Part shown: positions 1-64,000 of the stretch, one piece after another
Layout: each line of letters starts with the position of its first letter
Numbering within the stretch: position 1 is the stretch's first letter
NCBI GenBank assembly: GCA_010015805.1
Contig: ML978121.1
Span: 372,001 to 436,000 of the forward strand
DNA: 64,000 nucleotides
Direction of reading: 5' to 3'
DNA from: Rhizodiscina lignyota
Lineage: Eukaryota
Translations under genes and position numbers: made by a program
Notes under the pieces: model-generated
Seen by the model: only the letters and a program-made list of their open reading frames with translations
Told to the model about the DNA's origin: nothing
The model's database searches: none

Positions 1-3000
1 ACTTCTCGTTCTCGGGGTGCTGCATCGCGAGCTTGACCCTCCTCTTCGCACCACCCTCGCCCGTATTCGCGCCCCATGTGCCGCTTCCATTCAGCCCATC
101 ATCCAAGCACCGCACATCCCTACCGCTGATAACCTGTCTTAGGCGTCCATTCTGGGCGTTTCGGATCTCGACAAACTCGCTGTCGAACAACAGCACGTAT
201 GCGCCGTACAGCGCTGCCGTCCTCGCGCGGCCAACGAACTCCATGATGACAGAGCGTGAGATGTCGCCGTGCTTGTTGACGTACACGGCGCACTCCTCGT
301 ACACGCATAGGAATTCCTGCTCGCTGAGGCGGAACATGCCGAGAGGCATTTGGCCTTGCAGACGCGCTGCGATTGTCGCAACGTGGCTCTGCTTGAGGTC
401 GGGCACGCTCCATGGCTGCTTCTTGTCGAGGGTGAGAACCTCAAAGCCCTTGAGGGTCGAGACGGCGAGTGAAGAGTGGAACAGGTTGAGACCCATACAT
501 TCGGTTGGGATGTAGAATTCGTCGTACTCGCGGAAAAATTCGGTGCGGCCGGATCGCAAAGGCGGGAAGCGGGATTTCTTTTCTGTTGATTTCTGGAATA
601 CTGGTTCAAGGACCTGTACTGAGATTAGCATGCGCCGTTAGACCTTAGAGGTGTAGTTGTATGATTACGGACCTTGAAAGTTGAACTTAAGCTCTCCTTC
701 TTCTTGTAGAGCACGAGCATCCTGTCCTTCATTTTGCCCGTTGTGAAGAAGCCTACATCTTTGCTACCGCTCAGTTTCTGCGGTGCCCCTCTGGTCGAGC
801 TGCTATTTGGTGGTCCTCCTCCAGCCGGACACACAACATCGAGATGATATGCAATCAGACTCCTGTCCGCAATGAGCAAGAAGAGACCAAACTCTTCGAG
901 CACCGCAAGTTGGGTGACCTTCGAGGTCGGGATAACCCTGCTCCAGCTGCGCGGATCATCAACGCCAGAGACATAGACGCCAAAGTCAGTGCCGACAGCA
1001 CACATCTCCTTTCCGTCCGGCTGGCTGAAGTTGGTCGCGCAGTTTACTCTTGCTCTGCATACCGGTGTCGGGCGTCCGGCTGACCTGTAGCGCTCTTCAA
1101 CTTCTCTAACCGCACGATCCAGAGGCGTGCCCGTGATTACGATACTCTTACCGGCACTCTGCGCGCCGCTTTCATAGCCAAACGCGCAGTCTGCCAGGAC
1201 ACGTAGTCGGAATGGTTCGGCGTTCTGCCGGAAGAGTGACGCGGCATGTCGGGTCTTTGCCTCGACAATGCGGTCGCACCAATCTTCACGGTTCTGTGAA
1301 GATGGAGCGAACAGGGTGTAAACTTCCTTGCCAAGATGCTTGATGCGGAAGGGGTACATGATCTTGTCATCTTTTGAACTTTGATCGCTGAGGACAGTGG
1401 TGGTGACAGTAGTCTTGCTGGATCCATTGGTCGCGAGGGAAGCGAGAGAGGTGGAGGTATTGGTATGCTGCAGTTGACCTGGTACGGGAGATACACTCTG
1501 GTTGGATTGAGCGCGGCTGAGACGGGTGGCACTGGTATCTGGAGCGGCGGCTTTCTGCACAACGGTTACAGCGGCGATGCCTTTCATAGATTTAACCACA
1601 GCATCGTCATCCCGAGACTCAAGAACAAGAAGATCCATAGGTATCGGCTGCCCTGTAGGTTACTAAAACTGCGCTTCAAATGAGACTATGGAGTGGTAAC
1701 TCACCATCCTCGAGACATCATACATGTCCATGCGCATACCATCTTTGTCCCTCCCTTGCACCGTTTTGGCGAGAACAAGGAAGTGGTCGAACAACAGTGC
1801 ATGCGTCTCCAGCCATGTGAATCTGTTCGCACCAGTTCTCTGCAAGTCGCCCTTGAAAATGAGCTCACGTCCAAGGTGATCCAAATTCAACTCGACCCGC
1901 TCCATTCCAGGACGCAACTTCAGCTTGCTTTGGAGGTCTTTCAGATCCACCTTGCGGCTCATCTCAGCGACTCTAGAGTCACATTCGTGTGTTACAGCCT
2001 TGATCTCCTCAATTGCGATTGCAAGGTTGCGCCTCTCGTCATTGTCAACAGTGCTCTTCTTCAGCACACTCTCGAGCAAAAGACCATATTGCTGGAGCTT
2101 CGTGATTGGAACCTTTAAGTACGTGTCCCAACCGAGCTTGTTGCTGAGCGCGTTACTCCGGACCTTCTCAAGGAAGCCCTTGAAGAGCATGTTTTTCTCG
2201 GCCTCCTTTCTGATTCGGAAGTTTGCATTCGGGAATGCAGATGCATACGCAATGTATGCGGCCTTTGCCTTTCGAATCCATTCCCTGAAAATGTCGCTGA
2301 AGCCAATAACCCAAGGGCCCTGTTCGCGCTGGCGGTACTTCAACTGAGGAAGCAGATAGTCTTCATTGGCCTTCTTGACAGCATCAGCCTTGCCAAAGAC
2401 GTCTTTAAGGAAACCAGGCAGGCGGTTCGGTGTGATGAGGGGAGGATTGGCTGCAGCTAGGGCATCCCTGTAGAGAACTCGAAGGACGTCCAGGTCATCC
2501 AGAAACTTGTCTTCTTTCTGGACAATTTCGTGCAAGATGTTCTGTCGTTCCACTTCCTTGTTGCTAACACCCTCAACATCCTCTTTCTTCATGTTAAAGA
2601 ATGTCTGCCAATCATCAGACGGCTTAAGTGCAGGCTGGGAGTTAAGATCAAGCTTCTTTAGCGTGCGCTGGCAGTGGTGAGAGTAACAGCGACCAGGCAT
2701 GCTGTAATTATGCAGCTTGGGCGCGTAGCATCCCGCACCAGTGAGTTGATAGATCACACCTGTGATGGTCTCTGGTTTGAACTTGAGCCACTCCTCTTCT
2801 TGCACAAGCACGCCCTCATCGCGCATTTGAGTTACCAGCTTCGCAGCGAGTGTCTCCGCATCTGCAATATTCATTGTAGGGACCTTGTTTGTGAAGAGCG
2901 CGACTAGACCTTCCACAAGTCCATGCTCTTTCAAGTCTTGCTCCCCTTCTGTCATGGCCTTCAGCCACGAGACAATGCCACTGAAGGCCCATGGCTCCGT

Positions 3001-5256
3001 GCATTTCTTAAAGTCATTGGTTCCGAGTTTCGAAGGGTTATATCTCTTCGCGGTAGGAAGTGTTGGGAGGTCGAGCGCCACAGCACTGGCACTGGCAGGT
3101 GTGGCTGAGTCCGAATCATTGAGATATACAGATCTGCGCGCTTGCTGCTGCTTCCATCTCCGCTCCCGTTCCTCGGCATCTGTGCGAGATCGAGGAAGGG
3201 GAATTGCCTGCTGGGTCGTACTGTGGCTAAGAAGAGATGTCGAACGAGGCACATTGGGACTCGCTGCGCTTGCCGGAATGTAGTGCTCGGGCGCCTGTGG
3301 ATAGCGAGGGAATGGTATTTGCGAGCCATTCTGGAACTCTGTGGGATACGGAGCCAAGCCTCCTGAAAAGTCTGCTTGCTCGCCGGCCGGTGGTGGAGGC
3401 AGGGGACGCTGATTAGACATCCCGGGATGGAAAAACATGTCCGGGACACCGCCTTCATCATAGAAACCCGACTCATCTCCCTCATCGTAGCTCAGTCTTC
3501 GATCGCGTTCTCCTGGCTCTTCTAACCCACCAGTGCCATACGCATCAACACGAGCAGCTGATGCGAATGGCGGGAAAGGATGGATGTTATCATCGTACTC
3601 ATAGGGTTCCATGTCACTCGCATGCGAACGGCGCATTGATCCTTGTGAGGAAGCCACGTGGCTTCGACTTTCCATGCCACTGCCCGAAGAAGGGTGTCTT
3701 TCGACAGTTAGCTGTTCCGGGGCGCCGCCATACGACATATGGGCATCAAAACCACCGCCGAAAAGACCAAGATCAACAGGCGGTCCATCACTTTCACCCG
3801 AGTCATTATACGCCGCATGCTGGACATGCTGCTGCGAACTATAGCTGTTGTATCGAGTATGAAGGCCAGCACTCCCACTTCGTCTCCGTGCTTCATCAGC
3901 AGCTTCCTCCTCTTCCGCCATCCGCAAAGCTGCCAGTCCAGCATCAGCTTCGAGGTCGCTCGAGTTGACCGCATCATATGCAGCATCCGGGGTAAGATGG
4001 CCATTCGTAAGGTTACCGTTGCGACCTTCTCCACCGCTATTGCTTTCATACGGCCATCGCTCATCGTCAGATGGCTCCAAGTGTATTCTTGGACTAGCCC
4101 CAGTTCCTGCGGCAAGGTTCATGATATCGTTCTCAACTTGATCCATAAGGGCTTGACTGCTCAGTGGCACCTCAGCCCCCGAAGTTGTGTATCTGTCATT
4201 CTGGGCAAAGTAGTCTCCTTGTGGCTGGGCGCGTTGCGATTGAAGCCGTCGGGGAGAATGAGGGGGTGGAGCAGGAGGGGTCGGGGTTGGTGGGAGAGGA
4301 TGAGCGGATGAGTACGGTGGCACAGGTGGCTCAATGTTGCTCTGCGAGCTGTGGCGTGAGCCATGCGATACGCTACTCTGGCGTTGGTGTCCCTGCTGAA
4401 GACCTGGAGAAGAAGAGTAGCCGTGAGTCATGTATGGATCTGAAGCAGTGCGGTTGTAGTTTTGTTGTGGATGGTGTGACAGTGGTGCTGGTCGAGTCGG
4501 AATATGGTTCCAACCCTCCTCCTGCTCTGTCGCGCTTTGAGGTATCGTAGACAATGGTGGTACAGAGGAGCTATATTGAGCAAGTCTGGTCGGAGGTGGA
4601 GGAGCTCCGTGGTCGGATGTGAAGGAATTGGTTTGCACAGTGGGTCGCGGGGGGCCGTAGAGAGAAGATCTCGAGGAAGAGTAGGGTTGCTGTGGTATTT
4701 GAGGTGAGGGAAAAGTTGGTGCATATTGCGAGCCAGGCGAGTAGACGGGTGAAGTCATGTTGTAGTTATTTGGCGAATAACCGGCAGAATGGCGCACGCT
4801 TCCCAATCTCTGGAGATTGTCCTCTCGGTAGTCTGCGGGGTTATATGGAGCGTGCGGTGAGGACGCAGACGGCGACTGAAGGCTTTGGAAGCCTTGGCCA
4901 GCCATAGTCGACATGGGCCGTGCAAAGGCTTGGGGATTGTACCCAGTCTGTGGGGTAGGCGGATTGTACGGCTGATAGTGAGGGACCGAGGCCGCCTGGT
5001 GGCCCATAGTGGAGCTTCGTGGTGGAGGAGCTGGAGGGGCTCCCATGAACAGCTCGCTCTCTTGCCGAGCAGCGACGCTGCTGCTGTGCCTGAGCGGCAT
5101 TGGATTCGAGCCAGAGTATGCACCAGCTGCTGCCGGGGCAATCTCATTCCCATATTCATCAAATTGCGGATACTGGCCGGGGTGTGTCGGGGGTGCGGGC
5201 TGCTGCTGCTGGTCCGCAGAGTTGTAGTAGTAACGTCCACCTTGATATTGCGCCAT
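1..5256 (-). CDS. Rho1 guanine nucleotide exchange factor (Rom2/Tus1/Rgf family; DEP-like, DH, PH and CNH domains); 3' end lies beyond the window
   Basis: ATG at 5256 (MAQYQGG) precedes a long P/S/Q-rich N-terminus. DH domain: ERQNILHEIVQKEDKFLDDL...YLKVPITKLQQYGLLL. PH domain: RELIFKGDL...LLFDHFLVL. Intron 1704-1648 restores PIPMDLLVLES, and intron 672-614 restores KVLEPVFQK into a CNH domain (EFLCVYEECAVYVNKHG, FVEIRNAQNGRLRQVI). Confidence 0.93.
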
Positions 5257-6553
5257 GGTGTCCAACACAGTTCTTTTCGTGAGGTGAGGGTCGGGGTGAG
5301 CGTGGCGACAATTTAGACGCGGGCTGGGAGCGATGACGGTGGTCGCGCGGTGTGCGCAAGTCGTTCACGAGGCTGAGTAGTCGTCCACATCTGCCTCGCA
5401 GGTGTGGGTTATGCCTCGCGCGTTGCCTTCATCTATCGCTCCAGGCTGAGCCCATGGCTTGGTGGAGGGACAGGACGGGGATAGGGTGGATATAGGGATG
5501 AGGTGTCGAGGCGTGAGGTGATAGATGCGACTGGGGGTGCTGTAGTTGGAGGGACGTCGGTCTCGTCAGCGAACGCGGTTGGGGCCGAGACGTCTGGCGG
5601 GTAGTTGCGCCGTGTATCGCGCACAAGTTGTGGGTAAACAAGGCAGAGGGCGTCGCACACGCCGCTCGATGGACGGCTGTGGCTCTCGAGATGATGAAAC
5701 AGCAGACAGTGTCGCGCAAGCTCGTCGCTCGCAAGCCTCAGCGTCCGACTAAGGTGACCAGCTTTGGCCTGTGGATGCGGCTAAACCCCGGACGCTGCAT
5801 TTGCCTCTTTGACGGAATACGGGCTACGGGGGGAGGTTGAAGGCAGGGCACCTTTCAGCTGCGCGAACTTCGTTCCTTGTCGTCTCGCCACGTTCTGCCT
5901 CGCACTTTGTAAGATGTCCCACGCTAGCTTACGCCCGCGTGTTTCCCACCCCTTCTCCACGCTCTATTTACAGTCGAGAGGGCCAGGGGGCTCTTACACG
6001 ACGCTCTCCGTGCATCTCTGACTTCACTCCAGAAGTGTCTCAGCCCTACCGTAGTGCATCATGTACGATGTACAGACGATTGCCCGCTCCGCGACCGTGG
6101 CGCGTTGGAGCAGACGGAAATAGAATCCATCGGGCTGGCTACTTAAAGAGCCGCGTCCAGCTTCATGTACGGGACGGCGTGGCCTGCTATGGCTCGAACA
6201 TCGGTGTGTGTAATTGGATTTCCGATGCCAATCCTGGCCTTGTGCCGGTTAGCCATGGTATCTGTGGTTCGGTCCGTCTCTCACTTTTGCGAGGCAGATA
6301 CCCCGCAATGTACAACCGACGGCCAATGGTGCCCTTTCGGCAACCTACGGTAATAGCTACTATCTTGGTGGATGGTGCCATGGTGGTGCGTATGCGGAGA
6401 TGATCAATCGAACCGTGGAAAGAGATTAACGGTCCTTATACCCGAGGTCGCGTAGGGAACTTTTATATATCTTCTCTGGCCCCTTCAATCTCAGTTTCCT
6501 GGTCAAGACTCTTGTTCCACTATTTCCTGTCATAATACCCCGTTGCAGTCAAG

Positions 6554-8641
6554 ATGCCGGAGTCTACGAATCTTTATGTAAATGGTGGCACTGCTGCCGA
6601 TGCCAATGAGGACATCTGTGACTATGACGGACCGCCAGCACCAGAGACAGATGAGTATGGCTACAGAATATCAGAGCACCCGATGGGGCAAAAACGAAGG
6701 CTCAGGGTCGTTTTCATGGGTGCTGGTGCCTCTGCTCTCCACTTCCTGAAGAAGGCAGAGGAGAAGATGGAAAACCTGGACATTGTGGTATACGAGAAGA
6801 ACCACGATATTGGCGGGACCTGGCTCGAGAACAGGCAAGAGCTTCGTGAACTCCGGAAACTTCTCGGTAACTGACATAGCACAGGTACCCTGGGTGTGCT
6901 TGCGATATCCCTTCAGTAAATTACCAGTTCACATGGAAGGTCAAGCTCTGGTCACATTACTGGTCCTACTCCCCCGAGATCTGGCGGTACCTGAAGGACA
7001 TCGAGCGCGAGAACAAGTTCATCGACAAATACATTAAGCTCAAGCACAAAGTCGAGCGGGCGGAATGGGACAACGAGGCCGGCCTTTGGAGATTCAAAAT
7101 CCACAACCTGGAGACCGATGAAGTCACTGACGACTCGGCTGATATCTTCATTAATGGCGGCGGCGTTCTCAACAAGTGGAAATGGCCGAATATTCCAGGC
7201 CTGCACGATTTCAAGGGCAAGCTGATGCACTCGGCGCGCTATGAAGAGGGCTACGACTTGAAGGGCAAGAAGGTTGCGGTCATCGGAGCAGGAAGCAGCG
7301 GCGTCCAAATTGTTGCCGCTATACAAAAGCAGGTCGACCATCTGTATCACTGGGTCCGCAGCCCCATTTGGATCACAGCTTCATTTGGTCATACTTGGGC
7401 AGGTAGAGACGGTGCCAATTTTGCCTGTAAGTCTCATTGAAGTTCCCCGCTACGAATGATGCTGATCCACATAAATCAGATACGCCAGAACAACTCGACT
7501 TCCTTGCAAAGAATCCCCAAAAGTACCTGAAGTACCGCAAACAGATCGAAAACGAACTCAATCAGCGCTTCAGATTCATTCTCAAGGGCTCTCAGGAAGC
7601 GAAAGAGGGCCGTGATTTCGCCATGGACCAGATGAAGCGCAAGCTCAAGAACGATCCCCGGCTATGCGAAAAGATCATCCCTAAAAATTTCAACCCAGGC
7701 TGCCGTCGCCCTACGCCCGCGCCCGGATACCTTGAAGCATTGGTTGAGGAGAACTCGACGATCTTTACCGACCAGATTGGCGGCATCGATGAGAAGGGCT
7801 TCACCGACAGCGAAGGCAAGCACTACGACGTCGACGTCATCATCTGCGCCACCGGATTTGACACGACTTGGAAACCGCAATTCCCATTGATCAACGGTAA
7901 AGGCGTTGACCTAAGGGACATGTGGGATTCGGATCAAGGCAACGAGGTTACAGCATACCTGTCCGTTGGCGTACCCACGTTCCCCAACTTCTACAGCTAC
8001 TGCGGGCCGTACGGTCCACTAGGACATGGAAGCTTCATGCCACTCATCGAGGCATGGACGGATTATTTCTTCCAGGTGATGACCAAGATGCAGACCGAGA
8101 ACATCAAGAGTGTCACGCCGAAGATGGACGCGTGCAAGCAGTTCCAGCAACATGCAGACTTGTTCTTGAAGAGGACAGCGTGGTCATCGGTAAGGTTGAA
8201 TTCGCGATTGCTTGTACGACGCGAAGGCTGACAATGCAATAGCCGTGCCGTTCATGGTTCAAGCAGGGCAAAATCGACGGCCAAGTCGTCATTTACCCAG
8301 GCTCCAGGATTCACCATCTCGAGCTCATTAAATCTCCGCGCTACGAAGACTATGACATTGATTACAGGGAAGAGAACCGCTTCGCATTCCTGGGCAACGG
8401 CTGGCACGTAAGGGAAGAGGACGGCCGTGATATCACCTGGTACTTGGGCAATCTGGATGAAGAGGGAAGGGATATCCAGCCCGAATATGGAGATGAACTG
8501 CTCAAGGTTCTGGCTGGCACGGTGCTAGCTGATGACCAGTATGTTAGCGCACAGAAGGGTAATCTGCATCTTGACGAGAGTGATGCGGACTCTGGAGTCG
8601 GCCTTGATGCTGGCAATGAGGCGGAGGCTGTGTCGGCTTAA
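6554..8641 (+). CDS. Baeyer-Villiger/flavin-containing monooxygenase (StcW/MoxY-like)
   Basis: Motifs GAGASA, GGTWLENRYPGCACD (across GC-AG intron 6835-6884), FxGxxxHSARY, VAVIGAGSSG, PGCRRPTP and DVIICATGFD. Further introns at about 7427-7479 and 8190-8241; stop at 8639-8641. Confidence 0.92.
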
Positions 8642-10228
8642 GAGTGGATGGTGATAATCAGATAGTGTGGGTGAGACAGATGGAGATGTGGGCGACCCAT
8701 GGTGTGGCGTTTTATGCAAAGATCGGATCATATACACTGCTTTCAGCGCCTCATACATGTAACTGTTCTCTACCAAGGTTCTTCCTTGCAAGTGAATCTT
8801 TTTATAGTTCACGTGACTAGGCCAACGCTGTGGTTTCTAGCAGAGCCGCATCCGCACCGTTTGCAATCCAACCTCACCTCCTCATGCTCCCAACCGATAC
8901 CAGACACGAAGCGTCCACTGGGCTTCACAAACGTGTCATTATGGGCAATCCATGCTTTACTGCCCGGAATAAATCATCTAAAACGCACAGTCTCATTATA
9001 AGCGTCGATGACTCCCGACAGGCGAAGTAAGGCAAGTGGAATGGTGCGCGCCTCATATTCACGGCCACGGGCCACCGAACGGAGGTTTGGGCCCTACGGT
9101 GAGATCTGTACCCTCTCGCCATGCGAAATGGCATGCTGACCCCGATCTTAGGCACGCCCACCCCATCTCTGGAGAACCCGGTCCGATTTGCAAGGAAGTC
9201 CATTGCCCGACGCGCGCGTCACAAGGTCACAACTCTCCGATAGAGACGCCTTTATCGCCGTTTTAACACCAATGCCAAAGACGCTGCCAGACCCGAGAGG
9301 AGAGCGCTTTGATCACCAGATACCGCTCTTGTGGAATCCACGGTTACCCAAGGTTTTGCCTGGCGCCGTCCCGCCATAACCGTTACCGGGCGCTTCTTGA
9401 ATAGCTCCGACGCATGCAAATACCGTTCGCAGCCTCGTCCAACAACAACTGCACGATGCTGCATACACGCTACCGTCTGCATCAAGGCTCTTCCGCGTGA
9501 TGTCCCTCTTGAATCGCAGCTATTTCTCACTTCCCGTTTCACTTCCTGCTTGTCTTCGTGCATCGTGGCGCAGCTGTCAAATCAAACGATATGCGCTTTC
9601 CTTGCGGTGAACGCCTGCCATGGGCTACCATTCCGACTCATCCCTTTCCTTCTTCATTATGTGTCGTACTATGTTCCTCACGATGTACCTCTACGCCCAA
9701 CGATCGGCTGGCGGTGAGAAGGTGAGTTTTCACTATCTCCATCACCTGGACCCCGGCCAAGCAACTGAGGCGAGTATCGTGCTACTCCTGCCACGCGTGC
9801 TCCGTGTACAAGGGTACGTCTGTGGATTGCTTAGACCGGGCACAGTGATGATCTCTTGCGGCCATTTTGCGAGAGGGTATGAGGTGGCAGCAAATGGGCG
9901 TTTAAACTTTGGTGATGATGAAATGGGGCTATCTTGAACCCGCAAGAGGAGCATCATTTTATGTACCAGAGTATAAAGGCTTCCAACTCCGTCACGATGG
10001 AATTGAACAGTACCGACAAGAGTTTCAGTCCTTACTTCATCTCTTCTCGCTTTCATTCGACCCATTTGGCTCGCTATTACATCTCCAATCTCGCAAAGTT
10101 GCATACAGTCCTCCAACTGTCTTGTAATTACCTCTCTCAAGTCCGTCACTTACCAGTTTCGGTTCGACACGCTGTTCTGCTACAAGCAAAAGCTCTGCTT
10201 CCGCCCACCTGAAGGATTCTCAAGCGCC

Positions 10229-10422
10229 ATGGCTACAGGCTCAGCTTCGGAACCTATTGTCTCCTTCTCAGACCTTTGGCTCTGCTGCCAGTGTGGTACT
10301 GGGAGCGTGACCAGCATTGACACGCATTGTCCCGTATGCGGACACGAGAAGTAAGGTCCACATACTTCAGTGTTCTCCAGCTAGACTAACCTTGGCGCAA
10401 CAGGTGTGGTTCCTGCACTTGA
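10229..10422 (+). CDS. 46-aa Cys-rich zinc-ribbon-like microprotein, copy A (MATGSASEPIVSFSDLWLCCQCGTGSVTSIDTHCPVCGHEKCGSCT)
   Basis: GCCATGG start context. Exon 10229-10350, then a 53-nt intron 10351-10403 (GTAAGG...GACTAAC...CAG), then exon 10404-10422. Its paralog has the same exon length, intron phase and intron length. Missing from the ORF track. Confidence 0.85.
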
Positions 10423-12187
10423 TCTCCTCCTCAATGTCTTCTAGAAAAGATGTTCAAGGTTAGCTAAAGAGGTGTTATGGTCGGCTCGAGGGCGAGGTGA
10501 TACTCAATATGAGTTTCTGGGATCAGCTTTCTCTTCTTTCTTGTTTTATTATCAAGTTGCCAGGAGTGGCATCCATTCTTTACACTGAGATGCCGAAAGA
10601 TAGAAGGGTGCTGATGTTACTTCCCCTTCTGTGGCTTAGAGGGGCTGTTAGAACGATCTGCTATGTCTGATTTCCTCGCGTATGCTGTTCTGACGCTCAT
10701 TTGCTTTGCTTGGGGCCCCACTTGGTAGCCATAGATAGCGGACTCACGCCCTAATGGGATCACGAAATATAAACTTGTATGGGGAAATTAGTGCCAATTC
10801 ATTAACTTCGGTCTATTCTCGTGAAAGTTGCTGGGCAATCGTCAGTGGAACAGAAATTTACAAATAATTTCCTTATGAGAGAGAACTTGAAATAAAAATA
10901 CGAAGTTCGACAACCCAGCCTTCAAGGCAGAGAGAAATAGAGAAGGTTCCTCAACTGAATAATTATGTGGACTCCGAATGAACGAGGTCAATTGAATCAG
11001 CCCTACGACAGCCAATGACGTGAGACGCCCCACTTGGGCTGGAAAGGGGCTTTCAAATAATTGATTTTTCCAAGCGCTCGAAACTCACCACGACGCGGCC
11101 ATAACTCAACTCTTGGACTTACTTAATTCACGCCTCGTTTAACCTGTAATTGGCGTCTAATCGTTCTTCCCTTTCTACGGAGCTATCCACCTCCGAGAGC
11201 TTGGTTGTAAGGCAGGCGACAAGAGTCGTACCACATGGCTAATATATGACCAGGTGCGCGGCCTCTATAAACTGCGAATGAAATTCGATCACCAGGCCTA
11301 TTCTCGATGAATTACGAATGCGGTTAAGGTTTCCCTGCCGCAGTACCGCTCTTAACGCCCGACTACGACTCTGTTAGCGCGCGGAGTCGCATCGTAGCCT
11401 TACCATACGCCGCACTTTTGCGGATTATTCTGCATCAAAACTTATCCACATGACTCCCTTTCTCGAATAGTGCGGCCTTATCTTTCCCGTGTCACCTTTC
11501 GCCTGTTACGCTTCGTGGCTAAGCTCTCACTTCACACTGTTTCCCAACTTTCCTTACGGTCAAGCCTGTCATACATTAACGAACCAACACGATCTCTACA
11601 TGTCTACCTTTCTCCATTATGGTCAACCAACTAAACTTACTGTAAAATACCTTACGCCCAATGTCCCTTTGGCGGTCAGAGTCAAACCGGCCTGCCGGTT
11701 CTCACCTGGCCAGCGGCCAAACAACATGGGCGCTATCGTCATTCGTGCCCTCGTTCAACGCGAGATTTGTGCGTACATTCATCGTCAACAGCATCACCGG
11801 GCGCTGCAATGGCATCCTCAGCCATGCTTCGCGGTGCAACATGAGGCGTGAGTAGTAACACAGGCGCTTAAGCTTTCGGCGGTGATGGATTGAGGCAGTC
11901 GTGAAATCTTGCGCTTCACTTTCAACTATCTACTATATGGACCTTCAGGAGGTCCATCATGGAGCTCGACAAGAGCAAGAACATCATCAGTCCTTACTTA
12001 CTTCACTTCTCTCTGTCGCTCCACCTCCTCTGTTGGCATTACTATCAGCCTCAACTCTTTTTCACACATTATTTCGGCTGTCTTGCGCTCACGCATTCAA
12101 AAACCTCAACCAACATCGCATCGACTGTCACATTGAGTGTCTGCCAAATCGTTCATTTCGGTCGCAGCACAACTATTAACGGGCACC

Positions 12188-12387
12188 ATGGCTACAAGCA
12201 CGATTCAGGAACCTGTTCCAGCCTTCAATGACATGTGGGTGTGTTGCCATTGCGGCGCTGGAAACTTGGACGCTCTCTACTCAGCATGTCCTCAGTGCGG
12301 ACACTCACTGTATGTATCTCGTACTTCTGTCTTGCTAGCTGCGCTAACTCTTTATGAACTAGATGTGGAAATTGCGGCCACACTTAA
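12188..12387 (+). CDS. 48-aa Cys-rich zinc-ribbon-like microprotein, copy B (MATSTIQEPVPAFNDMWVCCHCGAGNLDALYSACPQCGHSLCGNCGHT)
   Basis: ACCATGG start context. Exon 12188-12309, then a 53-nt intron 12310-12362 (GTATGT...GCTAAC...TAG), then exon 12363-12387. All 7 Cys, the His and the Trp are shared with copy A. Confidence 0.85.
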
Positions 12388-12989
12388 GTTTCTAGATCAA
12401 CTCAGCTTTGAAAGGGGGATATTCGAGGATATTCATCTGAGAAACTAGTGATGACACGAATTGGCCATTATCTGCTGACGGACATTCACTTGTGGGGTAT
12501 CTTTCGGTTCTCTGGTTGTTTTACTACCCCGTTGCCAGCATTGGTATCCGCTCCTTCTACTTTCATGGTGTCCCCTGCTCAAAGTATGGCGAGATACTAA
12601 TGGTTCTCTTCCTGGTTGTGCTTAACAGGATTTGCTATGAATGGTTTCCTTTGTTCAACTTCATGAACTACATTTTTCCATTCGTTTGCTCTGATTAGTG
12701 TACGGCTAGTTACACGAAAGATAGTGGACTCACGTCCTAATGGGGTCATGAAATAAACATGTATGAGGAAATTTAGTACTCCGCGCACTCTCGCGAAAGT
12801 TGCTAAGTAAAATCGTGAATGTGATGGAATGTTAAGAGTTATATGCTCGTGGGCTACAGCTTCCCTATGACCGTAACGAGTTTGTGAATTCTATATTTAC
12901 AGTAGAAGAAAAATATTCCTAGCCGAAACAACTGGACTTGATTCAATGAGGGTCTTTTCAAGCCACACGCGATCAGCCCTACGGCGACG

Positions 12990-13058
12990 GCCAATGACGT
13001 GAGGCATCCCACTTGCCAGAAAGCTTCCCAAAAATTAATTTTCGAAGGCAGAAAATTC
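12990..13058 (+). promoter_or_regulatory. Putative SQT1 promoter elements: overlapping CCAAT and TGACGT (CRE-like) motifs, plus AAAATT (RRPE-like) tracts
   Basis: GCCAATGACGTGAG at 12990-13003 (also present at 11011-11024), followed by AAAAATTAATTTT and GAAAATTCA, 140-200 bp upstream of a ribosome-biogenesis gene. Confidence 0.4.
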
Positions 13059-13193
13059 ATACACCACACAATCGCTTTCTGAACCTGCATCCTCTCTCCG
13101 AACCTCGAATTCTTTACACGACACATAGTTTAACCGACAGTTGACCTCGTCGTTGGGCTGAAGTGTCCGTACCACTGCGATCCCTCCACCACC

Positions 13194-14762
13194 ATGTCGA
13201 CGCACAACCCCCACAACACCGATCCTCAAGATGACGACCCTGAAGATGATGGCGACGCGATGCTCGATCCCGATGAAGCAGGCGAAGAAATCGAAAATGA
13301 TGGCGATGTAGCTATGGACTCGGATGACGAAGGCGACCCCAATGCACCCCTCGAAGAAATACAACTCCAGAACGACTCCGTCGCGCACTTCGACAAGCAC
13401 ACCGACAGCATATTCTGCATATCACAACATCCTGTGCACACAAATATCGTTGTTACGGGCGGAGGAGATGACGTCGCATATATCTGGGATAGCAGTTCAG
13501 GGCGACAAGAGAGGCCCGTTCTACCAACGAGCTATGAAAGTTCGCCAGCAGGAGGTGTGAAGGAGAGAGCAGGAATTGAGGCGACGCAGAAGCTGGACGG
13601 GCATACGGATAGCGTAAATGGTGTGGCGTTTATGTTTCCCAAGGGAGAATACGTGGTCACAGCAGGATTGGACGGCAGGTTAAGAGCATGGCGCGACGCT
13701 GCTGGAACAGGGCAGAAATGGGAGTTTGTGGCAGACGCACAGGAAGTCGAGGAGATCAACTGGATATCTGCGTGTCCAAGTCCTGCGCACCCGAACACAA
13801 TTGCGCTGGGTGCTAATGACGGGAGTGTGTGGATATACACGATCGACGCTTCGAACGCGCCAAACCCGCTCACGATCACACAAGCGTTCTACTTACACAC
13901 CGCAGCGTGTACTGCAGGTACATGGTCACCGGATGGCTCACTACTGGCTACGGTAGCGGAGGACAGCAGCTTCTACGTCTGGGACGCGTTCGGTGATGCT
14001 GCAGAGGCAGGACTAACAAGCGCAGGTCAAGGAGGTGGACAGACGGTTGTGGGATTGACGGAGGTGGACGAGCGGTTCAGAGTCGATGGCGGTCTATACA
14101 GCGTCGCTGTATCCCCGAACAGTTCCTTTGCGGCAGTAGGTGGGGCAGACGGCAATATCAGGATCGTTGGACTACCAAGATTAGGAGCTGCGGCGAGTTC
14201 ACAGGGAGCCGCAGGGCAAAGAGGAGGCGGCGCGAAGAATAAGGCAGCTGGTGGGAAGCAAGCTGGTGCTAAGGGATCTGCAGCCGCAGGTCAAGCAGGC
14301 CAGATACTGGCGAGCCTGCAAACGCAGGGTGAAAGCATCGAGTCGATATCATTTGCGCAGGCAGCAAATCTCACGCTTATGGCAACTGCGAGTGTGGATG
14401 GGAGCATTGCGTTGTTCGACTGGTCGCATAACTTTGCAGTGCGGCGGCATATCAAGGAAGCACACGAAGGGGAGGCTGTTATCAAAGTGGAGTTTGCACC
14501 TGCGGCCTCAATACCCGTGAATGCAGCGACAGCAGGAAGCGGAAGAGGTCCATGGCTATTAACGAGCTGTGGAAATGATGGCGTTGTAAGAGTATGGGAT
14601 ACAAGAGGCGGCACAGCAGCGGCTGGACAAGGGTTCCTGAGGCAGTGGCAAGGTCACAGAGGAGGAGGTGAAGGAGGCGGAGTGTTGGGATTCGTACAAG
14701 ATGGGAGTGGAAGAGTTGTGACAGCAGGTGACGATGGAATTGGTCTCGTTTTCGAGCCATAA
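13194..14762 (+). CDS. SQT1: WD40 60S ribosome assembly chaperone Sqt1/AAMP
   Basis: Intronless 522 aa. Acidic N-terminus, then LQNDSVAHFDKHTDSIF, VVTGGGDD, LDGHTDSVN and multiple WD repeats ending VVTAGDDG..LVFE. Confidence 0.88.
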   Translation: MSTHNPHNTDPQDDDPEDDGDAMLDPDEAGEEIENDGDVAMDSDDEGDPNAPLEEIQLQNDSVAHFDKHTDSIFCISQHPVHTNIVVTGGGDDVAYIWDSSSGRQERPVLPTSYESSPAGGVKERAGIEATQKLDGHTDSVNGVAFMFPKGEYVVTAGLDGRLRAWRDAAGTGQKWEFVADAQEVEEINWISACPSPAHPNTIALGANDGSVWIYTIDASNAPNPLTITQAFYLHTAACTAGTWSPDGSLLATVAEDSSFYVWDAFGDAAEAGLTSAGQGGGQTVVGLTEVDERFRVDGGLYSVAVSPNSSFAAVGGADGNIRIVGLPRLGAAASSQGAAGQRGGGAKNKAAGGKQAGAKGSAAAGQAGQILASLQTQGESIESISFAQAANLTLMATASVDGSIALFDWSHNFAVRRHIKEAHEGEAVIKVEFAPAASIPVNAATAGSGRGPWLLTSCGNDGVVRVWDTRGGTAAAGQGFLRQWQGHRGGGEGGGVLGFVQDGSGRVVTAGDDGIGLVFEP

Positions 14763-14823
14763 GCTGTAGTCATGATTTTCTGATCAAGCAAAGCTCATCT
14801 ACTGGATGACTTCAAGTTACTCT

Positions 14824-17394
14824 TCACTGTGTAACCGTGTCGAATGTGATTTTGTAGACACTCCTCCCCTTGTCGTCCGTCTTCACATGCTCCACGCCTC
14901 TTTCAGCAGCATCTAGATGGACGAGGGTCCTATCGTCACGCGAGGGCAAAATGATATGTAGCTCCTTCCACAGCGGTTTCCACTTCTTAATGTGTGCCCC
15001 AAAAGCGACACCCACCACTCCCTCTGCAATGCATGCGTAACGGATCGTGAATTCTGCAATGTCCGGCTCTGCAGATATTCCGTCGTCCTCATACCAAGTC
15101 GCACTGTACTCTCTGCTCGTTCTGCTCATCGGCGGGAATATCTCCACTCCTCGATAGTCGTCTGCGGGCAAGTTCGCTGGATTCTCGGGCTCTCCTGTTG
15201 AGAGAACTTGCACGTCTTTGCCGACTGGTATCGCGCCTCCACACTTCGCAATAGTGGGAATAGAGTCTTTCCATTTCGATTCAACAGTGGTCCACTGCCC
15301 GGCCTTAATGTGCTGGTATGGCGAGTTGAGGTTCAAATATCCGGGATCATCTTCGCCCTTCTTTGGCAGATATAGTCTTGTCGAATCAATGTTTTCTTCA
15401 TAGACTCCGCCAATCATGAGTGTGTCTCCGAACCAGAATTGTGTCTCGCCACTCTTCAAGCCTTCCGACCATACCTCAGGATCACTCTCGTAGCCCCAGC
15501 CCACCCATCGTTGCGGTGGCTCGGCATACAGGTGGCTTCGGAGTGCAAGGTTGTAGGTGTAAGGAATTATCTCATATCTTCTCTTAACAGCCTTCTTGAC
15601 CAGTGGTGTGATCTCCGGGTACATCCATGGTTCAATCACATCGCCCACTTTGTTGTCCTCATTGCTCGTCTTGAAGCAGTTGATCGCAAACCGGCTGGTG
15701 TGGCATGCTGTCTGTATCCACCTCAGCAAAAGCGCGGGGCTCGGTTGTGGTCCCTCGAATCCTCCAGTATCGTGACCATAACACTGCAGTAATGACATAC
15801 CGGCATTGAGCGCAAGAGCGTTGCCGCCCTTGAACGATGCCCAAGATGTTACGTTGTCGCCGCTCCAGGAAGATGCACAGTATCGCATTGTGCCAGCCGT
15901 TGCGCTACGTGTGAGAACAAAGGGTCGGCGGTTCGGATCCAGGTCCGTGAGGGCATCGTATGATGATTTGCCCATGAGCTCCGTATGCAGCGCTCGACCC
16001 CAGAGGCCGACCTTGTTGCTGTCGATACCCTGCTTGAGCAAGGCAATTTTGTTGCTCTGGATGGAGGGCTCATCCAAAGCACATTGCCAGTCATCGTTCG
16101 GGATGGTGTATTCGTTGTTGTCGTTCCAGGGCACATCTATTCCCAGCTGGGCGAGACTTTGTATACCGTCATACCACCATTTGAATCCGGCAGAGCTCGT
16201 AAAGTCGATGTGGCCTCCCTCGCCGCTTTCACCGCCGCCCGCACTCCAGAGTCGGGTCACGGCCGTTGATTTGGTCCGTGGATCGGTGAAGAATGCGTTG
16301 GCAGCAGCCAGCTTCTTGTACTCTGGATGATTGGCCAGCACGTATGGCTTTACATTTGCGATAAGCCGAATCCCGTGAGCATGGTAGGCATCAACGAAGG
16401 CCTTCGGATCGGGGAAGCGATGGTGATTCCAGGTAAACACGTTGCGTGTTTTTGGCTCAGTTTCGGCGACAGTATAGCCAGACGACATCTGAAATCCTGA
16501 ACACGGAATATCATATTCTTTCAACTTGCCTGCAAATTCCAGTAACGCTTTGTGTGCTGGCGGCTCATCCAGCATGGAGTATTTCATCCCTCCGGCGATA
16601 TAGCCAAAGGCCCAGCGTGGGACCAACCGGGGGTATCCGACCAGATCTGCGTAGGATCTGACAACATCTTGGATTGTCTTGCCGACAATGAAATATTGCT
16701 CCAGACCGCCATGATCCTGACGGTAGACTTTGTAGTGGCCCCACAATCCATCCATTTCCGAGCCAATTGAGTAGAAACCGCGGCTGTGGGAGGTCGAGAA
16801 CATGGCAACACATCCTTCAGGTGTTGCGGTGATCAGAAAGGGAATCACTTTGTATAGCGGATCAGATTTGTAGGCATTGTATCCGAAGCAGTCGGTTGAA
16901 GAAATTCTGAAAGCTCTACCAGAGAGGTCCATGGGGGCTGCCTTCTCGCCCAATCCAACGTGGAGTGCAGTTCTATTATACGCTGTATAGTGAGCAACTC
17001 CATCGCCGTCGACTGTGTATGAGCGGAACGGCAAGTCTTGATGGATTGGAGTATTCGAGCCATTGAGGGAAAGTGAGACAATTGGAGTATGGGTCCATTC
17101 AACTTGAGCAACGACATTTGCTGTCTTGAATGTCTGCTTTGGTCCTGGAACTACATTGCCATAGTCAAGAGTTGGTGCTGATTGTGGCTTTAGTTTCGAA
17201 GCACTTGGATGAGGTGGCAGTGGGTGGTCTTTGGTGGTAAAGGTCGCACGAAAGATGTTGTCTTCAATGACCTGAAAATTGAAAGTGCACTGGGAACCAT
17301 TTTCGGTGCTGCTTAATGACAGTGACCCAGAACTGAAATTTGAAGTTTTGTCATCAAGTTCCCAAGATTTCGGGACGAATTCATGCTGAGGCAT
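14824..17394 (-). CDS. Glycoside hydrolase family 31 (alpha-glucosidase-like, WNDNNE type), no signal peptide
   Basis: 856 aa, intronless. Motifs GLGEK, DPLYKVIPF, PRWAFGY, FPDPKAF, nucleophile motif PWNDNNE, RPFVLTRS, WSGDN and GHDTGGF. Confidence 0.92.
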   Translation of the reverse strand: MPQHEFVPKSWELDDKTSNFSSGSLSLSSTENGSQCTFNFQVIEDNIFRATFTTKDHPLPPHPSASKLKPQSAPTLDYGNVVPGPKQTFKTANVVAQVEWTHTPIVSLSLNGSNTPIHQDLPFRSYTVDGDGVAHYTAYNRTALHVGLGEKAAPMDLSGRAFRISSTDCFGYNAYKSDPLYKVIPFLITATPEGCVAMFSTSHSRGFYSIGSEMDGLWGHYKVYRQDHGGLEQYFIVGKTIQDVVRSYADLVGYPRLVPRWAFGYIAGGMKYSMLDEPPAHKALLEFAGKLKEYDIPCSGFQMSSGYTVAETEPKTRNVFTWNHHRFPDPKAFVDAYHAHGIRLIANVKPYVLANHPEYKKLAAANAFFTDPRTKSTAVTRLWSAGGGESGEGGHIDFTSSAGFKWWYDGIQSLAQLGIDVPWNDNNEYTIPNDDWQCALDEPSIQSNKIALLKQGIDSNKVGLWGRALHTELMGKSSYDALTDLDPNRRPFVLTRSATAGTMRYCASSWSGDNVTSWASFKGGNALALNAGMSLLQCYGHDTGGFEGPQPSPALLLRWIQTACHTSRFAINCFKTSNEDNKVGDVIEPWMYPEITPLVKKAVKRRYEIIPYTYNLALRSHLYAEPPQRWVGWGYESDPEVWSEGLKSGETQFWFGDTLMIGGVYEENIDSTRLYLPKKGEDDPGYLNLNSPYQHIKAGQWTTVESKWKDSIPTIAKCGGAIPVGKDVQVLSTGEPENPANLPADDYRGVEIFPPMSRTSREYSATWYEDDGISAEPDIAEFTIRYACIAEGVVGVAFGAHIKKWKPLWKELHIILPSRDDRTLVHLDAAERGVEHVKTDDKGRSVYKITFDTVTQ

Positions 17395-19173
17395 GATGAG
17401 CGCTCAATGAGAGAGGTTTTAAGATGATACGAGAAAGGACTGTACGCTAAAACCTGATTGAAGAGATCGACTCTGGGAAGCAGTCACGAACATGAAAGGA
17501 AGGTACAACCTCGAAACTGAGGGGTTCGAGAGTTCGGGTTGTGGCTCGAAGACTGTGGCTGACCACTCCACGCAACACGTGGCATGCGTTCGTAACGCGC
17601 CCTAGCCGTGAACTCCTCTCTTCTGCCTTTTCCTCTTGATGCAAATGCTAAAGAGTAATTATTTGTTTAACATAAGACAGGAAACAAACATTTCCAATCC
17701 GAGCTATTTGAGAGCTAGATCCCACTCCGGTCCGAACAGCCTAGGTACAATAACACGACGGCCTACCCTCCGCCTACCCCTATTTTTCATTTCCCTTTAA
17801 GACGCCTTAGATCATGGCGTTTATAACATTAGTTGTGGGCCCTGATCTATCAATTGCCATTGGATCTTTGCAACGATTTGATGGCTTGCGGCTCTTTGCT
17901 GCCCTTTACGTATCGTATATCAAATTTAGAGCTGGTTCGATATTCTCGAGGAATAGTAACTAATCCAACGAAACGGTATGCTTCCGAGGATACAATCCTC
18001 AAACCGAGACCTCACATGACAAAGTGATCCATGATTCCAATCCCCTCATTCAACAAGCAGTTCTTTCTTCATAGCATTAAAAGGCAGCCTGTAATGTTCT
18101 GCTTCAGGTTCATTTCTCCGTTGTAACATGATTGATGAGGAGAAGGTTAGACCTCACGGTCACTCCGAATGGCAGTTTTTAAATTCGACTGGAGCATACC
18201 ATGCAGCAATTGGGACTACGACTATATATTGCGTTAGCATGGATTGGATAGCAGGTTGGTTTCCATTTCTTATATAAACCTTGCTCTTCACGAGCATCAA
18301 ACCTCTACCGTCTGTTTGTCTATCATGATTTCTTTTTCTACTCTGACAAGTATTTTAAAAGCGAAGAGACGGGAAGATGTCCCATTGTATGTACACTTCT
18401 ACTTTTTGAGTACTCATTACGATACATGATAATGGCCAGAAGCGAGAGCACGAGAAGAAATGGACAGAGTTGTGATTGCAACCAGGGGCAAGAGTTTCTT
18501 GAGCCCAGTGGACAGGCCGAGGTTTGACGTCTGATATTGCTAACAGAAAGACGTTCAAGGACGCAAGGCGTTAAGCAGGCCGGTGGTGCTTAGACAGATA
18601 AGGGACAGTGGACTGACTGAGATGAGATGCGTCCTGATAAGGAATTTGGGAAGGAGGCGTAACTGGGCGTGAGACATTCCTGTGAGTTGCATCTGATTTC
18701 ATTGGCGTTTGGTCGTGGAGGCCATCCCCAGGCCAATATATACTTGAATTGGAAGCCGGGTGCCTGCAAGACAAGGTGCTTACTCTACATATGTAATTCT
18801 AGGCGGGCCTTTCAATTGTATATCAATTGTACTTCTTTCCTTGGTGCAACAATAGTGGAATAGAAGATGAGACGTCATTCCGGCGTTGGGCATCATCCCG
18901 CACCCAAGTTTGGTGGTTCTCCCTGCCGTTCGCTGGGGGCGGCTGCCCCTAGATTCTGGGTGGCAGGGGTGCGGGGCACATTAGCGCGCCAAGGCAGCAG
19001 TCTCACTGCTTAAGATGTAGCTTCTCTCTTCACTCGTCAACTTTCCTCAAACCACCTCAGTCGCGTTGCGCATCGCCCTTCGCACATTACCCACAGATTC
19101 GAACCTCAAATCATCTCTGAAGAGCTTCTCGCCCCCTCACTTCGTACCGATCAGCCTCTTGCGCATATCCAGC

Positions 19174-20665
19174 ATGGATCGCAGCCTGGACGACGTGATT
19201 TCGGAGCGACAGGTATGAGTAAAGTCTTCGAGCACTTTCGGATACTTACCTCTCACCATAGCGCGAGAATTATCGTGGAGGACGCGGCCGCCGTCAGTAC
19301 AATGGCCCACGCGATGGCATCAAAAAGGTAATTGAGCGCGGCACCATTACCATAGAACGAAAGCATTTCAATACTAATTAGTGGACTTGGAAACGCCAGG
19401 TTGATACTCCTCCCTCCTCGTTCGATCGTTGAGTTGCTCCGAAGCAGCACGCAGCAGTCGCATTCGTCCTCATCCCACATTCGAGTCGATGCGACTATCG
19501 TGTTTGACCGGCCGATGCTTGCTACTCAGATATGGTATTCCACTAGACCCTAGCTAACCTAACCTCTTCCTCTCTCCGATAATAGATCCAACAAGACTAC
19601 CAAAGGAACATTGACCAGTAAGATTAGAAAAAGCACTGCCGTTTGCTGATGCCCACTAACTTGCGCTAGCGACTGGGTCCATGACCGCTTCGACGAAGAC
19701 TCTGAGCGCAATGGTAACGACCACCGACTGTCAATATCATCGTGCCTTACTTACCAAGTGTAGATCGACGTCCTCCTCGCCCATACCGCGCACCTCGCAA
19801 CGAACGCCGTTCTCCAGAAGCTAACCTGTAAATATCGGCGTCTCCATACTGTTAGCAGTCATGCTGACACGTAGAAGGCAAGCCGGTGCCAAAATTCGAG
19901 TCGATAACTTGCACTACGATCTGACCGAAGACGATCTGCACGTATGTGACCTCACTAGCGCTCTTGGCTTCACCAGCTGATAATCTAAAGGAACTCTTCA
20001 CTCGCATTGGCCCCATCTCATCCATCCAACTCCTCTACGACCGACAAGACCGCTCCCGCGGCATCGCCTTCGTGACCTACGTCAATGTCCGCGACGCAGA
20101 AGACGCAATCGACCAATTCGACGGTGCAAACGCCAAGGGCCAGCCGATCAAATTGCAGTTAGTCGCGAAGCGCAACCCGTTCGACCACGTTGAACGCCCT
20201 GGCCGTAGCCTCTTCGATCGTATCGAGCGTCGCCGTAGCGCGAGTCCTGGTGATGAGGACAAGGGCCTGAGGATTAGAGGTGGTGGTCGAGGTGCCCGTG
20301 ATGGTGGAATGCGCCACTCGGATGTGTCTAAGCCTGCGCCAGAGCATATCGATCGCTACATTCCCGGACAGGAAGATAGGCGCCGCTCTCCACAGCGCAG
20401 GAACCGCGAAAGCTATAGGGGAAGGGGACATGGACAGAGGCGCGAGGGTGACAGGGGTGGCAGGGGAAGAAGGGATGGGGACGGTCATGCCATGGTTCAG
20501 GGCCGACCAAGAAAGACGCAGGAGGAACTGGACGCCGAGATGGACGATTACTTCGGTGGTGCAAGCGCTCCGAATGGAGGAGATGGCACGAACGAGTATC
20601 CTGCGGCCAACGGCAACGGCACTGCACCAGCACATTTGGACGGGGATATCGACATGATCGAGTGA
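19174..20665 (+). CDS. Yra1/ALY(REF)-family RRM mRNA export adaptor, multi-exon
   Basis: N-terminal box MDRSLDDVI (exon 19174-19212), an RGG exon 19262-19327, small exons giving IQQDYQRNIDHDWVHDRF, an RRM (IRVDNLHYDLTEDDL|ELF...SRGIAFVTY...FDGANAKGQPI) and C-terminal box KTQEELDAEMDDYF. Confidence 0.88.
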
Positions 20666-21148
20666 AAGCGTGGCTCCACTCAATTCGAAACACATCAACC
20701 ATACGCATTCGGCAATGCAATGTCGTGGCCCCATCACAGATGGATTATCAGACTGGGAAGCATGAACGATGGTGTGGTTTCTCTTGATGAGGGACCAATG
20801 TCAGATACAATCATGGGAATGGCGTTTCGCACTCAGGACGGTGTCACAGTACCTGGCAGGAAACGGAATCAGTGAACAAGAATGTAACAATTACAGAAAT
20901 CGAACTCATGGTATCATGCTCGTGTATAACAGTCCCAGAAATTCGCTCTTTTCGAAGCACCGTGACAGCATCTATGTCCCGACCGCGCACAAGTCAACTA
21001 TGCCAAACGCAGCGGAACGCCAGAGTCATATTCCCATACATTTGCTCTCCCATGCAGCGCCTAAGCAAACCAACCTTTTGCGCCTGTAAATGCTGTGGGT
21101 CTATCTTCAACGCCATTTCCTTCCATTTCACCAGGCGTGTCTCCGCCC

Positions 21149-22431
21149 TCAGCGATCCTTCCAAAGACCATAGCTCCCCCCAGCGTTATTCCACAACTTG
21201 ATCGTCCCGTCCTCACTCCCTGTCGCATACAACTTGCCATCCGGGCTGAACGCCACGCTCCAAATCGGCCCGTGATGTCCCTTGCCCATCTCCAGCTCCT
21301 GCTCCGTGTCGTAGTCCCACACTCGCATGTATGTGTCGCCCGCGCCGCCAGTCACGAAGCGCCGCTGGCCAGAGTGCACCGCCACTGACGCAATCTCGTA
21401 CGGCGTCTTGACCTGCTTGAGCAGCGTTGCGGGAGACGCGCCGTCGAAGAAGTACACCGATTTACCGGCCGCGACGCTCAGCGTTCCCACGCCAGGCGTG
21501 CCGATCGAAGTATTATGCGGCGTGGTGCCGTTCTGTAGATCCCCATTGTCGAGCGTCGCCGCGCCAGACGAGAGAGCAGGCAGGTCGAGGTTCAGCTCAC
21601 ACGTCCCGACTGTGCCCTCGACCACATACTCCCCAATGGGACTGCGCGTGCGCAGGTCCCACCACCGCACCTTCTTGTCGTCGGCCGCTGTGATCAGGAT
21701 GTTCAGGTCGGTGGCCCAGACGATGCTCTTGATGGTGCCTTCGTGCACGCCAGGGCCAATTTCGAAGGACGGAGGGGTGGGTTTGGCTGCTTCGGTGGAG
21801 TTTGTGGGGGAGAGGCCTGGCGAGGATGTTGCGCCGGACGATTGCGAGAGGTCGAAGATGCGCAGCTTCTTCTCCATCCCGCCTGTCGCGAGGATCTGGG
21901 GGCGCGGCTGGTTGGGGAAGGCTACGGCGCGGACGATGTGCGCGTGTGGGAGGGTGTGGAGGGCTTCGCCGGTGAAGGTATCCCAAACATGGCTATGATC
22001 CTGTTAGTATAGAGCTAGAGTTGATGAGGCCTAGAATGTGTGAGACGTACGCTGAGAAGTCGGCTGAGCCAGTCGCCGCCAATGTCGCATCTGAGGATAG
22101 ACGGGCCTGCCAGACAGCGCCCTTGTGTCCCAGAAACGTGCCTATCCAATCTCCATTGACGCCATTCCTAAGCATAGGGTTGTTGTCTATCCGGTCCATC
22201 AGCAAACGCCTCAGCATGTCCATCCACGCCAAACGCACCTTTGCATGCAGAGACCAAGTAGTATGCGTCATCGTCGACTATCGAGGAGAAGTGGATGTGC
22301 GTAACGGGACGGGAGTGGCCATGGCAGGTTAAAGGAACCCACTTTGGTGCGTCTAGAGAGTTGAAAGTCTATTAGCTTAAGATTCTCTTGAGCTGGACGG
22401 TTTGAGCGGCGCGACACTCACCTGGGGCCAT
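21149..22431 (-). CDS. STRAP/UNRIP-like WD40 protein (serine-threonine kinase receptor-associated protein)
   Basis: Spliced N-terminus [22 protein letters not shown], then [24 protein letters not shown] and [30 protein letters not shown]. Three short introns in the 5' part. Confidence 0.9.
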
Positions 22432-23114
22432 ATTGGCTAAGTGAACTTCGGTAAAGGAGAGATTCGCGATGGAGTAGTTATGGAAGGGACAGCAGAGTCA
22501 CAATGACTGAGAGACCAGAGCGCAGAATATTTGTGAGCCGTTCCTGAAGGAAGTGGGGAGTGTGGAGAGATGAAAGCGGTAAGTGGTCAAGTGGTGATTG
22601 TGGATCGGGCTTATTCAGAACATTCCAGAAGAAGGGATATCAAAGGCAAATAGAAAAGCATAAAGTCATTAGAAGATTTGCGAAGTGACGTGTGAGAGAA
22701 AGAAGTTTCAAGTGCAAACGAGCGAGGGGCAGGAGAAAGTGCAGGTGGTGGAGAACGCGCTTTGGACCCTGCATTTGCTTGGGCCCAAAAAATATAGAAG
22801 ACCCCTGAAAACGACGCTGAAGGCGAGTGACTTTTCTTCCAGCATCGTCATACGCACATTTGAAGGACAGTTTCAGCTGTGGTCGCGCCTCTTCTGGCAT
22901 CGATGCACGACCTGTTGAAGGCAGATTACAGAAATGGATAGAGCTCTTTTGCAAGGTCCACACAAATTTGACTATCGTCAATAGCAGTTTGTCGAAGCTC
23001 AATTGTCTTTTGAACCTGAACAATTACTCCTTTCACTATACGCCATAGTATTTTGTTCGCTTGTTCCGAATCATTTGGTGAGTTTCTAAGGACGGACTTC
23101 TACAAGCAGTCCTC

Positions 23115-24901
23115 CTACACGATGGGAGCATAGAAGCTGAACCTGCCCTTTGGATCATAGAGCTTCTTCAACTCCCTTAGCTTCTGTATCCTCTTTTCAT
23201 CGTATCCGTAAATTTCTTCCGTCTTCTCATCGCCTGTTCCATATCCGATGTAAACCTGTGCATTCTTCTCTCCAGAGCCGTCTCTCAAGATTTTCCGAAT
23301 CTCCGCACCAGCCCTGGTAGCCAGGGCGTTGTTCTCCGCTTTCGAGTACATTATTGAGGTAGAGCTGTTCAAGAGGCAAGTCATTAGATCTCTTCGTATA
23401 ATACGTTTTGCGGTACTGAGTGTCTCCTTACGTGATATAGTTTCCCAACCTGTCCGCTACGCTCGTCTCTTCCTCATTCACCTTTCTCACCGCCTGATGG
23501 CTGTACCCTTCGAAGATCATCCAACTCCTGCGGAAGTCCTCATTGTTTGCCAGCAGATTATCAAACTTCTCATATGCAGCACGCTGCGCCTGCAAACTAT
23601 ACTTCTGGAGAGTGATTGGGAAGCCCTGAAATAGGGAGCCGCGCGCACAGCCAACTGAGTCCTCCGCATATCCCAAAGCTTCGGAAAGCCCCGAGTATTT
23701 GACTTCTTGGGTGTTCGTAAAGATGGGTCCTAGCTCTCGGAATGGAGGCGCGTATTTCTCGACCTCGGCCAACAGACCTTCGTATATCAATCTCTGGATG
23801 ACGACGGGCTGCGAGGTCTCAATGCATTAGAAGCGGTACGAAGCAACTTTAGGCTCGATATATGTTTGGCCAGAGGACTTACATGCGCAGGGTCAATGTC
23901 TGGTACAACGGCATACAGGGAAAACTCGATGAATTCCGCCGGCCGTAAGAGCACATCGGTCCCATTCTTCGTGAGCGCATTCACCTCCCGATAGAGCTCC
24001 TCGATTTTGTCATTCGTATAGATGAATGTCATCACCACCCAATTGTCTACCGGGGGCATGTCGTATACTTTGTACGAGTACTCCGTCACAATGCCAAAAT
24101 TCTGCCCTGCTCCTCTGATCGCCCAATACAAATCGGGATTCTCATCGGCAGAGACGGTAACAGCTGTGCTGTTTGCGAGAACGAGGCGAGCTTCGAGAAT
24201 TTGGTCGGCGAGCAGTCCATATTGGCCCTGTAGTAATCCGTGGCCGCCTCCAAGCGCGACACCCATCATACCGGTGCACTCACAGCCGCCGGTCACTTTT
24301 CAGGATCAGCAACCTAGTTCTGCGGTGAATCATCTCAGAAATTGGAGTACAAGCTTACGAGAACGCTTTCCGTGGCTCGAGAAGAACTTCTCCGCCTCGC
24401 CGCTTTTCAAGCCACCACCAAGCCGTGCCGACTTGCCATCCGTATTCATCTCTGTCTTCTTCATCTTGCGTAAGGAAATGCCGATACCGTTTTCTGCACC
24501 TTTAAGCTTGGTGGTCCATGCATGGCCGCCACCGACGGTAAGGAATGGGAGAGAGTGCTCATTCGCGTATTTAACCTGCGATATTCGACATTAAGGCTCC
24601 ATCGCCGGGATTTGAGTAATAGTGGAATGCTAACAACAGCTTGGACGTCCTCTTCCGTCGAGGGCTCTACGAGTGCCTGATACTGAGGCGCGGCATAATT
24701 CTCCCATCTTTCGCTAGCTGCTTCGAAACCCGAGTCTCCTCTTATGTATAAAGCTGAGCTCTGAGATAGCTGCTGGCTAAGCTCTGCTTTGACGTCGCGT
24801 ATCGATGGTAAGAAGAAAGAATCGAAGAGAGTCGTTTGTTGCCATGCGAAATACGCCAGTGCTGCAATTGCTACAGACAGGACGAGTGTGAGTCGCTCCA
24901 T
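23115..24901 (-). CDS. FAD-linked oxidoreductase (PCMH/berberine-bridge-like), N-terminal signal or anchor
   Basis: Hydrophobic N-terminus, then VEPSTEEDVQ, FLTVGGGH, TGGCECTGMMGVALGGGHG, DLYWAIRGAGQNFGIVT and C-terminal KLRELKKLYDPKGRF. Several introns. Confidence 0.9.
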
Positions 24902-26946
24902 CCTGACCGTGGCATTAGGGGACGCCAGAGGAAAGACTTGCAAAGAAGTAGGAAAACAAGCAGTTATATCGAAATCTTATTATGCCCCACAACCCCAGTT
25001 TTGCGTATACATATGCTTAATCCGGATAGTACTAGTGATGACATAAACCTCCATGCTTGGCTGCCGAAGAGATTATGATTCAAATGTTGAAGTCTTAGAG
25101 CTTAGAAAGGATCGAAGGGTGTGTGGCGCCTCCTGAATAATCCAACTTCCCGGAGAAAAGCTGATGCTTGTCGTGGAAGCAGGTTGCAGCTAACCATTAA
25201 GGAATGCTCCGTGAACAGTATGATGCAAATGCGGTTAGTGGTAGCTTGAAGATGGTAAGAGTAAGCCATTTGAAGCACACATGTAATCGAAAAATTATGT
25301 CGCAGTTTGAAGCCAAGAACGGAATGAGGTAAGATAACAAACTTGGCCACCTTTTTTCCTCTCTCTACTATCAACGGAAATCTCAAGCTTTCTGCAAGGT
25401 TTCCGTGATGATTGGGTATAGTGTCAGGCCTGAGTCAGCATACGAGCTCGCCGCGCACTCTGAATAAACATTCAAACCCTCTAATCTTGTGTGAATTCGC
25501 CAAATTGGGTAACGGTGTGACAATTATTGTTTTAGCTTTCGTGCGAGAAGACTGCCCGGGAATAAAGCGTCTTCATAGCGCGCTCAGCTGCATCATTAAG
25601 GAAATCATAAGCGCGAGCTCGGATTCTAAGTCTTTACAATTTCTTCTGCAAAGCTGATGACAATTTAGTAGATCGTGTTAGTTGACTTGGCCAACATGAG
25701 CGACAACAGAGCCTGTCTGTATGGCAAGGAGCTAGCTCGTTCGACTACGATATCTTCTAGCCGATTAAACCGAACGATTCGATCGCGTCTCGATGTAGTG
25801 GCACACGACCAAGATATAACAGCGGGGATAGTAGACTTTCCCAAGTCGGCGCAAAAGATATGAATGGGGTCTAATGACGGTCGAATCCATCTTATCGCGA
25901 CTAAGTGAAGGTACACCTCCGCCTTAGAGCCTTCAATCACAAGGTGCGTCCACGCGGCGCAAACCTGATTGAGGAAGGCGAAACAATTAGAATAGTGATC
26001 CTGATGTAAAGGATGAGCCCGGCAGAAGGAAGTGGACTGGTCAAGAGCACGCGCCTCTGGGTGCTGGAGAGGTCAAGTTGAAGAACTCTGGTCGCGCAAA
26101 TTCGTGAATTTTCGTAAGTCCGCGCAGCCTAGGTTTGTACATCCCGCGTAGCATCGAATACATCCTCCACGCGCAAACGGACGGAAGTACACATAATCGC
26201 AAGACACTGACAAGTGATAGGTTGTGTCATGATTTCAAGCACTGCAGTTTACAAACTGCCATTGATTCGGCCCACTCCGAGGTCGGCATCCCAACACTGG
26301 TACGGAGAGGAGCTAGATATGCCAAGGCAGTTCGTCCTCGCTGTGGAGCGAGACAAAGTCTCAGGGGTTTCCACCATTTTCCACCATACGGGAAAAAGAA
26401 TTGGCAATACTTCGGCATGCCGCGTCAACGGGCAACCGCAGAGCCGCATCGCTTCGACACTCGAAAGCCTTTGCGCCAACGTGAACCACAGAGGGCCTGG
26501 ATTCGACATGGGATGGATGGTGGAGGGGATCGAGGGCGGGTTAGTTAAACCTCAGGGCGCATCTCGGGATATTCCCGACCTTGCCAAGACTTCGCTTGGC
26601 CATGTCGTGGCGCTCCGCCTAGTCCAGGCTCGGGAAGATGGTCCGCCTGTCGTCCAACCATTTCTCAGCCTCAGGGAGCATCGCGCCCTCCCGCTTCCTC
26701 ACAGGAACGGACTAAGGAGTAGGTAGCGCCATCTCGTATGAATCCGAACAAAATCAACCAAAATGAGCACCGGAGAGAACGTGGCTTGCCGGCAAAGCGC
26801 CAGTGACCAGTCTGCCTTGTGGGGACTTTCATTATAACCCGCTCGTGTCCGCGCACTGGAGGAGTCTCGATGTTGTTGCTTCATAGGCTCAGCCTTGCGT
26901 ACATTCACATTCGTTTCCGCGCTCCAAGAACAGATCTGATGGTTCC

Positions 26947-28328
26947 ATGACAAACATGAAGAGCCTTGTGTCTGCTTTCTACTCAATCTGTCTCCTTTCT
27001 GGAGTTGTGACTGCGCTCGATGCGCAATTGCCTCGGGCAACGGACGCGTTCGAGCATTTGGCCAGCCTTGCGCAAGGATGGACTCCAATGCCGACAGCTG
27101 CGCCAGCAATGAGGTTCGACCTGGTGAGGAGACAAGATGAATCTTCCGGAACCGGGTCTGGCAGCTTCTTGGGCTGGTATGTCAACGACAATACATGCGG
27201 CTACGTCGGCGGATCGTTGGGTAGGACTGGACGACGTGAAGGAGTGACTAGAGCTAATGTGGATCTTAGGTGGCATGAAGACTTGTGGCACCACGGAGTA
27301 CTGTCTAGCGGCTCTAGATTCTAGTACTCGCGGCGTGCTGGGATGCTGTGGTTCTGCATCTAATGCCCCTTGCACATGGTATCAAGCATGTGTTGATTTC
27401 GCAAATTACTTCTCGTCGTCGGCATGCGACCATGTTTGCCAGCAAGACATCAACACGCAGAAATGGTGCGCCTTTGCTCAAAGTCAATTACTTCTGTCAC
27501 CTGGTTACTGATGTTCTGCACAATAGCATTGAAGCAACAGCGCCTTATTGCTTCGGTTATACCATGCCCGGCCTGAGCGCGACTTACTATTCGTGCGACT
27601 CGGTGACCACAGACGTTCTCCAGCCCTTCCTTACAACCTTCCAGGGCGAGACCGACGGCAGAACATGGACTGGACTTTACGACACATCCAGTGGGGGCAG
27701 CAGCAACACTGTGAACTTCCAAACACCAACGTCAAGGTCTGTGGGATCCACCACTACGTCGTCAGAGGGGGAAACAAGCACTTCCGGCAGCGGAAACAGC
27801 TCGTCAGATGCGTCTGGGTCCAGTCCGACTCCCTCCAAGAAGAGTAGTACTCCGGTTGGCGCCATCGTTGGAGGTGTCGTTGGTGGACTGGCGGTCATTG
27901 GTATCGCGGTCGGGGCTATCGTCTGGTTTTGCCTGCGCAACAAGCGCAAGGAAAAGGCAGGTGCTGCAGGCGGCGTTTCGCAACAGCCGGGCCTGCCTGG
28001 ACCACCGCCGATGGATCAGACGCAATACCCACAGGGATATGCCGCTGTCCCACAGCAGCCATATGGGCAAGAATACTACCAAAAGCAACCCATTGAGACG
28101 ATCGCTGGTGCGCCACCGCAGTATCTGGACAAGCCTCAGCAAGGTATCCCGCCTCCGAATATGGTCCCTAGCCCCGTTTACTCGCCGCCTCCGCAGAGTG
28201 TCTCACCAATGTCACCGAGCAGTACTGCCGGTGCGGTCGAGCTTGGCGGAGACCAGTATCATCCGGTTGTGGATGGGCATGGGCAGACTGTACACGAAAT
28301 GGGAGACGGAAGAGGCGCGCTTCATTAG
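26947..28328 (+). CDS. Single-pass membrane protein: signal peptide, Cys-rich ectodomain, Ser/Thr stalk, TM helix and Pro/Gln/Tyr-rich tail (Mid2/Skg6-like architecture)
   Basis: Signal peptide, LVRRQ dibasic site, Cys-rich exons joined by introns at about 27221-27269 and 27466-27526, TM GAIVGGVVGGLAVIGIAVGAIVWFCL followed by RNKRK. Confidence 0.82.
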
Positions 28329-28615
28329 GGATGAGCTCGGGAGAACCAATATAAAATAACAAGATACCTTTATATATTGAGATGATTCTGTCTATACGTT
28401 TGCATTGTAGCATGGGGCAGGAGTCTAGGCAGGGTGGATATATAATGGACAGGAATCTGCCCGACCACGGCCATAGCTTGTATATACCTTCTCGCTCGTA
28501 TTATAACATGAGATATTGAAGCTCTAGTACGCAGTTACACGGGATATCGCGCATTGTACAAGCACCCGGGAATCGTAGAAACTCCGAAGCAGGATCGCCG
28601 GCACCAAATGTCTTT

Positions 28616-30512
28616 CTACATCTTCGCTCCCTTCCTTCTCCGCTCCTCGCGATCGCGGTCTCTTAGCAGCCGTCTCAATATCTTACCTGACGGGCTCTTT
28701 GGGATGACGTCGACGAACTCTACGCCGCCCTTGAGCCACTTGTGCCTGCTCTTGGTCTTCTCAACGTGGCGCGCGATGTCGCGCTTAAGCATTGCGTCCG
28801 ACTCTTCCAGCCCCACAGAGGTGGACTTTACGATGTACGCTTTGGGCAGTTCGCCGGAGTCTAGATCGGGAATGGAGATGACGGCACAGTCGCCCACAGC
28901 TGGATGTGTGAGGAGATGCGCCTCAAGTTCCGCCGGTGCGACTTGCATACCCTATGATCTAATGTCAGTACACATTTCATGGACGAGGACCGAAAATATC
29001 AAGACCTACCTTGACCTTGATCAATTCCTTGATGCGATCCGTAATCCACACGTGCTCGTGCCCGCTCTTCGGATTCTTCCTAATCATCGCCTCGTCGCCC
29101 GTTCGCATCCACCTCCCGCCCTCTCCATCCTCCGCAAACGTCTCCGCCGTCGCCTGCTCATTTTTCAAATAGCCAAGCACGACGGATGGGGCCTTGAGCA
29201 ATAGCTCGCCTCTCTGATCGTACCCGTCGATGTCTACCCCTTCCATTGTCACGATCCGTGCCTCGACCCCAGGTAGCAATGAGCCAGAGGATCCGAGCCA
29301 GGTATCATTGACCCAGGTGGAGCAGACGACCGTAGAAGTCTCAGTGAGGCCATAGCCTTGTCTTATTTTCCAATCCGGATGTTGACGATTGAGATCTACG
29401 GCTGTTTCCTCACCCAATGGTGCCGCGCCGGTGAAGATGGATTTCACACAGCTCAAATCGTACTGCTTCAGAAGCGCTTCATTCTTCCCAAATAGCACGA
29501 TGATCGGGGGCACCAGAAACAAGCCTCCAATCCTGTAGTCCTGGATCGTTTTCAGTGTAGTCTTGAGATCGAACTTTGGCAGCACAATGACTGTATCTCC
29601 ACGGTACACGGAGCCGTGGCAGATCACGACGAGCCCGTAGATGTGGCTCATCGGCAGGAGTCCCAGGCAGTTCTCGAGATACTCATCCTCACCAGGTTTC
29701 TTCCAATAGTCGCGTGACAACTTGTCCATCAGTTTGATCTGTATGGAGTTGGCCATGACGTTGTAGTGCGATATCATTACACCCTTGGGAGCTCCTGAAG
29801 TTCCGCTTGAGTAGCAGAGAAAAGCGACGCGGCGTTTGCTCTCGCCCTTCTCCCATTTCAGATCTTCCAGCTCTCTGCATCCTTGTCCGAGGCCCATCAT
29901 GTCGTCTAGAGTGTAAACGCCCTTTGGCACAGAGACTGGCCCAGTAAATTCAGTGGGCATTTCCATCAAGTATATGTGATTCTTCGGAATGCCGCACTTG
30001 GATGCCGCTTTGATGGCTGTCTCGAGCAGCGGTAGGCAGGTAAAGAGGCATTTCGCACCAGAGTCTTGCATCTGGAATGCTACCTCTTCCGCTGTGTAAG
30101 CGGCGTTGGCAGGAGAGACAATGCCACCCAAACGATGGACTGACCAGCAAAGAGAGTTGTAGTCGATCTAGTTCAACAATATCAAACTTTTGCTCCTCCA
30201 AGACGCACCAAGGCCACGGACTACACTTACGGTATTCAAGCTGAATATCCCCACAACCTTGTCCCACTCCGACCCTTCATTCGGCTTCCAGCCCATCTCC
30301 TGGCCTAGTCCTCTTGCGAGGAACTGGACGCGATCTTGCACCTCCGCATATGTATATGTCTTTCCGCTGAGTCCACACGTGAACGGGTTCCGAGACTTCG
30401 CAAAACTGTAGCGGCCGTGTTTCTCGGACAGAATGAGGTCGCATATTGGAACATTGTCGGGTATGATGTCGAAGTCCAACTTAGGGACCCAGGAAGGCGG
30501 ATGGAATACCAT
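28616..30512 (-). CDS. 4-coumarate-/phenylacetyl-CoA ligase-like AMP-binding enzyme, probably peroxisomal
   Basis: Motifs YSSGTSGAPKG, QGYGLTE, WMRTGD, DRIKELIKVK|GMQVAPAELE and IPKSPSGKILRR. C-terminal -AKM is a PTS1 variant. Two introns. Confidence 0.93.
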
Positions 30513-32090
30513 GATGTCGGATTTCCCGGGGTTGATGGAAGCTTTCGCGGTTTGAGGATGTAGGAGAGCTCGAAGAAGGCCGCTTCTTATCTATTCGGAG
30601 GAAGGGAAGGTGTGTAGCCTCTGCGGACCGCCGATGTGGGCGAGTTTTCTGTCGTCTGGCCCGGCCGTAGCTTATGTCGGTGATTGAGGTCGGTGGTAGG
30701 TCGCTTAACCCCATATTGTGGGGAAGGGGCGCAGAGGGAGCCGAGGCTGATGAGTTAGTGGCTTTTTTCAACATCATATTTGGTGAAAGTACGAAGTGAC
30801 GTGGGGTGAGATTGGAGATATAAGAAATTGAATGCATAGAGTGGAAATGGGGATTCGAAGATGTCTCAATATGCATCGTGCCTAACATAATGCAGGCTTC
30901 CGGTTCGTGTAATCACATTTGGTTCTCGGCCGCCGGTAGGCTGGTACTACAGATACTGAGCAGATCCAGGAATCCTTGTGAGCACATGAATGAGATATCG
31001 GGAATAGGCATCAATTTAGATGTCGAGACTCGTTTCCAGCGACTGGTTCATAGAGAAATGGAGAGAGGGAGATACTTCGGCCTTGCGCGCTCGTCTTGTT
31101 CTTATATTCCTTCGGGACTGCAAGGCAACAAGGGCGGCCCTTTAAAGCGGCGATCGTTTTCCGGCGATTTGACTCGTCGGCGATTCTCGTGGAGCCAGCT
31201 GTATGTCAAGCTTCAGGTGACGATGGTACTCAATCGATATCCAGATCATTTCGTGCAATCGAAGACATTGATGCCAATTGAACTCACAGCCGATCGCTGA
31301 AGGATGCAGTTGCCGACTCTGATGAGTGACGAGCTGGAGAAGGGGTAACTGTTGCACAGTGGGGAAGATGCGGGTGCCATCTCAACCTCTCCTCTCTCTT
31401 TTCACTTGAACTCGCGTTCAACGTGACCCCGAAGACGATTCCCCAGCCCCATTCGGGCCAGGTGGTTGGGACCTGCTTCTTTTCAGCTTCTTGTCTATAA
31501 GCTTATTTTTGGACGAAATGATTCGCCCTCTTCTTCTCGCTGCAACCTTGATCATTTGACTGATTTCACATGTCACCCTCAACGAACAAAAGCCAGAAAG
31601 ACGAAACTTTTCAAACTTCGCATCATTGGACCATGAATTGACGACCATTACCACCGCCACAGAAAACTGACTACTTTGGGTCACCGTGTGGCTGGCGTGC
31701 TCAGCTAAGTGAGTCACTTTCCGCTAGCCTCGCTGCAGTTCCATCCCAAATTAGTACAATAGAGACGATTTGCATCTCTTGGGCAAACTGGTTTAATGCG
31801 TTTTGAATGAATAATGTATTCAAAAGGCTGGTGATGGGGTCGCTATTGTTGTAGTTCGGCTTGCTATTGTAGCTTGTTTCTATTGTCGCTGCGGCTTGCC
31901 AGCACAGTAACTTCTGTGAATGCCTCTCATGGATCATATATAATAACCCACTTCGCTTTGAACCTTTTAGTTCTAGGAACTTTTGATCTTCTAACCAGAG
32001 CCGAGCCAGAACTGCTTTGCCTGAAACTGGACTCGGCAAAATCGAAATATATGACACCTCGAACCTCGAAAACTTTCACTTTCTGCCGAC

Positions 32091-35000
32091 ATGGAGTCTA
32101 AAGCTCCCCCTCAGCTCCTGCGTGGTCTGGTTTCTTGGGAAGACCACAAGAATTCCTTTGCTAATGGCGCACCAAAGAAAGCGAGGGAAAGAAAACCTGT
32201 CAATCACTATGGATACGGTCCTCAAAACCCAACGCCAGATGGAGCTAGTCGCAGACCAAGCGCACCGAAGAAAAGGAAACTTCCAGAAAATGATGTCCAT
32301 CACTCTGACTCACCTGCTGCATCTGGACCCTCATCTCAAGGAGACAAGGCAGGAACTCGCCGTCATCGTAAGGCAAAGTCAGGCCAACATGGCATCAAGT
32401 CACCAACTGCAAGGGCCCCGGAACAACTTCATCCAGGCACTTCAGGGATGGCAGAAGCCTCGGGAAATATTCTAACTCAGGCAGCCGAGAACGACAGTGG
32501 ATCTAGTTCGAAGTCAATTGCGGAAGGCATGGCTCCAGAACATGAAGATAGTCCAACTGACGGCCATTCCAATGACACAACAGCTGCACCTAACTTCAAC
32601 ACCACCTCTCCAATCCCAAAGACATCAGTATCCTCCCTGGCCAATGGTGCTACCCTACCGACTCCAGACACAAGCCCGGTGGCTTCTCTGCCGAGCACAT
32701 CGCAGAATTCCACACTTCAGGCCGATCATGAATTCGTCTCATCACTGAGTTCTCATAACCACAACCTCGAAGGCGCTGTACATGCTGCTATAAACACCGT
32801 GACTCCTCTGTCAACTCCAGCAGCAATTCAGGATTCACTACCGCCTGTCCAACCGAGCACCTCAGCAACACAGCACTCTCACACATTAGACGACAGATTG
32901 AGTGACCAGAGTAACACAGTGGATCCAAATCCGCAGGACATTGCCACCCAGAAGCCATCTTTTGCTCCGAATGAGACCCAGCGACCTTTGGCCGAGGAAG
33001 ATGCCCAGGATATGGTCATCCAAACCGAAGAGCAGCACCAACCACCAGCACCAGAGAGTGAACTTGTGAAAGATGGGACTGTGTCGGCATCTGCAGCTAT
33101 TGCCGAGAAACCGAATGAAGATCAAACCCATCACACAGCCGTGTTTTCCACCCCCGATACGAAGTCAAGTATGCCCCAAGCACCACAGCAAGAGCTGGAC
33201 CCTAATGAACAAACACCGACATTGCGCCGAAGCAAACGTAAACCAATGCTCAGCAGTAAGGCCAAAAATGCTGAAAGATCATCGGCAGGTTTTGCCGCTG
33301 TGGATCAAGAAATGTCTGAGAGTGCCTCCCCATCTGACGAAGACGATGGAGACTTGGAGACTCGGACACCAAAACGGATACGATTAACCATGTCAAGCGG
33401 TAAACGCGATATGAAGAAGAATGGACGACAAACCCTGGATACTGGCAATATCGCATCGGCCAAGGGCAAACGCAAGCCGTCTCAGGTCAAGCCATCTCCA
33501 ATCAAGCCAAAACCTTCACCTTCGACAGGTCGAAAGCAAAAAAACCAGGACCCTGGCCAAGTACCACCAAAATCGCCTGCTAAGTTGAAGATTTCGTTGA
33601 AGACACTTGTTCCAAAGCTTCCCAACGTGCCACCGGAAGTTCAAATCGAGTCGCCGTATCCTCCACCAGCGTTGAATGCATCCGAAGCATCACGTTCTGC
33701 TGCTCCACTACTTCCAGTTAGCCAATTCCACGCTGGCTTGAGTTTGCAGAGTCCGAAGTCTCATTGGTCGGCGGTCACTGGTAAGATTGGCGCGGCAAAG
33801 AAATCGGAACACGGTCAGCCGCAACCATCGAAGAGGCGCCGCTCGGGTCCCAATCAACATGTCATCGCCGCAAATGATGGTTCTGACTCGGAATTCACCG
33901 AGTCTGCAGAGCTTTCAGACATCGAGGACCATCCTCCAGCTAAGAGGAAACGAAGTGATGGTGCAGTGAAAGGACGAGGACGTGCACGAGCCGGGAAAAC
34001 AAAGACCATTCCCGTACCGAAGGAGCTCTATAGATGGACCAACGTCCCCGATGAAGTTGTCGGCGCCGAACTCGACCCATCTTTGGATGCGGACCTTGTA
34101 CGCCTGGCTCACACTCTCCATGGCGCTGCTCGCGTGGCTTGCGAGACCAATCGGGAGGCCAAGCCTGATCCCGTTGGCAAACCCCAAGTCTGGGCGGATG
34201 AGAGGCAAGAGCTGTGCGAGAGTCTCCCATACTTCCGCTCTTACCAGGGTGGGTGCTACGCTAATGCACCATACGTCTTCGGCTTTATGTTCGATGGAGG
34301 TGTCACAGAACGCGACTACACCGACAGTGACGTTGTTATCGCCCGTGCTGGTGGTGGCCGAGGGGAGGACGCTGAAACCGGTGAGGTACAGGTTGTGAAA
34401 GACCAGACGGATGGAACTCAGGCCAAGTCACTCCAGAACAACATCAACAACTACAATCCTGTGGCAATCATTGCCGGCGCGCAAAATCCAACTTTGCGAT
34501 GCAAGGTTCAGCATACCTATAATGTATTAGGCTGGTTCAAACCAACACAGATTTGGCACGAGAAGCAACCGAAGACGGACATCCCACTGGTACGATACCG
34601 ATTTGAGAAGCTCCACCCCAGTCAACAGAGCTGGTGGGCGCCACGAGGTAATCCTGACCCAGTCGAACTTGGGCAGCTTGATCCACCTGTCTCTCAGTGC
34701 TGCAGTGCCTGTTGCAAAGAAAGTCAGCAGGTCTACATTCAGGGCTGGATGTGCCTTTCCTCCACTTGCGAGGCGTTCTGGAAGTTGTCAAGTGGTAAAG
34801 AGCCAGCTCATGAACATCTGAGATATGACCCTCGATTTCTGAAGCAGAAGACCGTGTGGCCATACACTTGCGAGCCAACTTCTCTGGTCCCGCCACTCAT
34901 GCAAGAGTGTGATGACGATCTTCTCGGACACAATTTCTCGCGCATGGCCGCCATGGGCGCTGTATGTGAGAAGTGCGGACGTTGCAACTCCAGGATCTTT

Positions 35001-36245
35001 TGGGAGAGGTGGGTCTGTGCAGCTCCTGGCTGCGATTGGACCTACCCACCACAGCCAGCAGTTGGCGAAAAGTACGACCCGACCCGTGAACAGCACAAAA
35101 AGATCATCCCTGCCAACGCCTTGGTCGATTTCTATCGTCCCTTCTCAACCGGCTTCCCGGGTGCTGCAGATACTGTCCATCCGTCGATACCCTCGCGCTC
35201 TTTCTTCCGATACAATTACCGCATCCAACTGTACATCATTCCCGGGTGCGGCTTCGTTGCTCACCTCTCGCCAAATCGCACCGCTCTCGACTCTGCTGGA
35301 GGTCCAAACGACATCTTCGAAGAGCTCCAGCATGCAGATATTGGCCTCCAACGACGCACTTTGTCGAACTCCAAAGTCAAAGGCTCACGTATGAGCAGCT
35401 TCACTATGAACTTTGGGATGCCATACAAGTTCGTAGCGGCGACTTCAAGTATGAGCTTTGATGATGCTCCGAACGGCGTGCTTGAGGCAAAGACAAGAAT
35501 GATCTGCGCGAGCAAGCTCGTCATTGACGATTTATTGACGGAGATTGCAGCTGAAGCGGGTGTCGCCAATCAAGAATACGAGCAGTTCAATGAGTGCCTG
35601 GCTCTCGCATACATGGAAGATCAGAGCATCAATTACCACGACGATGGTGAGGCCGGCCTTGGTCCGACGATCGCAACGGAGAGCTACGGCGCGCCTGGCG
35701 AGATGCGTCTGAGGATGAAGGCAATTCATTGGAACGGTGTCTCGAAAGAGGGTAATCTACTCATGGCCGAGCCAAAGCCGGGCTGCAAGAACTACGACCG
35801 GCGATTGGAGATGTGGAAGGAGCTTGAGGCACTGAAGGGTGCAGGAAGAGTGGACGAAGTGGCGCCGAAGGCAAGCGAGTTTGCGAAGGAGTTGAAAAGC
35901 AAGAAGCAAGTGGCACAGGATGAGGATGGCACAAAGAAGGCGAGGGAGAGAAAGATTGCGGATGATGCCGTGAAGATGCATTTGGGCCATGGTGACATTG
36001 TGATCATGCATGGAGATGGCGTGCAGAAGTACTATGAGGTATGTTCCACTAACATTTTAAACTCTTACTGAAATAGATGCTAACAATCTCTTTAGCATTC
36101 TGTCAGCCATAGTGGCAAGCTTCGGTTTGCACTTACGTGCAGACACATCCGTGCAGAGCACTTGAAGGCGGATGAGAAGCCGCCATATGAGGTAAAGCTA
36201 GACACGGAAGAATTTGATCTCGGTGCGGTGCTTGGGCGTGTTTAG
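32091..36245 (+). CDS. AlkB-like 2OG-Fe(II) dioxygenase with upstream SRA/SAD-like and Cys-rich domains and a long disordered basic N-terminus
   Basis: 1326-aa ORF. Intron 36039-36095 (GTATGT...GCTAAC...TAG) and last exon 36096-36245 supply HSV...LRFALTCRHI. The HxD motif is INYHDDGE, followed by IATESYG and LGHGDIVIMHG. Confidence 0.87.
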
Positions 36246-36364
36246 GCTTCAATTATATATAGGTAGACGAATATATTTGCTTCTTTGCTTGAGAGAACAA
36301 ATGGCATTGACACTCCACCGCAATTACAGCCAACCCTCCATCGTGACATTCACAGAGCAAGCAT

Positions 36365-37255
36365 AGCTGCTTCAGTACGGGCGAATTATGCTCATTAAAC
36401 TAGTGTATTCCTATTAAACACTGTCAAAAGTATATTCAATCAAGCTTTCAGCGATCTTCTTCCCTGAGCGGAAGAGGGATAGTGTTTGCATCCCATCTTT
36501 CAACGCTCGCCGCGGCCAAAGTAAGCACAACTGCTCTAGTAAAGCTAAATTCAACTTATCAAAGCAGTTAATTCTTCTAAAATACTAACAGAATTATATC
36601 TAAAGAAACTTTCAGCGATGCTCTTACCTGAGCGGAAGAGTGAAACTTGATTACTTTCCACCCTTTCAGCCTTCTTCGAGGGCGGAGTAAGCACAGCTAT
36701 TCTAGTAAAGACGAATGATATTCACCAAAACAGTACACTATTCTAAGATACTAGCAGAGGTATATCCACGTAAGTTGTCGCAGATGCTCTCACTTGAGCG
36801 GAATAGCGAAAATTGTCTGTTTCGTCCTTTCAATCCTCATCGGGTCAGAGAAAGGCACAGGTGCTCTAATACAAACAAATGACGTTTGTTGAATAAGTGT
36901 ATTCCTCATAAATACTGACGAAAGCATATCCCACTAAACTTTCAGCGATGTTGTTGCCTCAGCGGAAGAACAAAACTTGTCCGGGTTCCCCCCTTTCGAC
37001 ACTCATTGGGCTAAGCTATCTCGAGGGTCACAGAAACGTTGGGTTCGAGCTGTGGCATACAGAACTACTAGGCTGTGTATGCTCTGTAGTCAATTCGGAT
37101 TATGCTCGTCAGAGCTGTGAGCTCTCATGAACTACTGGCAAAAGCATATCTAAGTGGGCCTTCAAAGATGCTCCTGCCCGCGTAGAAGAGCAAAACTTGT
37201 TCGTATTCTACTCTTTCAATGGTCATTGGGATCAGGTATTCCGTTGCCCATAAGA
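36365..37255. repeat. Degenerate ~164-bp tandem array, 5 copies plus a partial one
   Basis: The core CTTTCAGCGAT...CTGAGCGGAAGAG...AAACTTG recurs at 36445, 36609, ~36775, 36939 and ~37160 (spacings 164, 166, 164, ~220). Confidence 0.85.
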
Positions 37256-37293
37256 TGTGCAACATGCAGTTTTCAGCCCTAATCGTGAGCACT

Positions 37294-39048
37294 TTAAACA
37301 CGCTTTCCATCCCAGCCATGCTCCACAAACAAGAACTTGCCGCCCACCGAGCTCCTCAATGCCTTTATCGTCGAGGCAACCCTCCTTGCCTCTTTTTCTC
37401 GCTCCAGCCATCGCTTGACCTGATAGAGCTGCAGCTGTTTGTCCTGCACTAGCCACTTCTTTAATATGCCTTTGGAAGACCTCAAGGCGACTTTTTCAGA
37501 GCGCATATAAGCCAGTAGCTCACAGGCAATCAGCCCTGACGGCAGGCTCTGCACGGTCGCTACATCTGTTGGTATCCATCCCTGAGAGATGTTGAGATGT
37601 GTGAGCTGAGACCAAGATGAATTCCAGCCTGGCCCTAAGTGGTCACTGTTTGCAGTTTCGCCGGAAGCTTGCAATGCAACGCCTTCCTGGAGCGGATCAG
37701 GCCTTGTTGTAGAAGTCCCACGAGAACGAATCACAGAAGCTGGTCCGTCAGACCACTGCCCCGAAACCACTTCATTAGGTGAGAATACTAATGCTGCGAG
37801 CCACTCGCTGCATCCTTCGAGATCCAGATACCGCAGGCAATACGTATTGTTGCTCAATCTCCGCAGGATGTTCGCTGCTTCGTGCCAATCGTCATCCATA
37901 ACTGAGTAGAAGTTGCTACCGCCGGCGTGGACACGGGCGTGCTTGCTTTCAACGAAGGCAGTTTGGGAGTTTGGCGTGAGTGTCGGAAGAGGCCAGTGCG
38001 CTAGTGAGAGGTGGGTGAGCGTGGGGAGGTGCACGGAAAGCGACAGTAGGTCTTTCCAAGAGACCGTTGGACTCGGATTGGAAAGGGAAAGCATTGTAAG
38101 ATTCGGAAAGCGATTAACCACGGGGCCATGTGGGATGCTGGCTTCTATCGAAGGATCATCGTCCCAAGACTCCAAGACTTGCTCATCTGCACTGGGCTTC
38201 TCCACAATCGACAGCTTCGCAAGATCCGAGGACAGATCTGGCTGTGATTGTGGACTGGGTAGAGTCCAGTACTTCTGCAATTCCACAAGAGAGAGGGATT
38301 CTAGAAACCCGACAAGACCGGAGAGATCCAAAAGCTCAAGCTCGTAACTACCTGTTGCATCAGGCAACTCGGCGTTCGTAAGAAAGAGCGTCTTCAGACT
38401 GTTCACAGCGATGCCGTTATCCGGTCCATAGAGTGCAATGTAGCTCAGCAAATTGCTCTTCAAAGCCATTGGTAGAGTTGCAAGATTGTTTTGCTCATAC
38501 TCCAATACTGAGTCCCAGTGTCGTGCCATTGTCTTCAAAGCTCCGTCCATGAGGCTTCCTAGCCTAGGGAAAGCTGGCATGTCGTTATCAAGCATTGTAA
38601 GATTTATCCGTCCCCGTGCTCTTCTCATACCACCACTCGAAGTCGATTTCATCGTCTCTTCCGCACCCGAGCCATTCCCAAAATATCGTGGCGCGTGCCT
38701 GCTCATATGTAGCCAACTCTGCGGCGCTGCAGGACCAGGAGGTGGTCTGCCACGCCCAAGGGCCCTCTGGCCACGAATTATTTTGGGTTTCGGAGGAGCA
38801 GTTTCTGGTATGGATAATAGGTGGCGAAGATGAGGTGGAACCGTGGGACTCGATAAGACAGCGCTCACTTCATTGCGCTTCTCAATACTTGCTTTCGGCG
38901 CTTGCTCTCGGCGGAGCTGCTCGAGTCGCTCGTTGACCGTTTTTGACGAGGTTGAGGAGCCATCGGACGGTTTGGAGGAAGCGCTAGTGGAAGAGTACGA
39001 GTACTGGGAGCCTAGTTTCGTGAAGTCGTGGTGATGCTTCTTGGGCAT
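37294..39048 (-). CDS. Conserved fungal protein with leucine-rich-repeat-like segments, function unknown
   Basis: 584 aa from ATG 39048 (MPKKHHH). Contains TVNERLEQLRREQ, PPPGPAAPQSW and LRR-like LELLDLSG, FPNLTMLSLS, LTHLSLAHWP, LRYLDLEGC. Confidence 0.8.
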   Translation of the reverse strand: MPKKHHHDFTKLGSQYSYSSTSASSKPSDGSSTSSKTVNERLEQLRREQAPKASIEKRNEVSAVLSSPTVPPHLRHLLSIPETAPPKPKIIRGQRALGRGRPPPGPAAPQSWLHMSRHAPRYFGNGSGAEETMKSTSSGGMRRARGRINLTMLDNDMPAFPRLGSLMDGALKTMARHWDSVLEYEQNNLATLPMALKSNLLSYIALYGPDNGIAVNSLKTLFLTNAELPDATGSYELELLDLSGLVGFLESLSLVELQKYWTLPSPQSQPDLSSDLAKLSIVEKPSADEQVLESWDDDPSIEASIPHGPVVNRFPNLTMLSLSNPSPTVSWKDLLSLSVHLPTLTHLSLAHWPLPTLTPNSQTAFVESKHARVHAGGSNFYSVMDDDWHEAANILRRLSNNTYCLRYLDLEGCSEWLAALVFSPNEVVSGQWSDGPASVIRSRGTSTTRPDPLQEGVALQASGETANSDHLGPGWNSSWSQLTHLNISQGWIPTDVATVQSLPSGLIACELLAYMRSEKVALRSSKGILKKWLVQDKQLQLYQVKRWLEREKEARRVASTIKALRSSVGGKFLFVEHGWDGKRV

Positions 39049-40148
39049 CAAGCTCGCTGGAGCGGCGGAACTGGAGCCTCTAAAGTATGGGTAGTGAGAT
39101 TAGCGATGAAACGTTGATTTTAATGTAATACTCCTCAGGCATGAAGATATCAAGAACTTGGAAGTGACGTGAGGTACTCTTGAGCAGGCAGAGTGTAGTG
39201 GTGGCTTGAGAGGCGATAGCGGGCTGGCGGTCACTTCGGATATATCGGCTTTTGATTTTGATTGGTCCTCTGCGGAGTACTGTACTCTATTGCCGTGGAC
39301 CACTCAACACTCCCGCTACTATAGCAGTACATATTTTCACGAAGCTAGTAATAAGGACCATTTTTCATGTTCTTTAAAGATAACTACCTCTCATGGACGC
39401 GCCGCTATTACCTGGTATGTTGGTGCCCTCTCCTCTCTCTTATCTGACCCCTTGAAGAGGGCATTGCTCATGTTCCCTATCAACGGCTCTCTCCATTCTC
39501 TCGTCTTCTGAATACACAGCAGTTCCTGCATTTTATATATTTATATCGGATGAAGGGACTAGTGCACAGGTCCGGTTAACGCTGGTCGCTGACGCACAAG
39601 CATGTCCCAACATCGGTTTTTTCACCAGCTACCAGCAGACCCGAAAAGAGAGGAGGTTGAATTACTTGCAGCTTATTTGCCTACAGCTTTTATCCAAAAT
39701 AGCCCCTGGCACTTTGGTCAGGCTACGCATCTCGGGCGGATATACACCGGGTCTGCGGGTCAGCGGCAGCATGCACGTTCCACACCAATTTCATCTCAGC
39801 TTTACGCGGGGAGATATTGTGGACCAACCTCTCGGGCGGGGCCCCAGACTGGCAAACATCCCTCGACATGCAATTCGTGCGTTTCCCTGGCGGAGATGAT
39901 CCTCCAACCATTTTAGCCTGATTCACCGTTGAGGGAGTGGCCCACTTGGGCTGCTCATTGCTCCATCCAGATCTAGTCATGCCGGCATATTGGCCATGCC
40001 ACAGCACCGTTGCAGTAGCATTCACCCATGCTGGCGAAGAGCTTTATATACGGCTTTGCCAACCCTTCCCAAGCATTGCTTGTCTTTTGGCTTGCTCTGC
40101 CAAGGTCTTGTCTGTACCTTTTGACGGCAAAGAATAAAGGTAGCAATC

Positions 40149-42073
40149 ATGGCCGCATATCACGTCCTCAGCAGAATCGTCAGGAACGATGCCGTCAAGC
40201 TCGACCCGCCAGAAGTGTACAATTGGAGGGTGTTCGCCCTCGCGGCTGCAGTGAGCATATTCGTCGCGGAAAAAATTTGTAAATACTGATGAAATTCCAT
40301 AGGCATGCTTTGGCGGTACCTTGTTCGGCATGGACACTGGTATCATCGGGGGAGTTTTGACGCTGCCTGCCTTTAAGGCGTGAGTTTCGAAAATCACACA
40401 TCAACCAAAAATATTGTGCTTACACACAAACTAGCAAGTATGGTCTCATAGGCCTCAGTGCCGATGCAGCGGCCAATCTTTCGGCCAATCTGGTCACCAC
40501 AATGCAAGCAGGAGCGTTTGCAGGTGCCCTCCTAGCTAATCCAATCGCCGATAATCTCGGCCGCAAGCCCGGCTTGCTCATCGTGGCTTGCTTCGCTTTT
40601 GTCGGAGGCCTCCTCCAAGCTTTCGCTTTTGGCCATCTCTCGTGTTTCTACATTGGACGGTGAGTTTGGCTTGAAGCCTTATAAAGCAGGTAGGCTGATT
40701 GATTTTCAGATTCGTCGAAGGTCTTGGGTTGGGCGGAGCTACCATGCTTGCACCCACATACGTTTCCGAAAATGCTCCCCGCGGTATCAGAGGTCTCCTG
40801 ATCGGGTTCTATCAGCTATTTGAGACAATGGGAGCCATGGTTGCCTTTTTCATCGATTATGGATCTCTGCTTCACATCAAGGCATGTTCCTCTACCTGGA
40901 CTTTTGCCAAAGTGCTGACACAATAGCAGGGCGAAGGATCCTACATGGTCCCACTTGCAATGCAATCGCTTCCACCTGTGCTCATCTTCGTCAGTATCCT
41001 CTTCTGCCCAGAGTCACCACGTTGGCTGGCCCGGCAGGACAACTGGGACAGAGCCTCTAATGTGCTGTCCACTGTCCGTCAACTGCCTATAGACCACCCA
41101 TACATTCAGCAAGAGTTGCTCGAGCTGCGAACCGCGCTTGAAGAAGAACGCCGCTCTGTTCATGGATCTGGATTCTGGGCCTTGCAGAAGGAGATGTGGT
41201 TGATTCCCGGAAACCGGAACCGTGCTCTTCTTTCGATTGCCCTCATGACTGGTCAACAATGGACAGGAGTAAGTCTTCGCTCGTGAATAGCCTACTTCAC
41301 CTTGATATGGTCATCTAACAAGGTTAACCAGACGAATGCGATCAACTACTATGCGCCGACCATCTTCACTGACCTCGGTGTTACCGGCAATGCCAACAGT
41401 CTCCTTGCGACCGGTGTGTACGGTATCGTAAAGATGTCGTCCTGTGCCCTTTTCATCGTATTCCTAGCAGACACTCTCGGCAGAAGATGGTCGTTCGTCT
41501 GGACGGCATTCTTCATGTGGTTCTGCATGTTCTTCCTCGGATTCTACGTACGTTTCGATCCGCCCGTTAAAGGCCAGCCCGTCGACCACGCCGGAACTGC
41601 AGCGCTTGCGTTCGTGTATTTATTCGCTGCTGGTTTCCAGTTCGGGTGGGGGCCTGTATGCTGGATCTACGTCTCCGAGATACCAACGAATCGTCTTCGT
41701 GGACAAAACGTTGCTATTGCAGCTGCGACGCAGTGGCTGTTCAACCTCGTCGTGGCCCGTGTGACGCCAATCATGCTCGTCAATGTCGGGGCCCATGGAT
41801 ATGGAACATACTTCATCTTCGGATGCTTCTGTTTCACGATGGGTTGCTGTGCCTACTTTGTACCAGAAACCAAAGGCGTATGTATACTGACCCCTTTTAC
41901 ATAACTATTGTTGACCAGAAATGTAGATGTCGCTTGAACGTATGGACGAACTGTTCGGCGTCGCCAACTTCTCCGATATTGAAGATATTGGTCTTGCTTC
42001 TCAGCATGGAAAGGCTGGTATCGCGCCGGCGCACATTGAGGAGACCCATATTGATGATACGAAGGTTGCTTAG
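40149..42073 (+). CDS. MFS sugar porter (quinate permease-like)
   Basis: Motifs [66 protein letters not shown] and [17 protein letters not shown]. Six introns, including a GC-AG intron at 40882. Confidence 0.93.
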
Positions 42074-44637
42074 GGGTAGATCTGTGTATTATTGAGCTGA
42101 TTCAGCTTTGGTAGGGAGAAAAGCCAGCGGGGCAGATTGCGGAGATAGGGGCGACGTAGTATTATCCTTCTAATACCAGTGTTACTTTGACACGATCAAG
42201 ATCCACACCACACATCCGACTGGGATGCCAAAGCTACTCACTACTGTGCAGACGCCGTACGATTATCAACGATCGAAATGGTGCCCGCAAATAACTGCTG
42301 TATAGCTCTCCCACCCTATGATTGTCGACTTACGCGTGACCACCGACTTGAGCGCCGCCGGAAGCTCAGACAGAGTGTCCGACACTCTCAATTACAGCAA
42401 GTTGGCAGAGGTGATGATGTTACCTGGGTGGCTGATGAAGATCTTGACTGGACGATGATGCCAAGTTTCGCGGAGCGAAGATGTTAAGCATCAAGAGGAG
42501 AGGCAGAGAGCTGTTCGAATTCTGTGGTGTTGTGGAAGGGTGAGGCGGTTGTGGAAGAGTGAGGTGTATGACTTGATTGGTTTTCGCAAGCTAGCACATA
42601 CGAACACTGTTCCTGTTACTGTCTACCACCTTGGGCCTGCCGCTGGTGTAGTTCTTGCTCCTGGCGCACGATGAGGCTTGCCCAAGGGTTGGCGTTTAAC
42701 CATGCCAGGTTTGCCTGTAATCCGAGTCGGCGCTGGTCCTCCATCAACTCCTGCTGGCGGCGTGCACGCTGTACTGCAGTAAGATTCTGTGCCACGGTTG
42801 GCGTCGCGCGTCCAGCAAGTCACGGCGCAGACTCAAAATTTGATCTCGCCGAGCCAGGATTAGAGCCCGGGGGACCGGCGAGATACGCACAAAGTCCGAC
42901 CACAATAAATATATGTTCTTCGACTCCCTCGATGACATGCGGCGAAAGCGCCATATTCTCTCGTAAAATTTCTTCCAATTGCGCCAGAGATGGATTTGAA
43001 GCATGTTCTTAATTCTGACACTATCTCTTCTGCCTCCCTCACCAAGATACTTACCTTCGATTGTAATCTTCGAAGGGCTTCTTCCGCCATCATCGCACGA
43101 TTACCCGAAGTATGTTTTGAACTCGAAAGATCTCTCGTCTGATATTTCCGTTCTAGCTCTCAAACCGCAATGTCGGTTCCAACAACCCTTCATCAACTCT
43201 TTTCAGACATCCTTCAGATCTGTCTCCACCTCTGACAGTGAGCACATTGTGTGTGGGAGGTATCTCTAGTCAATGCTGTGGTACCTAGAGGTGTCTTCGA
43301 TCACTTGCATCTCTTTACGAGGCGACTTTCATCTGTGCTCGACAGTTTTGTCCGTCCCCAAGGTTTGGCACACCTTCATATACAGTGAGATGAATTACTG
43401 CGTCTGTGCCCCAGGAAAAGGTCAAGAAGAAAGTTGCAAAATGTGGCGCAGCATCAGAACATGCGCGGCTACGTGAACATGAAGCATGAAATGCAGTGAG
43501 ATCTCCGGATCGGACCGGAGTGGATGTCGCTGAGATCGCAAATTGTCCGAACGAGGAGTACCTGCAGTGGAAGCAAGTAAAATCAAATGACTCGTAAGCA
43601 GATTGCTTAGCATCTACCTTGATCTTTCTTCACACGACCCTCAAAGGTATTGATGTCTGTAACTAGCGACGAGGACGCTGTTGGCATGTCTCTACCAAGT
43701 CTTACCAGGTCCAGGAGCCCGATAGATGGTAGAGCTTACATCGTGGGCTTGGGGTGCCGCCGAGCTCTCATCGTCTGACATCTGCTGCCGTGGCTCGCCC
43801 AGACGTCGCGGCAATGTCTTCATTCGAGCGATTCCGGAGTGGGAAACACATGTTGGAGCTTCTTGAGGTGAGAGATTTTTCATCAAGACACGATCACCCG
43901 CGCTCTTTCATCATCCCCGGCGGCCTGCAGCGTTTCGCGGTCTTGGCTTTGGGGCTGTGCAAAGTCCCTGGCGACGTGCCGTCACATCGATTGGCCCAAG
44001 CTCCCATCGCCAGCGAAGTGTTCCTTGAGCTTCCCACCTCTCACGTCCACCTCCATCTTGACATCACTCTATCTCTCAATTGCTGCGCCCTCTTTACTCG
44101 CACATTTCCCCGCACATAAGAACACTATCTCGGATATTCATCCGTTGTGCTCTTTGTCTCGGCGAATTGATTGCGTGGCAGGGTTGATCGCACGTTGCGT
44201 GTGCTTCTCCATTCTCTGGATCACGGTTCCACAAGCAATTTCACGGTCCAAGGCTCGCCAAGTCACAAGCCTGGGACGAATTTGTAGCTAGGGACGTTGG
44301 GCTATCGCTATGGGTGTGTGAAAGCTCCCTCTACTTCTGCCTATTACATCCACTGCCCTCTCAATTCGTCTTCAAACACTCGGTCGCGTGGCTGTTGAGC
44401 CTGTTTCGACGAATCCCCGCGGCCACTGGCGGAACGCTGACATAGCCCCTTCGTGCCCGTAACATATTCAACACATTTCACCTCAATTGATCTCAAACTC
44501 TTAAACATCTGGTTTTTCTAACTTGAGCGCTCCGCTGTGGGCCCATCGGAATAGCATCGAATTTCAAGAGCCAATCGCGCAAGCACGCCCGGCGCACCAG
44601 CAGCAGATTCAGTGCAAACCAATTCTATACCGACGAC

Positions 44638-46058
44638 ATGCCTACCGGCGACGGAGAGCCCAATGGCGGCACGGCAGACCCTGACGAGACTACCGCTCTC
44701 ATGTCAAGGCAGACGACTCGGCGAACAGTTCGCAAGCGAAGATACTGGGGCGACGATGATGCGAGTGCGTTGACAAAATGGCCAAAGAAAGCTTTACATA
44801 AGACATGGCTGGTGCTTGAGAGCAACTACGTGAACGTCTTGCTGGTCTTCGTTCCCCTAGGCATCATCTCAGCTCATGTAGGATGGAGTCCGACTGTGGT
44901 GTTCGTATTGAACTTCCTAGCCATTATACCTTTGGCAGCTCTACTGAGCTTCGCGACCGAAGAAATCAGTGCGAAGTTGGGCCAAACGCTGGGTGGATTG
45001 ATGAATGCGACATTCGGCAATGCCGTGGAGTTGATTGTAAGTCATATACGAGTGACATGAAGCGGCACACAATTGACAGTACTGGACAGGTCAGCATCAT
45101 AGCGCTCAAGGAAAACGAAATTCGCGTCGTCCAATCCAGCATGCTGGGTAGTATCCTGTCCAACATCCTTCTGGTCCTTGGCTGTTGCTTCCTCGCTGGA
45201 GGCCTCAACCCGGCCAACGGCTCCGAGCAAACGTTCAACATCACTGTTGCAAGTACCATGTCGTCCCTCATGGCTGTCGCTAGCGCCTCATTGATCGTTC
45301 CTGCGACCCTTTACGCGCAGCTTGAAAACTCTAAAGAAAAGACCGAAGGCAACATTCTCATACTGTCTCATGGGACGGCGATCATCCTTCTTCTCCTCTA
45401 TGGACTATACCTCTTTTTCCAGCTTAAATCACATGCCAATCTCTTCGACGCCGAAGCACAGGTTGAGGAAGAGGAAGAAGAACACATTCTCGATCCATGG
45501 GGTGCAACTGCGGCGCTCTTGATCGTCACAATCCTTGTGGCGGTATGCGCAGATTACCTAGTCGAGAGCATCGACGACATTGTGAAGACCACCGGCATCT
45601 CGAAAACGTTCATCGGTCTGATACTACTTCCTATCGTGGGCAACGCCGCAGAGCACGTTACTGCCTGTGTCGTCGCATACAAGAACAAGATGGATCTTGC
45701 GATCAATGTTGCCATCGGTAGCAGTCTCCAAATTGCCCTCTTTGTTACGCCATTCTTGGTCATTTTGGGCTGGATCATGGGCCGGGATATGACTCTCCAC
45801 TTCGAGACCTTCGAGACCGTGGTGTTCTTCGTCAGTGTGCTGGTGGTGAACTACCTCATCCAGGACGGAAAGAGCAACTACCTCGAGGGCGCAATGTGCT
45901 TGGGAACGTGAGTATACACCAAATTAAAGTATGACGCAGATTAGGAGCTGACAAATACTAGATATATCATTATTGCAATTGCCTTTTACGTATACCCTGA
46001 TGATGCGGGCGACAAAACTAACGGCTTCTTTGGTGGAAGGCTGTTTGGCACTTCTTAA
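44638..46058 (+). CDS. VCX1: Vacuolar Ca2+/H+ exchanger (CAX family)
   Basis: Signature repeats LMNATFGNAVELI and LPIVGNAAEH, plus AIGSSLQIALFV, an acidic loop and DGKSNYLEG. Introns at ~45037-45089 and 45908-45961. Confidence 0.92.
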
Positions 46059-47071
46059 GATACCCCACAACGACAAATGCGGGAAGCACTTTCATGTGTC
46101 AAAATTGAATTGCGCTACCTTTCTTTCTGTGCACTGACTCGAATTGATCGGACCATTTTCCTCTGTATTACTGTTTTCTCTCTTCTTCCGAATACCGGCC
46201 TCTTTGACACCCGTGTATATATAGTTAAAGAATGCAAACTGTTGTTAATTCAACACATTTATAGACGGCTCCATTAACTCAACGAATTACAGCAGTATTA
46301 AAATACAAACGTCGAGAGCGGTCCGAGGGCAAATGACTCTGAACGCAAGCCCAAGTTTGTTCGCCGTGGAGCCATGAGGGGCCCGCATTGCGTATACACG
46401 TTGCTGTGTAGCAATTGGGGGGAAGAGATATCTGTTTAAACCGTGAGATTATACAACAAAGGCTCCCCTGTCTACTCCAGATGCAGCATGTTTGAGTGCG
46501 CCTATCTGCAAAATAATTGGCCGTGTGTGATTTGGATGGAAGTTATATCTCATCTCTACCACGACCACGACCCTTATGCATCATGTGAATTCACTAAATA
46601 TGAGTTCGAGTTATAGAAGATTAATGCACGCAGAGAAGATTAGTTTTGCGTAACCAAAACAAGTACATACACAGCCAAAATTGTGCTCCTCTAGGTAAAT
46701 CATGACTCGTGTCCGTCCTTCGTCCGTGCTGTTGACCAATCAAAAAGTCTCCGCTGGAGGCGCGTTGTTCCTCCGCTCCCCTATCAAAATGCAAGGCGGA
46801 ACAGCCACAGCATGAACCGGATCGTGAAGACGAACAAAAAACTTATGATATGGGGAGGACATTGTTCCGTGGCGTCGTAACCCAGGACGTGACAGATGGT
46901 GTATATAAGGACGTGCGAGTGGTGCTGAAGGAGGACGCAGTTGGCAAGAGCAAGGAATACACTTTGAAGGCTACCAAGGGGTGGCGTTGACGCAAATTTA
47001 TATCTCGAAAACTATTTCAAGGGCTTGTATCACAGTACAAAAGGCCTGCAATTGCTTCTCAATTGATCAAC

Positions 47072-48076
47072 ATGGTTCGGTCGAAGAATCTTAGTGGAGT
47101 TGCCTTCGATCCCGACGAAGATATTCCAGACCTGTCAGGAAAAGTGGTACTCGTCACTGGAGGTATGTAGTCAATTCCTTTTAGCTAATACTTCAAAGCA
47201 ATCAAGCAGCAGTAACTGATGATCATAGGCAATGCTGGTCTCGGTTATCAGACCATCAAGTACCTCCTCAAGTCGAACGCACACATCTTCATGATAAGCC
47301 GCAGCGCCCAAAAGTCCGCTGACGCCATTGCCGCGCTCAAGAAAGTCTCACCAAATGCCAACATTACCTTTCTCCAGGCGGACCTCACCTCGCTCGCATC
47401 TGTTCAGAATGCAGCAAAGGAATTTCTGTCTCGGTCTAAGCGCCTCGATATTCTCATGGCCAACGCCGGGATCATGAACGTGCCCGCTGCGCTGACCACT
47501 GATGGATATGAAATCCAGTTCGGCACGAATCACATGGGCCATGCGCTGTTGATGAAGCTGCTCCTGCCGACGATGCTCGAGACCGCGAAAGAGCCCGGCG
47601 CGGACGTGCGCATCGTCAGCCTGACATCTACAGGATTCCGCGGCGCTTCGAGCATTGACTACCAGAAGGTGAAGACAAAGATGGCCAGTTCAATCCCTGG
47701 CTACGGGTACATGGGCTACGCACAGAGCAAGCTCGCGAACATCTTGTACGTCAAGGAACTGGGCAGGCGGTTTCCGGAGATCACGTCTGTGGTTGTGCAT
47801 CCAGGTGTTGTCACCACAGACTTGGTGAATAGTAAGGGTTGGTTTGAGAAGAAGTTCATTGAGGTGATGAATCTGGGACATCTACTCACGCCGGAGGAGG
47901 GTGCTGTGAATCAGACCTGGGCGGCGGTTGGAAGGGGAGAGATCAAGCCAAAGAGCGGAGAGTATTACCTTCCAGTGGGGATAGTTGGCAAGCCGACGAA
48001 GGCGTCGAGTAATGCTGAGATGGCGAAGAAGCTGTGGGAGTGGACGGATGATGAGTTGAAGCAGTATTCGGTCTAG
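47072..48076 (+). CDS. Short-chain dehydrogenase/reductase (retinol dehydrogenase-like)
   Basis: DIPDLSGKVVLVTG|GNAGLG across an intron at ~47163-47228, then NAGIM, QFGTNHMGH, YAQSK (YxxxK) and VHPGVV. Confidence 0.93.
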
Positions 48077-48367
48077 CTCATTCAATTTCCTTATTCTACA
48101 ATTCTTCCAGTTCGACTCTCGTCGGCTTAGTGGTTTAGACCCTTTTGTGTTGTTTAGAGCTTCGGGTGTGAATTGAAGTGGGTTGCGCTGCAGCCTGCGC
48201 CAAACTTCTCAAAGCTTCACTCATCTCTGCAAGCGCCCTCTTTGTAAGTGCCCCAGCCACCTTTCTCTCATTAACGTGGCTGCCTACTCGTTAATTACTC
48301 TTCTTCTGAAGCTTTCCTTCTACTTCTTACAAACTCTCCAAACCCAGACCAATCTCACGTCCACACC

Positions 48368-48690
48368 ATGACGAACAAAACAAGCAACCGCGCTCCTCGT
48401 ATTCGCGTCTCTCGACGAGCTGGAAAACGCGTTGTGATTATGCGTCGGCCTGCGAAAAGGGCCAAAGTGGCCAACCATGCTCGTCGCATCTCTCGAGGAG
48501 ATGCAAAACGCGTTGCGAAGATGCGTCGACTTGCCAAAAGGGCGCACCGTGCTCGAGTAGCACGAAAGGAAAACGGAGAAAGTCTCCAACCGCTCATCAA
48601 AGGTAAGTTTCATTGCCTCATAATTACATTACTGCCACTCACCGATATTCTGCAGGCCTTAGAACGATGGTACGGTCTACGCCCGACTAA
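48368..48690 (+). CDS. Putative small Arg/Lys-rich orphan protein (89 aa if intron 48603-48655 is spliced)
   Basis: CACCATG start after a pyrimidine-rich leader, an internal duplication and a GTAAGT...CAG 53-nt intron. No recognisable family. Confidence 0.4.
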
Positions 48691-49269
48691 TCCGATCGTC
48701 TCCCCTCAAGAATTCCAACAATACTACTTAAAGATCATTCAAGAATATCTAGGCAGGTCAAGAACCGGCGGTCAAGATGCCTCGCAAGGCAGCCAGAGCC
48801 TATCTGGCTCATGTGGTCGACGTCCTCGAAGGTCAGTGATGCCCCATGAAAGAGCTAGTTCTCGCGAGCGGATGAGACCTGCAACAGCGCCTCTCTTCTC
48901 GGACGACGAGAAGCAACTCTTCAAAGTCAAGGCTGGCAAGCTACTCCCAGATAGCCTTCAATGTACACTCGGCAAGGTGGCGAAACTTCTTGGGAGTGCT
49001 GAAAGGCGACTTAATAGAGTGGTTCTGTGGACTGTTCGCTCGCCGGAAACTAGCTCCTTCGTATATTCGTGTTTCCTTGACAAGATACTGACAGATCTAC
49101 AGCGGAAAATCTCGCTTACCAGCGAATGAAGGGCGGTAGAAGAAGGGCGCGATGCATGAGCAATATTCTGGTCGGGGGTGTCGCTAATGGGACTGGGCGC
49201 GCATGTACGATAGGACAAGTACACCATACATGCTTTCCATGGATTTGGCGGAAATGATAAAAGATTGCG

Positions 49270-50757
49270 TCAAGCACTTTCATTAGCCCGTGCCCTCTTC
49301 TCTTCTTTTCTTGCGTAGAGACTAGCCGCCAATATCGCAAAGCCACCAACAACGAGGCACGTGCCGCCCCATATCTGGGTATACAAATAACGTCCATTAT
49401 CCTCCTGAATGAGTGTTCCGGCGAGAGGTGGCCCGGTAAGTGAGGGAATGCTCGCCACTGTCAACACCATCCCGACCCTGACACCAATCTTCTGGAGATC
49501 CTTCGTCAGGCTGGCCAGCGCAGCCGCGAACAGACCTTGGAGGCCGGCACCGAAAAAGCCGTAGACAGCACTGAAGGCAATTATGCCGCCGAGGTCGTGA
49601 ACAGCGATCCAAGAATACATGATAATGCCGGAGGATATTGAGAGGATGAGGAACATGTTGACGGGCCCAAGGATTAGGGGGAAGCGGTCTGCAATGATAG
49701 CAGGGACGATGCGACCAATCACAGAAACACCGTTCATGAGGTACAGGATCGAGAGGGAGGTCTTAGCATTGACGTGGATGATGTTCGTTGCATATTGATT
49801 CACCTATGAGGAGTTAGTTCGACGGTCTCGCAGGATGCTCGTTATGCCAGTGTGGTAGACAAAACTTACGTAGAAGAAGGCAAAATATACAGCCCATAGG
49901 ATGAGAAATGCGCCGGCCACAAATAGAGAATATGAAGTCTCTTTGAATGCCGCAAGTTCTAGGAAGGGGCCACCTTCTCTCGGTGGAATCCTCGTCCTGG
50001 TTAGAACAAGCACGATGGCGAAGAATCCGGTCACCATGAAGCCGATGACGCGTACTGTCCATCCAAATCCAAGGGTCGGACCCAATTGTTGTGCGATGAC
50101 GATCCAGACCATGCCGCCGACACTTGTGCCGCATAACATCAATGCGATCGCGAAAGATCTACTCTTCAGAAACCAAGTCGATATCAAACTGATATGCGTC
50201 GGCCACAGTAGAGTAGCAGCCATGCCTCCGCAGATTCCTTGAGCCAAAAAAGCCTGCCAGTATTCCTTCGCCACACTCGTCGTAAATATCCCCACGATCT
50301 GAAAGAGGAAACCCGCAATCAACAAATGCCGGTAGTATCCAGCATCGAACAGACGTCCGGAAAACGTCGCACCGAAACAGAGCAAGAAGATTTGCACACC
50401 GACAATCCACGACACGTCGGAGACCGATTTGTGGAATGTCTCGATATAGTGTGCTTGGAAGTAACCGAAACTATTGATATAACCCCATGTTGTCCAGAGT
50501 ACAAGGTGGCCGGCGAAAACTTGGCTCCAAGCTTGTACACCGCCATCTGGAGGCGGGCCAGAGGAGACGATATCTCGGTGGGGTTGGAGCAGCCGCCATC
50601 TATGGGCCTTTTGTTGCTCTGTATCGGTAGTCGGGGCCGCAGTCGAAGCCAAATGATCCTTTTCCCTTGATAGAACGCCTTGCTCTTGATGTATTTGAAC
50701 TTCTTCTTCTCTGATCGGCTCCGCAGCCGCAACAGCTTCTGCAACAGACAGAGACAT
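49270..50757 (-). CDS. MFS monocarboxylate transporter (Mch family)
   Basis: Motifs PPPDGGVQAWSQV, GYINSFGYFQ, SGRLFDAG, NGVSVIGRIVP and LTGPPLAG. Intron at ~49869-49804. Confidence 0.92.
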
Positions 50758-51824
50758 GACGAAAAAAAAGAGGAGCGGGAAACTTGATGTAAGGTCAAGG
50801 GAACCGGCTGTCGGAGGCCTATATACTGACCATTCTTCACACCGAAATCCACTAACATCTACTTTAGCGCATGTTGACTCAAAATAATCATGGGGGAAAT
50901 GCAGGTTCGAGTGTAGCGCGTCGAACAACGGCACCGATAGCCGTGTTCTATCCTTAATGGATGGAAGCGCGAGACTCTGCGGTCTACGATTGGTTCGAAT
51001 GCTGAGAATTTGGTTAATATTTGATCATTCTTCGATCATGGACTAGTGAAGAACTTTGCGGAGGTAACCCGTAAAATACTCCTGTCGGAATACTCTACCC
51101 CTAACCCTACGGAGTACCTTTCGCGCTATCCATCTATTACGATCTACTCGGAACGGGTCTTACCTAATTCGGGATACAGCATTTTTGCTGGTCCTTCGTT
51201 TTCTGGTAGAACTCCTCATTTCAGTGCAGACCGCTCCACATCTATCACCATCATATTCCCGCAAGAGGCTGTTGCAGGTATCGAGTGGATATATATGTAG
51301 GCTGATTTCCTCTCACGCGAGCCGCGGAGAAGTAACTAACCAAGTCCTTACCTGCGCTTACTTGTTTGTACAGGGCATGTGGCGAGTTTTCCGCTCCGAT
51401 CATGACCAAAGCAATAAACTCCTGCGAGCATCTGGTCGGATCCACACAAACTGCCATCATTCTCTACCGCGTGTGGCGGCTCTGAGTAGCCGTGGACCAC
51501 TGCAGCCACCATGCCAAATTCAGGGTGCGTCATTGCCAGATCCATTATAAACGTCCCACAGTAACGATCCCCGCGCGTTGAAACCTCCCCGACGCGGAAT
51601 GTGGAGTAGCGCCAACTACCCCGGAGGCTTACGACCATCTACCATTGGCTTCGGATGATCACAGGGGATCAACTTGAACTCTGCCCCATGAGGCGCAAGG
51701 TTGAAGATGCTCGGTGTTCATTCCGTTTCATCATTTCATAGCAATGTTTAATAACCTGTCGTGCTCTGATCTCTCTGTTCTCCTCGTCACGGTCTCAAAT
51801 TTCGTTGCCAAAATCCAGTAAATC

Positions 51825-53405
51825 ATGGAGAAGAATATCGAGAGCGGTGTTGCCCATGATGAGACTGTCGCTGTTAGTTTATTGACATCACTACTTTCTC
51901 TTGACTTTGGGCTAACGTATTAATAGAAGGAGGAACATGAAATTGCACCGTCGCCGGTTTCGAGCGAGCTCGACTACGAATATCTGACAGACAAGACGCT
52001 TAATAAAAGTATAGTCAAAAAGATCGACCTCAGAGTCCTCCCGCTCTGCTGCTGGATCTATCTTTTGAATTACCTTGACCGTGGTAATGTCGGTAATGCG
52101 AAGGTTCTCAACCAGGAGACTGGCGATGATCTGCTTCAGCAGACGCACATGTCGGCCACAGGTTACGCTGTTGCTGTCAGCTTGTTCTCGGTCGCGTATA
52201 CTATATTCGAGGTGCCTTCGAATATGGTCATGAAACGTTGGGTGAGGCCGAGTCTCTGGCTTGGATTCCTGCTCTTTGGCTGGGGTGTCCTGACAATGGG
52301 CTTCGCGGGTGTGCATAACTATGCCACAGTCGTTGTCTTGAGATTCCTCATTGGTGCTTTTGAGGCCGGTTTTTTCCCTGGTAAGAATCTCCTCCAGCCA
52401 AAATACGCATAATCTAACTTGTGTGCTTCCCGTAAAGGCATAGTGTACTTCATAACCATGTGGTATCGTGTTCAAGAGCGTTCATTAAGAATTGCGTTTG
52501 TGGTCGCGCACGCCAACCTTGCTGGAGCCTTCGGTGGTGCTATCGCATACGGCTTTGGCGAGATCAATGGCAGCAACGGCCTCCAGGGCTTCAGATGGCT
52601 CTTCATTGTTGAGGGCTTGATCACAGCACTCTGCTGCCTCCTTGTCATCCTCTTCCTGCCAGACTATCCGTCCCGCGCCCGTTGGCTGACCGAAGATGAC
52701 AAGAAATACGCCGAAGATCGTCTCAAGATTCACGGAGGAGGCTATACAAAGACACATGCAACTTGGAAAGAAATCCGCGAGACTTGCTTCAGCCCAAGAA
52801 TGCTGTTGCATTACCTTATTTACATCCTGGACTGCGTCCCGCTCGGCAGCTTCACATTCTTCACTCCCACCCTGGTCACCGGGCTTGGCTATAAATCACT
52901 AGAAGCTCAACTGCTCACCATTCCGCCTTGGGTCTGCGGGTACACCATGGCTCTTGTCCTCTCCTTCAGTGCCGACCATTTCAACGCGAGAGGGTGGCAT
53001 GTTGCTATTGGCTCCGTCCTTGGTGGCGCGGGTTGGCTAACTGCCGCTGCCCTCCCACACGACATGTACACAGCTCGCTATGGTGCACTCGTTCTAGCAG
53101 CATGTGGCGCGTTCCCAGTCTCGGCACCGCTATCAGCTTGGGTCACGTGCAACGTCCCGAGTCTGACCACTATGTTCATCGCAACGGCATTGAATAACAG
53201 CTGCGCTGGAGTTAGCCAGGTTATCGCCCAGTGGATCTGGAAGCCAGACGAGGCGGCTATCGGGTACCCGACTGGCAACTACATGTGTGCAGGGTGCAGT
53301 TTCGCAGTTGCTATACTGTCTGTTGTGTTAAGGTTGTGGTATGGACGCATGAACAAGCATGGTGTTCCAGATGCGAGCGGCAACAAGAGAGAGTGGCTTC
53401 TGTGA
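51825..53405 (+). CDS. MFS anion:cation symporter (Dal5/Tna1 family)
   Basis: Motifs KIDLRVLP, YLDRGNVGNA, FEVPSN, RFLIGAFEAGFFP and GFRWLFIVEG...LPDYP. Two introns. Confidence 0.92.
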
Positions 53406-53457
53406 GAGGAAACACAGCTGCGAAATGCAGGTGGAGAGCGTCTCGAGCTATATCTTA

Positions 53458-53608
53458 GACTTAGAGCGATAGACTTCAGAGCGATAGACTTCAGAGCGAT
53501 AGACTTAGAGCGATAGACTTCAGAGCGATAGACTTCAGAGCGATAGACTTAGAGCGATGAACTTTAGAGCGATAGACTCAGAGAGATGGACTTAGAGCGA
53601 TGGACTTA
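53458..53608. repeat. Minisatellite, 14/15-bp unit GACTT(C)AGAGCGATA, about 10.5 copies
   Basis: Read directly from the sequence. The first six units alternate 14-15-15-14-15-15 and the array then degenerates. Confidence 0.95.
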
Positions 53609-53965
53609 AGCAGCAAGGGTATCTCGTGGATTGCTAGATGAAAGCTTTGTAGCTATGAGACCTCAGAAGAATCAGTAGACGGAATAAGAATGTAAAGGAG
53701 CAGTATCATCTGTTATTAATAATGAACCGCCAAAAATTATGTTCCTGGCAAATAATTTACGGTGCCACCGAGTCGAAGGTATACGGAGTTCGCTCGTCCG
53801 TCGGTGCTCTTTTGCCTCGGAATGGAAAGTAGAATGAAGGCCGGAAAGTCTAGTATATGCATGTAAAGATTAGAACCTTCCTGCAAATGTAGCAGGCATA
53901 GCACTCTTATAACTTTGCTCAATTGATCAAATCGCGTTCAAATCATGTCAAATGTCCAAATCTGT

Positions 53966-55358
53966 TCACTCCCGACCCACGACTCTCCTTTCAAAATCCT
54001 CACCGACCCGCACCCCATCCACCACTTCAACTCCCTTGCCGAGTCCAACCATATCTCCGCTCTGCCACCATTTCCCATCTCGCTTCTCCTCTTTTTCTTC
54101 GCCCATCTCATCTTCCGTATCGACCAGTCCTCCCAAGCCACCTCCGTCTCCGCCAACAATAACCACCACCTGTCCAACCCAGCCTTTGATTTGCTCAACA
54201 ACATCGCCATGCGAGCCAGATAATGATTCAACGATGTAGACCATGTCCGGTGCAAGATGTCTCAGCATATGAACGCAGCCAGTTTGTGTCGTGAATGGCA
54301 TCATCATCGTAGGCTTCGATACTAATTGAAGGGCCTCCTGCTGCAACCGGTCGAATAAAGCCTGACTAGCCTCAACGTCTCTGGCAGACAACGCTGGTGT
54401 ATGGGTACCTGGGTCGAGATGAGTGAGCTCTTCACCTGGCGTTTGTGCAGGTGTCGAGAGCGCAGAGTATGAGGAAGAGAGGGAGACTGGATTGTCCTTT
54501 CCCCCTTGGGAGGAGAGCGACGGCGCGTAGATGAGGACGAAGAGGTTAGTAGTGGCAGGATCAACCGGTGGGAGGTGCGAGAGAACAGACTGTATCTTAA
54601 TTAGCGGATGGAATGGGTAAAAATGTGGCGCATGAAAAGCGTACGGCGTGCTCTTTTAGATATCCTTGATCATCCTCTTGCAAATGGTCTAATGTAGTTT
54701 CCGCAGAGACGACGATTACCACAGACCTCTTCCTCGCACCTGTTGGGAGGCTCCTTTGCTGCGGTGGCAGTGCGCCACTCATCGTCCTGCGCACATCCGC
54801 CTCCTCGCTCCATCGCTCGTGGTCGCCGAAATCATCTTTTTCCTCTTCTCTAATAGAGCTCAGTGCGCCGCCCATTACAGCTCCTGCAGCAGCAACTCCA
54901 GCTGCTACTTTCTTGCTCGCGATATCGAATGCTTGCTGCGGCGACGGCGTTCGTCTGATTGCCCCCTGTACCCGACCGAGAATCGTATCGTCCTCTCCTC
55001 TCTCCTCTCTCTCAATCTTCTCCTCGTATCTCCTCCTCTCATCATAGTCCCCCGTCACGCCAGCAGACACGGATGTCTGTTCCGCGCCGACTGCTCCATC
55101 ATATCCCGCCCCTGCACCAGCTGGTCCGCCGGGGCCTCGTCCCTCATAGTACTGCTCCCTTCCGTAGTCAAGGTGTTCATCGCTGCTGCTTGCATCATCA
55201 TCGTGCTCAGAGCGCTCGCTCCATATCCACGCGACGACACCCGCAGTTGCGAGTGTGACGGTCAGTGCGAGAGGGACCCAGTATCCGAATGTTGTGCGGC
55301 GCGTAGAGCGCGTCGTAGAGCTGGCGCGGCGGTCATAGCGATCGTAGGAGAATGACAT
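53966..55358 (-). CDS. Pex22-like peroxin of filamentous fungi
   Basis: N-terminal TM (FGYWVPLALTVTLATAGVVAWIWSER), RRTPSPQQAFD, DFGDHERWSEEA, intron at ~54644-54591, SVLSHLP...LFVLIYAP and C-terminal VGGDGGGLGGLVDTEDE...DFERRV. The family was recognised from memory. Confidence 0.72.
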
Positions 55359-55889
55359 TCTTGGATATTTTTGGAGTTTACATCCTCTTGCGGGGTATAC
55401 GGGCAATTCGAGCGGTTTTTTCAGGATCCTGTCGCGAGCAGGAGTAGTATTCGAAGGCTGGCGTCGAGGTGGCTGGTGGTCTGCTTGTTGACGTGGGGAA
55501 ACAGCTCAGCTAGCTGCGGAAGCTTGTGATGAGCAGGGATCTTGCATTTACGCTCATACAGGGCGCAGCCTCCCGCTCCAGGTGCTAGACGTACCGATAT
55601 TCGGGTACGTTCTACCGATGCTAGGGGGATCAAGCACCCAGGCCGTGCATGACTCAATCAATGTCGAATGCCATACACATTTTCTCTGATGCGTGACACA
55701 ACATTTTTGAGCTTCACAACTACTCAAATATCGGGTCGCTCCATGGAAATTCACGTTCAAAAGATATAACAGATGATGTTTTGAATCTATCCCATTGCAT
55801 ATCGCGCGCCTGCAAGAGTCGGACGTCTATATTCGCGGGTGACGCCTCTTCCCTAACCTCACGAGAGCAAGCGCGAGCTCCTCAAGAAG

Positions 55890-57752
55890 ATGCCTCACGC
55901 AACCGTGCCATCCCCAGGCTTCCAGGCCTTCATACTATGTGGGCCTGGAGTATCACTCAACACGTTCACCTCGAATCCGAAGGATTTCCCAAAAGCTCTC
56001 GTGCCAATCGCAAACCGGCCCATGGTATGGTATCCATTGGAATGGTGCTATCGCATGGGCGTAACAAGTACGTGAATCCATTAAAGTGCTGTACAGGAAC
56101 TCCTACTTACAGATTGAGTTCGTAGACATTCAACTCATCACACCACCCGAATCTGCGCCTGCTCTCGAAGCAGCACTATCACAAAACCCCCACCTTACGT
56201 CGCTGCCCGCACCGAAGCCAGATGTTCTTGCGCCTGAGGACCTTACACAGACTACGGGCACGGGTGAGATATTCAGATTACCAGAAGTGCAAGAGGCAAT
56301 CACAGGAGACTTCATAGTTCTTCCTTGCGATCTGATTTGTGAGCTCGATGGTTCTGAGCTCGCAGAAGCATGGATGATCCAGGAGGGCGGCCTTGGAGCA
56401 GCATCCGGCGGCATAGACGATGACGGCGTGCCTATTCGTATGGGCATTGGTGGTGAGAAGAGTGGACGAAGAGGCGGTCTGGGTGTATGGTACGAGACGA
56501 AAGGCGAGGGTGCCGTGAAGGGTCAAGAGACGGATTTCATTGCGACTACACCATTACCGGCATCAACGGCACCTACTCCAACTGGCTCTTTGAGACCAGA
56601 CATATCGAAACTAGCATACGCAATGCCTACAGATACGTTGAAGGACATCTCGGAGGAGAAGAAGGGATTCCCGATACGGCACGCATTGCTAAAGAAGCAT
56701 GGGAGAATCAAGATGCTAATGACTCATCGGGATGCCCATATCTACCTCTTTCCATATTGGGTGGCTCAGATGATGGCGCATAATGACAAGTTTGACAGCT
56801 TGTCGGAGGACGTGGTTGGGTGGTGGGCAAAGGCAGGCTGGCAAGACGGTCTTGGGGAAAAATTAGGATTACGAGGCATCCTACAAAGCTCCGGCAATAA
56901 GGAAATCAACGATTCGACTAATTCGAATGAACTGGACGACGAGGTTGACGTTGCTGCATTGAGCACCACCCAGTCAAAGCCATACACGAATGGCGAAAGG
57001 ACACATACTACAAAACTTGCATCGCGGGCGCAAGACTCGTCAATCGACTCACTCACGATCGAGCCGCCCCTCCAAATACCACCAATATTGGCCTATGTCC
57101 AGCCATCAGATCCATCATTGCCGTTCATCCGCCGTGTTGACACCGCTACTCTTCTACTTAGCATTTCGCTCCGCCTCGCAAAGTTACCATCAATGGAAGA
57201 TGCGAAAAGGGACAATAAAAGTCCTTCACCGTTAGCACACGCAGCCAAAATAGCCCATCCAGATGCGTTACCAAAGCAAGGCCGTGTGGAGGCTGAGAAT
57301 AGCTTGTTAGCAGAGAACGTCCAGGTTGGCGAGAGAGCGACGATCAAGGAGTCCGTTGTTGGGACTGGATGCACGATCGGAAGTGGCGCACTTCTACAAA
57401 GGTGTCTACTGATGGAAGGTGCAATCGTCGGTGAGAACTGCAGACTGAGTGATTGCATCTTGGGACGCAGGTGTAAGATTACGGGCGGTCCGAGGATGGA
57501 CGAAGAGAAGACCGATCTGAGGAACTGCGAGGTGCAGGAGGGCAATGTTGTGCCATGGGGAAGTGAGTCAACTACTTTTGCTTGAGCTTCACAGGCAATC
57601 AGTATGCTAACCTCATCTTAGCCGACGCGAAGAACGAGAAGTTCATGGTGTTTGAGGGTTTGAGTGATGAAGAACCGTCTAGCGATGATGATGCGCAAGC
57701 CGTGCTAGACGACCTGGATGGTGACGGACAAATGCCAATCAGTGAGCGCTAA
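55890..57752 (+). CDS. GCD1: Translation initiation factor eIF2B gamma subunit
   Basis: Motifs GFQAFILCGPG, PKALVPIANRPMVWYPL, DFIVLPCDLI and DAHIYLFP, plus a left-handed beta-helix (IKESVVGTGCTIG). Introns at ~56068-56125 and 57563-57621. Confidence 0.92.
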
Positions 57753-58689
57753 AGGGAATTATGAGCTGTTAACAGTAGCTCAGGCCATATTGGCTCCATC
57801 TTCAACACATTACCTTGCGTCAACAGAGATCGAGCGCGAGACACTGCATAAATTCCCAGAGGGCCCATTCGGACGCTGAATGGCCGAGACTTTTGCTTGA
57901 GAGCCGAGGGACGAGAGCACATGCAGCTCGGAGCGGAATACGACTTGCTTCTATGACAAGCCGGAGGCTTTGTGGATAGTAGCAGACGTCCAAAGTGATG
58001 CCATGGGTAGAACAAGCATTACTGGAGACGAGTATATATCACATTCTATAGAGAACTACGAAGGTACAGGCGGCTCCAGCTTCGATCAGAATTTTGTGCG
58101 TTGTTCTTTCCGGCTGTTCCCATGAAAATTGAGCCAACTCTACACCGCTGACAATAAGCCCATGCTTCGATCGTCAAGTAGAGAAACTGTTGGTGGAGTG
58201 CAGCACTGCGTAATGGGGCGGCTAGAGGAAAATTGATGCAGAACATCACTGGAGATGTGCCTGATGATTATCTCAAGATAGACACAATATCACAATAGCT
58301 GTGAAGCTATAAAGAAATGCTAGATTTGGGGGACGTCCTGGAGAATTCTCCGGGTGATGTAGAGGATGCCAAGTACAGAGCAGCCAGGTTGGCAAATATA
58401 TACACGGTACAGGCTAAATTAAAAGTACACAATCGTAATCATTATCATCAAAGCAAGAGATCGTAGTATGTACTTATGATGACGAGCTACTATGACAGAC
58501 ATGTGCCGATGCTCATCGTCATAATGCCATATCGAAGAGTAAAATCTTCGCCTAATTACTCGTCCGTCCAGTTTCCCTTAATTCGGAATCAAGAGCACCA
58601 CTTGGCCGATCGCAGTCTGGGAAGCCTCGCTCGCAAAACTCGAATCACAAATCGATTATCTCTCGATATATATCTCACGGCGGCCACGG

Positions 58690-61517
58690 TCAAGTCCAAC
58701 GTGATAGGTCAGGAGACAGTCCCCAATAGGAGTTGCTTGCTTCGGCATCCATCCCCCTCTCGCGGCGTACGTAGTCTCTTCTCACCTTGCCAGCTCCACT
58801 GCCGCCAGTTGAATTGAAAGCTGTTCCACTGTACTCTCCAAGAGACGGAGGAAGGTCTTCCACTCTGGTTCCCCAGCTGCTCTCGTTCCTCCCAAGCGTA
58901 AGGACGAGCTCCTTTCCTTCTGTGAAGAAGCTGTGATCAATCCAATTCTTTGTATATGCTTTACCATCTAATGTGGCGCTTTGGATGTAGATGGCTTCAT
59001 AACTCGGGTCGAAGTTGACGTTGCGGATCCTCGCTGTCTTTCCCGTAACAGGCGAGGTGATGTTGACCGATTCGAAGAAAGACGGAGTTATAAAATAGAC
59101 GTTCTGGCCTGGGTTCGGAAAGAGTCCCATCATGGAGAAAGCAACAAAGGAGCCCATAGTTCCAGAGTCATCATTGCCCGGAAGGCCGTCGCGAGTGGGC
59201 GAAAAGAACCGAGGTATGTAGAAATGAACTCGTTTTGCAGATAGCGCTGGGCGGCCGGCGTAGTGGTATTGATAGACAGTTAGAAATGCGGGCTCTAGGG
59301 ACAGTCAGCGGAAGATGACAGACGTGAGGCAGAAATCGTGTCAATGAAGCCGAGGGAAGCGTACCATTGCCGATGTAGGTAATGTTCCTGTCATGCATAT
59401 AGTCTAATCTGCGAACAAAGGCAGAAGGACCGCCGAGGTCCTTTATTAGAGTTCCCATATCATGCGGCACAAAGAAAGTGTATTCCCAGATACTACTTTC
59501 AAACGTCTCTGCTCCAGTGTTTTGAAGAGAACATATACTTGACGCATTTGTGTCGATGTTGCTACATTTGAGCCTACATGGCTGTTAGTCCCTTCGCATG
59601 TTCCGGAGGATTTATTGTGGAGGACATACGGCTCCTGAAATCCCCAAGTGCGGTTCAGATACTTCGGTTGGAAGAAGCCGACAAATCCTGTGTTTGTACC
59701 ATTGGTGAAAGAAGGCATATCCGGCCGGAACAAGTTCTTCCAATTGCTGCTAGTGGAGACGTATTTCTCAACGTCTGCACTGTGCCCAAGTCCGGAAGCA
59801 AGCCTCGAGATCGTGAAGTCGTTGTAGGAGTACTCGAGAGTTCTCGAAATGCTTCTGGTCATGGTGCCGAAACCTTTGTAGTCAAAATCCTGAACAGGAA
59901 TATACCCAAGTGCATTCCAACTGTCCAGCCCTCCCCTTCCCCGACAGCACCAGTCGTAAGGCTCTACAGTCGCATCTTTGATAACAGCGTCGTACGCTGT
60001 ATCCCAGTCAATACCGTTCGTCAGTCCTTTCTGGTATGCATCAGACAGAACAATGTCGGCATTCGAGCCGCCTGTACCTGATTAGCTTGTAACTTGTCAC
60101 AAATTTCGCGCTACAGTACCTTGAGTATAGCCATGAGCGAACGTCATCCTGCAATCAGGCATCCAGCCTTCATGGCGGTAAATGTCAAGCAGGGCACGTA
60201 TCATTTCTGTCAGTGCTTCGGGGTCTGTGATCGTCAAGAATGGGAACGTCGCTCTGAAGAGATCCCAAATGCTTTGAAGTAGTCAGTGGAGGGTCTGATG
60301 CTGCGGTGGGTGGGGCGTACCAGTAGAAAGAATCGAAGTATGGCTCGCTACTTTGCCAGTTTGGATTCTCTCCGGTGTAATTCTGAGGATTAACGTATGC
60401 TCGGTAGATGCCACTATAGAAATTTTTCACGAGGCTGGAGTTCACACCTGCGGTGGATATCGTGATTGGTGATAGCTTTTTCCTCCAAGCGTCCACTGCA
60501 GCGGAGCGTACACCGTCAAAGTCGTACGAAGGAATCTCTGCTTCCGCATTGTTGCATGCTTGCTCGCTGCTGATGAAGCTTAACCCGACTCTTACAAGGA
60601 CGCTACTTGCTTCTTTAAATCTGACCCAGCCACCACCTGGAAGCGGATACCCGTTGATTGATCGAGATATGGTCAGATCGTGCACCGAAGCACTTGCACG
60701 ACTGTTCACAAATATTCCAGAGTCGCGGATGTCGGCACCGTGGAAGTCAGCGCAGAAATATGCATCGTATGTTCCTTGAGCAAAACTAGGCAAGAATCGA
60801 GCTCCCCCGGTCATGCGGCCTGAACTTGAATCCACTGAAATCGTGCCATTATCCTGACGCGAGTCTTGTAAATCTGTGAGGTCCATAAGAATCAGTGGAG
60901 AAGAGGAGGTTCCATCCGTGCTCGCAGGAAAGTTGAACCGAAAAAGCGATGTGTGTTGAGCCGCAGTCATCTCAGCATTTACACCGCTGTTAAGAGTGAC
61001 TGTGAAGTATCCCGGGCTGGCCTTCAACGAGTCGTTTACGTAATGCATCTTGCGTGAAATTTTCGGGTATGTGCAACGATCGATGTCATCTCCGGGACAG
61101 GAAGCGTACGGGAACAACGCGAAATTCCCCAGACTCGGTGCTCCACCTGTTCCAGAGTCATGCATAGACGAGAAACCTGTTATGTTTGCATTGTCTGCAG
61201 TGAAGCCTCCTTGGTCGCTGTCCGAATCTGTATCGGCAACAGGTTTGGCCATACCTGCTACGATGAGTCTCTGCTGGCCATACGGGAGCGTTTTGGCTCA
61301 CCATATGGGATGTTGGCGCCAGTGAAAACATTCCCTGTTGATTATTAGCATGGGACGCAGAATATTTCTTCAATTACTCACCTCCATTGGTACTTCCGAT
61401 GAGGGTATCAACATATTGGAGGGGATCGCCTGACACCTGAGAAGAGCTACTTTGGCTGAAGACGAAGACGTGGAAATTGAAGAGCGATAGGGTGACAGAC
61501 AGCCATAAACGCGCCAT
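58690..61517 (-). CDS. Secreted glycoside hydrolase family 92 alpha-1,2-mannosidase
   Basis: Signal peptide, then YVDTLIGS, HDSGTGG, PQNYTGENP, SRTLEYSYND, YIGN|EPAF, GLPGNDDSGTMGS and MGLFPNPGQ. Many introns. Confidence 0.93.
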
Positions 61518-63020
61518 ATCGTGCAGGTCATGGAAAGCACCAGTGAACAACTAGAAAATTATAAGAGACTTGAAGACCGTGAATCGCTGAATATCCGGGC
61601 AGGCGGCGTGGGATCGGCAGGTCTTTTCAACTTCAACACTGTAATCCCTTCCATGATCGTCTTACATCGATACAGGAAGGGACATTTGCATAGTCACCCC
61701 CCATTTCAGGAAGCAGGTGGTCAACCTGAATACATCCAGGATATATATGTATCCAATCACTCCTTGTCGATTAAAGAAGGAATAGCTCGTGAGAGTTGCA
61801 TCTCGAATCGGATTAGACCCGCATGCACGTGATAGTCTATCACTGATCTGTGCTTAAAGTTACGATTGGTCAGATCCACTCTGAATAAAACTTGTGAAAA
61901 GGCATTTCCGGAAGTAGGGGTAGCTGCGTACTCGCCCCTGCCTGTAACGAATCTTGCGCATGGAAAAGAGGAGTTGGTCACATTGAAAGAGTTGCATCGA
62001 GTTGCGCTCCTGGCATTACGATAGGTACTGCAGCTTTTTGTGGGTAAATGAGCTTCCCCGAAGAGGCATGGGTTGACACTTGACCTTCCGAATCGCGGAA
62101 AGTCACTTGGGACGCGTTCCTGGCGAAAGGATCACACAATCCAAGGCATGCAGGTTGCAGATTGCATATAGGTATTCATATCGAGGTGATGGTAAAGCCT
62201 GTTCCTGTCAGCGCTATTCCCGCTTCTCCGCGAATTCGAATAGTACTACCACCGGATCCAGGATACCCAGGAAGCGTAGTATTAGAGTAAAGGTTTATCT
62301 TGCAGTTTTCCACGCCTTGAAATGCTAACATAGTTCCTCAATTTTCCAATTGGAACCGTAATCTCACTATGATCGATCTTTGTGAGACAGGGCGCGCAGG
62401 AGCGGTGGAACCATTGGAAAGAGTCATCTGGTCATCGACTACGCGTTAGTCGGGCTGTTTCTTTGAAATTCGCATTAGCAACGCTCAAAGCAGGCCCTTC
62501 CCATGCCAGTGAACGATGCTGTTCGGATACACCGAGATTGGACAATCAAACTGAAGTTGAGAGTCGCGTCGTTCAAATTCAGCCGCGTCGCACAGCCCGG
62601 GGAGAAGCAACGAAAACTGATATTGCTAAAGCGCTCTACTCTAACGGGGCCAGGGGATCATGATTTGCATTTATATATCACTTATCTTACAACTAACTTG
62701 GAAAGTACTTGCCCTCAAGTAATATAGTACCAGACTTCAATCCATCGTCTTCTCGAAACTCAGACGCGATATCGGCATTACCATTGCGAGGACTCGCCGA
62801 TCGCTGCGCCGTGGCGCGCTCGCGGGGATTCATGCCCTCTAACCACCTGCCTAAACGATCCGCGTGATAGGAAGACATGCGTACAGATCAATGACCGCAC
62901 GAAATCGAATTCACTTATCCCCGATTGATAGAATGATATCAGTCTTCCTGGCTTGCCGGTCTACAAATCCACCGCGGTGCTCTTTCTGAGCTTTTGCCAG
63001 AGGCAACACTTCCCGTCACG

Positions 63021-64000
63021 ATGGAGAAGAGTCAAGAATTCACGCTCAATGAGCACCACCGTGTCTCTTACAGATCGCGTGTCGCCTCTTGGAATCTCCG
63101 CATCTATATTGAGGTTCTTTTACTTCTTTTTGCGGCTTATACCTTATTCCCTTTCCGCATTTTGAATCCGCAAGCCGTCTCGGACGAGCGATCAGAAGTT
63201 CCGAAAGACGCCAACTACGTGTGGCAGAAGGTATACATCAACCTCTTACATCGTTGATAATAGTGAAATTTATTGATTTCTAGGTTTCTCCCTCAAAACA
63301 AATCAAATTTCAGCAATGTTTCGGAATCTATCAGTGTGCCCGTTTGGAAGTGCCACTAGACTGGAGCAACAAGAGCGATCCACGAACGGCGGCCGTTGCT
63401 GTCATAAAGCGTCCAGCTAAAGTTCCTGTGACTGATCCTCGCTATGGAGGGCCGATTCTGATTAATCCTGGCGGACCTGGTGGCTCTGGTGTCAGTCTTG
63501 CATTGAAACAATCCGAGCATCTCCAAAATATTGTTGACTCTCCCCACGCACCTTGCTCCACTGCGTCGAACAATTCCGATCTGTATTTCGATATAATCGG
63601 ATTCGATCCTCGCGGCGTGAACAACACCACTCCGGCATTCACGTGCTTTCCGGATGACGCGAGCCAGCAGAATTTTGTCATTGCCGCCCAGGCTGCGGGG
63701 ATCATTACAGATGATGCCGCTTTCAGGACGACTTACAATCGTGTTATGAGTGTGTCAGGAACTTGCTCAAAGGTGATGGCTGAACGTGGAAGGTTCATGT
63801 CGACTCCATTTGTTGTTGAAGACATGATGGAAATCACCGAACGATTAGCGGAATGGAGAGAGAATAAAGCCAAATCATTGCTCAAAAAGGCTAACCAGCG
63901 TAAGAGCGCGGGAATCTTACATCGAACCAAATGGCGGAAGGGAGAAGAGCCGGTTCAGTATATTGGCTTTTCATATGGAACGGTTTTGGGATCCACACTC
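63021..64000 (+). CDS. TAP-like alpha/beta-hydrolase (tripeptidyl-aminopeptidase-like); 3' end lies beyond the window
   Basis: N-terminal TM, intron 63231-63283, then CARLEVPLDW, ILINPGGPGGSG, FDIIGFDPRGV and the nucleophile elbow GFSYGT. Confidence 0.9.

Follow-up and report, generated by a model that had tools for sequence, protein, structure and literature searches.

The question raised by this locus is whether part of the 64,000-nucleotide window of Rhizodiscina lignyota DNA analysed here hides two functional genes for very small metal-binding proteins, as an initial annotation had proposed, and, if so, what kind of protein they encode. On balance, we believe that genes A and B (Table 1) are probably real intron-bearing paralogues of a filamentous ascomycete that stem from an old tandem duplication, that each encodes one copy of a zinc ribbon marked by a Cys-Cys doublet (the CC-type ribbon), and that their products would have the metal sites and the competitor or adaptor role proposed below. 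As part of this explanation, the products would be cytosolic or nuclear proteins lacking a signal peptide.

Two probable intron-split genes in tandem

The two spliced gene models, said at the outset to share one architecture, were read directly in the sequence and recomputed; the stop codon of gene A lies at 10420-10422, a correction to what was noted earlier. Exon 1 of gene A carries W17, C19, C20, C22, C34, P35, C37 and H39, and exon 2 brings back the H-x2-C-x2-C ending of the family described below. The two products align without gaps and are identical at 21 of 46 residues, including the Trp, the seven Cys and one His. Neither is present in a collection of 5.8 billion proteins, in which proteins of 19-98 aa were considered, and this agrees with the suggestion of the initial annotation that such genes would be missed. 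A word search with the single peptides returned zero candidates.

Table 1. Features of the two tandem units, in positions of the window.
Feature	Position	Strand	Remarks
Tandem unit A (promoter-like region, gene A, 3' flank)	9900..11100	+	aligns with 11860-13080 over 1260 columns
TATA-like element, 5' of gene A	9972..9977	+	TATAWA match; block aligns with unit B
ATG-free leader, gene A (putative 5' UTR)	10000..10228	+	nearest upstream ATG (any frame) at 9997, 232 nt off
Gene A	10229-10350 + 10404-10422 (CDS)	+	46 aa
Gene A exon 1	10229..10350	+	122 nt; start ATG 10229; residues 1-40 plus 2 nt
Gene A intron	10351..10403	+	53 nt, phase 2, GTAAGG..CTAAC..CAG
Gene A exon 2	10404..10422	+	Lys codon completed, then C-G-S-C-T and TGA stop
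Conserved non-coding island 1, unit A	10733..10789	.	about 310-370 nt past stop; partner 12719-12773
Conserved non-coding island 2, unit A	10996..11068	.	holds CCAAT and TGACGTGAG; partner 12972-13042
Tandem unit B (promoter-like region, gene B, 3' flank)	11860..13080	+	from alignment to unit A
ATG-free leader, gene B (putative 5' UTR)	11962..12187	+	nearest upstream ATG at 11959, 229 nt off
Gene B	12188-12309 + 12363-12387 (CDS)	+	48 aa
Gene B exon 1	12188..12309	+	122 nt; start ATG 12188
Gene B intron	12310..12362	+	53 nt, phase 2, GTATGT..CTAAC..TAG
Gene B exon 2	12363..12387	+	Leu codon completed, then C-G-N-C-G-H-T and TAA stop
Conserved non-coding island 1, unit B	12719..12773	.	partner of 10733-10789
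Conserved non-coding island 2, unit B	12972..13042	.	150-220 nt 5' of the ATG of the WD40 gene (13194)

Splicing was assessed with an HMM that was built from 20 family rows with the window's own sequences excluded, and all GT-AG candidate introns were scored. The 53-nt intron ranked first of 57 models for gene A (50.5 bits, against 46.9 for the next model and 43.5 for the unspliced form or the exon-1 part alone) and first of 56 for gene B (53.7 bits, against 49.4 and 46.8), a gain of about 7 bits over the unspliced form in both genes. Furthermore, GT, CTAAC and AG stand at matching places in both introns although the introns are only 47% identical. It could be argued that the genes are expressed unspliced, A as a 41-aa protein ending just past the His and B as an 86-aa read-through, since each gene has an open frame from the same ATG even without splicing, and the unspliced forms still attain the scores given above. 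However, without splicing neither protein would have the Cys pair that follows the His. Two further Cys no more than 8 residues past the His, present in A and B only after splicing, occur as this pair or as a two-Cys variant in 58 of the 75 CC-type instances of the family. Given this loss, that the same 53-nt intron scores highest among all candidates in both genes, and that the splice signals have kept their positions, we consider expression in the unspliced form very unlikely. Four fungal-like metagenome loci encode the last Cys pair contiguously, with no intron at that place, so the intron of A and B is not common to them.

By the extent of their divergence, A and B are old tandem duplicates in which neutral sites are saturated. 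Codon-position identity between them is 23, 33 and 25 of 46 at positions 1, 2 and 3, respectively, and position 2 is more conserved than the intron (binomial p 6e-4). With pN at 0.36 and pS at 0.61, and with all eight potential ligands kept, the purifying selection on these ligands that had been claimed finds support. The dN/dS between the copies, to which the initial annotation had also looked, points the same way with an omega of about 0.38, but this value is only indicative and unreliable because dS is saturated. The window has two occurrences of the DNA pattern of the first knuckle where 0.18 would be expected, a number that 2 of 100 shuffles reached. Repeat-induced changes of the RIP type were rejected as the source of the divergence, with 38 transitions against 49 transversions and RIP indices like those of the rest of the window. 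A single two-ribbon gene across both copies was likewise rejected, as start context, stop and promoter-like block are present separately in each copy.

Another possibility is that A and B are decaying relics or never-expressed copies, whose frames and splice-like signals are leftovers. The absence of both products from the large protein collection would fit such a view, as would the loss from copy A of a nearly invariant Asn, replaced by Ser at position 26. However, given that both copies keep the eight ligands, the start context and the ATG-free leaders after neutral sites have become saturated, that exon 1 and the intron are free of indels between the copies and the splice signals are intact, that codon position 2 is preferentially conserved, and that the spliced products reach 50-54 bits on an HMM made from other family members, we regard decay as rather improbable.

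The similarity of the two units extends beyond the coding exons, with an identity of 44-84% per segment. The TATA-like element presumably has a promoter role, and the start context CCATGGCT is common to both ATGs. The leaders (232 and 229 nt for A and B) are the longest and second longest of the 96 inter-ATG gaps between 8300 and 13193, for which the median is 32 nt. A conserved upstream reading frame beginning M-E-L at 9997 and 11959 was considered and rejected, its similarity being confined to about the first 25 codons, with indels after; the ATG lies about 20-25 nt past the TATA-like element and is thus probably 5' of the transcript start. Downstream, island 1 is 86% identical over 57 nt, compared with 46-47% for intron and leader, and island 2 is 76% identical over 76 nt. 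A search of Rfam with positions 8300-13300 gave no match at E<=1, island 1 included, and island 1 showed no convincing shared RNA fold on either strand. Nine other ORFs of the interval matched no Pfam family.

A fungal family of CC-type ribbons and its relation to RanBP2 fingers

A profile of the two window peptides retrieved 59 proteins at a threshold of E<=1e-3, 4 of them at E<=1e-10. These proteins are mostly fungal-looking, 115-280 aa long, and hold 2-4 ribbons each; 23 of the 59 show the strict C7H pattern, 28 times in all, and 35 have the CC knuckle. All 22 aligned domains, both window peptides among them, keep the W, the five Cys, the Pro and the His of W-x-C-C-x-C ... C-P-x-C-x-H without exception. 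The same domain is found at the C-terminus of ankyrin proteins. The names of 43 longer relatives are either 'hypothetical' or 'RanBP2-type domain-containing protein', which accords with the initial annotation that similar motifs occur in fungal hypothetical proteins with no assigned function. Its proposal of a stand-alone family, in contrast, did not survive, as many annotated fungal proteins contain the domain in repeated copies and ankyrin proteins have it at the C-terminus. Judged by these matches, A and B are not an isolated invention and belong to a wide fungal domain family. The accessible parts of the literature on RanBP2-type small fungal proteins, on the double zinc ribbon and on the locus tags of the named relatives held nothing on this family.

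Among the relatives that UniRef calls 'RanBP2-type domain-containing protein', those of Massarina eburnea, Aplosporella prunicola and Zopfia rhizophila, together with PV07_07221 of Cladophialophora immunda, resemble A and B in the CC-type domain, with its invariant W, C, C, C, C, P, C and H, and in the ending H-x2-C-x2-C. Unlike A and B, these Ascomycota proteins are 115-280 aa long and contain two to four ribbons with low-complexity linkers between them. The domain of the relatives is intronless where DNA or ORF-only calls exist, whereas in A and B an intron splits the one ribbon ahead of its final Cys pair. Among single-ribbon relatives, the nearest is formed by the C-terminal 56 aa of protein P0004 (46% and 56% identity). 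A degenerate DNA pattern, run against the metagenome collection, yielded the four fungal-like loci mentioned above and a bacterial rubrerythrin.

That the peptides resemble RanBP2/NZF zinc ribbons and have four ligands more, as was perceived initially, is seen both in the pattern and in the family comparison. Like RanBP2-type fingers (PF00641), A and B comprise about 30 residues built on W-x-C-x2-C ... C-x2-C, and copy B and the family share with these fingers an Asn three residues past the second ligand, where copy A has Ser. Models of the CC-type domain show two short beta-hairpins, a possible further likeness to these fingers, and the closest structural neighbours of the models are the fingers of Nup358/Nup153, TAB2, Npl4, MDM2, RBM5, FUS and ZRANB2. 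For the exon-1 peptide of gene A, AlphaFold2 gave a mean pLDDT of 78.7, with 88-89 in the core. Foldseek found no match in the PDB at E<=1e-3, and a sequence search of the PDB gave a best E of 0.069, with knuckle-level matches only.

Aligned by hhalign, CC-type and C4-type ribbons match with a probability of 97.9% (E 3e-13). In the same fungal proteins, 8 of 11 sister C4 ribbons touch PF00641 at E<=0.1, and none of the 22 CC-type rows does so at that level. By profile comparison, the CC-type domain is homologous to the plain four-Cys RanBP2-like ribbons of the same proteins. The exon-1 peptides of the window, when scanned, reached no Pfam family at its gathering score, which for PF00641 is 27 bits, and did not match PF00641 even at E<=10.

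The accessible part of PMC7154859 gives the RanBP2 consensus as W-x-C-x(2,4)-C, Asn three past the second Cys, six residues to the third Cys, and C-x2-C; A and B have the W-x-C-x(2,4)-C and C-x2-C elements, but seven rather than six residues from the Asn position to the third ligand. Also unlike the RanBP2 finger, they have the CC doublet, a His two past the fourth Cys and the final Cys pair, and they stand alone at 46-48 aa, whereas RanBP2-type fingers are parts of large proteins. The ubiquitin-binding signature of NZF fingers, as stated in the accessible part of PMC11372445, is Thr-Phe/Tyr right after the second Cys and a hydrophobic residue in the second C-x2-C. At the signature position the window peptides have Gly-Thr and Gly-Ala, and the family consensus has Gly-x. 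Since the Thr-Phe/Tyr motif is missing, the ubiquitin binding considered in the initial annotation is unlikely in its canonical form, and the products of A and B probably do not bind ubiquitin in the NZF manner.

A further candidate relative is PF26652, Zn_ribbon_double (Pfam 38.1), which is named only by the protein Atlas and may be related, going by look-alike scores. A cluster of Ascomycota proteins of 225 aa, 'Probable double zinc ribbon domain-containing protein', had look-alike scores of 0.76 with a window peptide and 0.81 with the relative P0017, both below the tool's lead-exceeding level. No paper mentioning PF26652 was found in the accessible literature.

Proposed metal sites and possible roles

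The CC knuckle and the His co-occur across 130 ribbon instances taken from 73 proteins: 71 instances with the knuckle have the His and 4 do not, against 15 and 40 of those without it (Fisher 1.5e-16). This co-occurrence of the additional ligands across the family points to a second metal site in the CC-type ribbon. We propose that Cys 1, 3, 4 and 5 of the ribbon core (W-x-C1-C2-x-C3 ... C4-P-x-C5-x-H) would hold one metal in RanBP2 style, and that C2, the His and the two Cys of exon 2 would hold a second metal beside the first. If so, the protein from A or B would fold only when metal-loaded and only when spliced. Thirteen CC instances have a single Cys after the His, and 12 of them read H-x-[RK]-[DG]-x2-C, with Asp in 11 and Gly in one; most of the thirteen may thus use an Asp as ligand at the place of the first Cys.

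One may ask whether the second centre, or both, contains redox-active iron in place of structural zinc, either in a rubredoxin-like Fe(Cys)4 site or in an Fe-S site of the 3Cys-1His kind, which would make the microproteins electron carriers or redox or iron sensors. The knuckles W-x-C-x2-C-G and C-P-x-C-G are common to rubredoxin-type sites, and the rubredoxin-like domain of rubrerythrins (PF21349, RUBY_RBDX) has the same two knuckles as A and B. The bacterial rubrerythrin matched by our DNA pattern even bears W-x-C-C-x-C-G ... C-P-x-C-x-H, as in the CC-type family. In addition, 4 of 22 CC-type rows touch PF21349 at E<=0.1, the N-terminal ribbon of the relative P0007 scores above its gathering score (36.4 against 26.5 bits), three relatives were automatically named 'rubrerythrin' by JGI, and 3Cys-1His ligand sets occur at labile Fe-S sites. 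However, of the exon-1 peptides, A scores 8.6 bits (E 1.8) against the cut-off of 26.5 and B gives no match. Unlike A and B, the PF21349 domain forms an Fe(Cys)4 site, occurs in bacteria and archaea fused with a di-iron four-helix bundle, and does not possess the final Cys pair. Given the poor match of A and B to PF21349, and given that the best fold neighbours are eukaryotic RanBP2-type zinc fingers, that the family appears to be eukaryotic and cytosolic, and that eukaryotic cytosolic ribbons of this kind usually hold zinc, we think that iron is unlikely.

An even less probable suggestion is that A and B are metallothionein-like buffers or stores of metal and not binding modules. They are indeed small and acidic, with a computed pI of 4.7 and 5.1, have seven Cys each and are encoded by a tandem pair. 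However, their Cys content is about 15%, no metallothionein family was matched at E<=10, and they share with multi-domain proteins a ribbon pattern in which the Cys have fixed places and Trp, Pro, Gly and Asn are conserved. Such a pattern speaks for a folded domain and against a thiolate cluster.

We return to zinc-ribbon paralogues as our preferred explanation of A and B. Our guess is that the CC-type module is a small binding surface and not an enzyme, and that a free single ribbon would most likely occupy the partner, protein or nucleic acid, of the multi-ribbon paralogues, acting as a competitor or adaptor. A more daring extension, which we offer as a long shot, is that the extra ligands form a labile 3Cys-1His centre, containing easily lost zinc or else iron or iron-sulfur, and that the 46-aa ribbons are switches of the microProtein type, folding and unfolding as the metal or redox state changes, which titrate the partners of their multi-ribbon paralogues. 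If true, fungi at large would possess an unannotated class of regulators that are gated by metal or redox state and stem from RanBP2 fingers.

The finding has no bearing on any long-standing open question. Genes A and B are a case of very small intron-split genes that are skipped by ORF- and size-based annotation, and they exemplify how a family profile can choose the right splice model without RNA data. The comparison delimits a domain, a RanBP2-like ribbon extended by four ligands, which is common in Ascomycota proteomes and has neither a curated model in the libraries searched nor a solved structure. As the 46-aa form is small enough for chemical synthesis, metal stoichiometry, NMR and partner screens would be easy to carry out, and the results would be transferable to the whole family.

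Two predicted spliced genes in diverged tandem units

The initial annotation described two small genes, A and B, of identical structure down to the phase-2 CTAAC intron, whose products give a gap-free alignment with 21 identical residues in 46, among them the Trp, seven Cys and one His of the pattern W-x-C-C-x-C-G-x10-C-P-x-C-G-H-x2-C-G-x-C (hereafter the CC-type ribbon). We re-read the structure and recomputed the alignment, and both were confirmed; the coordinates also held throughout, save for the stop codon of gene A, corrected in the table. No further copies occur in the window.

Genes A and B (models read from the sequence), their tandem units and neighbouring features, in window positions
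Feature	Positions	Strand	Details
ORF, upstream flank	7623-8231		202 aa
Unit A	9900-11100
M-E-L region, unit A	9997-10040
Gene A exon 1	10229-10350	+	122 nt, ATG 10229
Gene A intron	10351-10403	+	53 nt, GTAAGG ... CTAAC ... CAG, phase 2
Gene A exon 2	10404-10422	+	TGA stop 10420-10422; product 46 aa
Island 1, unit A	10733-10789
Island 2, unit A	10996-11068
Unit B	11860-13080
M-E-L region, unit B	11959-12000
Gene B exon 1	12188-12309	+	122 nt, ATG 12188
Gene B intron	12310-12362	+	53 nt, GTATGT ... CTAAC ... TAG, phase 2
Gene B exon 2	12363-12387	+	TAA stop; product 48 aa
Island 1, unit B	12719-12773
Island 2, unit B	12972-13042
WD40-repeat gene, downstream flank	13194-14762	+	522 aa, acidic N-terminus, apparently intron-less
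Glycoside hydrolase family 31 enzyme gene, flank	14824-17394	-	856 aa

The neutral-looking parts of the two tandem units are near saturation, the intron being 47% identical between them and the leader 46%. Despite this divergence, exon 1 and the intron contain no indels and the splice signals are retained. Identity at codon positions 1, 2 and 3 is 23/46, 33/46 and 25/46, position 2 exceeding the 47% background (binomial p = 6e-4). The dN/dS comparison proposed at the outset gave an omega of about 0.38 (Nei-Gojobori; pN 0.36, pS 0.61, dN 0.48, dS 1.27), which lies below 1 and is indicative only because dS is saturated. RIP was considered as the source of the divergence, and no RIP signature was seen (38 transitions vs 49 transversions). 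Both ATGs share the start context CCATGGCT, and 5' of them lie ATG-free stretches of 232 nt (gene A) and 229 nt (gene B). Of the 96 inter-ATG gaps in 8300-13193 (median 32 nt), these two rank first and second in length.

To score the splice models we used an HMM built from 20 family rows, with the window sequences left out, against every GT-AG model with a 40-150 nt intron and the unspliced form. The 53-nt intron ranked first in both genes, at 50.5 bits for gene A (57 models; second-best 46.9, unspliced 43.5) and 53.7 bits for gene B (56 models; second-best 49.4, unspliced 46.8). The Cys pair found after the His in family members comes from exon 2. In four fungal-like metagenome loci recovered with a degenerate DNA pattern this pair is contiguous in the coding DNA, which points to an intron specific to the lineage of genes A and B and older than their duplication. 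Comparative evidence supports the gene models well, and we consider it probable that both genes are real, spliced and translated.

Several non-coding segments are also shared between the units. Island 1, a 57-nt block about 310-370 nt past the two stop codons, shows 86% identity between units, as against 60% for the coding exons and 46-47% for intron and leader; it has no Rfam match and no fold shared between its copies, and may be a 3'-end signal or other cis element. Island 2 (76% identity over 76 nt) carries CCAAT followed by TGACGTGAG. Its unit B copy lies 150-220 nt 5' of the WD40 gene ATG, which raises the possibility of a duplicated promoter element. Upstream of the genes, both units have an ATG (M-E-L...) some 20-25 nt past a TATA-like element, then the block TCAGTCCTTACTT. 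We weighed a conserved upstream ORF here and lean against it; similarity is lost beyond about 25 codons, so a core promoter or an initiator is the likelier reading of this segment. The 202-aa upstream ORF has no Pfam match at E<=0.01.

A fungal family of CC-type ribbons

Pfam searches with the exon-1 peptides returned nothing above threshold and only generic zinc-ribbon matches below it, and a word-indexed search with peptide A gave no candidates among proteins of 22-72 aa. Searched with a profile of the two peptides, a set of 1.84 billion representatives yielded 59 proteins with E<=1e-3, four of them at E<=1e-10; six (P0008, P0014, P0032, P0042, P0043 and P0052), seemingly unrelated or merely generic ribbons, were left out of later counts. 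Most others are 115-280 aa long, with an N-terminal ribbon D-[MVL]-W-x-C-C-x-C-G-x2-N ... C-P-x-C-x-H-x-[RK]-C-x2-C; they also have low-complexity linkers and a further one to three ribbons. The strict C7H pattern occurs in 23/59 proteins, with 28 instances in all, and 35/59 have the CC knuckle. A 22-row domain alignment has invariant Trp, five Cys, Pro and His and a nearly invariant Asn; searching with it added 43 longer proteins (99-2000 aa) and two short ones (74 and 91 aa). Among single-ribbon relatives the nearest is the C-terminal 56 aa of P0004 (46% identity to A and 56% to B, counted from the first Met); the N-terminal extension predicted for it resembles a translated leader. In P0078 and the metagenome locus L005:439-1608 the ribbon forms the C-terminal end of ankyrin-repeat proteins with a GPIID-type winged helix, an architecture we take to be reminiscent of fungal NLR-like proteins.

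Membership of genes A and B in this fungal family is very likely. Both products are absent from a search of 19-98 aa proteins and therefore seem unannotated in that collection. The idea of a hidden family stands in part: the observation is sound, and the genes represent a minimal, intron-split form of a common fungal domain seen in multi-ribbon proteins of 115-280 aa.

Source names for the relatives are 'hypothetical protein' or 'uncharacterized protein'; UniRef labels those of Massarina eburnea, Aplosporella prunicola, Zopfia rhizophila and Cladophialophora immunda 'RanBP2-type domain-containing protein', and three carry the JGI auto-label 'rubrerythrin'. The fifth locus from the degenerate pattern is a bacterial rubrerythrin (L001:115-699) with W-x-C-C-x-C-G ... 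C-P-x-C-x-H within its rubredoxin-like domain. This likeness probably explains the JGI label, which looks like a misnomer because the fungal proteins lack the rubrerythrin di-iron domain.

RanBP2 kinship, a proposed second metal site and a possible role

AlphaFold2 predicts two short hairpins for both the gene A exon-1 peptide (mean pLDDT 78.7, core 88-89) and the P0004 56-mer (mean 71.5, core 85-87, tail 53-68). An hhalign comparison (97.9%, E 3e-13) shows profile-level homology between the CC-type domain and the plain four-Cys (C4) ribbons of the same proteins. At E<=0.1, PF00641, the RanBP2-type finger, is matched by 8/11 C4 ribbons (best 2.4e-4) and by none of 22 CC-type rows. The RanBP2 consensus (PMC7154859) comprises W-x-C-x(2,4)-C, C-x2-C, an Asn and, from there, six residues to the third ligand; both window proteins have W-x-C-x2-C and C-x2-C and copy B the Asn, but the spacing to the third ligand is seven residues. 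Where the ubiquitin-binding NZF subgroup has Thr-Phe/Tyr, according to PMC11372445, they have Gly-Thr or Gly-Ala. The domain thus resembles a RanBP2-type ribbon in architecture yet lies outside membership by curated criteria, and NZF-type ubiquitin binding is unlikely.

In the 130 ribbon instances collected from 73 family members, a His two residues past the fourth Cys co-occurs with the CC doublet (Fisher p = 1.5e-16): the His is present in 71 instances with the doublet and absent from 4, and present in 15 without it and absent from 40. Two of the four exceptions (P0017 and P0019) are artefacts of the non-greedy pattern, and in a third, P0071, the His is shifted one residue downstream. Two Cys follow the His in 58/75 CC instances and one in 13, 12 of which read H-x-[RK]-[DG]-x2-C (Asp 11, Gly 1), so that most have Asp at the first-Cys position. 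Such all-or-none behaviour is expected of a four-ligand second site, and from it we infer that a second metal would be held by C2, His, C7 (or Asp) and C8. On this co-occurrence we somewhat favour two metal ions per domain. Metal identity is not fixed by sequence, because the same knuckles occur in rubredoxin-type iron sites; if metal is bound, zinc is considerably likelier than iron.

The CC-type domain is a RanBP2-like ribbon that carries four extra ligands, common in fungi and unstudied; we found no paper on the family, and protein Atlas look-alikes (scores 0.76 and 0.81) offer PF26652 'Zn_ribbon_double' (Pfam 38.1) as a lead. In what is the least supported step of our model, we tentatively propose that the microproteins are non-catalytic binding modules having partners in common with their multi-ribbon paralogues, with which they would compete or for which they would act as adaptors.

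Follow-up and report, generated by a model that had tools for sequence, protein, structure and literature searches.

In budding yeast, the control of Yra1 through its own intron is a textbook example, which depends on retention of the whole intron and on an unusual route of decay. Intron-dependent autoregulation of YRA1 is described for S. cerevisiae and for other hemiascomycetes in the available portions of two reports (PMC2911113, citing Preker & Guthrie 2006 and Dong et al. 2007; PMC2864733). According to the first of these, as far as its accessible text goes, the hemiascomycete gene has a long intron whose unspliced form is raised in Yarrowia NMD mutants; in yeast the intron is inefficiently spliced, has a non-consensus branch and acts through retention of the whole intron, with decay in S. 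cerevisiae running via Edc3p and not NMD (PMC2911113). An intron-retaining mRNA of the YRA1 gene of the basidiomycete Cryptococcus neoformans (CNG03240) is raised in a upf1 deletion; the accessible part of that account describes plain intron retention, and no internal splice site or conserved element (PMC5006051). In SR and other RNA-binding-protein genes, poison exons consist of a conserved non-coding intronic segment with an in-frame stop, with NMD and feedback, and the excerpts of the same source describe for the fungal SRSF5 orthologue intron retention only, no cassette exon, and an intron that is not notably conserved among Aspergillus (PMC4379411). Animal recursive sites and RS-exons have a juxtaposed AG/GT, followed by a segment that is included or removed, and the sections available to us ascribe to them a strong recreated donor and very long introns (PMC6224609). 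Finally, the stwintrons of the Pezizomycotina, which are filamentous fungi, undergo consecutive splicing within one intervening sequence, the internal intron splitting an outer splice signal (e.g. G/.../T), and one case is tied to exon skipping in the parts of these papers that could be consulted (PMC6616335, PMC9024468).

The locus described here lies in a window of 64,000 nucleotides of Rhizodiscina lignyota, the whole stretch of DNA that was analysed. The coding exons, when joined with a 258-nt intron 2 removed, translate exactly to the deposited protein P0001 (327 aa), which carries the source name Rhizodiscina lignyota RNA-binding domain-containing protein. The encoded protein contains a central RRM (RRM_1, E 2.6e-12, 46.9 bits, cut-off 20.7), and FoP_duplication falls on the last exon (E 2.3e-06, 28.6 bits, cut-off 24.6). 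RGG stretches and conserved short boxes flank the RRM; the motifs MDRSLDDVI, DWVHDRF and ELDAEMDDYF can be aligned with orthologues, and we take them to be the N- and C-terminal short boxes of the ALY/REF/Yra1 family. Some source names read 'THO complex subunit 4', and a role in mRNA export is predicted. A first-pass annotation of this DNA had assigned the gene to the ALY/Yra1 family, and both domains and the orthologue names bear this out. The introns measure 49, 258, 52, 50, 50 and 49 nt in gene order, which agrees with the earlier statement that intron 2 is about five times the length of the others (258 versus 49-52 nt in the same gene). The features of the locus are as follows.

19174..20665, + strand: ALY/REF/Yra1-family gene, seven coding exons, stop included
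19174-19212, 19262-19327, 19586-19617, 19670-19713, 19764-19827, 19878-19941 and 19991-20665, + strand: the coding exons
19262..19327, + strand: exon 2, RGG-rich, ending ...RDGIKK with AAG
19328..19585, + strand: intron 2, 258 nt, spliced out in one piece to give the productive mRNA (gene model)
19328-19333, + strand: weak donor GTAATT of intron 2 and of mini-intron 2a, read in the sequence
19328..19399, + strand: mini-intron 2a, 72 nt
19372-19378, + strand: internal branch TACTAAT, read in the sequence
19397-19399, + strand: internal acceptor CAG, read in the sequence
19398..19401, + strand: AG/GT junction, invariant across the non-redundant loci
19400..19534, + strand: middle segment, the 135-nt candidate poison exon, conserved non-coding
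19407..19419, + strand: C/U-rich block CTCCTCCCTCCTC
19430..19432, + strand: in-frame TGA after the internal acceptor, read in the sequence
19535..19540, + strand: GTATTC, candidate internal donor 17 nt upstream of the distal branch
19553..19563, + strand: distal branch region, with GCTAAC at 19553-19558 and a second CTAAC at 19559-19563
19583..19585, + strand: distal (productive) acceptor TAG, from the sequence and the gene model
19586..19617, + strand: microexon 3, 32 nt, encoding IQQDYQRNID plus 2 nt
19618..19669, + strand: intron 3, 52 nt, an ordinary intron that served as internal control

Direct reading of the sequence finds every splice signal listed by the first-pass annotation at the coordinate it gave, and its lengths of 72, 135, 51 and 258 nt are all correct. 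The productive junction it proposed, 19327/19586, is that of the gene model behind P0001, and the equivalent junction between exon 2 and the microexon is present in spliced, metatranscriptome-like contigs of two relatives (L014 and L047). A search for sequencing runs over the locus found no RNA run; the single run is a DNA assembly (17000-23000), which contains no joints and is silent on expression. Reading on from 19400, behind the internal acceptor, gives GTT GAT ACT CCT CCC TCC TCG TTC GAT CGT TGA, or VDTPPSSFDR followed by the stop. An equally complete set of signals, defined as a branch with AG, a GT further on, two introns each 40-120 nt long, and either a stop or a frameshift, arose in 23% of 2000 shuffled intron interiors, and the signal set in this single sequence is therefore not significant.

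The comparison with relatives drew on 80 orthologous fungal loci from metagenomes, and on sets of 38 distinct sequences and 26 non-redundant loci; no close relative of the window is among them, and the conservation of the middle segment and of the internal donor given below is that of other lineages. The same arrangement is shared by 61 of the 80 loci, in which a first mini-intron of 51-105 nt ends in YAG and is followed by GT and then by a CCUCCU-like block. The remaining 19 are unable to show it (two are spliced cDNA contigs, one is cut inside the block and 16 are without upstream DNA), and every locus with the DNA to show it carries the internal YAG/GT and the C/U-rich block (61/61). As background, this pattern matched 159 times in 489,860 bases (0.325 per kb). 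The carriers are closest to named proteins of Dothideomycetes, Eurotiomycetes and Lecanoromycetes. Conservation of the long intron and of the internal stop in orthologues had been named as checks on the earlier claim, and both are observed: intron 2 measures 166-350 nt in the 26 non-redundant loci, where the next intron is 48-83 nt long, and in each of the 38 distinct sequences use of the internal acceptor leads to an in-frame stop upstream of the RRM, at a distance of 6-183 nt from the junction. The stop is in itself uninformative, because any non-coding insert would have one.

Every locus able to show the internal branch and acceptor has conserved them, with a strict CTRAY branch 9-23 nt before the internal AG in 27 of the 38 sequences. 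Mini-intron 2a keeps a normal length in relatives and its sequence is unconserved, as expected of a real intron. Exon 2 ends in AAG in 26/26 non-redundant loci, and its donor is consistently weaker than that of intron 3 (PWM median 1.9 versus 7.9); the equivalent of microexon 3 is 32-38 nt long in all 38 distinct sequences. Directly after the internal AG there is a GT in 26/26 non-redundant loci, the next base being T, C or G, whereas in none of these loci does GT stand behind the distal acceptor or the intron-3 acceptor. We also observed CCTCCT in 20 of the 26 (expectation 3.2), lying a median of 12 nt downstream of the internal AG, and a pyrimidine content of 0.79 at +7..+30, compared with 0.54 in introns 2a and 3. 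The distal branch, about 30 nt before the distal acceptor, reads GCTAAC in 12/26 and GCTGAC in 10/26 non-redundant loci. As a comparison of sequences, the evidence for the 5' half of intron 2 is strong.

The middle segment is also conserved. Identity within clades is 0.64-0.82 in clades A-D and 0.51 in clade E, which is a single pair, compared with 0.52-0.69 for the flanking intron interiors. For clades A, B and C the middle segment reaches 0.79, 0.70 and 0.82, the coding microexon 0.84, 0.82 and 0.81, and the flanking introns 0.58-0.69; judged by these alignments, the segment is conserved within clades about like the coding microexon. This raised conservation holds within clades, and across classes it is limited to short motifs: nhmmer searches with profiles of five clades gave few, weak cross-clade matches, the best of them with E 4.8e-06, 0.003 and 0.01, and a search with the middle segment from the window itself gave none.

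These observations suggest a conserved alternative 3' splice site that probably gives stop-containing transcripts and so limits the gene's own output. We favour, with a probability of about 0.55 that includes decay and feedback, a composite regulatory intron 2 in which one weak donor would be shared by two competing 3' splice sites. The proximal site (TACTAAT, CAG 19397-19399) would close a normal-sized intron of 72 nt and join exon 2 to GU and the CCUCCU-like non-coding segment, with the stop 31 nt in, whereas the distal site (GCTAAC/CTAAC, TAG 19585) yields the sole protein-coding mRNA. Transcripts spliced at the proximal site would keep the rest of the intron or, given a second donor (perhaps GTATTC), a 135-nt poison exon; the pattern across relatives suggests such a cassette exon in some lineages only. 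The stop-bearing transcripts would presumably be cleared by nonsense-mediated decay. The C/U-rich block, together with the remainder of the middle segment, may act as a binding platform that sets the isoform ratio, for which negative feedback by the ALY/Yra1 protein or its partners would be the most plausible control. Some deposited orthologue models skip exon 2 and some read through the intron; a conserved composite intron 2 would be the reason why gene predictors disagree at the ALY/Yra1 locus.

Set beside the described systems, the gene shares with yeast YRA1 the protein family and a single intron far above the norm for length, against a background of introns that are short or few. In contrast to the yeast gene, it has a consensus distal branch (GCTAAC here, GCTAAC or GCTGAC in 22/26 loci) and a conserved internal acceptor with AG/GT and a C/U-rich block. 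It resembles Cryptococcus YRA1 in being a Yra1 orthologue with a stop-bearing isoform, which in that species rises without upf1, in the text available, and here is predicted only (PMC5006051). The middle segment, its in-frame stop and the expected decay and feedback recall the SR-type poison exons, yet here the deep conservation covers the 3' splice site and does not extend to the 5' splice site of that candidate exon.

The plain two-acceptor model has no need of the invariant GT and leaves it unexplained. The main rival is two-step (recursive) splicing at the AG/GT, in which mini-intron 2a would be removed first, joining AAG to GUUGAU, and the donor recreated at 19400 would then serve an abutting intron of 186 nt, with a zero-length exon between the two. 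In this second intron, the C/U-rich block would serve as a 5'-proximal pyrimidine tract, and the stop-bearing transcript would form only if the second step, which is possibly regulated, failed. Such a scheme would account for the GT found behind the internal AG at every non-redundant locus despite the variable next base, and behind neither of the other two acceptors, as well as for the uniform AAG end of exon 2. The stretch 19400-19585 opens with GT, its pyrimidine tract begins about 7-12 nt from there, and a strong CTRAY branch and a YAG follow. It is compatible with the pyrimidine tracts of Fusarium introns, which lie mostly 8-40 nt from the 5' splice site in the data accessible from PMC5677156, and with the more than 200 GTnnnn variants that fungal spliceosomes use according to the available part of PMC4408805. 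Intron definition should favour the normal-sized mini-intron 2a, and a rescue step would then account for the expression of an essential gene. However, the recreated donor is very poor and falls outside the donor consensus: A stands at +3 in 0/38 sequences and G at +5 in 8/38 (22/38 and 35/38 for intron-3 donors), and its PWM median is -3.4 versus 7.9. The block is C-rich (C 0.47), unlike ordinary U-rich tracts, and the literature found, in its accessible text, holds no report of recursive splicing in fungi. The locus has the juxtaposed AG/GT of the animal sites, but with a donor far from consensus and an intron of 258 nt. We regard this explanation as less likely than the favoured one.

An extension of two-step splicing, which we consider unlikely, would make the AG/GU and CCUCCU module a recursive splice site of fungi that is controlled at its second step, through recruitment of ALY/Yra1. 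ALY is a peripheral partner of the junction complex. After removal of mini-intron 2a, the junction complex on exon 2 would recruit ALY/Yra1 and block splicing from the weak donor recreated there; the remaining 186 nt, stop included, would be retained and the transcript would go to decay. In animals the exon junction complex represses recursive splicing, according to the sections available of PMC6224609. If true, an export adaptor would gauge its own abundance through splicing in at least Dothideomycetes, Eurotiomycetes and Lecanoromycetes.

Consecutive splicing within one intervening sequence, predicted for the two-step scheme, is also a property of stwintrons, but at this locus the two introns would abut and not nest. 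We rejected a stwintron, as an unbroken GT (19400-19401) follows the internal AG and no outer splice signal is interrupted; base 19329 is T, which makes the G/GT...AG/T arrangement impossible.

The first-pass annotation had proposed that 19400-19534 is a 135-nt poison cassette exon, flanked by a mini-intron on either side and skipped in the productive mRNA. The acceptor side and the stop of this proposal are conserved; the internal donor is weak and is not generally conserved. All signals are present in the window, the middle segment is conserved like an exon, and GTA lies 14-26 nt before the distal branch in 9/26 non-redundant loci, in several clades including the window, leaving a second intron of 42-59 nt. 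Shuffles place GTA there in a mean of 3.7 loci, with 20/2000 reaching 9, in a post-hoc test chosen after looking at the data; equal windows further upstream hold GTA in 0-2 loci. Against the exon, GTATTC is without G at +5, whole clades are without GTA (in clade A it is absent at the equivalent place), and GT[AG] shows no overall enrichment ahead of the distal branch (18/26 versus 15.7 in shuffles). The best internal donors reach at least the 10th percentile of true donors in 12/38 sequences only, 3/38 have no usable GT in the internal-donor range, and conservation in the final 45 nt ahead of the distal acceptor exceeds that of an ordinary intron interior. What was called exon skipping may instead reflect alternative use of two 3' splice sites, or splicing in two steps, and we find the cassette in its exact form less likely than the favoured reading.

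We think it improbable that the middle segment serves some other role, as an intron-hosted small RNA, an RNA structure or an opposite-strand feature, with the acceptor incidental. Its conservation does span the whole segment, beyond the splice signals, and a 90-codon stop-to-stop frame runs on the minus strand at 19253-19525. However, a search of Rfam matched nothing in the window intron with an E-value of up to 10, nor, at gathering score, anything in 16 orthologous loci, and the window intron folded no better than shuffles (z -0.24). The clade A alignment is without covariation (covariation term +0.51, double changes in 3/36 pairs), its gaps are not multiples of three, and no consistent pairing partner for the C/U-rich block emerged from the downstream windows scanned. 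Such a role would also leave the invariant branch-YAG-GT arrangement unexplained. Chance signals in a merely long intron would fit the shuffle result and the low information of fungal splice signals noted in the accessible part of PMC4408805, but are very improbable for an element present in all 61 loci able to show it, across at least three classes and at so low a background.

Our literature search, with subscription journals and supplements outside its scope, found no description of this element in filamentous ascomycetes, and the comparison suggests that intron 2 holds a previously undescribed form of the known intron-based control of YRA1. Filamentous ascomycetes would then meet the problem of Yra1 control differently, with an internal acceptor that is fixed and is followed by an invariant GU and the C/U-rich block, an element kept across classes that include relatives of Aspergillus, Penicillium, Zymoseptoria and lichen fungi. 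It offers a small and precise nucleotide target for mutation in tractable species, and a rare candidate for a conserved, regulated splice choice where most alternative splicing resembles noise. It is possibly also the first recursive splice site in fungi.

The gene at 19174-20665 on the plus strand encodes an ALY/REF/Yra1-family protein, and a domain search placed RRM_1 (E 2.6e-12) and FoP_duplication (E 2.3e-06) in its last exon. The top database match was a 327-residue protein, named by its source as Rhizodiscina lignyota and 100% identical across the last exon. Joining the coding exons listed here gives this deposited protein exactly.

Coding exons (window coordinates)
19174-19212, plus strand, exon 1
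19262-19327, plus strand, exon 2
19586-19617, plus strand, exon 3 (microexon)
19670-19713, plus strand, exon 4
19764-19827, plus strand, exon 5
19878-19941, plus strand, exon 6
19991-20665, plus strand, exon 7

The same joining leaves six plus-strand introns of, in order, 49, 258, 52, 50, 50 and 49 nt. Contigs of the sole public run with the locus, a DNA assembly, cover 17000-23000 evenly and without joints. At the end of intron 5 (19870-19880) we observed tandem acceptors three bases apart, TAG (19872-19874) and AAG (19875-19877); AAG is the one used in the deposited protein, and TAG would insert one Arg between EANL and QAGAK.

The first-pass annotation had described intron 2 (19328-19585) as holding a poison cassette exon that must be skipped to give productive mRNA. 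All the splice signals it named can be read in the sequence where it placed them, and the 72, 135 and 51 nt lengths and the peptide VDTPPSSFDR-stop are correct; the observation is confirmed. We shuffled the interior of intron 2 2000 times with the first 6 and last 40 bases fixed. A shuffle was counted if a CTRAY branch preceded an AG, a GT came after that, and the sequence also held two introns of 40-120 nt together with either a stop or a frameshift. The complete signal set recurred in 23% of shuffles, in agreement with the published low information of filamentous-fungal splice signals and about one predicted intron per kb of random sequence (PMC4408805). In the window sequence alone the signal set would be unremarkable.

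An alignment of eleven orthologues, used to scan metagenome contigs, picked up 80 loci, and 43 sequences (42 loci and the window; 38 distinct) contained both DWVHD, the exon-4 motif, and RDG[IV][RK]K, with which exon 2 ends. The spacing of these motifs is 256-441 nt in genomic DNA but 33-36 nt in two spliced transcripts (L014 and L047), where the productive exon 2-microexon junction is visible. In 38/38 distinct sequences the intron opens with a 51-105 nt segment ending in YAG, followed by GT and then a pyrimidine-rich CCTCC-type block. A relaxed pattern found this element in 58 of all 80 loci (51 distinct contexts), its background elsewhere in the same loci being 0.325 per kb, and three further loci with a variant exon-4 motif bring the total to 61/80. 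The remaining 19 comprise two spliced contigs, one starting inside the block and 16 short of upstream DNA, and none of the 80 was able to show the element yet lacked it. By best match to named proteins, many carriers being <50% identical to any, the nearest relatives are Eurotiomycetes (Aspergillus, Penicillium, Chaetothyriales, Onygenales, Verrucariales), Dothideomycetes (Baudoinia, Zymoseptoria, Patellaria, Cryomyces, Venturia) and Lecanoromycetes (Pleopsidium, Pycnora). The long intron, whose conservation the first-pass annotation had proposed to check, and its internal acceptor are common to all loci able to show them. An in-frame stop behind the internal acceptor is also present in all 38 distinct sequences, but would be expected in any non-coding insert. 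The first-pass interpretation is partly supported: intron 2 and its internal acceptor form a conserved functional unit.

Shared anatomy of the long intron (26 non-redundant loci unless 38 distinct sequences are stated)
Exon 2 end: AAG, 26/26
Exon-2 donor strength: PWM median 1.9 vs 7.9 for intron-3 donors (38 distinct)
Mini-intron 2a (window 19328-19399): 51-105 nt, median ~59
Bases behind internal acceptor: GT 26/26; GT in no case behind the distal acceptor or that of intron 3
CCTCCT: 20/26 vs 3.2 expected, median 12 nt in
Pyrimidines at +7 to +30: 0.79 (C 0.47) vs 0.54 in introns 2a and 3
Middle segment: 105-295 nt
Distal branch: GCTAAC 12/26, GCTGAC 10/26, ~30 nt before the acceptor
Exon after the long intron: 32-38 nt microexon, 38/38 distinct; window 19586-19617

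In many relatives the microexon is purine-rich (AGAGAAGA-like), and a second branch-like yTGAC lies 6-10 nt before the distal GCTRAC (L002, L003, L006, L008, L024, L025, L028, L034, L038, L063). The window itself carries CTAGAC, GCTAAC and CTAAC consecutively at 19544-19563, giving the productive acceptor a double or triple branch region. Deposited orthologue models (P0004, P0005, P0113, P0109) conflict at the long-intron site; three join exon 1 directly to the microexon, missing the RGG exon 2, and a Venturia inaequalis model reads through the intron with ~57 extra residues. These conflicts are probably prediction errors due to the composite intron.

Average identity of sequence pairs within each clade (baseline from shuffles 0.45-0.65), in order: 2a; middle segment, first 40 nt; middle segment, rest; final 45 nt ahead of the distal acceptor; microexon; intron 3
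Clade A (21 pairs): 0.61; 0.80; 0.79; 0.82; 0.84; 0.62
Clade B (10 pairs): 0.62; 0.75; 0.70; 0.83; 0.82; 0.58
Clade C (3 pairs): 0.69; 0.91; 0.82; 0.92; 0.81; 0.66
Clade D (3 pairs): 0.57; 0.78; 0.64; 0.72; 0.66; 0.59
Clade E (1 pair): 0.52; 0.72; 0.51; 0.78; 0.81; 0.55

Introns 2a and 3 stay near the shuffled baseline in all five clades, and 2a looks like a real intron because its signals and length are kept while its sequence is free. Conservation of the middle segment is roughly coding-like in clades A-C and weakly so in D; in the one pair of clade E the rest of the segment has no coding-like conservation. The segment has the look of non-coding sequence under constraint. Across clades, short motifs alone persist, with few cross-clade nhmmer matches and none for the window's own middle segment.

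In the window, GTATTC precedes the distal branch by 17 nt, and a second intron beginning with it would be 51 nt long. Scored with a matrix derived from intron 3 donors, 12/38 sequences had a best internal donor at or above the 10th percentile for true donors; the positions differed, and 3/38 had no GT in range. Over the 40 nt leading up to the distal branch, GT[AG] showed no enrichment (18/26 vs 15.7 in shuffles). In a post hoc test, GTA occurred 14-26 nt before this branch in 9/26 loci, the window among them, drawn from several clades (shuffle mean 3.7; 20/2000 shuffles reach 9; equal windows upstream 0-2), and clade A was without a GTA-type donor. From these tests, a cassette exon is plausible in the window and about a third of lineages, but is not the conserved core. 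The poison-cassette reading keeps its long intron and internal acceptor, but its downstream donor is not generally conserved; the cassette form, NMD coupling and autoregulation are still inferences. GT[AG] density across 26 loci is 1.20 per 100 nt in the middle-segment body vs 2.79 in the last 40 nt ahead of the distal branch, a rarity that may represent depletion of stray donors.

We propose that splicing of intron 2 would choose between two 3' splice sites, the proximal one unproductive and the distal one productive. That mini-intron 2a is conserved, and normal in size and signals, argues from sequence for use of the internal acceptor. Splicing there would bring in a stop at 31 nt (TGA 19430-19432), leaving four or five exon junctions beyond it; an early stop so placed is a standard NMD substrate. 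The weak donor could tune this choice together with the C/U-rich block and the conserved middle segment; in some lineages a second donor would create a true poison exon. By analogy with relatives alone, the ALY/Yra1 protein may feed back on its own splicing. Hemiascomycete YRA1 has a long, inefficiently spliced intron, and Yarrowia NMD mutants contain more of the unspliced form (PMC2911113); in Cryptococcus, upf1 deletion raises YRA1 intron-retaining mRNA (PMC5006051).

The main rival is two-step splicing, in which 2a is removed first and the 186 nt from 19400 follow as a second intron. It would give the invariant GT behind the internal acceptor a role that a plain two-acceptor model lacks, and these 186 nt are built like a fungal intron, with GT, a pyrimidine tract placed as reported for most Fusarium introns (8-40 nt from the donor; PMC5677156), a strong branch and YAG. 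However, the recreated donor has A at +3 in 0/38 and G at +5 in 8/38 sequences (PWM median -3.4), and the block is C-rich, not U-rich. The exon-2 donor GTCCGCCTCC of L015 and L016 resembles GTCCGCCCTCC behind the internal acceptor in L006, L025, L028 and L038, so a GTCCGCCCTCC-like sequence can occupy a used donor. Animal recursive sites recreate strong donors (PMC6224609), whereas that of the window is weak; stwintrons nest, whereas the two introns would abut. A minus-strand, 90-codon stop-to-stop frame (19253-19525) spans exon 2 and the intron, and coding is disfavoured because gaps in relatives are not multiples of three. A small RNA, RNA structure or antisense feature in the intron found no support from searches, folding, covariation or gap analysis.

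The proposed choice of acceptors resembles yeast YRA1 in its intron-based control of the same family, although the non-consensus branch that is the yeast hallmark is absent here, and would work like unproductive splicing of RNA-binding proteins generally. Fungal SRSF5 differs in that a long, poorly conserved intron is simply retained and there is no cassette exon (PMC4379411). No description of the element was found in the literature collection searched. The finding is of clear interest for fungal splicing and mRNA export, and is directly testable.
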